A stretch of DNA of 32,000 nucleotides, taken from NCBI RefSeq assembly GCF_000189295.2, contig NC_016803.1, positions 1,860,001 through 1,892,000 of the forward strand. The letters are read 5' to 3'. How positions within the stretch are numbered: position 1 is the stretch's first letter; each line of letters starts with the position of its first letter. The stretch is from Pseudodesulfovibrio mercurii (GTDB lineage: Bacteria > Desulfobacterota > Desulfovibrionia > Desulfovibrionales > Desulfovibrionaceae). Made by a program: the position numbers and the translations under genes. The notes below the pieces were generated by a model that saw nothing but the letters and a program-made list of their open reading frames with translations, was not told the DNA's origin and searched no databases. Below, one piece after another: positions 1-32,000 of the stretch.

Positions 1-1419
1 CTGGACCATGGCCGCGGCGTACTGGTCCAGCGGGGCCTGGCCCTTGAGCTTGGTGGCGAAGAGCTGGGCGAAACCGCGCAGGGAGGACAGCGGGTTGCGC
101 ACCTCGTGGGCCACGCCCGCGGCCAGGGAGCCGATGGCGGCCAGCCGCTTGGCCTCGTTCAGGTCCTCCTCCAGGGAGCGAATCTCGGTGCGGTCGCGGA
201 TGAGCACCAACCGCTGGGCCTGCTCCGGGGCCTCGTCCTCGTCATGCTCCAGGAAGGGCAGAAAGAGGATCTCCAGCTGGCGGCCCTGGTAGTCGAACTG
301 TTCCCAGTCCACCGGCCCGGACGGCGGGGTCTCGCTGGTCTGGCGGCCGAAGTCGAAGTCCCGCCAGTTGGCCCCGACGATCTCGGGCGGCACGGGCTTG
401 TCCGCGCCCTTTTTCCCGCCCTTGTCCCGCTTGGCGGTCTCGGCCTTGTCGCCCGCTTCCGGGGCGGCCTCCGGGCCGGGCCCGTCGTCGGGCTCCGCCT
501 GCGGCACCGGGGAGAGCAGCTCCAGGGCCGAGCGGTTGGCGGCCAGGATCTCGCCGTCCTCGGCCAGGGTGACCAGGCCGTCGGGCATGTTGTCGAGGAG
601 CTTGTTCTGGAACCGTTCCAGGCGGACGAGCTTGCGGCTCGCGCCCCGGCGGCGCAGGTAGGCGAAGGCCAGGGACCAGAGAACCACGGCGGCCAAGAAG
701 ACGTAGCCGGTCTGGTAGGTGGCGGCCTGGCGGTACTGGCGGAACTGGCGCATGTGCTTTTCGGCGTTCAGGCCGACCACCAGGTAGACCCTGGACTGGG
801 CGTCGTCGTCGAACATCATGCCCGGCCCCATGTTCGAGCCCATGTTCGAGCCCATGTTCGGGCCCATGCCCCGGCCCATGCCGTTGCGGCCCTGGCCCCG
901 CTCCTGGGACCCGGCCTCGGGCTCCACCCCGAGCAGCGAGGCGATGCCCGCGCGGACCTGGAGCCCGGACAGGAGCACGCTGGTCTTGTCCACCTCGGCC
1001 ATGACGTGCCAGGCGCGGCCGGGCTCGATGTCCTCGGCCACGGCGTCGGGCAGCTGGAAGATGGGGTGGTTGTCCTTCTTGACCGAGGTCACGATGGGAT
1101 GCCCGGCCCTGTCGAACAGGGTGACGAACTCGATGTCCTCGGACTTGGCCAGCTCGGTGAACAGCTCCTCGGTCATGGTCCGGAACAGGGCCGAGGACTG
1201 GCCGCCCATGCGGAGGGTCCTGGCGATGCGGAAGATGTTGTTGTCCACGCCGCGCAGGATGGAGTTGCCGGTCATGACCATGTGGTCCTCGACAATCTTG
1301 CGCTGCTGGGCGATGGACTGCCAGGTCAGGTAGAGGCTGCCCAGTCCCAGCACGATGAGCGCCAGGACCAGGGCGACCAGGGGACCCTTCTCCCTGCCTT
1401 CCGGATGGACAACCTCCAT
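1..1419 (-). CDS. Sensor histidine kinase (ZraS/NtrB-like), first 473 codons; C-terminus lies beyond the left edge
   Basis: Absent from the ORF track because no stop lies in the window. Minus-strand ATG at 1419-1417; the frame stays open to position 1. Translation MEVVHPEGREKGPLVALVLALIVLGLGSLYL... shows TM1, a ~190-aa periplasmic stretch, TM2 (YVFLAAVVLWSLAFAYL), a PAS-like segment (LLDNMPDGLVTLAEDGEILAAN) and the HisKA H-box LAAGVAHEVRNPLSSLRGFAQLF near 60-130. The + strand ORF 106..1440 is its antisense shadow. Confidence 0.9.
   Translation of the reverse strand, partial: MEVVHPEGREKGPLVALVLALIVLGLGSLYLTWQSIAQQRKIVEDHMVMTGNSILRGVDNNIFRIARTLRMGGQSSALFRTMTEELFTELAKSEDIEFVTLFDRAGHPIVTSVKKDNHPIFQLPDAVAEDIEPGRAWHVMAEVDKTSVLLSGLQVRAGIASLLGVEPEAGSQERGQGRNGMGRGMGPNMGSNMGSNMGPGMMFDDDAQSRVYLVVGLNAEKHMRQFRQYRQAATYQTGYVFLAAVVLWSLAFAYLRRRGASRKLVRLERFQNKLLDNMPDGLVTLAEDGEILAANRSALELLSPVPQAEPDDGPGPEAAPEAGDKAETAKRDKGGKKGADKPVPPEIVGANWRDFDFGRQTSETPPSGPVDWEQFDYQGRQLEILFLPFLEHDEDEAPEQAQRLVLIRDRTEIRSLEEDLNEAKRLAAIGSLAAGVAHEVRNPLSSLRGFAQLFATKLKGQAPLDQYAAAMVQ
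827..886 (-). repeat. Five tandem 12-nt units inside the kinase periplasmic domain
   Basis: Direct reading: CCCATGTTCGAG x2, CCCATGTTCGGG, CCCATGCCCCGG, CCCATGCCGTTG, with a sixth degenerate unit at 815-826. All are in frame with the kinase. The minus strand encodes GRNGMGRGMGPNMGSNMGSNMGPGMMF. Confidence 0.9.
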
Positions 1420-1426
1420 GACCGAG

Positions 1427-2245
1427 CTACTGACCCCTGACTATGGCGTAGATGTCCTTGGGCGACATGTCGTGCTCGGAGGCCAGGGTCTTGAAGGAAC
1501 TCTCCGGGGTGGCGTCGATGCCCGCGCCCTTGAGCCGGGCCAGGACCTCTTCCAATTCCAGGCCGTAGGTCTTGCACACGACGGCCACCGTGAGCTTGCC
1601 GGTGCCCTCGGGCGGCTGGACGGGCATCAGGGCGAAGGGATCGCCGCCCTGCTTGGCGCGGATGATGTCGTAGACGTGCTGCGGGCTCATGTTGCGCGAC
1701 CGGGCGATGTCCTTGACCAGGGTCTCCCCGTTGATGGACGGGTCAAAGCCCGCCTCGTGCAGGGCGGCCAGGGCCTTGTCCACGTCCAGGCCGAGGAAGC
1801 CGCAGAACTTCTTCAGCGGGCTGGTCTCGGCGTGACCGTAGGGCGGGTTGCCGTAGGTCTCGGTGGCGTCCTCCTTGATCTGCGCGCCATAGTCGAGCAG
1901 CGTGCTCATGGGCGGCAGGCCGACGAGGGTGCCGGCGAAGACCAGGAAGACCAGGACGAAGCTGACGATCATGGGGGTGGTCATGACCACCAGCTCGCGG
2001 GCCCGGTTCTTCATGTAGTTCATGATCGGCTTCCAGTTGAGCCAGATATGCAGAATCAGGGCGATGAGAAAGAGGGTGCCCACGGTGGTGTGCACGTCGC
2101 CCCACTGGGTCTTGGTCATGCCCAGCAGGTGCCAGTCGGCCCAGTAGGCCACGCGGCCCTCGGGGACGATGTAGAGGATCACGCTGGTAATGAGCGTGAC
2201 GAGGAACGAAAGAAGCGCGGTGAGGGACGTGATTTTCCGGAACAT
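1427..2245 (-). CDS. DUF4405-type membrane protein with a C-terminal duplicated soluble domain
   Basis: 272-aa ORF. The N-terminal half has about 4 hydrophobic helices with conserved His (WHLLGMTKTQWGDVHTTVGTLFLIALILHIWLNW). The C-terminal half is two copies of a ~50-aa repeat (LGLDVDKALAALHEAGFD...MSPQHVYDII and YGLELEEVLARLKGAGID...MSPKDIYAIV). Its TAG stop lies 7 nt upstream of the kinase ATG, so the two genes look co-transcribed. Confidence 0.8.
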   Translation of the reverse strand: MFRKITSLTALLSFLVTLITSVILYIVPEGRVAYWADWHLLGMTKTQWGDVHTTVGTLFLIALILHIWLNWKPIMNYMKNRARELVVMTTPMIVSFVLVFLVFAGTLVGLPPMSTLLDYGAQIKEDATETYGNPPYGHAETSPLKKFCGFLGLDVDKALAALHEAGFDPSINGETLVKDIARSRNMSPQHVYDIIRAKQGGDPFALMPVQPPEGTGKLTVAVVCKTYGLELEEVLARLKGAGIDATPESSFKTLASEHDMSPKDIYAIVRGQ

Positions 2246-2318
2246 CCAAGGACCTCCTCGAAAAGTGAAGCGTTGCCGCTAATCCCCTGCATGCCCGCCA
2301 TTGCCTGCAGATGATCAT

Positions 2319-2355
2319 TTGCGGGACAGACGACCCCACGCCGTCTGTCCCGCAA
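2319..2355 (-). other. Perfect 14-bp hairpin between the ZraP-like gene and the DUF4405 gene (possible attenuator or processing site)
   Basis: TTGCGGGACAGACG (2319-2332) pairs with CGTCTGTCCCGCAA (2342-2355) around a 9-nt loop. No U-tract follows on the minus-strand side, so it is not a classical terminator. Confidence 0.4.
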
Positions 2356-2401
2356 TATCCTGTTTTCCGGGTTATCGGAAATATCGCTTGAGTTCAACGA
2401 C

Positions 2402-2908
2402 CTAGTACATTCCGCGACCCATGCCGCGGCCGTACATGCCGCGACCCTGGCCGGGACCGTCGTCGGCGTCGAAGCCGCGACCGTAGCCGGGACCGGGGCA
2501 GGTGCCGAAGGCGGCGATGCCGGTGGTCTTGACCAGCTCATCGGACATGGCCACGCGCAGGTCGCGCATCTTGTTGCGCTGCTCGGAGATGTCGTTGACC
2601 AGCTTGGTGATGGCCTTCTCGTCGGCGTTGCCGCCGTTGACCATGGCCTGGAGCACGGACCGCTTGGCCCACATCTGGTTGCGCACGGCCTCGAACTGCG
2701 GCTCGTACTTGTCGAAGACGGCCTTGACCTCGGCCTGCTTTTCGGGGGTCAGCTGGCTGTAGGCCGCGCCCGGACCGGAGCCGGGGCCGAAGCCCTGACA
2801 CACGCCGTTGTAGCCGCGGCCCTGACCGGGACCGGCCACGGCGAACGCGGCCATGCTCAGGACGAGTACCGCCGCCAGGGCGGAGATGGAAACTTGCTTC
2901 TTGGACAT
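2402..2908 (-). CDS. Periplasmic CpxP/Spy/ZraP-family protein (LTxxQ-type heavy-metal or envelope-stress accessory)
   Basis: I chose the internal ATG at 2908: AGGAGG (reverse complement of 2915-2920) sits 6 nt upstream. Signal peptide MSKKQVSISALAAVLVLSMAAFAVA, an LTPEKQ motif, a helical core, and Gly/Met-rich tails (GPGQGRGYNG... and ...GPGQGRGMYGRGMGRGMY). The longer track ORF to 3154 has no RBS and would run through the promoter. Confidence 0.85.
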   Translation of the reverse strand: MSKKQVSISALAAVLVLSMAAFAVAGPGQGRGYNGVCQGFGPGSGPGAAYSQLTPEKQAEVKAVFDKYEPQFEAVRNQMWAKRSVLQAMVNGGNADEKAITKLVNDISEQRNKMRDLRVAMSDELVKTTGIAAFGTCPGPGYGRGFDADDGPGQGRGMYGRGMGRGMY

Positions 2909-2978
2909 TGGTTGCCTCCTGGGGGTTAATCTTTCATGCAACGAAGAAGAGAGTGTGTGATCTTCTTGCCCACCATTA

Positions 2979-2994
2979 AGCACGCGCCGTGCCA
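2979..2994 (-). promoter_or_regulatory. Sigma54 (-24/-12) promoter for the ZraP-like operon
   Basis: The minus strand reads TGGCACGGCGCGTGCT. GG and GC are at the exact consensus spacing of TGGCAC-N5-TTGC, with one mismatch in the -12 box. It lies about 70 nt upstream of the ATG at 2908. Confidence 0.7.
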
Positions 2995-3058
2995 AACTCG
3001 CAACAGATTGAAATAGCATGATATTTTTTGTTACAATTCCCACCCATTCAAACATTTT

Positions 3059-3108
3059 TGTGCAATTTTCTGCATGTATTTTGCACACATTTAGTGCAAA
3101 GTGCAAGG
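3059..3108 (-). promoter_or_regulatory. Candidate enhancer (UAS) sites for a sigma54 activator
   Basis: Inverted repeat TGTGCAA (3059-3065) - N15 - TTGCACA (3081-3087), plus two direct GTGCAA copies at 3094-3099 and 3101-3106. These lie about 70-115 nt upstream of the sigma54 promoter in an AT-rich stretch. Confidence 0.4.
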
Positions 3109-3186
3109 GGTCGTCCCTTGACAAAACCGCTGTCCGGCACAACCTACAGCACATCGACCAACCATATGGGACCTGGAGGCACGATC

Positions 3187-3390
3187 ATGCCCATCTATGA
3201 ATATGTCTGCAAACAGTGCGGCCGCGAATTCGAGGAACTCGTGTTCAATGCCGAAGAACCCGTGGTCTGCCCCAAGTGCGGGTCCACGGAGACGGAAAAA
3301 CTCATGAGCGCCTGCGCCACCAAGGTGGACGGCGGCGGGCCCAACCTCGACGCCCTGCACGGATCGAGCTGCGGCTCGGGCGGCGGCTGA
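3187..3390 (+). CDS. FmdB-family zinc-ribbon protein (CxxC...CxxC)
   Basis: MPIYEYVCKQCGREFEELVFNAEEPVVCPKCGSTETEKLMSA... The N-terminal MPIYEY and paired CxxC motifs are the family hallmark, and the tail is Gly/Ser/Cys-rich. GGAGG lies about 7 nt upstream of the ATG at 3187. The longer track ORF from 3028 lacks support. Confidence 0.85.
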   Translation: MPIYEYVCKQCGREFEELVFNAEEPVVCPKCGSTETEKLMSACATKVDGGGPNLDALHGSSCGSGGG

Positions 3391-3440
3391 GGCATCTGAC
3401 CCACGCGCCCCGGTCGGGGCGCACCATTTTCACGACCCCC

Positions 3441-3467
3441 CGGCCGCGTTCGCGCGGCCGTTTTTTT
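3441..3467 (+). terminator. Rho-independent terminator after the FmdB gene
   Basis: CGGCCGCG-TTCG-CGCGGCCG followed by T7. A second weaker hairpin GCGCCCC-GGTC-GGGGCGC lies at 3405-3422. Confidence 0.75.
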
Positions 3468-3594
3468 GCGCGACGAAAAAGGATCCAGGTCCGGAAGCCC
3501 GCCGCGAGGCGGTATGGGGGGCGGACGTTTCCTTTCGGGGCGAGAAGTGATAGGTGGTCCGAACGAACTCCACTTCGAACGCACGAGGCACCCC

Positions 3595-4053
3595 ATGTCC
3601 AACAGACTGCCCTGGCCGGAATATTTCATGCGCATCGCCCACCTGGTGGCCCAGCGCTCCACCTGCACCCGCCGCGCGGTGGGGGCCATCGCCGTGCGCG
3701 ACAAACGCATCCTGGCCACCGGCTACAACGGCGTGCCCACCAACATCGCCCACTGCGACGTGGTCGGCTGCCTGCGCGACCAGCTCGGCATCCCCTCGGG
3801 CGAACGGCACGAGCTGTGCCGGGGGCTGCACGCCGAACAGAACGTCATCATCCAGGCGGCCACCAACAACCTGGACCTCAAGGGGTGCGACATCTACTGC
3901 ACCACCAAGCCCTGCATCCTGTGCACCAAGATGCTCATCAACTGCGGCGTGCAGAACATCTATTATTCCGAAAACTACCCCGACGAGCTGTCCGAGGCCA
4001 TGCTTCAGGAAGCCGGAGTGAACCATGTCTTCATGGAAGGCGACTTCAGCTAG
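3595..4053 (+). CDS. dCMP deaminase (ComEB-type cytidine/deoxycytidylate deaminase)
   Basis: [34 protein letters not shown]..., with zinc motifs HAEQNVI and PCILCTKML. The ATG at 3595 follows GAGG. Confidence 0.9.
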
Positions 4054-5158
4054 CGAGGGCTTCATGGCCCGGGCCGTGGAACTGGCCGGACGCGGCCGGG
4101 GGGCCACGGCCCCGAACCCGTGCGTCGGGGCCGTGCTGGTCCGCGACGGCGTCATCGTGGCCGAGGGATGGCACACCCGATTCGGCAGGCTCCACGCCGA
4201 GCGCGAGTGCCTGGCCGACGCCCGGCGCAAGGGCGTGGACCCGCGCGGGGCGGCCATGTACGTCACGCTCGAACCGTGCAACCACCACGGCAAGACCCCG
4301 CCATGCACCGAGGCCCTCATCGAGGCGGGCGTGGCCGAGGTCTTCGTCGGCACCCGCGACCCCAACCCGGTGGCCGCGGGCGGCGTGGAGAAACTCCGCG
4401 CCCACGGCATCGAGGTCACCGTGGGCGTGCTCGAACAGCCCTGCCGGGACCTCATCGCCGACTTCCTGCTCTGGCAGAACACCCACTCCTGCTACAACAT
4501 CGTCAAGATGGCGGCCACCCTGGACGGCAAGATCGCGGCCGCCGCGCGCAGGCCCGAGCCGGTGTCCTGCCCCGAGTCCCTCGCCCGGGTCCACGACCTG
4601 CGCGCCCTGGCCGGAGCGGTCATCGTCGGCGGCAACACCTTCTACGCCGACAACCCGAGCCTGACCTGCCGGAAAAAGGACCTGCCCCCGGACTTCGTCC
4701 AGCCCTTCGGCGTGATCGTGACCTCGCGCCTGCCCGACGACCCGAGCCGCTTCACCCTGCTGCGCGAGCGGCCGGAGCGGGCCATCTTCATGACCTCCAA
4801 GACCGCGGCCCACAGCCCCCAGGCCGACGTCCTGCGACGGCGCGGCACCTCGGTCTGGCCCATGCCCGGCCGGGCCGGTTCCCTGGTCCTGGCCTGCGGC
4901 TTCGAGCGGCTGCGCTACGACTGCGGCTGCCACTACACCCTGTGCGAGGGCGGCGGCCGGTTCGCCCTGGCCCTCATCGAGCAGGGACTGGCCGACGAGC
5001 TCGTTCATTTCGTGGCCCCGCGCATCCTGGGCGACGATGCCGCCCCGTCGGCCTACTCCGGCCGGGACAACGTGCCCATGGCCGAGGCCCTGGACTTCCG
5101 CATCGCCGATTTCGAGCCCGTGGGCACGGATATCATGCTCACCCTGCGCCGCCGCTAG
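4025..5158 (+). CDS. ribD: Bifunctional riboflavin biosynthesis protein RibD (pyrimidine deaminase / uracil reductase)
   Basis: [34 protein letters not shown] and [12 protein letters not shown] deaminase motifs, plus a C-terminal reductase half. GGAG lies upstream of the ATG at 4025. The gene overlaps the deaminase gene by 29 nt. Confidence 0.93.
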
Positions 5159-5241
5159 CCCCCCCGCCGTCGGCGGTCACCCGCTGTCCCGAACGGGTTA
5201 ACCGATTTACAGCCACGGCTTCTCCTGCTACAGGTCGGATC

Positions 5242-6054
5242 ATGCCCGCCCGTCAACCTTTTTCCGCCCATCCCTCCGCCAACGCGCCCGGCGCATCGCG
5301 TCCCGGCCCCCTCGCGGCCCTGCTCCTCTGCGCCCTGCTCCTGCTCCCGGCAACGGGCCGGGCCGGTTCCCCGGCCGTGGCGCTGATGGGCTACACCTGG
5401 CTGACCGAGGAATACTACCCGTTCAACTACACCGAGAACGGCCGCATCAAGGGGGTCTCGGCGGACCTCCTGCGCATGGTCTGGGACGAGCTCGGCATTC
5501 CCCCGCAGACCATCGAGTCCATGCCCTGGGCCAGGGCCTTCGAGCGCATGGAGCATGAGCCCGGCATCGTGCTCTTCTGCATGGCCCGGACCCCGGAGCG
5601 CGAGCACGCCTTCCGCTGGGCCGGTCCCATCGCCCAGGTCCGCTTCGCGCTCATCGCCCGCAAGGACCGCCACGTCCGCATGGACAGCCTGGACGACATC
5701 AAGGGGCTTTCCGTGGGCACCCTGCGCGAGGACATCTCGGACACCCTGCTCGCCGACTACCGGGGGACGGCCAGCATCCAGCCCGTGGCCCACATGCACC
5801 AGAACATCAGCAAGCTGATGACCAACCGCCTGGACCTGGTGGCCTACGAGGAGACCTCCTGGCGCAAGATCGCCGCCCGCCACGATCTGGACCCCGATGC
5901 GTTCGAGACCGTCTACGTCCTGCGGGAGACGCCGGTCTACTACGCCTTCCGCGCGGACACGCCCGCCGAAGTGGTGGCCGCCTTCCAGGCCGCCCTGGAC
6001 CGGGTCAAGGCCCGGCCCGCCTACCAACGGCTGCTCGACGCCTACCTGCGCTAG
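5242..6054 (+). CDS. Periplasmic solute-binding protein (family 3 / PBPb-like), orphan
   Basis: In-frame ATG at 5242 within track ORF 4120..6054. Signal peptide ...LAALLLCALLLLPATGRAGS, then a typical SBP_bac_3 pattern (YPFNYTENGRIKGVSADLLRMVWDELG). No permease or ATPase gene lies nearby. Confidence 0.8.
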   Translation: MPARQPFSAHPSANAPGASRPGPLAALLLCALLLLPATGRAGSPAVALMGYTWLTEEYYPFNYTENGRIKGVSADLLRMVWDELGIPPQTIESMPWARAFERMEHEPGIVLFCMARTPEREHAFRWAGPIAQVRFALIARKDRHVRMDSLDDIKGLSVGTLREDISDTLLADYRGTASIQPVAHMHQNISKLMTNRLDLVAYEETSWRKIAARHDLDPDAFETVYVLRETPVYYAFRADTPAEVVAAFQAALDRVKARPAYQRLLDAYLR

Positions 6055-6123
6055 CGCCCGGATTTACACCCGCCCCCCGGCCTGCTACAACGGGGCCGAA
6101 CAACAAAACGAGGTAGTTATTCC

Positions 6124-6789
6124 ATGTTCACCGGACTGATACTGGGCATGGGCCGCATCGAGGCCGCCGAGGCCAGGGGCTCGGAGACGCGCTTCCGCAT
6201 CCGGGCCCTGTTCGACCTGCACGACATCGAACTGGGCGAATCCATCGCCGTGAACGGCGTGTGCCTGACCGTGGAGACCTTCGGCGACCACTGGTTCACC
6301 TGCTACGCCAGCCGCGAGACCCTGTCCGTGACCAGCCTGGGCGGGCTGCGCCCCGGCGGCACGGTCAACCTGGAGCGGGCCCTGGCCCTGGGCGAGCGCT
6401 TCGGCGGCCACATGGTGGCCGGGCACGTGGACTGTCTGGCCGAAGTGGCCGAGGTGCGCCCGGCGGGCGAATCGAAGATCTACCGCCTGACCTTCGACGC
6501 GGCCCACGGCCGCTACGTCATCCCCAAGGGGTCCGTGGCCCTGGACGGCATCAGCCTGACGGTCAACGCCTGCGCCCCCACCTGGCTGGAGGTCAACATC
6601 ATCCCCGAGACGCAGCGGGTGACGACCATTTCGGGCTGGTCGCCCGGCACCAAGGTCAATATGGAGACCGATGTCATCGGCAAGTATGTGGAGCGGATGG
6701 TCCAACCGTGGACCGGCGGGGGTGACGCCGCCGGAGGCGGCACGTCCGGCGGCATCACCATGGAGTTTTTGCGGAAGAACGGCTTCTAG
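6124..6789 (+). CDS. ribE: Riboflavin synthase (alpha chain)
   Basis: MFTGLILGMGRIEAAE..., with two lumazine-binding repeats (GESIAVNGVCLTV and GSVALDGISLTV). Confidence 0.95.
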   Translation: MFTGLILGMGRIEAAEARGSETRFRIRALFDLHDIELGESIAVNGVCLTVETFGDHWFTCYASRETLSVTSLGGLRPGGTVNLERALALGERFGGHMVAGHVDCLAEVAEVRPAGESKIYRLTFDAAHGRYVIPKGSVALDGISLTVNACAPTWLEVNIIPETQRVTTISGWSPGTKVNMETDVIGKYVERMVQPWTGGGDAAGGGTSGGITMEFLRKNGF

Positions 6790-6828
6790 CCGGAGTTTTT
6801 TTGATAGCCCCCTGCGGTGGGGCAGGAG

Positions 6829-6855
6829 AAGGCACGCCTTGGCGTGCCTTTTTTG
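6829..6855 (+). terminator. Rho-independent terminator of ribE
   Basis: AAGGCACGCC/GGCGTGCCTT palindrome followed by TTTTG. Confidence 0.75.
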
Positions 6856-7819
6856 TTGGGGAAGAAAGAGGGCGGTTTTCGTGGAGACGTGGTCCTGACG
6901 GGAGAGGCTTCGAGAGCCTTTTGCCCTGCGAGGAGAGCCGCTGTGCTGGCTGCGCCCGCACGATGCTCCATGCCCTCCCGGCGGGGTCCATTTTTTTGCT
7001 GGCCCAAAAAAATAGACGAAAAAAAGGGCCTTGCGGGGTACGCGGCCGCCCGGGGAGGGGGCGCAAGAATCCGATCCGCTCGGGGCGGCTCCACCTGAGC
7101 AAAAGTATCGTGCGGCTCCCGGAGCCGGATGGCCCCATTTGAGGAAAACCGAGCTTCGGCAAGACAAGAGCCGCCACCCCTTCGCGGTCGGCTTCTACGC
7201 GCCCCCTCCAGGGCTGAGACGGTGCGGAGAAGAGGTGCTGCTGGACGCGAAGGAGCGGGCTGAAATGCGAGACAGAGAGCCGCTATCGGGTGCCTGAAGC
7301 ACCCTACTCGCACCAACAGCGCGATTTGCAGGCTCTCAATTGTGGATACGGGCCAAAGACGTAAATTCATATTGGAAGAGCCCCAAAAATGGGAGGGGAA
7401 TGCAGTCCCTTCTCCAGCCCATCATCTGGATTTCCTCCGCACATAGCCGCAGATGCGCGGCCCACCCCAACCGCGCTAGCCCCTCTTCGTACCCGGCAAT
7501 CCGCCCTGGCCCACCCCTCACACCCGGAGAGCGGTAGTCGGCGGCGGACCCTAGAGCCCGTGTTCGGCGGCGGGAGCGCAGGTTTGAGCGCGTCTGCGCA
7601 GCAGACATTCGCTCACAACCAGCGGGAGCCGCCTACGGGCTCTTGGGTCCGCCGGCGCGCGGCAGCACCGAAGCGCAGTTTTTGCTTCCTTTTTTCTGCG
7701 CCGGCAAGAAAGGAAGTCGCCGTAAAGGCGAAATACAATGTAAGGAGGACAACCCAAAGCCCGGTCGCGGATGCGCGGCCCGACCAACAAGCTACTCCCT
7801 CTTAAGCTCGCTGCCGGGC
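6856..7819. repeat. ~1 kb noncoding, repeat- and hairpin-rich gap (decayed copies of the composite repeat family plus internal repeats)
   Basis: No ORF here has an RBS or plausible composition. Two H2-like modules occur (GAGCCGCTGTGCTGGCTGCGCCC at 6935-6957 and GAGCCGCTATCGGGTGCCTGAAGCACCC at 7277-7304). A direct repeat GCRGATGCGCGGCCC...CCCTCTT occurs at 7449-7487 and 7767-7803. A 19-bp stem joins 7544-7562 with 7635-7653. Confidence 0.7.
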
Positions 7820-7872
7820 GCGAATGAAAAAAGGGCCGGGAGGTTCACCCTCCCGGCCCTTTTTTCATTCGC
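7820..7872 (-). terminator. Bidirectional terminator downstream of leuS
   Basis: Perfect 24-bp stem GCGAATGAAAAAAGGGCCGGGAGG / CCTCCCGGCCCTTTTTTCATTCGC with a 5-nt loop. The GC-rich core is flanked by an A6 and a T6 run. It lies 12 nt after the leuS stop. Confidence 0.85.
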
Positions 7873-7884
7873 GTTTGGCGGCGG

Positions 7885-10386
7885 TTAGCCGACCACGATG
7901 TTGACCAGCTTGTTGGGGATGACGATGACCTTGCGGACCGTCTTGCCCTCCATGAACTTCTGGACGTTCTCCAGGTCCATGGCGAGCTTCTCCACCTCGG
8001 CCTGGGGGGCGTTGTTCGGGGCCTCGAATTTGCCGCGCACCTTGCCGTTGACCTGGACGACCAGGGTCACCTCGTCCAGGACCAGGGCCTTCTCGTCGAA
8101 GGTCGGCCAGGGCTGGGCGGTCAGGTGGACCGTGTGGCCGAGCGCGGCCCACAGCTCCTCGCAGATGTGCGGGGCCACCGGGGAGAGCAGGGTCACGGCC
8201 GTGGCGATGGCCGAGGACAGGGCCGCCGGGTCGGTCTCCTTGAGCTCGTCCTTGACCTGGTACAGCTCGTTGACCAGCTCCATGATGGCCGCGATGACCG
8301 TGTTGAACTGGAACTCGTTCTCGATGTCGCGGGTGGTCCTGCGGATGGTGTCGTGCTCCTTGAAGCGCAGCCCCTTGGCCGCGTCGTTCGCGGGCTTGTC
8401 GTGGGAGCCGGGCATCATGGGCGTGAGCACGTCCTCCAGCTCCTCCACCAGCCGCCACAGCCGGGACAGGAAGCGGTACGCGCCGTCGATGCCCTGGTCG
8501 GACCACTCCAGCTCCTTGACCGGCGGGGAGGCGAAGAGAATGAACAGCCTGGTGGCGTCCGCGCCGTACTGGTTGATCATGGCGTTGGGGTCGACCACGT
8601 TGCCCTTGGACTTGGACATCTTGCCGCCGTCCTTGAGGACCATGCCCTGGGTCAGCAGGTTGGCGAAGGGCTCGCTGTTGGTGACATAGCCGCAGTCGCG
8701 CAACGCCTTGGTGAAGAACCGGGAGTAGAGCAGGTGCAGGATGGCGTGCTCGATGCCGCCGATGTACTGGTCCACGTTCATCCAGTAGTTCAGGTGCTCG
8801 GCGCCCAGGGCTTCGGTCTCGTTGCGCGGGTCGCAGTAGCGCATGTAGTACCAGGAGGACTCGAAAAAGGTGTCGAAGGTGTCGGTCTCGCGCCGGGCGG
8901 GCTTGCCGCACTTGGGGCAGGTGCAGTTGACGAACTCCTCCATGGTCGGCAGGGGCGACTTGCCGTCCTTGCGCACCTGGGCGTTCTCGGGCAGCAGGAT
9001 CGGCAGGTCCTTCTCGGGCACCGGGACCACGCCGCAGTCGTCGCAATAGATGACCGGGATGGGCGCGCCCCAGAAGCGCTGGCGCGAGACGTTCCAGTCG
9101 CGCAGCCGGTAGTTGACGGCCATCTTGCCCTTGCCGGACTTGTCCAGGTGCTCGACGATGGCCTTCTTGGCGTCCTCGTTGGGCATGCCGTCGAACTCGC
9201 CCGAGTGGATCAGGAAGCCGGGCGCGGTGTACGCCTCGGTCAGGTTCGCGGCGTCGAGCTTTTCGCCCTTGGCCTGGAGTTCCGGCGGATTGATGACCGC
9301 CTGCATGGGCAGCTTGTACTTGGTGGCGAACTCGAAGTCGCGCTGGTCGTGGGCGGGCACGGCCATGACCGCGCCGGTGCCGTAGCCCATGAGCACGAAG
9401 TTGGCGACGTAGATGGGCAGGTCCCTGCCGGTCACCGGGTTGACGCAGTACTTGCCGGTGAAGACGCCCTCCTTCTCCAGGTCGTCGGCCCCGCGCTTAA
9501 TGCGGTCCATGTTCCGGATGTTGGTCACGAAGGCTTCGATCTCACCCTTGTTCGGGGCGTCGGCGATGAATTTCTCGACCATGGGATGCTCGGCGGCCAC
9601 GGACATGAAGGTCGCGCCGTACAGGGTGTCCGGCCGGGTGGTGAAGACGTCGATGGTCGCGTCCATGTCCTTGACCTGGAAGGTCAGCTCCGCGCCGTAG
9701 GACTTGCCGATCCAGTTGCGCTGCATGGTCAGCACGCGCTCGGGCCAGCCGCCCTCCAGGGAGTCGAGGTCGGCCAGCAGCTCGTCGGCGTAGTCGGTGA
9801 TGCGCAGGAACCACTGCTCCATGTCCTTCTGCTCCACCTCGGTGTCGCAGCGCCAGCACAGGCCGTCCTCGACCTGCTCGTTGGCCAGCACGGTGTTGCA
9901 GGTCGGGCACCAGTTCTGCGGGGAGTCCTTGCGGTAGGCCAGCCCCTTTTCCAGGAACCGGAGGAAAAACATCTGCTCCCACTTGTAGTACTCGGGGCGG
10001 CAGGTGGCGATCTCGCGCCGCCAGTCGTAGGAATAGCCCAGCCGCTTCAGCTGCGCACGCATCTCGGCGATGTTCTGGTAGGTCCAGGTGGCCGGATGGG
10101 TCTCGTGCTTGATGGCCGCGTTCTCGGCGGGCAGGCCGAAGGCGTCCCAGCCCATGGGGTGCAGAACGTTGAATCCCTGCATGGTCTTGAACCGCGCCAC
10201 CACGTCGCCGATGGAGTAGTTGCGCACGTGGCCCATGTGGATCTTGCCGGACGGATAGGGGAACATCTCCAGCACGTAGTACTTGGGTCTGGACGGGTCG
10301 GTCTCCACCTGGAAGCAGCCGGACTCCTTCCAGATGGCCTGCCATTTCTTCTCGATGTCCTCGGGAGAATATTTGCCTAATGCCAT
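7885..10386 (-). CDS. leuS: Leucine--tRNA ligase
   Basis: Start [19 protein letters not shown] at the ATG at 10386, with AGGAAAG upstream. HIGH-type motif HMGHVRNY and a KMSKS motif are present. 833 aa. The upstream part of track ORF 7885..11103 overlaps nusB and is not coding. Confidence 0.97.
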
Positions 10387-10463
10387 GGTGATCTTTCCTA
10401 CTTGGATCGTTTCGTCCCCGGAGGCGGGCCGGATGGCCGGGCCGCGCCGGGTTGTGGGGGCGG

Positions 10464-10913
10464 TCAGTTGCGGTTCCGGGTCTTGGCCACGCCGTCCAGA
10501 ATGCCGTTGACGAAGGAGCGGGACTTGTCGTCGCCGAAGGTCTTGGACAGCTCGATGGCCTCGTTGATGGCCGCCTTGACCGGGATGTCGGTGAAGAGCA
10601 TCTCGTACAGGGAGAGGCGCAGGATGGACAGCTCCACCATGGCGATGCGCTCGATCTTCCAGTGCTGGGAGTGTTCCTCGATGGTCCTGTCGATGTCGTG
10701 CAGGTTCACGCTCACGCCCCGGACCAGGTCGCGGGCGAAGGCCCGCGCTGTCTCGGACTCCTGCTCGACGACCATGGGGTTGAGGTCGAACAGGGTGTCC
10801 ATGTCCAGGGGGTTTTCCTTGTCTAGGAAATGCGTGGAGTAGAGCACCTGAAAGGCCAGGGTGCGCCCCACCCTGCGTATGCCGGGCCGATTGCCCTTTG
10901 ATTTCGATGTCAT
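10464..10913 (-). CDS. nusB: Transcription antitermination factor NusB
   Basis: 149 aa, [14 protein letters not shown]...[28 protein letters not shown]. It lies immediately downstream of ribH, as in many bacteria. Confidence 0.93.
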
Positions 10914-10916
10914 GGG

Positions 10917-11384
10917 CTAGAGCTGCTCCAACACCCGGATGGTCTCGAGCACGGCGGACGCGGCCTCCACGCCCTTGTTGCCGCCCTTGGAACCGGCCCG
11001 TTCGATGGCCTGGTCCAGGGAGTCGCAGGTCAGCAGGCCGAAGCCCATGGGCACGCCGGACTCCATGGTGGCATGGGCCACGCCCTTGGCGCACTCGCTG
11101 CACACGTAGTCGAAGTGCGGGGTGGCGCCCCGGATGACCGCGCCGAGCACGACGATGCCGTCGTACTTGCCGGACCGGGCCAGCTTCTGCGCACCGATGG
11201 GCAGTTCGAAGGCGCCGGGCAGGCGGACCAGGGTCAGGTCGTCCTCGGCCGCGCCGTGGCGGACCAGGTAGTCCACGGCCCCGGAGATGAGGCGGTCAAC
11301 GATGAAGTCGTTGAACCGGGCGGCCACGATGGCGATCTTGAGTCCCTTGGCGTCCAGCAGTCCTTCGATGGTCTTCACGGACAT
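10917..11384 (-). CDS. ribH: 6,7-dimethyl-8-ribityllumazine synthase
   Basis: 155 aa, [22 protein letters not shown]...[27 protein letters not shown] upstream. Confidence 0.95.
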
Positions 11385-11460
11385 GTTCTGTTCTCCCTAC
11401 TGTATGAAATATATAGCGGTGTAATATGTTATCGCTTCCCCAAAAGTCAACTTGGGGCGT

Positions 11461-12672
<1,212 letters not shown>

Positions 12673-12911
12673 GCTGTTACCTCGATGATGATTTACCCTG
12701 ATGGGCGCGGAAAATACGCGCCCGGCGCCATCCGGCGGGGAACCAATGTACTTAGCGTAAATGGCTGCGCGGGGAAAGGGGAAAATTCCCCAGATAAAGC
12801 GTATGTATATCAGATGGTTGTAGAATCGATGAAACGGAAGGTCCGCGTCCGGCTCCGGCCGTCCCCCCCGCCGCGGGCGATCTGCCGCGCGGGACGCCGT
12901 CACCCGTCCGG

Positions 12912-13685
12912 TCAGACCAGGGTCAGCTGGCGCTCGTGCTCGACCGCGTGCACGGCCACCTGGTTGCGGCCGTTCAGCTTGGCCCGGTGCATGGCCCGGT
13001 CCGCCGCCGCGACCAACGCGTCGCGCAGGGTCCCCCGGCCCGGACGGACCGAGGCCAGGTCGGCCACGCCGCAGGAGATGGTCACCTTGACCTCCGGGCC
13101 CTCCAGGCTGATGTCGTTGACCTCCACGACCATGCGCAGCTTTTCGGCGGCCCGGGCGGCCTGGCCCGCGCAGGTCTCGGGCAGGATGATCATGAACTCC
13201 TCGCCGCCGTAGCGCGCGGCCACATCCGAGGCGCGGATGTTGGCGGCCAGGAGCCGGGCCACCTCGGCCAGGGTCTGGTCGCCCAGGGGATGGCCGAAGG
13301 CGTCGTTGACCCCCTTGAACCGGTCCAGGTCGACCATGACCAGGGAGAGCCTGTTGCCGTACCGCCCGGCGCGGCTGATCTCCTGGTCCAACCGGTCGAA
13401 GAACCAGTTCCGGTTGGGCAGGCCGGTCAGGTCGTCGTGGGTGGTCAGGGCGGCGATCTTGTCGTTGGCCCCCTCCAGCAGACGCATGAACCGCGAGGCG
13501 CAGAACAGGGCGATGGCCAGGACCAGAATCGAGCCGGTCAGCAGGGCGGCCACGGCCCAGGAACGGGCCGGAAGCAGGGAGACCGGGAGCAGGGCAAGGA
13601 CGACGACGGCCACGGACAGGCCGCACTGGAGCAGGAAAATCCGCCACGCCTGGCTGCGCAGAAGGCTCTTGCTGGTCTGGGTCAT
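12912..13685 (-). CDS. Diguanylate cyclase (2 TM helices + GGDEF domain)
   Basis: GGEEF active site (RYGGEEFMIIL), DDLTGLPNRNWF, MVDLDRFKGVNDAFGH. I prefer the start at 13685 (AAGGAAG upstream). The alternative is the ATG at 13724. Confidence 0.88.
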   Translation of the reverse strand: MTQTSKSLLRSQAWRIFLLQCGLSVAVVVLALLPVSLLPARSWAVAALLTGSILVLAIALFCASRFMRLLEGANDKIAALTTHDDLTGLPNRNWFFDRLDQEISRAGRYGNRLSLVMVDLDRFKGVNDAFGHPLGDQTLAEVARLLAANIRASDVAARYGGEEFMIILPETCAGQAARAAEKLRMVVEVNDISLEGPEVKVTISCGVADLASVRPGRGTLRDALVAAADRAMHRAKLNGRNQVAVHAVEHERQLTLV

Positions 13686-13842
13686 GCGGGGCTTCCTTTG
13701 TTCGCTGATATAGGGTGACCGCATTCTACGCGGATCGCGAAAAAAGAAAAGAGGGCGCGCCCCGCCGTGGCCCGGCCGGGAGGTCCGAAGTCATGACGGC
13801 CGCCCGCCGGGACGGCCGTCGCAACAGGCCCGGCGGTCCGGG

Positions 13843-14571
13843 TCAGGCCAGGGCCAGGCCCGGCGCGGACCGGAGCACGGGCCGGGCCGGAAACGCGCGC
13901 CCGGACACGAGCCCGTCCAGCAGGGCCTCCTGGCGCGAGGACAGGGCCGCGCGGTCCAGGCTGCGTCCGGCGTCGAAGATGCCGACCACCTCCTCGATGA
14001 CCGTCACGCTGCGCGCCCGGCGGCGCCACTCGGCCATGTTCCGCAGGCAGGAGTCCGGAGCGGAACCGTGCCGCCAGCCGCCGCAGCGGTCCACCACCAG
14101 GCTGCGCGACAGGCACAGGCAGAGCAGGTCCAGGTTGCCCGGCCGGACCAGGGGCCCGTCGTCGAAGGCGGGCAGCCAGGGCTGGTCCAGGGCGAGCTGG
14201 GCGTCGATGCGCCCGATGACCATCTCGGCGTCCCGGTGCCGGAGGTACCGGCTCAGGCTGCACGGCTTGAGTTCGTTGTCATCGTCCAGGAAGATGACCT
14301 TCTCGCCGCCCGAGAACTTGAGCAGGGTGTCGCGCACCCCGCAGCCCCGGTTGCGGTCGCCCGGCAGGCTGAAGGTCCGCACCGGGTAGGCGCAGTCCGG
14401 GGCCGCGCCCCGGACCCCGTCGAAGCCGAGGAGGATTTCCAGTTGGTTGCATGCCAGCCCGGCGAACCGGGCCGCCCGCTCCACGGACGCCACCGCGTTG
14501 CGCAGGGCGTTGGGCCGGTTCCCGGCCGTGGGCGTTATGATAGAAAACAGCATATCGCCGTCCATGGCCAT
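13843..14571 (-). CDS. Glycosyltransferase family 2-like protein
   Basis: The N-terminus FSIITPTAGNRPNALRNAVASV and an acidic FLDDDNE motif are typical of GT-A/GT2 proteins. A strong GGGAGGGAGA RBS precedes the ATG at 14571. The assignment rests on motifs only. Confidence 0.65.
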   Translation of the reverse strand: MAMDGDMLFSIITPTAGNRPNALRNAVASVERAARFAGLACNQLEILLGFDGVRGAAPDCAYPVRTFSLPGDRNRGCGVRDTLLKFSGGEKVIFLDDDNELKPCSLSRYLRHRDAEMVIGRIDAQLALDQPWLPAFDDGPLVRPGNLDLLCLCLSRSLVVDRCGGWRHGSAPDSCLRNMAEWRRRARSVTVIEEVVGIFDAGRSLDRAALSSRQEALLDGLVSGRAFPARPVLRSAPGLALA

Positions 14572-14894
14572 AGCGTTGTCTCCCTCCCGCGTCCATGCGG
14601 GGGTTGGCGGGGCGATGCCGCCCCTCGTGATGCGTTTCGCGAAGCCCGGAAAGGTCCCGGTGCTCCCTTCTCCGTATCGGAGGACGGCCCGTTTTGTTTA
14701 GGGTCGACCGGGCATTTATTTGCCGTTGCCGACGACGCGCGGTCTGGGGATCGATCAGAATTTCAGCCCGATACGCAGCTTCCATGGCGGACGGGGCCAA
14801 CCGGCCCCGCACCTCCGGGCCCCGCCGCCGGGCGGCTGGACCTTTGCCGCGAATCCCTTTATCGTTCGGCATCATCGAACCCCTGGAGAAACCA

Positions 14895-15389
14895 ATGTCC
14901 CTGCTTCGATACATGGCGCTCTTCCTGCTGCTGGCCCTGGCCGGCTGCGGCTATTCCTTCGGCGAGGGCGGCACCTCGGTGCTCGCCCCGCAGTACCGCA
15001 CCGTGGCCGTGGACGAGATCCACAACCCGACCACCCTGGCCTGGCTCGAGCCGCGCCTGCGAAAACTCCTGCGCGACGAGCTGCACAATCGCGGGACCAT
15101 CACCTGGGTGGACGACAAGGACAAGGCCGACGCCCTGATCACCATCGACGTCGAACGCTACTACCGGCCCACCGCCGTGGAGGATGCCGACGAGCGTACC
15201 CTGCTGACCGAGGCCGTCTTCCGCTTCAACGCGACCATCCGGTCCGCCACGGACGACTCGGAGCTCTGGAACTCGGGCAGCATCACCGAGCACTGGCCCT
15301 ACGACTACGGCAGCGGCCAGGAGGCGGACATGGAGGTCACCCGGCGCGGCATCCAGGTCCTGGCGGACCGCATGACCCAGGACTACTAG
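14895..15389 (+). CDS. lptE: LPS-assembly lipoprotein LptE-like
   Basis: Internal ATG at 14895 after GGAGAA. Lipobox LLALAGCG. Small size, and it sits directly upstream of holA, matching the lptE-holA order known from E. coli. Confidence 0.7.
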   Translation: MSLLRYMALFLLLALAGCGYSFGEGGTSVLAPQYRTVAVDEIHNPTTLAWLEPRLRKLLRDELHNRGTITWVDDKDKADALITIDVERYYRPTAVEDADERTLLTEAVFRFNATIRSATDDSELWNSGSITEHWPYDYGSGQEADMEVTRRGIQVLADRMTQDY

Positions 15390-15402
15390 ACACGGAAGGA
15401 CC

Positions 15403-16398
15403 ATGGCCAACCGCCCCCGATACCTCTTTCTCATCTGCCCCGACCCCCAGCTGATCAAGGGGCAGATCGACGAGCGCCTTAAACAGTCCGGCCAGGACGG
15501 CTGGGCGCTCAAGCCCTTCTGGGGGGACGACGACGAGCCCCTGCCCCCGACCTTCTGGACCGACCTGACCATCAAGTCCCTCTTCCCCCAACCCAAGGCC
15601 CTCATCGTGCGCCGCGCCCACGCCCTCAAGGCGGACCAGTGGGACAAGCTCGACGCCTCGGTACGGGGGGTGGGCGACGACGTCTACCCGATCTTCTGCC
15701 TCGAAGGGGAATGGAAGGCCAAGAAAGCCCCCATCCCGCCCGCCCTGTCCCGGCGCAATCTCTACAAGAAGGCGCGCGACGCGGGCTGGGTCTGGGAATC
15801 CGCCGGGCTGGACCAGCGCTCCCTGACCGACTTCGTCAAGGCCTGGGCCGCCAAGGCCGGGCTGACCTTCGAGCCGGGCGCGGGCCAGGCCCTGACCATG
15901 GCCCTGCCCACGGACGCCGTGGCCGCCCGCCTGGAGCTGGACAAGATGGAGCTGGCCGCCGGAGACGACCGGATCGTGCGCAAGGAGCACGTCTCCCTGG
16001 TCGCCCCCACGGGCGAGATGCCCTTCTTCGACCTCATGGACGCGCTGGGCAGACCCGGCGCCGAGGCCTCGGTCTGGAAGCGGGTCCTCGACGACCACGA
16101 CAAATCCGCCAAGGACCAGATGCTCTTCAACCTGATCGGCTTCCTGGCCAGCCAGGCGCGCATGTATTGGCTCCTGGCCCACGGCGGCAAGGCCGCGGGC
16201 AGCCCGTTCATGCTCCAGAAAAAGGCCCCGGTGGCCAAGCGCCTCGGCGCGCGCGGCATCGCCCGCATGATCGACCTGGCCATGGAGGCCGAACTCTCCC
16301 TCAAGACCGGCGAACGCAAGTACGAGGAGGCCCTGGACATGCTCATGGCCGGGCTGATCGACCTGTTCCAGCCCAAGACCCAGGCCCGCCGGTACTGA
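15403..16398 (+). CDS. holA: DNA polymerase III subunit delta
   Basis: 331 aa. The N-terminus YLFLICPDPQLIKGQIDERL fits the delta-subunit pattern, and the synteny with lptE supports it. GGAAGGA RBS. Confidence 0.75.
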   Translation: MANRPRYLFLICPDPQLIKGQIDERLKQSGQDGWALKPFWGDDDEPLPPTFWTDLTIKSLFPQPKALIVRRAHALKADQWDKLDASVRGVGDDVYPIFCLEGEWKAKKAPIPPALSRRNLYKKARDAGWVWESAGLDQRSLTDFVKAWAAKAGLTFEPGAGQALTMALPTDAVAARLELDKMELAAGDDRIVRKEHVSLVAPTGEMPFFDLMDALGRPGAEASVWKRVLDDHDKSAKDQMLFNLIGFLASQARMYWLLAHGGKAAGSPFMLQKKAPVAKRLGARGIARMIDLAMEAELSLKTGERKYEEALDMLMAGLIDLFQPKTQARRY

Positions 16399-16400
16399 CC

Positions 16401-17090
16401 ATGCCCGATGCGCCCAAGACCGCCCCGCACTATACCGGCCACCGCCAGCGCCTCAAGGCCCGGCTCAAGGACAACCCGCGCTCCCTGGCCGACTACGAAA
16501 TCCTCGAACTGCTCCTGGCCCTGACCCTGCCCCGCCGCGACACCAAGCCCCCGGCCAAGGCCCTCATCGAACGCTTCGGCTCCCTCAAGGAGGCGGTCCT
16601 GGCCCGGCCCGATCAGCTCGACGGCATCACGGGCCTCGGCCCTGCCGTCCAGTCCCAATGGGCGCTCCTCCAGGAACTCCACGCCCGCCTGGGCGAGGCC
16701 GAAGCCCGGCGCGGCCAGACCGTCAGCGGCCCCGACAGCCTGGCCAGGGCGGCCATGGCCCGGCTCGGACACAAGGACACCGAGGAGTTCTGGGCCGTGT
16801 TCCTGGACACCAAGAACCGCGTCATGGCCTGGGAACAGATGAGCAAGGGCACCACCAATGCCACGGCCATCTTCCCGCGCGAGATCGCGGCCGCCGCCCT
16901 CAAGCTCGAAGCCACCAACGTCATCCTCGTCCACAACCACCCCGGCGGCGGCAGCGACCCGTCCGGCGCGGACATCCTGCTGACCGACAAGGTCGTCGAG
17001 GCCTGCGCCAGCCTGGACATCGCCGTGCGCGACCACATCATCGTCACCGACCACGACTACTACAGCTTCAACGAGTTCGGGAGGCTCTAG
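16401..17090 (+). CDS. radC: RadC-family JAB-domain protein
   Basis: The ATG at 16401 lies 2 nt after the holA stop. N-terminus HYTGHRQRLKARL...YEILELLLAL and JAMM-like motif VHNHPGGGSDPSGADILLT. Confidence 0.9.
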   Translation: MPDAPKTAPHYTGHRQRLKARLKDNPRSLADYEILELLLALTLPRRDTKPPAKALIERFGSLKEAVLARPDQLDGITGLGPAVQSQWALLQELHARLGEAEARRGQTVSGPDSLARAAMARLGHKDTEEFWAVFLDTKNRVMAWEQMSKGTTNATAIFPREIAAAALKLEATNVILVHNHPGGGSDPSGADILLTDKVVEACASLDIAVRDHIIVTDHDYYSFNEFGRL

Positions 17091-17363
17091 ATGCGCGAGC
17101 TGTCCGCCGTGATCCGGGGAAAGGTCCAGGGCGTCTGGTTCCGGGGCTGGACACGCGAAACCGCCCGCGACCTCGGCGTCACCGGCTGGGTCCGCAACCT
17201 GCCCGACGGGGCCGTCCAGGTCCTGGCCCACGGCACCGACCAACAACTCGACCAACTCGAAGACCGTCTCTGGCAAGGCCCCCCGCTCGCCCGCGTCACC
17301 ACCATCGAATCCCGCCGCACCACCACCGACACCCCTCTCACAGACTTCAGCGTGCGCCGCTGA
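17091..17363 (+). CDS. acyP: Acylphosphatase
   Basis: 90 aa, VIRGKVQGVWFRGWTRETARDLGVTGWVRNLPDGAVQV. It starts immediately after the radC stop. Confidence 0.92.
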   Translation: MRELSAVIRGKVQGVWFRGWTRETARDLGVTGWVRNLPDGAVQVLAHGTDQQLDQLEDRLWQGPPLARVTTIESRRTTTDTPLTDFSVRR

Positions 17364-17371
17364 CGCGCGGC

Positions 17372-17827
17372 GGATGCCTCCGGCGGCCGGGGGAAGGGGA
17401 AGAGGGGACCCTTTGGAAAGGGTCCCCTCTTCCCCTTCCCCCGGACCCCCATCCCCTTCTCCCCCCTAAACTTTTTATCGCCGCTTCGCGGGGTCATAAC
17501 GCGGAAGCCCCCCTCCTCTCCCCACCGTCCCGACACGCCGCCCTGATGAATCTCCTTGTCCGCCATCCTCCCCGGCGGCGTAGGCAAACGTCCCGAAGGG
17601 TTCGCGCCGGGCGGCCCTCCGGGGCCCGTGGACGCCAGGCGCGAACCCTTCGGGACACCGCCTCCCCGCGCCCCGCCAATCCCCCCGCATAGCCCGCCCC
17701 CTCCCCGCGTCCAGCCCCGAACGTAGCGAGGCGACGGGATTCTCAAGGCCCTCGGCCTTGAGCGGGTGCAGGGCGGCGCCCTGCCCGCCGGAGGCGCCCG
17801 CCCGGCGAGGGCCCGCCGGAGGCATCC
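17372..17827 (+). mobile_element. MITE-like 456-bp noncoding element bounded by 15-bp perfect inverted repeats; carries an A-module hairpin
   Basis: GGATGCCTCCGGCGG (17372-17386) is the exact reverse complement of CCGCCGGAGGCATCC (17813-17827), and the match extends to about 22/24 nt. Inside are the A-module hairpin at 17387-17444, a 19-bp perfect stem joining 17590-17608 with 17638-17656, and a 9-bp hairpin at 17742-17762. No ORF is present. Confidence 0.45.
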
Positions 17828-17962
17828 CCCCGCGGGGAGCCCCTTGGGACGCCCACCAGGGCGAAAGGGGTGGATTTACCATAATAATGGACTTGCCAAC
17901 CGGATTTGGCGACATATGTAGGGTAGCACCATCTGTTTGCACACAAATCAGAGGATACGCAC

Positions 17963-20479
17963 TTGAGTCAGAAAAAGCAGAAAACTCCCATCCGTCCTTC
18001 GCGCATCAAGCGCCGGAAGGAGGACGTGGAGATCGATAAGACCCCGAAGCCCGTCAAGGGCGACGAGGGCGGAGAGGACATTCCCGAGATCATCGAGGCG
18101 TTGACGGCCGGTCCGGGCGCGACGCTGTTCGGTGACGGCGACGACATGACCGGGCACAATCCGGCGGACATTCCGCAGGTGTTGCCGGTTCTGGCGGTAC
18201 GCGACATCGTGGTCTTCAACTACATGATCCTGCCCCTTTTCGTGGGCCGCGAGAAGTCGGTCAAGGCCGTGGACGCGGCCCTGGCGGGCGACCGCTACAT
18301 CCTCATCCTGACCCAGAAGGACGAGGGCGTGGAGGACCCGGGGCCGGACGACCTGTACATGACCGGCACGGTGGGCATGATCATGCGCATGCTGAAGATG
18401 CCCGACGGCCGTCTCAAGGTCCTGGTCCAGGGGCTGGCGCGGGCCAAGGTCCGGCGGTTCACGTCCAACGACCCGTACCACATCGCCGAGCTGACCCCGA
18501 TCATCGAGCCCGAGGCCGGATCGCTGACCGCCGAGCAGGAGGCGCTGGTGCGCTCCTCGCGCGAGCTGTCCGAGCGCATCCTGACCCTGCGCGGCATTTC
18601 CAGCGCGGACATCATGTCGGTGCTGAACAGCGTGTCCGATCCGGGCAGGCTGGCGGACCTGATCGCCTCCAACCTGCGCATGAAGGTGGACGCGGCCCAG
18701 AAGATTCTGGAGTGCGTGGAGCCCATCCGGCGGCTGGAGCTGGTCAACGAGCAGCTGCTCAAGGAGGTCGAGGTGGCCTCCATGCAGAACAAGATCCAGA
18801 CCATGGCCAAGGAAGGCATGGACAAGGCCCAGCGCGACTTCTACCTGCGCGAGCAGATCAAGGCCATCAAGCGCGAGCTCGGCGACGAAGGCGACGAGTC
18901 CGAGGAGATGGAGGAGCTGCGCAAGGGACTGGCCGCGTCCGGCATGCCCAAGGAGGTCATGAAGGAGGCGTTCAAGCAGTTGCGGCGGCTGGAGACCATG
19001 CACGCCGAATCGAGCGAGGCCACGGTCATCCGCACCTATCTCGACTGGATGATCGACCTGCCGTGGAAGAAGCTCTCCCGCGACCGGCTGGACATCAAGA
19101 AGGCCGAAGAGATTCTCAACACCGACCACTACGACCTGGAAAAGGTCAAGGAGCGCATCCTCGAGTACCTGAGCGTGCGCAAGCTGAACCCCAAGATGAA
19201 GGGCCCGATCCTCTGCTTCGTGGGGCCTCCGGGCGTGGGCAAAACCTCGCTCGGGCGGTCCATCGCCCGGTCCCTGGGGCGCAAGTTCCACCGCATGTCG
19301 CTCGGCGGCATGCGCGACGAGGCCGAGATTCGCGGCCACCGGCGGACCTACATCGGGGCCATGCCGGGCCGGATCATCCAGGCCATCAAGCAGTGCGGCA
19401 CGCGCAACCCGGTGATCATGCTCGACGAGATCGACAAGCTCGGCTCGGACTTCCGGGGCGACCCGTCCTCGGCCCTGCTCGAGGTGCTCGACCCGGAACA
19501 GAACTTCTCGTTCACGGACCACTACCTGAACGTGCCCTTCGACCTGTCCAAGGTCATGTTCGTGTGCACGGCCAACATGCTCGACTCCATCCCCGGCCCG
19601 CTCATGGACCGCATGGAGGTCATCCGCATCCCCGGCTACACCGAGCAGGAGAAGACCGTCATCACCCGGCGCTACATCATCCCGCGCCAGCTGCGGGAGA
19701 ACGGCCTGGACGAGGGCGAGCTGGTCATCTCGGACAAGCTGGCGGCCAAGGTCATCCGCGAGTACACCCGCGAGGCGGGCCTGCGCAACGTGGAACGCGA
19801 GATCGGCACCCTATGCCGCAAGATGGCCCGCAAGAAGGCCGAGGGCGAAAAGGGGCCGTTCAAGATCACGGTCAACAACCTGTACAAGCTCCTCGGGCCG
19901 CCGCGCTTCCTGGACGACGAAAAGGAACCGACCCTGCCTCCGGGCGTGGCCGTGGGCCTGGCCTGGACCCCGGTGGGCGGCGAGATCCTGCACATCGAGG
20001 TGACGACCATGCCGGGCAAGGGCAAGCTCATCCTGACCGGCAAGCTCGGCGACGTCATGAAGGAGTCGGCCCAGGCCGCCCTGTCCATCGCGCGCGCCCG
20101 GGCGGACCTCTACGGCATCGACCCGAACTTCGCGGACAACCGCGACATCCACGTGCACGTCCCGGCCGGGGCCACTCCCAAGGACGGCCCGTCCGCGGGC
20201 GTCACCCTGGTCACCGCGCTCCTCTCGGCCCTGACCGACACCCCGGTTTCCCCGGACCTGGCCATGACCGGCGAGATATCCCTGCGCGGCCGCGTCCTGC
20301 CCGTGGGCGGCATCAAGGAAAAAATCCTGGCCGCCGTGTCCCGCGGCATGAAAAAGGTCCTCATCCCGGCCCAGAACAAAAAGGACCTGGCCGAGATTCC
20401 GGACGAACTGCGCAAACGCATCACCATCAAAACCATCGAAAAGGTGGACGAGGTCTGGCCCCTGGCCAAGGCCAAATAA
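17963..20479 (+). CDS. lon: ATP-dependent protease Lon
   Basis: Walker A motif GPPGVGKTS and catalytic PKDGPSAGV. The conserved Lon N-domain begins near [16 protein letters not shown]. The track start is a TTG at 17963 with AGAGGA 8 nt upstream. The alternative internal ATG at 18146 has a poor RBS. Confidence 0.95.
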
Positions 20480-20503
20480 CCCCCACCGCATCCCGATACC
20501 CCA

Positions 20504-20534
20504 ACGGGGCCGCCACCGGCGGCCCCGTTTTTTT
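20504..20534 (+). terminator. Rho-independent terminator of lon
   Basis: ACGGGGCCGCC-ACC-GGCGGCCCCGT followed by T7. Confidence 0.85.
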
Positions 20535-20536
20535 GG

Positions 20537-20891
20537 GCCTCCGGCGGCCGGGGGAAGGGGAGGAAAAACCCTTTGAAAAGGGTTCTTTCCTCCCCTTCCC
20601 CCGGACCCCCATCCCCTCCTTTTCCCAAACTTTTTGTCGCCGCTTCGCGGGGCGGGAACATATAAAAAGGTTCCTGACCAATGTGAGTCGGGAACCTTTC
20701 TTCTTCAATCTTTGGAGCGATTCGGGTGGCGCAGCCACCCGACAGCGGCTCCCCCCCCGCTCTCGGAATAGGCTTTCGAGAGTGGGTCAGCTGTGCATTT
20801 TCTTCCGGCCGGGCCAACCGCAGCGTAGCCGCCTACGTGAGGATTGGCCCGGCCGGAAAAAATGTGCAGATGGCCCGCTATCGAAAGCCGC
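20537..20891 (+). repeat. Composite structured repeat, full copy (modules A-H1-H2-B)
   Basis: A spans 20537-20652 with its hairpin at 20548-20604. H1 is AAAGGTTCC...GGAACCTTT at 20666-20699. H2 is GGGTGGC-GCA-GCCACCCGACAGCGGCTC at 20724-20751. B spans 20778-20891, with an imperfect hairpin of about 33 bp at 20784-20876 and apex CCGCAGCGTAGCCGCCTACGTGAGGA. Confidence 0.85.
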
Positions 20892-20902
20892 TAATCGTGC
20901 GA

Positions 20903-21892
20903 TCACATCCCCACCGCATCGCGGCCAGGAAGCCAGAGGCCCTTGTCGCGCCGCTCGTCGGCGGCGTGCTCCGCGCCCTCCACGTTCTTTTCCTCGGTCC
21001 GGAGGGTTTGGGTCCGGGCGCGGGCGTGGGCCTGCTCGTCGGCGTCGAAGAGGTTTTCGCACAGCACGGCGGCGCGCCGGGCCACGCCCTCGGGGATGGG
21101 GGGCTTGTTGTAGCGCAGGCGCAGGGCCGTGTTGCCGGCCAGGGCGTGGATGAGGATGACCAGGTCGCGGGCCACGGGCAGGTCCGGGTCGAGCCCGAAG
21201 CAGTGGGACAGCTCGTTCATGCAGTCCCACCACTGGCCCTGCTCGTAGTAGGCGCGGGCCAGGTTGTAGAACAGGTGGTCGTCGCGGTCCGTGTACTTGA
21301 GCGCCCGCCGGTAGCAGACCACCGCGCCCTCGAAGTGGCCTAGCTTGCGCAGGCTGATGCCGAACTCGTTGAACAGGAACTGGTCCTTGCCCGGAAACGG
21401 GGTCTTGACCCGCAGCAGCTCACCGAGCAGGGCGCGGCCCTTGGCCATGCGCCGCGCGATGATGTATTCCTGGCCCAGTTCGAACAGGCCGCGCACGTTG
21501 GCCTCGTCGATGGCCAGCAGGGAGCGACGATAGCCGTGGGCCCGGTCCGTGCCCACCAGCTGGTAGTTGTGGCGGCGGGCCGAGGGCAGCATGCGCTCCT
21601 CGAACACGGCCACCTCGGCCGTGTAGTGGTTGATGAGGTCGTCCGCGGAGATCAGGGATTCCTCGCCGAAGGGCAGGAAGTCGCCGTCCACGCCGCGCAC
21701 GGCGTAGCCGTCCTCGCCCACCTGGCGCACGAGCCAGTAGTGGACGCGGCCCTGGCCGCGCAGGGTGGTGCCCTTGCCGGGATTCCTGGATTTAGCGGTG
21801 GAGAAGATGCAGCAGACCGGGCCGACGCACCCCTTGGAGGTGCGGCCCGACCGATTCCTGCCGTCGAGGGAAACGTGCGTATCCTTGCTCAT
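20903..21892 (-). CDS. TPR-repeat protein with an uncharacterized N-terminal domain (paralog 1)
   Basis: 329 aa. The central and C-terminal part has TPR-like helices (AVVCYRRALKYTDRDDHLFYNLARAYYEQGQWWDC). It shares about 200 colinear residues with the ORF at 22235..23185. Confidence 0.8.
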   Translation of the reverse strand: MSKDTHVSLDGRNRSGRTSKGCVGPVCCIFSTAKSRNPGKGTTLRGQGRVHYWLVRQVGEDGYAVRGVDGDFLPFGEESLISADDLINHYTAEVAVFEERMLPSARRHNYQLVGTDRAHGYRRSLLAIDEANVRGLFELGQEYIIARRMAKGRALLGELLRVKTPFPGKDQFLFNEFGISLRKLGHFEGAVVCYRRALKYTDRDDHLFYNLARAYYEQGQWWDCMNELSHCFGLDPDLPVARDLVILIHALAGNTALRLRYNKPPIPEGVARRAAVLCENLFDADEQAHARARTQTLRTEEKNVEGAEHAADERRDKGLWLPGRDAVGM

Positions 21893-22097
21893 GGGTCACC
21901 CTTTGCAGAGGGAGCGGCCATGCCCGGCCCGGCGATCCGGCCCGCGCGTTCCCCCCGCGCCGACCAACCCTGCCGCCGTTTCCCGGCATGACACTTCCCC
22001 TGCGCCGTCCAGTGGGCTCCCGCAGTCACCAGGCGCGTTGTGTGGAAACCGGTCCGGCCCTTGCCGGACGTCCTATTCCACCCCGTTCACCCGAATC

Positions 22098-22125
22098 TTA
22101 TCGGCCCGGCGCGCCAAAGGCTTTA
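22098..22125 (-). promoter_or_regulatory. Sigma28 (FliA)-type promoter facing TPR paralog 1
   Basis: The minus strand reads TAAAGCCT-N12-GCCGATAA. The -10 box is a perfect 8/8 match and the -35 core TAAAG is present, but the spacer is 1 nt longer than the consensus N11. It lies about 206 nt upstream of the ATG at 21892. Confidence 0.45.
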
Positions 22126-22234
22126 GTGGAAAATTCGATGCTTGCGGTGTTTTTCATAAAACCGGCGCGGGACCTTCGCGGCGGGCTCCTCCTTGGCGAA
22201 ACCGGGCAAACCGGCGCACGGGGACGGGTGCGGG

Positions 22235-23185
22235 CTATTCGTCGCTACCGTGGCGCTTGAACTCCACGAGCCCCACGCCGCCGGAGCGGGCGCGGCCCGG
22301 CTCCACGGCCCGGCCCACCAGGGTGTCGTCGAGCTTGAGCCGACCGGACCCGGCGGCCAGGAGCTGGCGGGCGCGGGCGGCCACGGCGGGCGGCACGGGG
22401 GGTTTGTGGTAGCGGGTCAGCCGCCGCTCGTCCCCTTCCAGGCCGACCATGAGCGCGAGCAGGTTCTTGGTCACGGGCAGTGACGGATTGAACTTGTGGG
22501 ACTGGATCAGGTAGTCCAGGGAACGCGTCCAGTCGTCGTTCTCGTAGTGAGCGCGGGCCAGGTTGTAGAAGAGATTCTCGTCATCCGAGACGAAGTCCAG
22601 GGCGCGCAGGAAAAAGGCGATGGCCTCGTCGTAGCGGCCGCACTTGCGCAGGATGATGCCGAAGTCGTTGAACAGGAACTGGTCGCGGCCCTCGAACCCG
22701 GCCCTGATCCGGGCCAGGTCCGTGAACAGGGCCGAGGCGCGGGCGGTCTCGTCGTGCTCCAGGTAGACCAGGCCCAGACCGAACAGGCCGTTGAAGGCGT
22801 GCGCGTCCACGGTCGCGGCCAGGACATCCTCCGGAGCGCCCCGGCCGAGCAGGGCCGGGACCACCTGCTCCTCGAAGTAGGCCAGTTCCGGCGTGTAGTC
22901 CTCGACGAGTTCGTCCAGGGTGATCAGTTCGGCCTCGCCTATGGGCAGGTGCCGGTCGCTGAGCAGACGGCTGGCGAAATCGTCCTCGCCGGTCTGCTCC
23001 ACGAAGCGGAAGGTCAGGCTCTCGTGGGTGCGGCTGCTCGCGCCCATGCCCATCTTCACCGGGGTCAGGGCCGAGAACACGCAGCGGACGCGGCCGTCCG
23101 CCATGAAGTCCCGGCCGAACGGACAGACCGAGGCGGCGTCACCGTCCCCGGCATCGAGATGGAGCGCGAAAAATTCGTCTTGCAT
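22235..23185 (-). CDS. TPR-repeat protein with an uncharacterized N-terminal domain (paralog 2)
   Basis: 316 aa. Blocks shared with paralog 1: C[IV]FS, GED-[YF]A, LP-GE--LI--D[DE]L[IV]--YT-E-A-FEE, G[KR]DQFLFN[ED]FGI-LRK-G, DD-[HN]LFYNLARA-YE, and Y-KPP[IV]P--VA. Confidence 0.8.
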   Translation of the reverse strand: MQDEFFALHLDAGDGDAASVCPFGRDFMADGRVRCVFSALTPVKMGMGASSRTHESLTFRFVEQTGEDDFASRLLSDRHLPIGEAELITLDELVEDYTPELAYFEEQVVPALLGRGAPEDVLAATVDAHAFNGLFGLGLVYLEHDETARASALFTDLARIRAGFEGRDQFLFNDFGIILRKCGRYDEAIAFFLRALDFVSDDENLFYNLARAHYENDDWTRSLDYLIQSHKFNPSLPVTKNLLALMVGLEGDERRLTRYHKPPVPPAVAARARQLLAAGSGRLKLDDTLVGRAVEPGRARSGGVGLVEFKRHGSDE

Positions 23186-23426
23186 GGACCCTCGGCAGCG
23201 GCTTGGGCGGGGCGGAAAGCCCCTATTTCACACATCCCTGTTCTTAGCCGGGCGCGGGGCGCGGTGTAAAGCCCGGATTTGGCCGCGCCGAAGGGGTGGA
23301 CACAGGGCGATGGAGACTTACCTTATGGCCGGGCCGGGGGCGACGTTGCCAGTCCGGCCCTTTTCGGCTATGGAAACCCTCTGCCGGGAACGCCCGGTCC
23401 ATCACAACACCGTTTCGGAGCACGCC

Positions 23427-23675
23427 ATGCCCATTTTCGAATACAAGTGCAATGCATGCGGCAACGAATTCGAGGAACTCGTCTTCGACCGCGACGAATG
23501 CCCCCCCTGCCCCAAATGCCAGTCCACCGACACCGGCAAACTCATGAGCGCCGTCCGGTCCAAGGTCGGCGGCTTCCGCCCGGATTCGGGCGGCGATTCC
23601 GGCCCGGCCGCGCCCAGCGCGCCCTCGTCCGGCTGCGCGGGCTGCTCCGGCGGCAACTGCTCCAGCTGCGGCTAG
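23427..23675 (+). CDS. FmdB-family zinc-ribbon protein (second copy)
   Basis: [42 protein letters not shown]..., with a C-terminal tail [16 protein letters not shown]. In-frame ATG at 23427 within track ORF 22920..23675. Confidence 0.85.
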
Positions 23676-23709
23676 CCCCTTTCCTTCTCAGACCAAGGTT
23701 GCACACAGC

Positions 23710-24642
23710 ATGAAGAAGCTCACCATCGCCACCCGAGGCTCCGCCCTGGCCCTGTGGCAGGCCAACCACATCAAGGACCGGCTCGAGGCCGAACACCCCG
23801 GCCTGTCCGTGGACCTGCTCAAGATCAAGACCAAGGGGGACAAGATCCTCGATGTGCCGCTGGCCAAGGTCGGCGGCAAGGGACTGTTCGTCAAGGAGAT
23901 CGAGGAGGCGCTGCTGGACGGCCGCGCCCAGCTGGCGGTCCACTCCATGAAGGACGTGCCCACCGAGCTGCCCGACGGCCTCGAGGTCGGCATCATCCCC
24001 GAGCGCGAGGAAGCCACCGACTCCCTGCTCTCGGTCAAGTACGACGGCCTCGCCGGGCTGCCCGAGGGGGCCGTGGTCGGCACCTCCAGCCTGCGCCGCC
24101 AATCCCAGCTCTGTGCCCTGCGCCCGGACCTCAAGATCGAGACCCTGCGCGGCAACCTGGACACCCGGCTGAACAAGCTCCTGAACGGCGAGTACGACGC
24201 CATCGTCCTGGCCACCGCCGGGCTCAAGCGGCTGGCCATGTCCGCCCCCAAACAGGAGATCCTGAGCCCGCCCGAGTTCCTGCCCGCCGTGGCCCAGGGC
24301 GCGCTCGGCATCGAGTTCCGCTCGGCCGACACCGAGGTCCGCGACCTGCTCGCCTTCCTGGACCACGCCCCGACCAAGCACCAGGTCCTGGCCGAACGCG
24401 GCTTCCTGACCGGGCTGGACGGCGGCTGCCAGGTGCCCATCGCGGCCTGGTCCGTGATCGAGGGCGAGACCCTGCGGCTGACCGGCTACGTGGCCGAGGT
24501 GGACGGCTCCACGCCCATCCGGCGCATGGTCGAGGGCAACGTGGCCCACGCCTGGGACCTGGGCATGATCCTGGCCGGACAGGTGCTCGAAGCGGGCGGC
24601 AAGGCCATCCTGGACGCGGTCTACGCACGGGAGACCCGGTAG
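23710..24642 (+). CDS. hemC: Hydroxymethylbilane synthase (porphobilinogen deaminase)
   Basis: [21 protein letters not shown]...[26 protein letters not shown]; 310 aa. Confidence 0.96.
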
Positions 24643-24758
24643 CCCGAACCCGGCCCGGCCCAACCTTCAACGACAAATCTTTATTTTTCTTTATATGAAA
24701 AAGATTAATAAAATAAAGCTGTTCGGAGAGCGTCAGCCGCGCGGCCCGCTCAAGCCCC

Positions 24759-24785
24759 TAAAGGTTTCTCCATATTCACCGATAA
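24759..24785 (+). promoter_or_regulatory. Sigma28 (FliA) promoter
   Basis: TAAAGGTT-N11-ACCGATAA against the consensus TAAAGTTT-N11-GCCGATAA. That is 7/8 in each box with exact spacing. It lies 48 nt upstream of the ATG at 24833 and is preceded by an AT-rich island at about 24663-24720. Confidence 0.65.
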
Positions 24786-24832
24786 AAACGGCAAGAAATA
24801 TGTTCAACACTCCATGGAAGGAGGTACGAATC

Positions 24833-25030
24833 ATGGAAATTGCCGGTTTTGAAGCCCAGGGACCCAACCTGTCCGAACAGATGAAGTCCATCCGCAAGGT
24901 TCGGCTCCAGCGCGAGGTGCTGGAGAACCCCGAAATGGCCCGCGAGCTCGTCAAGGTCGAATCCACGGGCACGTACAACACGCGTGGCGACATAGTCCAA
25001 GCCGTCTCCACCGACTTGGGGGATGCGTAG
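24833..25030 (+). CDS. 65-aa protein of unknown function (possibly YjfB-like motility protein or FlgM-like)
   Basis: The ATG at 24833 sits 6 nt after a strong AAGGAGGT RBS. Sequence: MEIAGFEAQGPNLSEQMKSIRKVRLQREVLENPEMARELVKVESTGTYNTRGDIVQAVSTDLGDA. It is followed by a very strong terminator hairpin. The functional guess rests only on a loose pattern resemblance and the sigma28 promoter. Confidence 0.65.
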   Translation: MEIAGFEAQGPNLSEQMKSIRKVRLQREVLENPEMARELVKVESTGTYNTRGDIVQAVSTDLGDA

Positions 25031-25042
25031 CGTGCGCACCGA

Positions 25043-25106
25043 CTCATCCGAAAAAGAGTAAGGGCCGATCAGAAGACTGATCGGCCCTTACTCTTTTTCG
25101 GATGAG
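25043..25106. terminator. Perfect 30-bp stem / 4-nt loop hairpin (bidirectional terminator)
   Basis: CTCATCCGAAAAAGAGTAAGGGCCGATCAG-AAGA-CTGATCGGCCCTTACTCTTTTTCGGATGAG. I checked the complementarity base by base. The GC-rich inner stem is followed by TCTTTTT on both strands. Confidence 0.85.
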
Positions 25107-25122
25107 CGGCGCGCAGTGGGGG

Positions 25123-25481
25123 GCGGCTTGCGATAGCGGGCCATCCGCACATTTTCCCTGGGGGGCTTTCATCCTCACGTAGACGGCTACGCTGCGGTGA
25201 AAGCCCCCCAGGAGAAAATGCACGGCTGACCCACTGTCACAAGCCTAGTGCCAGCGCGGTGAGCCGCTGTCGGGTGCGGCGCACCCGAATTGCTCCGGCT
25301 TTGAAAAATGTAAGGCCCTTGGTTTATACTGAGATCGAAGGTCTTGAAATGTGAAACGCCCCGCGAAGCGGCGCTAAGAAGTTTAGGAAGGGAGAGGGGA
25401 TGGGGGGTCCGGGGGAAGGGGAGAGGGAAACCCGTTTATTTCAAAGGGTTTCCCTCTCCCCTTCCCCCGGCCGCCGGAGGC
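25123..25481 (-). repeat. Composite structured repeat, full copy in inverted orientation (B-H2-H1-A on the + strand)
   Basis: B spans 25123-25238 with its hairpin at 25138-25232. H2 spans 25261-25287 (GAGCCGCTGTCGGGTGC-GGC-GCACCC). H1 lies at about 25312-25346. A spans 25359-25481 with its hairpin at 25409-25470. The A end lies 3 nt after the cobT stop codon. Confidence 0.85.
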
Positions 25482-25483
25482 GC

Positions 25484-26551
25484 TTACTTGCTGCCGGACA
25501 CTCCGGCGGAGGCGAAGGTGGCCATTTGGTTGAAGACATTGGCGGCGGCGCGGACGAGGAACATGGCGCAGGCCGAGCCCGTGCCTTCGCCGAGGCGGAA
25601 GCCGAGGTGGAGGTAGGGGGTGACGCCCAGGGTTTCGGTCACGGCGGCGTAGCCGGGTTCGGCCGAGGCGTGGCTAAGCAGGCAGTAGTCCCGAACCGCC
25701 GGGTGGATCTTCCAGGCCGCGAGGCAGGCGGCGGTGGAGATGAAGCCGTCCACGCAGACGAGCTGGTGGTTCTTGGCCCCGCCCAGGACGAGCCCGGCCA
25801 GAGCGGCGATCTCCAGTCCGCCGAGGGCGGCCAGGATTTCCACGGGATCGCCGGAGTCGATGGCGTCCCGGTTGGCGTCCAGGCCGCGCCGGATGACGGC
25901 GGTCTTGGCCGGGAGGCTCGACGGGGCCAGGCCCGCGCCGGGACCGGTCAGGCCCGCCGGGTCCAGGCCGAGGTAGGCCGCGTACAGGGCCGTGGACGGA
26001 GTGGTGTTGGAGATGCCCATGTCGCCGGTGCCGAGCACCCTGACGCCGTCGGCGTGGGCGCGGTCGGCCAGGGACACGCCGAGCAGCAGGGCCTCAAGGC
26101 ACTGTTCGCGGGTCATGGCCGGGCCCTGGGCCAGGTTGGCGGTGCCGGGCGCGATCTTGGCCTGGATCAGGGCCGGATGGTCGTCGAACGGGCCGCCGCA
26201 GCAGCCCGCGTCCACCACGAAGAGCCCGGCCCCCACGGTCTTGGCCAGGACGTTGATGCCCGCGCCGTCGGCCAGGAAGTTGAGGACCATCTGGCGGGTG
26301 ACCTCCTGGGGATAGGGCGACACGCCCTCGGCGTTGACGCCGTGGTCCCCGGCCACGGTGTAGATACGCATGGGATCGGCCTGGGGCGGCTCGCCGCCCT
26401 GGATGAGATAGAGTTGCAGGGCCAGTTCCTCAAGGCGGCCGAGGCTGCCCACGGGCTTGGTCAGGTTGTCGAGATGGGCCCGGCCCTCGGCTTCGGGGGT
26501 GCGGTCCACGGGGGAGATGTCGTCGAGTATGCGTTTGAATGCTGCTTCCAT
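25484..26551 (-). CDS. cobT: Nicotinate-nucleotide--dimethylbenzimidazole phosphoribosyltransferase
   Basis: LDNLTKPVGSLGRLEELALQL, GTGDMGISNTTPSTAL and LGEGTGSA motifs. I chose the ATG at 26551 (AAGGAAG upstream). The track start at 26590 is the alternative. Confidence 0.93.
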   Translation of the reverse strand: MEAAFKRILDDISPVDRTPEAEGRAHLDNLTKPVGSLGRLEELALQLYLIQGGEPPQADPMRIYTVAGDHGVNAEGVSPYPQEVTRQMVLNFLADGAGINVLAKTVGAGLFVVDAGCCGGPFDDHPALIQAKIAPGTANLAQGPAMTREQCLEALLLGVSLADRAHADGVRVLGTGDMGISNTTPSTALYAAYLGLDPAGLTGPGAGLAPSSLPAKTAVIRRGLDANRDAIDSGDPVEILAALGGLEIAALAGLVLGGAKNHQLVCVDGFISTAACLAAWKIHPAVRDYCLLSHASAEPGYAAVTETLGVTPYLHLGFRLGEGTGSACAMFLVRAAANVFNQMATFASAGVSGSK

Positions 26552-26698
26552 GGGAGTCTTCCTTGGTGGTGTTTTCGGTCCGGGAGCCATACACCGGGCA
26601 ATGGGCGGCTGTAAACCCGCAAGACCCGTTGCGACGTCGGCTTCTACGTGCTATCTTTCGGAAAAATTTGGCGATTCTGTTCAATAACGAGGATGTCC

Positions 26699-27526
26699 AT
26701 GGCCCGGGAACTCTGCCTTATCCACGCCAACTGCCAGGGCGAACCCCTGCTGGCCCGGCTCGCCTGCTGCCCGGCCTTCCGCGAGCGCTACGAGTGCCGC
26801 CTGTACACCAACTACGTGCGCGAACCCCTCCCCGAGGCCGACCTGACGCGCTGCTCCCTCTTCCTGTACCAGCAGCTCGGGCCCACCTGGGGCGAGCTGG
26901 CCTCGGCGTCGCTGATCGCACGGCTGCCGGACCGCGCCCGCGCCCTGTGCGTGCCGAACATGTTCTTCAAGGGGTACTGGCCCACCTGGTCGGGCCGGGC
27001 CGGGTTCGACTACCGCTGCGAGTTGCTCGACGGCTACATCGACGCCGGGCTGACCGCGGACGAGGCCGTGCTGCTCTATCTGCGCGCCGACCTGGCCGCC
27101 AAGTTCGACCTGGCCGCGCTCATGGAGGGCACCCTGCGCCGCGAGCGCGAACGCGAGGCCCACACCCCGATCAAGTACATGTCCCTGATCGAGGAACTCC
27201 ACGGCAGCCGACAGCTCTTCGCCACGGTCAACCACCCCGGCGCCCTGCTCATGGACCACGCTGCGCGCGGCGTGCTGCGCGAACTCGGCCTGCCCGCACC
27301 GGACCCCGCCGCCCTGGCCGCCCTGGGCGAGCCGTTCCCGGACTTCGAACAGCCCATCCACCCGTCCGTGGCCGCCTTCTTCGGCTGGGACTTCGCCGGG
27401 CCGGACCGCCGATACCGGGTCTACGGCCGGGACATGACCTTCGCCCGCTGGACCGCCAACTACGTCGCCGCCCGCCAACGCGGCGTCACCGACTTCATCG
27501 GCTTCCTGCAAGGGGTCGACGACTGA
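26699..27526 (+). CDS. WcbI-like protein (putative polysaccharide-modifying enzyme); function uncertain
   Basis: 275 aa. N-terminal LIHANCQGEPL and internal FATVNHPG resemble, from memory, the WcbI family pattern (GNCQ and NHP). The ATG at 26699 is 5 nt after GAGGA. The alternative ATG is at 26693. Confidence 0.6.
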   Translation: MARELCLIHANCQGEPLLARLACCPAFRERYECRLYTNYVREPLPEADLTRCSLFLYQQLGPTWGELASASLIARLPDRARALCVPNMFFKGYWPTWSGRAGFDYRCELLDGYIDAGLTADEAVLLYLRADLAAKFDLAALMEGTLRREREREAHTPIKYMSLIEELHGSRQLFATVNHPGALLMDHAARGVLRELGLPAPDPAALAALGEPFPDFEQPIHPSVAAFFGWDFAGPDRRYRVYGRDMTFARWTANYVAARQRGVTDFIGFLQGVDD

Positions 27527-27643
27527 CCCAACGGCGGCTTTCCGAGGACTGAAATCAGGTGGGGACGGCCGCTTCGCGGCTATGTCGGGTGACTGGATTC
27601 GCCCCGTCCTCCATTTGGCTTTTGCGGCGCGGCGTATTGAACA

Positions 27644-27671
27644 TCAAGTTTTATTAAGCGGCGTCCGATAA
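27644..27671 (+). promoter_or_regulatory. Sigma28 (FliA)-type promoter
   Basis: TCAAGTTT-N12-TCCGATAA. That is 7/8 in each box with a spacer 1 nt longer than consensus. It lies 32 nt upstream of the ATG at 27703. Confidence 0.45.
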
Positions 27672-27702
27672 GAGGTGTACGCGACCATCACGGAGGAAGG
27701 TC

Positions 27703-28059
27703 ATGTACATCGATTGGGATACCAGCCAGGTGCAGGGTGGGTCGGGGTTCGAGCCCTGGCCCGGAGCGGACGGACGGGAACAGGGACCTGTCTGGCCCGG
27801 CGATGTCGTGGACATCTCGGAAGAGGCCGTGCGCGCCTTCCGCGAGGCGGCCATCGAGCCCATCAAGCACGGCACCTTCTCCCTGGACCGGCTCGAGGCG
27901 CGCATCAGCGTGGTCCGCGCCGAGATCGCCCACATCTGGGGCTCCGCCCTGCCCGACGACGAAAAGGAACTCCAGATATCGGCCCGCGAAAACGAGATCG
28001 CCCTGCTCCAGGCGGGCCAGTTCGCCTTTGCCAGGGCCGGGTTTCCGCTCAGCGTCTAG
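27703..28059 (+). CDS. 118-aa hypothetical protein
   Basis: A strong GGAGGAAGG RBS lies 3-4 nt before the ATG. Codon usage is GC3-rich, and a bidirectional terminator follows. I recognise no family. The segment DVVDISEEAVRAFREA...RLEARISVVRAEI is only vaguely FlgM-like. Confidence 0.7.
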   Translation: MYIDWDTSQVQGGSGFEPWPGADGREQGPVWPGDVVDISEEAVRAFREAAIEPIKHGTFSLDRLEARISVVRAEIAHIWGSALPDDEKELQISARENEIALLQAGQFAFARAGFPLSV

Positions 28060-28077
28060 CCGCCTCCCACCGCATGC

Positions 28078-28119
28078 AAAAAAGGCCGCCGGGACTCACC
28101 CGGCGGCCTTCCATTTTTC
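28078..28119. terminator. Bidirectional terminator between convergent genes
   Basis: AAGGCCGCCGGG-ACTCA-CCCGGCGGCCTT (28082-28110), flanked by an A-run and a T-run. Confidence 0.85.
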
Positions 28120-28130
28120 GGACGCGAAAA

Positions 28131-28733
28131 TCACTTCAGTCGCGGAGGGCCGATGACGATCATCTCGGCGATGGTGTGGTCCACCTTGGGCAGGGCGCAC
28201 AGGTTCTTGCCCACGAACTGCATCTCGAGCAGGACCAGGTCCTTGTACATGGGGGTGCGGTCCACGAACGGGACCTCGGCCATGTCCTTGGTCAGGTCCT
28301 GGCAGCGGTAGCAGCCGGGGAAGCGGACCTCCTGGCCCGTGTGGCGGGTCAGCAGGTTGGGCACGCCGTGCATGCGGCAGATCATCAACCGGTGGTCGTA
28401 CAGGCCGCAGATGCCCTGCTTCTCGTCGATGTTCAGCGGGCACATGAGGTGCGGCCGCTCGCCGCGCGCCAGGGCCGCCTGGGCCCGGTCCACGTAGTCG
28501 CGAGCCCTGGCCTGGATATCCTCCAGCCGGTCGGCCGGGAGCCGGTTCAGCCCCTCCCACATGTAGGCCCACTCCACGTAGGTGTGGTGCTGGAAAAAGG
28601 ACAGGCAGCAGTTGTCGGCGCACCCTTCGCAGGTCATGCCGATGGGCCCGGCCACCTCGTCGTAGCGGGCGACCATCTTGTCGTATATGGCGGCCAGCTT
28701 GCGGAAGGCGGCCTTGGGGGTCAGTTTGTTCAT
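28131..28733 (-). CDS. YkgJ-family cysteine-cluster protein (CxxCxxCC zinc/iron-chelating domain)
   Basis: MNKLTPKAAF...MTCEGCADNCCLSFF...CPLNIDEKQGICGLYDHRLMICRMHG. The ATG at 28733 overlaps the aroK TGA stop (ATGA). The upstream part of the track ORF would overlap aroK. Confidence 0.85.
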   Translation of the reverse strand: MNKLTPKAAFRKLAAIYDKMVARYDEVAGPIGMTCEGCADNCCLSFFQHHTYVEWAYMWEGLNRLPADRLEDIQARARDYVDRAQAALARGERPHLMCPLNIDEKQGICGLYDHRLMICRMHGVPNLLTRHTGQEVRFPGCYRCQDLTKDMAEVPFVDRTPMYKDLVLLEMQFVGKNLCALPKVDHTIAEMIVIGPPRLK

Positions 28734-29266
28734 GCTATCTGGATATGTTGGAGGATCTGGTCCACGCACTCCTCGGGAGCGCATTGGTCGGTGCGGACCG
28801 TCAGGTCGGCGGCCTCGCGGTAGAGGGGCAGCCGTTCGTTGTACAGGTCGCGCATGGTCTTGCCCGGCCCGATGGCCAGGCCGCGGTTTTCGCCGCTGCC
28901 CACGCGCTCAAGGAAGGTGGCCTCGTCGATGTCGAGCAGGACCACCGGGCCCAGCTCCTTGAGACGGCGGACCGCCTCGGGCCCGTAGATGACCGAGCCG
29001 CCCGTGGAGATGACCGTGCGCGTCAGGTTCAGTTCCGAGACCAGCCGCTCCTCGATGCGCAGGAAATCCTCCAGGCCGTAGGTGTCCATGATCGCCTGGA
29101 GGCTCAGCCCGTAGTAGGACTCCATGTACCTGTCCGTGTCGAGCTGGCCCCAGCCGAGCCGCCGGGCCAGGAGTTCGCCCAGGGTGGACTTGCCCGCCCC
29201 GGCCATGCCCACCAGGGTGATGCACGGTCGGCTGACCTCGTCGCGCTGGATCGGCGTGAAGGCCAT
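28730..29266 (-). CDS. aroK: Shikimate kinase
   Basis: P-loop LVGMAGAGKSTLG, then DTD...STGGG-like STGGSVI; 178 aa. Confidence 0.92.
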   Translation of the reverse strand: MAFTPIQRDEVSRPCITLVGMAGAGKSTLGELLARRLGWGQLDTDRYMESYYGLSLQAIMDTYGLEDFLRIEERLVSELNLTRTVISTGGSVIYGPEAVRRLKELGPVVLLDIDEATFLERVGSGENRGLAIGPGKTMRDLYNERLPLYREAADLTVRTDQCAPEECVDQILQHIQIA

Positions 29267-29268
29267 GC

Positions 29269-29811
29269 CTACTCGCCCCGGACCAGGCAGACCCGGTCCT
29301 CGCCGTCCCGTTCAACGACCAGCACGTTGACGTGCTCGTTGCCCAGGGTGTCCAGCTTCTTGCCCACGTAGTCCGCCTGGATCGGCAGCTCGCGGTGGCC
29401 CCGGTCCACCAGGACCAGCAGCTCCACCCGCCTGGGGCGGCCGTAATCGAGGATGGCCTCCAGCGCGGCCCGGATGGTCCGGCCCGAGTAGAGCACGTCG
29501 TCCACCAGCACGATGGACTTGCCCTCCACGTCGAAGCCGATCTCCGAACAGTTGATGGTCGGGGCCAGCTCCAGGTTGGTGGTCCAGTCGTCGCGGTAGA
29601 GGTTGATGTCCAGCTTGCCCAGGGGCACCTTGCGCCCGAGCCGCGCGTCCAGCAGCTTCTTCAGCCGCTCGGCCAGGTCCGCGCCCCGCCGCTGGATGCC
29701 CAGGATGGCCAGGGACGCGTCGTCGCCCCGCCGCTCGTATATCTCGACGGCCAGCCGTTCGAGCGTCCGGCTCATTTCCCTTTCGGACAATATGGTGCCG
29801 CAGTCTTTCAT
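29269..29811 (-). CDS. pyrR: Bifunctional pyrimidine regulatory protein / uracil phosphoribosyltransferase PyrR
   Basis: PRPP motif VLVDDVLYSGRTIRAAL, ILGIQRRGADLAERL, and a length of 180 aa from the ATG at 29811. The track start at 29871 is the alternative. Confidence 0.88.
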   Translation of the reverse strand: MKDCGTILSEREMSRTLERLAVEIYERRGDDASLAILGIQRRGADLAERLKKLLDARLGRKVPLGKLDINLYRDDWTTNLELAPTINCSEIGFDVEGKSIVLVDDVLYSGRTIRAALEAILDYGRPRRVELLVLVDRGHRELPIQADYVGKKLDTLGNEHVNVLVVERDGEDRVCLVRGE

Positions 29812-29972
29812 AATCTCGGCCTCACGGTGCTTGGCGGTTGAAGGAACGTAGAAAACTAGCCCATCCCCCATGTACGGTCAACTCCGCCGCACCTCATGGA
29901 AAGTTTCGATTTGACAAAGGGTACTATTGATCTTACCTCTTCTATTCCCGACCCAAATTAGGAGGCATTATA

Positions 29973-30317
29973 ATGATCGAAGTCACCGAAGCTGCCCAGA
30001 AGCAGCTCGAAGGCTACTTCCAGGACAAGGAAGCGTCCCCGATCCGCGTGTATCTCGCGGCCGGCGGCTGAGCGGGCCCGCGCCTGACCCTGGCTCTGGA
30101 TGAGCCTAACGATATGGACGACGTGTCCGAGGCCGGTGGATTCACCTTCCTCGTGGAAAAGGACCTGCTGGCCCAGACCGGCGATATCAGAATCGACATG
30201 ACCTACTACGGATTCGTCGTGGAGTCCCAGAACCCGGTCAGCGGCGGCGGCGACAGCTGCTCCTGCTCCTCCTCGGGTTCCTGCTCCTCCGCAGGCTCCG
30301 GCGGCTGCGGCTGCTAG
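29973..30317 (+). CDS. HesB/IscA-like protein with in-frame UGA (putative selenocysteine, codon 33)
   Basis: The ATG at 29973 is 7 nt after AGGAGG (29960-29965). The frame runs MIEVTEAAQKQLEGYFQDKEASPIRVYLAAGG-TGA(30069-30071)-AGPRLTLALDEPNDMDD... to the TAG at 30315-30317. The track shows only the 3' part (30114..30317), which is in the same frame. It is colinear with the paralog at 30895..31215, where the same position is TGC (Cys). Confidence 0.75.
30092..30106 (+). promoter_or_regulatory. Candidate SECIS apical hairpin
   Basis: GGCUC-UGGAU-GAGCC begins 21 nt after the UGA and has G in the first two loop positions. The equivalent codons in the Cys paralog (GCC CUG GAC GAG GU) cannot form this hairpin. 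Confidence 0.4.
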
Positions 30318-30340
30318 CCGCCAGCTGCCGATACGACGCC

Positions 30341-30658
30341 ATCCGCTGCGTTGCTGCAAAAGGCCCGGACCCTCGCGTATGAAGATACGCTTCGGCCCCG
30401 GGCCTTTTTTGCGCCTTGCGGCTGACGCCGTCTCGACAGCTGGCTCTCGCACGTTGAGGCGGTAAGAAAAAATGCCCGGACTGTTGCGTATGTTTTGATA
30501 CGCTTCGGTCCCGGGCTTTTTTTGCGCCTTGCGGCTCACCACTTCTCGCCAGCTAGCCCATCTCCCGCCAAGGGAATTGGGCGGGACGCGCCCGGACCCT
30601 CGCATATGTTTTGGTATGCTTCGCCCCCGGGCCCTTTTGCGCCTTGCGGCTGACGCCG
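30341..30658 (+). repeat. Three tandem terminator-like units downstream of the Sec-type HesB gene
   Basis: Hairpins GCCCGG...CCGGGC, each followed by a T-run, lie at 30363-30410, 30474-30523 and 30590-30638. Each is followed by GCGCCTTGCGGCT(G/C)AC. Confidence 0.85.
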
Positions 30659-30894
30659 TCTCACGAGTTGGGCCATTTCCATTATATAAAATCGGGCGAG
30701 GCGGGGTGCGGGCGGTCGTTCGCCTGGTTGCGGCTTGGGGCGAGCGGATTTCCGGGGATGAAATTTCAGATTTTTTCAGTCGGGATTACGGCGGGTTGGG
30801 GCGGCCGGATCGGGTTGTGCATCGTTTTTCTCTTTACATCGGATAGATGATCCTTATTGTCTTGGGGAACGAACCCCATCCAGGAGAGAATCAT

Positions 30895-31215
30895 ATGATC
30901 ACAGTTTCCGAATCGGCCCAGAATGAACTGACCAAATATTTCGAGGACAAGGACGTGCAGCCCATCCGGGTGCACCTGGCCGACGGCGGTTGCGCCGGTC
31001 CGCGCCTGTCCCTGGCCCTGGACGAGGTGCGCGAAGGCGACAAGTCCGTGGAGCAGGGAGCCTTCACCTTCCTGATCAACGAGGAACTGGCCCAGGCCTC
31101 GGGCGCGGTCTCCATCGACATGACCCCCTACGGCTTCCAGGTCTCTTCCGAGAACCAGATCGGCGGCGGGGGTTGCGGATGCTCCTCCTGCGGCACCGGC
31201 TCCTGCGGCTGCTAG
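30895..31215 (+). CDS. HesB/IscA-like protein (Cys-containing paralog)
   Basis: The ATG at 30895 follows AGGAGA. MITVSESAQNELTKYFEDKDVQPIRVHLADGGCAGPRLSLALDE...IDMTPYGFQV...GGGGCGCSSCGTGSCGC. The internal Cys plus the C-terminal CGC is the A-type carrier ligand pattern. Confidence 0.88.
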   Translation: MITVSESAQNELTKYFEDKDVQPIRVHLADGGCAGPRLSLALDEVREGDKSVEQGAFTFLINEELAQASGAVSIDMTPYGFQVSSENQIGGGGCGCSSCGTGSCGC

Positions 31216-31231
31216 GCCGCGATAAGCGGCG

Positions 31232-31362
31232 ATCCGCTGCGTTGCTTCAAAAAGCCCGGACCCTCGCGTATTAAGATACGCTTCGGTCCCGGGCTTTTTT
31301 TGCGCCTTGCGGCTGACGCCGTCTCGCCAGCCAGCCCATCTCCCGCCAAGGGGATTGGGCGG
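31232..31362 (+). repeat. Fourth copy of the terminator-like unit (3' flank duplicated together with the HesB gene)
   Basis: ATCCGCTGCGTTGCTTCAAAAAGCCCGGACCCTCGCGTATTAAGATACGCTTCGGTCCCGGGCTTTTTTTGCGCCTTGCGGCTGACGCCGTCTCG is nearly identical to 30341-30435. The tail CCAGCCAGCCCATCTCCCGCCAAGGGGATTGGGCGG matches 30549-30585. Confidence 0.85.
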
Positions 31363-31437
31363 ATCGCGTCGGGGACGCCCGCAGTCGCGGGCTGTCGACG
31401 TCATCGGATCGGGAAAGGCAAAAAGCCGCCAGGAATC

Positions 31438-31742
31438 TTTCCATATAAAAAGCGAAACACCATATCGCGTTTCGCTTTTCAAACGGAAAACCACACCCCA
31501 CCATCCCCCATGGAGCGCCTTCGGGTGCCCCCGGCACCCGAACAGCGGCTCTCGCGCCAGCACGCTGTTCCGCACAACGCACCCCGGCCACGGGGCCGCT
31601 CCCCCGCGCCCCTCGCCATCAGGCTTGGGAGAGTGGGTCAGCTGTGCATTTTCTTCCGGCCGCGACAACCGCAGCGTAGCCGTCTACGTGAGGATTGGCG
31701 CGGCCGGAAAAAATGTGCAGATGGCCCGCTCTCGCAAGCCGC
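31438..31742 (+). repeat. Composite structured repeat, copy lacking module A (H1-H2-B)
   Basis: H1 is AAAAAGCGAAAC...GTTTCGCTTTT at 31447-31480. H2 is GGGTGCC-CCC-GGCACCCGAACAGCGGCTC at 31523-31551. B spans 31629-31742 with its hairpin at 31635-31727. Confidence 0.85.
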
Positions 31743-31758
31743 GCCCGAGCCTCCTCCC

Positions 31759-31794
31759 CCAAAGAAAAAGGGCGGTGCTCGCTTGGCACCGCCC
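31759..31794 (-). terminator. Rho-independent terminator of the right-edge gene
   Basis: The minus strand reads GGGCGGTGC-CAAGCGA-GCACCGCCC followed by TTTTTCTTTGG. It lies 40 nt after the TAA at 31835-31837. Confidence 0.8.
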
Positions 31795-31834
31795 ACTTCG
31801 ATTAGGACCGCAATCCCGGCCCTGACAGCCGGGT

Positions 31835-32000
31835 TTAATCGAAAGTCCTTTCATCGACGAGACGAGGGGCGTTCTCAGGCAGGGTGCCGGGGACGCAGGT
31901 CTCGACGACTGGTCGCAGTTTCATCGTGGCCTGGAAGTCGGCCTCGAAGCTTTCCGTATCGAAAGGCTGCGCCGTTTCCGCCACAACCACGAGTACGTCC
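31835..32000 (-). CDS. C-terminal 55 codons of an unidentified protein (5' part beyond the right edge)
   Basis: Open minus-strand frame ...DVLVVVAETAQPFDTESFEADFQATMKLRPVVETCVPGTLPENAPRLVDERTFD, ending in TAA. GC3-rich codons and a proper terminator downstream support it. It is not in the ORF track because no start lies in the window. Confidence 0.55.
   Translation of the reverse strand, partial: DVLVVVAETAQPFDTESFEADFQATMKLRPVVETCVPGTLPENAPRLVDERTFD

Follow-up and report, generated by a model that had tools for sequence, protein, structure and literature searches.

Gene-end mosaics of hairpin units in Pseudodesulfovibrio mercurii ND132 include a member of an apparently undescribed group of foldback elements

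The composite repeat of about 350 nt found in Pseudodesulfovibrio mercurii ND132 is a mosaic of four separate hairpin units at gene ends, here termed modules A, H1, H2 and B, and not one RNA gene. In the explanation that we prefer, to which we assign a probability of roughly 55%, independent palindromic units have amassed in the short spacers at Pseudodesulfovibrio gene 3' ends, and B is a member of a large, unnamed, MITE-like foldback group. Module A would be a GC-rich, REP-like long hairpin, H1 the often bidirectional intrinsic terminator of the spacer, as judged by its shape, H2 a short conserved hairpin, and B a foldback element of 119–121 bp that occurs in many bacterial lineages and in at least one phage contig. 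Transposases acting in trans would spread the elements through the genome, and the need of B to fold as a single strand, either as RNA or as extruded or single-stranded DNA, would keep its arms complementary.

The window, a stretch of 32,000 nt of the P. mercurii ND132 genome, contains three colinear copies and several fragments, all of which had been listed in the initial annotation and were recovered by independent repeat detection. The latter aligned B at 20770–20891 with 31621–31742 at 93%, with inverted matches to 25119–25259, and returned A copies at 17376–17493, 20537–20635 and 25390–25481, as well as H2-like fragments at about 6931–6975 and at 7277–7313, both on the minus strand. The first copy lies on the plus strand, and its module A (20537–20655), a GC-rich long hairpin with a short CGCCGCTTCGCGGGG hairpin, starts 2 nt past the T-run of the lon terminator (20503–20529). 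Module H1 (20660–20708) consists of an A-tract, a GGTTCC..GGAACC hairpin and a T-rich tract, with the shape of a bidirectional intrinsic terminator, and is followed by H2 (20713–20751), a conserved hairpin of the form TGGAGCGATTCGGGTG-NNNN-CACCCGACAGCGGCTC. The linker CCCCCCCGCTCTCGGAATA (20752–20770), which is the left flank common to most B copies, is similar to the right end of B itself (CCGCTATCGAAAGCC) and, in the Desulfocapsaceae MITE described below, to the left terminus. Module B (20771–20889) is a foldback element of 119 bp that is bounded by the terminal inverted repeats GGCTTTCGAGAG / CTATCGAAAGCC and has an invariant apex at 20816–20845 and a predicted folding energy of -90.6 kcal/mol.

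The second copy is located on the minus strand, where module A (25357–25481) begins 2 nt after the cobT stop codon. Its H1 (25301–25346) is a hairpin followed by ACATTTTTC, with terminator shape in the cobT direction, and leads to H2 (25261–25296) and to a B of 121 bp (25125–25245; apex 25172–25198). A perfect 30-bp inverted repeat (25043–25106) is found between this B and the neighbouring gene of 111 amino acids. The third copy, on the plus strand, has no module A; it comprises H1 (31442–31483; AAAAAG-CGAAAC..GTTTCG-CTTTTC, again of bidirectional terminator shape), H2 (31511–31551) and a 119-bp B (31622–31740; apex about 31667–31696), with a minus-strand terminator (31770–31794) on the 3' side. 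A solitary module A without H1, H2 or B lies on the plus strand downstream of the acylphosphatase gene (17376–17493). On the minus strand, a degenerate H2-like module is accompanied by a short remnant similar to the right end of B (6900–6975), and a further H2-like module (GGGTGCTTCAGGCACCCGATAGCGGCTCTC on that strand) stands without B (7277–7313).

Solitary A and H2 units are thus present in the window itself, and the modules are separable elsewhere. Among 37 B copies, about 16 are accompanied by A and 27 by H2, and further modules are inserted at several points of the composites. The P. hydrargyri site corresponding to the second copy retains A-H1-H2 and lacks B, and at the site of the third copy just the outermost 6 bp of B are left, although both B-less sites are equally explicable as deletions. 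The first copy is missing from three related genomes (L087–L089), and L089 has one extra copy. The H1 of all three copies displays the features of a Rho-independent terminator, namely a GC-rich hairpin, a T-run and, if bidirectional, an A-run in front. Visual inspection showed the A-tract/hairpin/T-tract pattern in at least 15 of the 25 composites; a strict automatic count is lower (8 of 25) because the runs are folded into the stem. This terminator-shaped unit is positioned between A and H2-B, and in the second and third copies H2-B has a terminator-shaped hairpin on either side. No promoter facing B was found for the elements of the window, and the lone sigma-70-like site within an element, in the H1 of the second copy, is directed away from B.

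Module B contains no conserved ORF. It is bounded in Pseudodesulfovibrio by 12-nt terminal inverted repeats, GGCTTTCGAGAG / CTATCGRAAGCC, and occurs three times in the window, at least 22 times in D. caledoniensis and about 20 times in P. karagichevae. An alignment of 38 copies from four genomes and from metagenomes bears out the earlier observation that the helices differ between copies and yet stay complementary: 97.2% of the cells are paired and 21 of the 47 pairs are changed on both sides, a level reached by 0 of 500 shuffles, with 34–45% pairing in slid controls. The predicted hairpins of the B group are very stable (-80 to -104 kcal/mol). Wobble pairs on one strand, which had been noted for the window, were confirmed and extended. 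Conserved U-G or G-U pairs occupy alignment columns 9, 16, 19/20, 27 and 28, and G-U outnumber A-C cells by 202 to 17, so that on the reverse complement of this alignment the paired cells drop to 86.8%. A second ratio of G-U to A-C cells is 171 to 7, and one strand is strongly favoured both in the family of the window and in its Desulfocapsaceae sister family. Of 59 sequence-distinct families, 42 have a plus strand that folds better, and 17 show no wobble asymmetry or a reversed one. The compensatory helices, the strand-biased wobble pairs and the conserved unpaired nucleotides point to B as a folded single strand under selection. Mid-stem cassettes differ between orthologous copies in four of five species pairs; because orthologous copies carry such swapped cassettes, arm-to-arm and copy-to-copy conversion may add to the complementarity.

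The most conserved part of B is its apex, a 27–29-nt hairpin with the pattern A-CC-GCAG-CGUA-N..N'-UACG-UGA-GG-A. The 23-nt form of this pattern occurs three times in the window and in none of 100 shuffles. Exact-pattern scans located it at more than 200 loci, of which genome contigs account for 86 and metagenomes for at least 120; about four chance matches were expected in the first genome scan, of which locus L055 looks like one, and L054 and L005 were kept as probable members on the basis of their flanking A..A and supporting stem. Among the sources of the matching loci are other Pseudodesulfovibrio, Desulfocapsaceae, the Firmicute Brevibacillus, human-gut metagenomes, and one alphaproteobacterial and one phage contig. 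In every case the apex caps long hairpins (25 of 25 hand-picked family representatives fold in this way), with stems that are unrelated in sequence and a GC content that ranges from 32 to 70% over the 59 families. The unpaired GCAG and UGA are invariant while the stems vary freely, and the paired CGTA/TACG positions are invariant as well. The closing pair of the apical mini-stem covaries (n = 115; C-G 50, U-A 42, G-C 19, unpaired 3), the loop varies in length from 4 to 6 nt, and most families share a G-A mismatch motif further down the stem.

B apparently belongs to a widespread and previously undescribed group of small foldback mobile elements. In agreement with the earlier statement that no named RNA family was recognized, a scan of the window, 8 genome loci and 16 metagenome loci against Rfam 15 gave no match to the element at or above the gathering threshold, and a search by E-value added only generic miRNA hairpins that scored far below it. 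Full-text literature searches with the apex sequence in several spellings returned merely primers and sarcin-ricin-loop papers, the literature on Desulfovibrio and Pseudodesulfovibrio repeats or MITEs yielded nothing on the B family, and a blastn comparison of B with a plasmid collection gave no match. The apex is not a sarcin-ricin loop, a bulged-G motif that a GNRA loop closes: UACGUGAGGA differs by 1 nt, but the equivalent of the bulged G covaries with a mini-stem partner. A K-turn, in which tandem G-A/A-G pairs come after a 3-nt bulge, was rejected by inspection because the loop strands GCAG/UGA do not fit, and readings as an MS2 operator, a Shine-Dalgarno element or a dif/lox-like site were dropped, since either the covariation contradicts them or their defining boxes are missing. 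A protein that reads the folded strand, be it the mobilizing enzyme or a conserved host factor, most likely docks at the apex. A bolder proposal, which we put forward tentatively and with the odds somewhat against it, is that the apical hairpin and the lower-stem G-A motif together form an undescribed functional nucleic-acid motif of many bacterial lineages, read in folded single-stranded form (RNA or DNA) by a conserved protein, and defining a new superfamily of foldback elements with varying ends and duplication lengths; the motif would be either the selected payload or the true determinant of mobility.

Two sister families that share the apex of B are true MITEs. The Desulfocapsaceae/MAG031 family is 178 bp long, with terminal inverted repeats of the form GGGTTCGG.. 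(GGGTTCGGTAAAAAATAACTTGG..CCAAGTTATTTTTTACCGAGCCC), and 27 of 30 copies are flanked by an identical target duplication of TTA or TAA. It includes many copies that do not differ from each other and many that are situated at the end of a contig. The second, a metagenomic family, shows AT-rich duplications of 5–6 bp. The terminal inverted repeats and these 3-bp or 5–6-bp duplications show mobilization in trans for the sister families. Near-identical copies with target duplications and no stable transcript had been named in the initial annotation as the mark of a plain MITE, and the sister families answer to this with clean duplications, identical copies and breaks at contig ends. Its alternative label, an unusual MITE, suits module B in its 12-nt inverted repeats, its presence/absence differences at orthologous sites (with the reservation made above for P. 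hydrargyri) and the duplications of its sister families, but not in the flanks of the window's own copies: no target duplication was detected at any boundary offset tried, either for Pseudodesulfovibrio B or for the whole composite. We therefore infer, rather than demonstrate, the mobility of Pseudodesulfovibrio B on its own, since a duplication is lacking and almost every copy is preceded by one and the same linker on the left; the copies of this family are old.

The mobilizing enzyme was sought in several ways. No RAYT or IS200/IS605-type transposase, the kind of linked gene that the initial annotation proposed to look for, was found near the copies. About 1.5 Mb of flanking DNA contained no autonomous element with matching ends and a transposase, ORF clustering around 86 + 120 loci revealed no recurrent neighbour gene or transposase, and no solo terminal repeats of an autonomous element were present in genome loci L001–L086. 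Pfam scans of the ORFs bracketed by inverted copies identified ordinary genes only, such as transporters. In ordinary MITEs the ends are conserved and the centre is not. The differing duplication lengths among the families that share the apex argue against the apex as the binding site of one transposase family.

The elements are arranged with a preference for gene ends, which they adjoin 40 times over 48 distinct families, as compared with 15 gene starts. Co-orientation with the gene immediately 5', claimed for every copy in the initial annotation, holds for the three copies of the window and is overstated for the wider Pseudodesulfovibrio sample, with 22 co-oriented copies and 10 that are not. 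A stronger regularity concerns the gene on the 3' side of B, which is convergent in 37 of 42 Pseudodesulfovibrio copies and reads B antisense, and most such genes have their stop codon within about 20 nt of B. Targeting of stop codons was rejected because just 4 of 30 Desulfocapsaceae copies overlap one; in the GC-rich genomes, short spacers are probably the reason why stop codons lie so close. A model based on lagging-strand single-stranded DNA was also rejected, since orientation is independent of GC skew and replichore.

Three other explanations of the composite or of B were considered. The colinear recurrence of A-H1-H2-B over about 350–370 nt, at about 76–90% identity, in D. caledoniensis and P. 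karagichevae is what would be expected if a single structured non-coding RNA of some 350 nt made up the whole block, as had been suggested from the window. This explanation is hardly tenable, given the terminator-shaped unit inside the block, the separate occurrence of the modules, the extra modules inserted at several points, the orientation that is not fixed, and the lack of both a promoter facing B and an Rfam match. B alone, possibly with H2, could be a functional structured RNA, acting as a cis element of the 3'-UTR or spacer or as a small RNA, with a conserved protein bound at the internal loop and mini-hairpin of the apex, and with the spread of the repeat as a secondary effect. This would account for the preference of G-U pairs for one strand in the Pseudodesulfovibrio and Desulfocapsaceae families, for the invariant unpaired nucleotides on free stems and for the better folding of the plus strand in most families. 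It also agrees with a Brevibacillus rRNA operon, with the order 16S-motif-5S-motif-23S, in which the motif is in sense orientation and the stems of both copies differ by compensatory changes, and with a sense-oriented motif within a tRNA array. We nevertheless consider a structured RNA rather unlikely. No promoter was found to face B, which is bracketed by terminator-shaped hairpins in the second and third copies; the adjacent Pseudodesulfovibrio gene mostly reads it antisense, and over the 48 families 15 elements are sense and 25 antisense to neighbouring genes. Moreover, the wobble asymmetry does not extend to all families, target duplications and identical copies show transposition, and nothing visibly compensates for the loss of B from orthologous sites.

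B could also act as a single-stranded DNA hairpin comparable to REP/REPIN-RAYT systems, IS200/IS605 ends or attC sites, with an apex recognized by a strand-specific nuclease or recombinase. The wobble positions would then be strand-biased G-T mismatches, and the invariant paired CGTA/TACG suggests sequence-specific reading of the hairpin; the variable loop length, the position just past a stop codon and on the other strand from the gene, as for attC, and an orientation independent of transcription are in line with this. IS200/IS605 and RAYT systems, however, make no target duplication, whereas the sister families have them. Neither a Y1 transposase nor an integrase gene was found nearby, and there are no GTTRRRY/RYYYAAC boxes or cassette arrays. 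The copies of D. caledoniensis show no link between orientation and replichore (five plus and two minus copies on the right arm, ten plus and four minus on the left), and an 11-kb part of the window contains copies in both orientations. A single-stranded DNA hairpin of this kind is accordingly improbable, and the mosaic of independent units with a MITE-like B is the explanation that we retain.

Five of the six assembly gaps of the P. mercurii ND132 genome were traced in 2012 to self-complementary, GC-rich sequence (PMC3409199). If the B-type elements are only MITEs, they explain the repeat- and hairpin-rich intergenic regions of this genome and offer annotators a simple signature. Some factor in many different bacteria appears to read the apical hairpin. 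Identification of this reader would either explain the movement of a large class of small repeats or reveal a new protein-binding nucleic-acid motif, and the apex can be tested directly with a short synthetic hairpin.

Among known systems, the B group is comparable to the hairpin MITEs of gene 3' ends, ERIC/IRU, Correia/NEMIS and the cyanobacterial Chunjie and Nezha, whose properties have been reviewed together with those of BIMEs (PMC3184786). It shares with them the small size (119–180 bp, where MITEs are shorter than about 400 bp), inverted repeats, target duplications in the sister families, many non-coding copies, very stable hairpins and the preference for gene 3' ends. By contrast, the B group conserves its centre most, and not its ends, and places one apex on unrelated stems that differ widely in GC content and in duplication length; no sequence similarity to these MITEs was seen or is expected. 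The composite as a whole is analogous to BIMEs, the enterobacterial REP mosaics, which are likewise mosaics of extragenic palindromes with a recurrent order and conserved linkers, often lie between convergent genes, and have units that also occur alone. The sequences are unrelated, though, and the composite has much longer units; duplications accompany B-type units but not REPs, and no RAYT was seen.

REPINs, which are RAYT-mobilized REP doublets (PMC3116915), likewise form a long hairpin of two inverted halves, reach tens of copies per genome and evolve within genomes. REPs can carry a GTAG or CGTC tag (PMC3733652), and GTAG then forms the unpaired 5' end of the palindrome, whereas in the apex of B a GTAG is paired inside the mini-stem. 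Membership in the REP/REPIN-RAYT systems was rejected for this reason, as well as for the sister-family duplications and the ordinary nature of the ORFs between inverted copies, none of which is a flanked RAYT gene; a derivation from IS200/IS605 palindromes, which have subterminal hairpins, insert 3' of a tetra- or pentanucleotide with no duplication and favour the lagging-strand template, conflicts with the same duplications and with the lack of replichore bias. The Tn3-derived MITEs, or TIMEs, generate 5-bp AT-rich duplications (PMC4133298) and also build mosaic non-autonomous elements. The apex-sharing metagenomic family matches them in its AT-rich duplications and its long terminal repeats with a G-rich start, a similarity to Tn3 inverted repeats that was judged by eye only, but neither the family of the window, with no duplication, nor the Desulfocapsaceae family, with 3-bp TTA/TAA, fits. 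Integron attC sites resemble B as imperfect hairpins of conserved structure and free stem sequence, with one strand that folds better and a position immediately behind the stop codon of a gene that lies on the opposite strand. B is not an attC site, because R''(RYYYAAC)/R'(GTTRRRY) boxes are missing at the base of the hairpin and the copies are dispersed in both orientations, with no cassette arrays or integrase; and the apex, which is variable in attC, is invariant in B.

The three colinear composite copies of the window, c1 (20537–20891, +), c2 (25123–25481, −) and c3 (31438–31742, +), read exactly as the initial annotation had written them. Their B, A and linker matches, as well as a solitary module A at 17376–17493, were recovered by independent repeat detection. 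The two short stretches noted around 6.9 and 7.3 kb are H2-like modules on the minus strand. Module H2 also stands alone within the window. The apex pattern, an invariant hairpin at the tip of module B, has three matches in the window, against none in 100 shuffles. The TPR protein encoded at 22235–23185 (−) is 100% identical to DND132_1693 of Pseudodesulfovibrio mercurii ND132, a genome in which five of the six assembly gaps were traced to GC-rich self-complementary sequence (PMC3409199).

The proposal that the composite forms one RNA unit is not borne out, as modules A, H1, H2 and B are separable and a terminator shape, H1, lies within the block. The A-H1-H2-B order is also found in D. caledoniensis and P. 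karagichevae (76–90% identity). Among B copies with enough upstream sequence, however, module A is present in about 16 of 37 and H2 in 27 of 37, and in 7 of 17 cases module A lacks an accompanying B. In H1, a GC-rich hairpin whose sequence is free is preceded by an A-tract and followed by a T-tract; as judged from sequence, it is shaped like an intrinsic terminator, often a bidirectional one. This shape accounts for the conservation of its "linkers" and for the variation of its stem between copies. The H2-B segment of c2 and c3 is bracketed by H1 and by another terminator-shaped hairpin, that of the convergent gene (25043–25106 and 31770–31794, respectively). The former is a perfect inverted repeat of 30 bp around a loop of 4 nt, with a GC-rich core between AAAAAGAGT and ACTCTTTTT; it has an extended bidirectional terminator shape and stands between the 111-aa gene and c2. 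No promoter facing B was found.

Three kinds of extra small modules are inserted at fixed points of the composites. An ~85-nt three-hairpin insert, with short hairpins GATTCGCCCCGTCCTGGGGC..GCGGATTTGTC, occupies the same position of the B outer stem, between AGGCTTT and GAGAGTGGG, in five copies (L019, L030, L044, L061 and L065), which constitute a B subfamily with an extra branch. A ~52-nt palindromic insert (TGAATTGTAGGCGAGTCTTCGAGCCKTACAAGAT..) is found in the B 5' arm in three genomes (L008:~1600–1660, L043:1–40 and L053:220–275), and also at an unrelated position in a fourth genome (L089), ahead of the terminator of the HesB gene; it resembles a further small mobile repeat, one that contains GTAG. 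The third, of 55 nt, lies inside the apical mini-hairpin of B.

Gene order between radC and the HesB-like gene is shared by P. hydrargyri, Desulfovibrio sp. Huiquan2017 and an uncultured Pseudodesulfovibrio. Copy c1 is missing from all three relatives, where the lon/CBAH spacer measures 74–81 nt and carries a plain terminator. The product of the gene convergent with lon (20903–21892, −) has 329 aa in P. mercurii, compared with 358 aa (CBAH family) for the three relatives, and its C-terminal sequence differs from that of the compared counterpart (L087:11231–12307); the c1 insertion may have replaced the 3' end of the gene. At the c2 site, P. hydrargyri has A-H1-H2 and lacks B (junction ..CGCTCGGAA/GCCGCC..), and at the c3 site only AGGCTTGGGAGA/GCAAGCC is left, the outermost 6 bp of the B stem. 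Since these two junctions are unlike each other, deletion of B is no less likely than an absence of insertion. A full B is present at the c3 site of D. caledoniensis and of the uncultured strain, in flanks 85–100% identical, with another mid-stem and a variant apex (CCGCAG-U-CGUAC-loop-GUACG-G-CGAGGA). Next to c3 (30384–30671 and 31275–31373; also 30192–30284/31114–31206), a ~100-nt segment with a terminator-like hairpin GGTCCCGGGC..TTTTTTTGCGCC is present three to four times and the C-terminal coding tails of small Cys/Gly-rich HesB-like genes are duplicated, which looks like local tandem paralogy.

Five orthologous B pairs with flanks 85–93% identical were compared between D. caledoniensis and P. 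karagichevae. In four of the five, the mid-stem "cassettes" differ, although they are drawn from a small common set; orthologous pairs with differing cassettes, from species ~90% identical, are L048/L033, L009/L045, L040/L038, L001/L030 and window c3/L058. The helix covariation claimed in the initial annotation is therefore, in mid-B, largely an exchange of whole paired cassettes and less a stepwise compensation. The latter does exist, as U-A to C-G at column 25/106 and as GGGUC/GGCCC to GGUGC/GCGCC with the wobble pair kept. These comparisons imply that the inner 60–70 nt of B would often be replaced, through conversion between copies or re-insertion.

The invariant core of the apex is A-CC-GCAG-[CGUA-N...N'-UACG]-UGA-GG-A, in which CC pairs with GG and the two A's are opposite each other or the 3' A is bulged; the apical loop has 4–6 nt of free sequence. 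Scored in 115 non-identical contexts among the matches listed, the N/N' closing pair is C-G in 50, U-A in 42, G-C in 19, A-U in one and unpaired in three, which makes the mini-hairpin a real one. Of its five pairs, four are constant, which suggests that the folded strand is read in a sequence-specific way. Lower in the stem, most families have a G-A mismatch or tandem G-A motif (5'-CAGAUG/5'-CAGAUG; UCAGCUG/CAGAUGG in Pseudodesulfovibrio), and many also AAGGCG..CAACGC and GAGCGC..GAGCAC blocks. The 3' half of the apex, UACGUGAGGA (e.g. 20833–20842), is one nucleotide off the universally conserved sarcin-ricin loop UACGAGAGGA, and the apex UGAGGAUU matches the MS2 operator. Both likenesses are probably coincidence because the mini-stem covaries, which contradicts a sarcin-ricin fold.

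A scan of one genome per species gave 86 apex loci: about 20 in D. caledoniensis, about 20 in P. karagichevae, two in a Desulfovibrionaceae MAG, about 35 in Thermodesulfobacteriota MAG031, about 12 in four Desulfocapsa MAGs and a few in others (Brevibacillus, Acidobacteriota). In AT-rich Desulfocapsaceae genomes the apex is identical and the hairpin arms are wholly different. This 178-bp element has terminal repeats GGGTTCGGTAAAAAATAACTTGG, identical flanking triplets in 27 of 30 copies (TTA 16, TAA 11) and numerous identical copies, with numerous contigs ending within the palindrome; the family is a textbook MITE. Two more AT-rich families of these genomes have a slightly expanded apex. In MAG031, a c-di-GMP-I-GGC riboswitch (RF03167, 60.7 bits; L013:1423–1497) lies ~240 nt upstream of a MITE copy.

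With closing pair and loop left free, the pattern was found at no fewer than 120 metagenomic loci, from soils, sludge, saline and marine sites and human gut among the matches listed. In viral contigs the apex turned up once, among phage structural genes. Flank clustering of the matches listed separates 59 sequence-distinct families of 32–70% GC, and all 25 hand-picked representatives fold as long hairpins. One abundant family has 5–6-bp AT-rich duplications, as do Tn3-derived MITEs (PMC4133298). One apex-bearing contig carries an alphaproteobacterial tmRNA; another has at least 17 tRNA genes on one strand (L144:7960–10067), and the apex hairpin (9485–9511), itself on that strand, separates two of these genes. 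On an 808-bp contig of Brevibacillus sp. H7 (L005), which has an unusual 16S-5S-23S arrangement, the motif lies in both spacers (16S-5S and 5S-23S) on the rRNA strand, with stems differing through compensatory changes. No Rfam family matches at the motif in these or the other loci searched. In an Acidobacteriota MAG (L054:~5090–5500), tandem ~120-nt repeats have an intact apex in the last unit only, the apex of the earlier units being shortened (CGGGCCGCAGCCGCTACGAAATCC).

The argument that wobble pairs single out one strand is supported for the window's family, in which the written strand is 97.2% paired versus 86.8% for its complement (G-U 202 cells, A-C 17), and for the Desulfocapsaceae family (98.9% versus 87.8%; G-U 171, A-C 7), with an RNA folding energy gap of 17–21 kcal/mol between strands. 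Over the 59 families the advantage is weaker: among the matches listed, the plus strand is better in 42 (mean 3.75 versus 3.22 G-U pairs). In Pseudodesulfovibrio, 37 of 42 B copies are antisense to the neighbour gene whose stop codon abuts B, and across 48 families, among the matches listed, the element adjoins a gene end in 40 instances and a gene start in 15, with 15 sense versus 25 antisense. A role strictly at the RNA level and dependent on orientation is weakened by these results. Nor is a model of single-stranded DNA on the lagging strand supported, as D. caledoniensis copies are mostly plus-strand in each replichore and, in the window, the two orientations occur within 11 kb. Strand bias and orientation together thus point to selection on a folded single strand, and are compatible with RNA or DNA. 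In D. caledoniensis (CP195092), the 22 B copies all fall in the arc from 2.70 Mb to 0.94 Mb that spans the origin (GC-skew sign) and none in the 1.76 Mb (42%) round the presumed terminus, like the "repeat desert" of P. fluorescens (PMC3184786).

B-type elements are mobile in sister families; they have no coding capacity, fold, are located at gene 3' ends and assemble into mosaics with other palindromic units round spacer terminators. The window's copies would have arisen in the same way, but long ago: they are 76–90% identical to each other and to those of other species and show no duplication, and their fixed left linker is similar both to the right terminus of B and to the left end of the Desulfocapsaceae element. 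The arms would stay complementary through the need to fold and conversion, and the apex would be a putative protein docking site. Because the apex is common to families with different ends and duplication lengths, its reader is more likely a conserved host factor or structure-specific mobilising enzyme than an ordinary end-binding transposase; no candidate partner protein was found near apex-bearing copies.

In line with the initial annotation, which recognised no named RNA, no Rfam family matches any part of the composite at gathering thresholds, and in E-value mode only generic miRNA-precursor hairpin models score, far under their thresholds. The composite and B likewise fail the membership tests of REP/RAYT, attC and IS200/IS605 derivatives. 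The composite behaves like a BIME in function, and module B is similar to the hairpin-forming ERIC and Correia MITEs (PMC3184786). We found no description of an invariant-centre, free-arm foldback pattern in the literature, and estimate at about one in three the chance that the apex represents a truly novel functional motif. Unlike the known systems, the apex-bearing families conserve their centre and leave arms and ends free, across many lineages.

Follow-up and report, generated by a model that had tools for sequence, protein, structure and literature searches.

A HesB/IscA-like gene of Pseudodesulfovibrio mercurii with a probable selenocysteine codon, and its adjacent cysteine paralog

Knowledge of HesB-like selenoproteins goes back to the mid-2000s. 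A 2026 review gives UxGP as the motif of the family and TIGR01911 as its family model (PMC13188914), and the HesB-like selenoprotein of M. maripaludis has been labelled with 75Se (PMC11097638). A HesB-like selenoprotein of D. vulgaris was described by Zhang et al. in 2006 (PMC1794560, supplementary file 4), and the same source lists SelD, Sec-FdhA and HesB-like selenoproteins for both D. vulgaris and D. desulfuricans. Two other groups of proteins serve for comparison, namely the A-type carriers IscA, SufA and ErpA, and the Sec/Cys isoenzyme pairs Fru/Frc and Vhu/Vhc of Methanococcus, which are switched by selenium under HrsM (PMC11097638).

We analyzed a stretch of 32,000 nucleotides of P. mercurii, which is called the window below, and compared one of its genes with these systems. 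Over 90 residues, the protein predicted from this gene shares 59% identity with the D. vulgaris selenoprotein given in supplementary file 4. The two proteins share the stretch IRVYLAxGG-U-xGPRLxLALDEPN, the motif DxTY[YM]GF, the Cys/Gly/Ser tail and the host family. The differences between them amount to ordinary ortholog-level divergence, except that the tail of the window protein is longer and Ser-rich. Compared with IscA, SufA and ErpA, the window protein has the same fold, as judged from a model of its Cys paralog, and the same Cys-Xn-Cys-X-Cys pattern, but the identity is about 20%, Sec takes the place of Cys, the low-complexity Cys-rich tail is longer, and the gene stands outside any isc, suf or nif operon. 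As in Fru/Frc and Vhu/Vhc, the same genome contains a Sec gene as well as a Cys paralog, and in the window they stand side by side. Six of the related loci, in which the two genes are 17-20 nt apart and probably share a transcript, do not fit a simple transcriptional switch.

The gene lies on the forward strand. A Shine-Dalgarno sequence, AGGAGG (29960-29965), was read from the sequence 7 nt 5' of an ATG at 29973-29975. The frame opened by this ATG reaches a UGA at codon 33 (30069-30071), continues in translation for 81 sense codons and ends at a TAG at 30315-30317. A good ribosome-binding site and the coordinates of the ATG, the UGA and the TAG had been proposed by an earlier reading of the sequence only, and all of them were reproduced. 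When the UGA is read as selenocysteine, the coding sequence (29973-30317) gives a product of 114 residues and about 11.5 kDa in which Sec is residue 33, and residues 33-36 are U-A-G-P, that is, the U-x-G-P motif by which membership in the family is judged. Residues 91-114 (30243-30314) form a C-terminal tail rich in Cys, Gly and Ser, which includes C96-S-C98. The GC3 of the gene 3' of the UGA is 0.85, matching that of the real genes of the window, whose G+C content is 66%. In addition, the Shine-Dalgarno sequence is unchanged in all nine aligned upstream regions of Pseudodesulfovibrio-type relatives. We are highly confident that 29973-30317 is one intact gene, which encodes a HesB/IscA-like selenoprotein of 114 residues.

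The sequence-only reading had also claimed that such a gene is missed by ORF calling, and public records bear this out. On syntenic JGI contigs, the calls are an ORF of 32 aa, one of 64 aa and, after them, an Fe-S_biosyn gene of 106 aa. A protein search returned full-length Cys forms together with about 30 "hypothetical proteins" of 62-68 residues. In the GenBank and JGI records of orthologs (P0029, P0041 and P0011), the C-terminal 62-68 residues alone are annotated, again as "hypothetical protein"; PSDVSF_28900 of P. sediminis and HFN16_03195 of Pseudodesulfovibrio sp. zrk46 are examples of such fragment records. These "hypothetical proteins" of 62-68 residues are C-terminal pieces of miscalled Sec genes. 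Look-ups of the exact sequences of the Cys paralog, P0017, P0029 and P0041 returned no record.

We then compared the codon-33 column among relatives. A genome scan, in which one genome was taken per species, yielded 80 Desulfovibrionaceae loci, and the closest relatives in it were Pseudodesulfovibrio karagichevae 9FUS (90%) and "Desulfovibrio caledoniensis" lm2024 (89%), the latter being the nearest relative with a complete genome (CP195092.1). In total, 87 related loci and the window were re-translated with TGA shown as U. The column was occupied by TGA in 44 distinct genes, which span many genera of Desulfovibrionaceae, and by Cys in 87 distinct genes. The alignment of orthologs at this column had been proposed as a check on the selenoprotein claim, and truncated or decayed orthologs had been named as the outcome that would speak against it; no decay was seen, and the downstream frame was intact in all 44 TGA genes, with neither a frameshift nor an extra premature stop. 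When the codons 3' of the UGA were compared with those of seven relatives, synonymous and non-synonymous differences were about equal in number. Since about three-quarters of the sites are non-synonymous, this equality indicates purifying selection. The claim of an in-frame UGA selenoprotein was thus borne out, in that the same TGA, the same open frame and the same hairpin (described below) recur in 44 distinct genes. Judging from these comparisons, the in-frame UGA-33 is real and almost certainly encodes selenocysteine.

The hairpin in question, a putative core of a bacterial SECIS, occupies 30092-30106. It consists of GGCUC (30092-30096), the loop UGGAU (30097-30101) and GAGCC (30102-30106), and it starts, as had been reported, at the 21st nucleotide after the UGA. 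It overlies the peptide L-A-L-D-E-P/S. The sequence UGGCUCUGGAYGAGYC is identical in 44/44 Sec genes, and its spacing from the UGA never changes. At least five contiguous pairs were present at this site in all 44 Sec genes and in only 5 of the 87 Cys genes (Fisher p = 1e-29), so that the SECIS claim is well supported: the hairpin is constant in the Sec genes and nearly absent from the Cys paralogs. It is also absent from the Cys paralog of the window (30895-31215). The codons that form the hairpin show the same division. Ala41 is GCU, Leu42 is CUG and Glu44 is GAG in each of the 44 Sec genes, whereas among the 87 Cys genes these codons are used in 15, 60 and 27, respectively. Of the 29 Cys genes whose peptide here is likewise ALDE[P/S], only one, in the locus L076, has the hairpin.

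According to published rules, a bSECIS has a loop of 3-9 nt, a stem of 4-16 bp, a G in the first two loop positions, a distance of 16-37 nt from the UGA to the loop, and a minimum free energy of -7.5 kcal/mol or below (PMC13188914). The hairpin of the Sec gene has a loop of 5 nt, a stem of 5 bp, a distance of 25 nt from the UGA to the loop and an energy of -8.8 kcal/mol, and in its loop a G at position 2 is followed by another G. A comparison with a SECIS model had been suggested, and against these rules the hairpin conforms in every respect. The accompanying claim, that the hairpin was created by synonymous differences from the Cys copy, holds in part. The difference between GCU and GCC at Ala41 is synonymous, but CCU for Pro45 against GUG for Val is non-synonymous. 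The difference between GAU and GAC in the two copies falls in the loop of the hairpin.

RNA-level controls were flat. Neither RNAalifold nor the counting of pairs in the 44 SECIS regions revealed compensatory covariation, because the 5-bp core never varies. An extended stem between columns 19-23 and 39-43 pairs in a minority of the sequences, no better than in shuffles. Since these covariation and shuffle controls were flat, the case at the RNA level rests on the constraint of synonymous sites that is specific to Sec genes. A search of the window against Rfam at gathering thresholds gave no match, including none to a curated bacterial SECIS family.

One Cys-form HesB gene deserves separate mention. 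At L076:1243-1566, a TGC is followed by an intact and perfect 8-bp hairpin, UUUGGCUC-UGGAU-GAGCCGAA, and the L076 locus contains two Cys genes and no Sec gene. Its sequence suggests that L076:1243 is apparently a recent Sec-to-Cys conversion that has kept a fossil SECIS. A fossil SECIS behind a Sec-to-Cys conversion is known for Desulfitobacterium, as recorded in PMC1794560.

On the standard bacterial mechanism, the hairpin 21 nt 3' of UGA-33 would act as a SECIS during translation. That is, it would recruit SelB·GTP·Sec-tRNA(Sec), and the UGA would be read as Sec and not as a stop. We looked for the genes required for such decoding. ARAGORN found no tRNA, and hence no tRNA-Sec, in the 32-kb window, and no sel gene lies within it. 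A crude motif scan of the fetched loci detected no SelA, SelB or SelD motif. With the SelA sequence of D. vulgaris, which the supplement to PMC1794560 provides, as a query, we found SelA in Pseudodesulfovibrio sp., P. tunisiensis and P. indicus (65-67% identity). The support for Sec decoding provided by these sequences is at the level of the lineage, short of proof for the genome of the window. A search of the literature for selenocysteine in Pseudodesulfovibrio yielded nothing useful.

Apart from the pair, the window encodes a sensor kinase, DUF4405 and Spy/CpxP-like proteins, deaminases including RibD, a solute-binding protein, riboflavin synthase, LeuRS, RibH, RibBA, a GGDEF protein, a glycosyltransferase, LptE, RadC, Lon, two TPR proteins, HemC, CobT, WcbI, shikimate kinase and a phosphoribosyltransferase. 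The last two of these, together with CobT, HemC and Lon, are the neighbours of the pair; downstream of the pair, relatives carry an AMP-binding enzyme and an ABC transporter. In this neighbourhood there is no isc, suf or nif gene. Two side observations were made on the window. Between riboflavin synthase and LeuRS, a region of about 1.1 kb (6800-7900) lacks a GC bias at third positions, whichever frame is considered, and the ORFs there (6786-7370 and 6085-7167 on the reverse strand, and 7389-7805 on the forward strand) have no Pfam match and no Rfam match. The stop codons of the 26 confident genes are TAG in 15, TGA in 7 and TAA in 4; TAG as the commonest stop looks unexpected at a G+C content of 66%.

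Profile scoring placed the protein in its family. In this analysis U was entered as C for the Sec protein. Both the Sec protein and the Cys paralog passed the cutoff of 85 bits of NCBIfam NF038090, "IscA_HesB_Se" (114.4 and 106.4 bits, respectively), as well as the gathering score of 26.3 of Pfam PF01521, Fe-S_biosyn (32.3 and 36.8 bits). The two proteins reached 34.5 and 39.8 bits with TIGR01911, HesB_rel_seleno, whose cutoff is 66.35, and the Sec protein is therefore outside that subfamily. TIGR01911 belongs to the same superfamily, and the first ligand position is likewise taken by Sec in a UxGP motif. The HesB-like protein of M. maripaludis is distant from the window protein. Both proteins were also below the cutoffs of TIGR00049 (39.3 against 58.8) and of the equivalog models for ErpA (25.4 against 117), SufA (22.7 against 136) and IscA (19.8 against 151).

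The sequence-only reading had placed the UGA on the conserved cluster-ligand Cys of A-type carriers. In a sequence search of the PDB, U33 aligned with the ligand Cys in the GGC(S)G loop of Aquifex Aq_1857, Haemophilus HI1723 and T. elongatus IscA, and C96-S-C98 aligned with the C-terminal C-G-C of the same three proteins. That is, the three ligands of the Cys-Xn-Cys-X-Cys pattern are present in the alignment, with Sec as the first. Since residue 33 and C96-S-C98 align with the ligands of solved carriers, the claim is supported. The AlphaFold model of the Cys paralog has a pLDDT of 77.5, and its tail (residues 91-106) is disordered, with a pLDDT below 50. When this model was compared with the IscA and SufA crystal structures 1x0g, 1r94, 1s98 and 2d2a, the Foldseek probability was 1.00 and the TM values were 0.6-0.75. 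By way of its paralog, this model shows an A-type Fe-S carrier fold as the predicted fold of the Sec product. In the alignment, Sec33 takes the position of the first ligand of the cluster or metal, of which there are three, and C96-x-C98 in the flexible Cys-rich tail would supply the other two. We also observed that the position of Tyr78 (30204-30206), directly ahead of [YM]GF, holds Tyr in 40 of 42 Sec forms and His in the other two, while only 31 of 87 Cys forms have Tyr there and many have Pro, Ser, His or Asp. In view of this distribution, Tyr78 may be a Sec-linked residue close to the ligand site.

The TGA could be explained in other ways. The gene would be a pseudogene if a Cys codon (TGC or TGT) had mutated to TGA and the frame downstream were decaying. 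A single base change turns TGC into TGA, and the intact Cys paralog next door could cover the function. However, the same TGA is present in 44 distinct genes of many genera, with intact frames and conserved residues, the GC3 3' of the UGA is still 0.85, and a constraint on synonymous sites specific to Sec genes is not expected from a dead gene. Because 44 intact genes carry the TGA and the codon comparison with seven relatives implies purifying selection, we regard a pseudogene as excluded, its probability being exceedingly small. Another explanation is that the UGA is a true stop, and that a peptide of 32 residues is made beside a separate protein of 67 residues starting at the ATG at 30114, as gene callers annotate it. 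The public records of 62-68 residues and the JGI pair of 32-aa and 64-aa ORFs agree with such a division. Several points make it very unlikely. Residue 48 is Met in the window only and is S, K, N or Q in the other Sec genes, the fragments that have been called begin at assorted GTG, ATG or TTG codons, and no Shine-Dalgarno sequence lies 5' of 30114. Moreover, a C-terminal fragment would miss several parts of the IscA fold, namely its N-terminal strand, the helix and the ligand position.

It might also be supposed that, without any Sec machinery, read-through or reassignment places another residue, such as Trp, Gly or Cys, at the UGA. We consider this extremely improbable. UGA ends 7 of 26 other genes of the window, and there is therefore no general reassignment of the code. 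The column is otherwise always Cys (87/87), which is the classic Sec/Cys pattern, and a conserved hairpin of the SECIS type stands at the canonical distance. Furthermore, the lineage encodes SelA, and SelD and Sec-FdhA are recorded for Desulfovibrio species.

The Cys paralog (30895-31215, forward strand) starts 578 nt downstream of the Sec gene. In translation it has 106 residues, and its TGC at 30991-30993 stands at the Sec column. The match between the two proteins had been described as residue for residue, and it is so: ..IRVYLAAGG-U-AGPRLTLALDE.. in the Sec protein corresponds to ..IRVHLADGG-C-AGPRLSLALDE.. in the paralog, and the core is gap-free. In a rough neighbour-joining tree, Sec and Cys forms were intermixed. 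In the lineage of the window, the two copies belong to different clades, one Sec and one Cys, each shared with other Pseudodesulfovibrio, and the duplication is therefore old.

A Sec gene stands beside a Cys paralog, or beside two of them, in 47 of the 85 surveyed sources, an arrangement of which the available part of PMC1794560 makes no mention. The gene order in these 47 is Sec-Cys in 28, Cys-Sec in 16 and Cys-Cys-Sec in 3, and in 37 of the 85 sources the Cys gene is alone within 3 kb. These fractions are biased because the genome scan required a Cys codon. Three later look-ups were unbiased, since they started from Sec fragments: one locus is a pair (L085), one is a pair with a frameshifted Cys copy (L087), and one is a solitary Sec gene that belongs to a more distant lineage (L086). 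In L087 the Cys paralog 3' of the Sec gene (4360-4720) is apparently frameshifted twice, and no gene is called there; this could be a decaying copy or the result of long-read indel errors. The survey shows that a Sec gene beside a Cys paralog is widespread in Desulfovibrionaceae.

Sites resembling promoters were seen 5' of both genes. That of the Sec gene (29911-29939, forward strand) comprises TTGACA (29911-29916), a spacer of 17 nt and TACCTC (29934-29939). Its TTTGACAAA and TACCT are invariant in nine aligned upstream regions of the Pseudodesulfovibrio type, and a consensus scan passed over it because the -10 element is weak. The same type of scan found a putative sigma-70-like site for the Cys paralog (30833-30860, forward strand; TTTACA, 16 nt, TATTGT), which is conserved in the four closest relatives.

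Terminator-like hairpins with T runs, all on the forward strand, follow both genes. The first copy, 3' of the Sec gene (30352-30412), has an energy of -30.7 kcal/mol (z = -4.7) and is a member of the repeat families D2-D4. The second (30462-30526) has -34.1 kcal/mol (z = -7.5), the third (30578-30642) is degenerate (z = -0.1), and the fourth, 3' of the Cys paralog (31243-31306), has -30.4 kcal/mol (z = -4.4). That is, an element of about 110 nt with a hairpin and a T run is present three times in tandem after the Sec gene (30329-30680) and once after the Cys paralog (31220-31335). Its copies at 30329-30440 and 31220-31331 are 91% identical, compared with 71-77% for the two coding regions. In close relatives the number of copies is 1+1 (L001), 1+2 (L003) or 2+1 (L005), and in L006 three copies lie elsewhere in the locus. 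These observations suggest a REP-like, expandable terminator element.

Since each gene in the window has its own promoter-like site and its own hairpin with a T run, independent regulation is permitted there. In six loci of gut-type Desulfovibrio (L053, L068, L072, L075, L078 and L079), the Cys gene is followed by the Sec gene with a gap of 17-20 nt, and genes so close together are probably co-transcribed. The spacing in these six loci therefore argues against a universal transcriptional switch. In eukaryotes, ISCA1 and ISCA2 form a heterodimeric A-type carrier. It is conceivable, although we think it rather unlikely, that the Sec and Cys copies are non-redundant, either as a heterodimeric carrier that binds a cluster or metal through mixed Se and S ligands, comparable to ISCA1/ISCA2, or as a selenium-responsive pair of isoforms. 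Selenium-dependent use of the isoforms may be put forward as a hypothesis, to which the heterodimer is an equally open alternative.

Taken together, the Sec gene is a correctly identified member of an already known selenoprotein family. That the family is not new had been said in the sequence-only reading, and the model NF038090, the D. vulgaris ortholog of 2006 (PMC1794560) and the 2026 review (PMC13188914) agree with it. Since descriptions of the family, and of a Desulfovibrio ortholog, date back some twenty years, the finding is ordinary, though correct. Its main consequence is a correction of annotation: gene callers and some GenBank records split the gene into an ORF of 32 aa and a "hypothetical protein" of ~64 aa, and the correct product is a selenoprotein of 114 residues. 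What the survey adds is the nucleotide-invariant SECIS, the wide occurrence of adjacent Sec and Cys genes, and one fossil SECIS behind a TGC. The pair leaves the knowledge of the family unchanged, and it offers a handy natural setting in which to study the contribution of Sec at a position that would bind an Fe-S cluster or metal.
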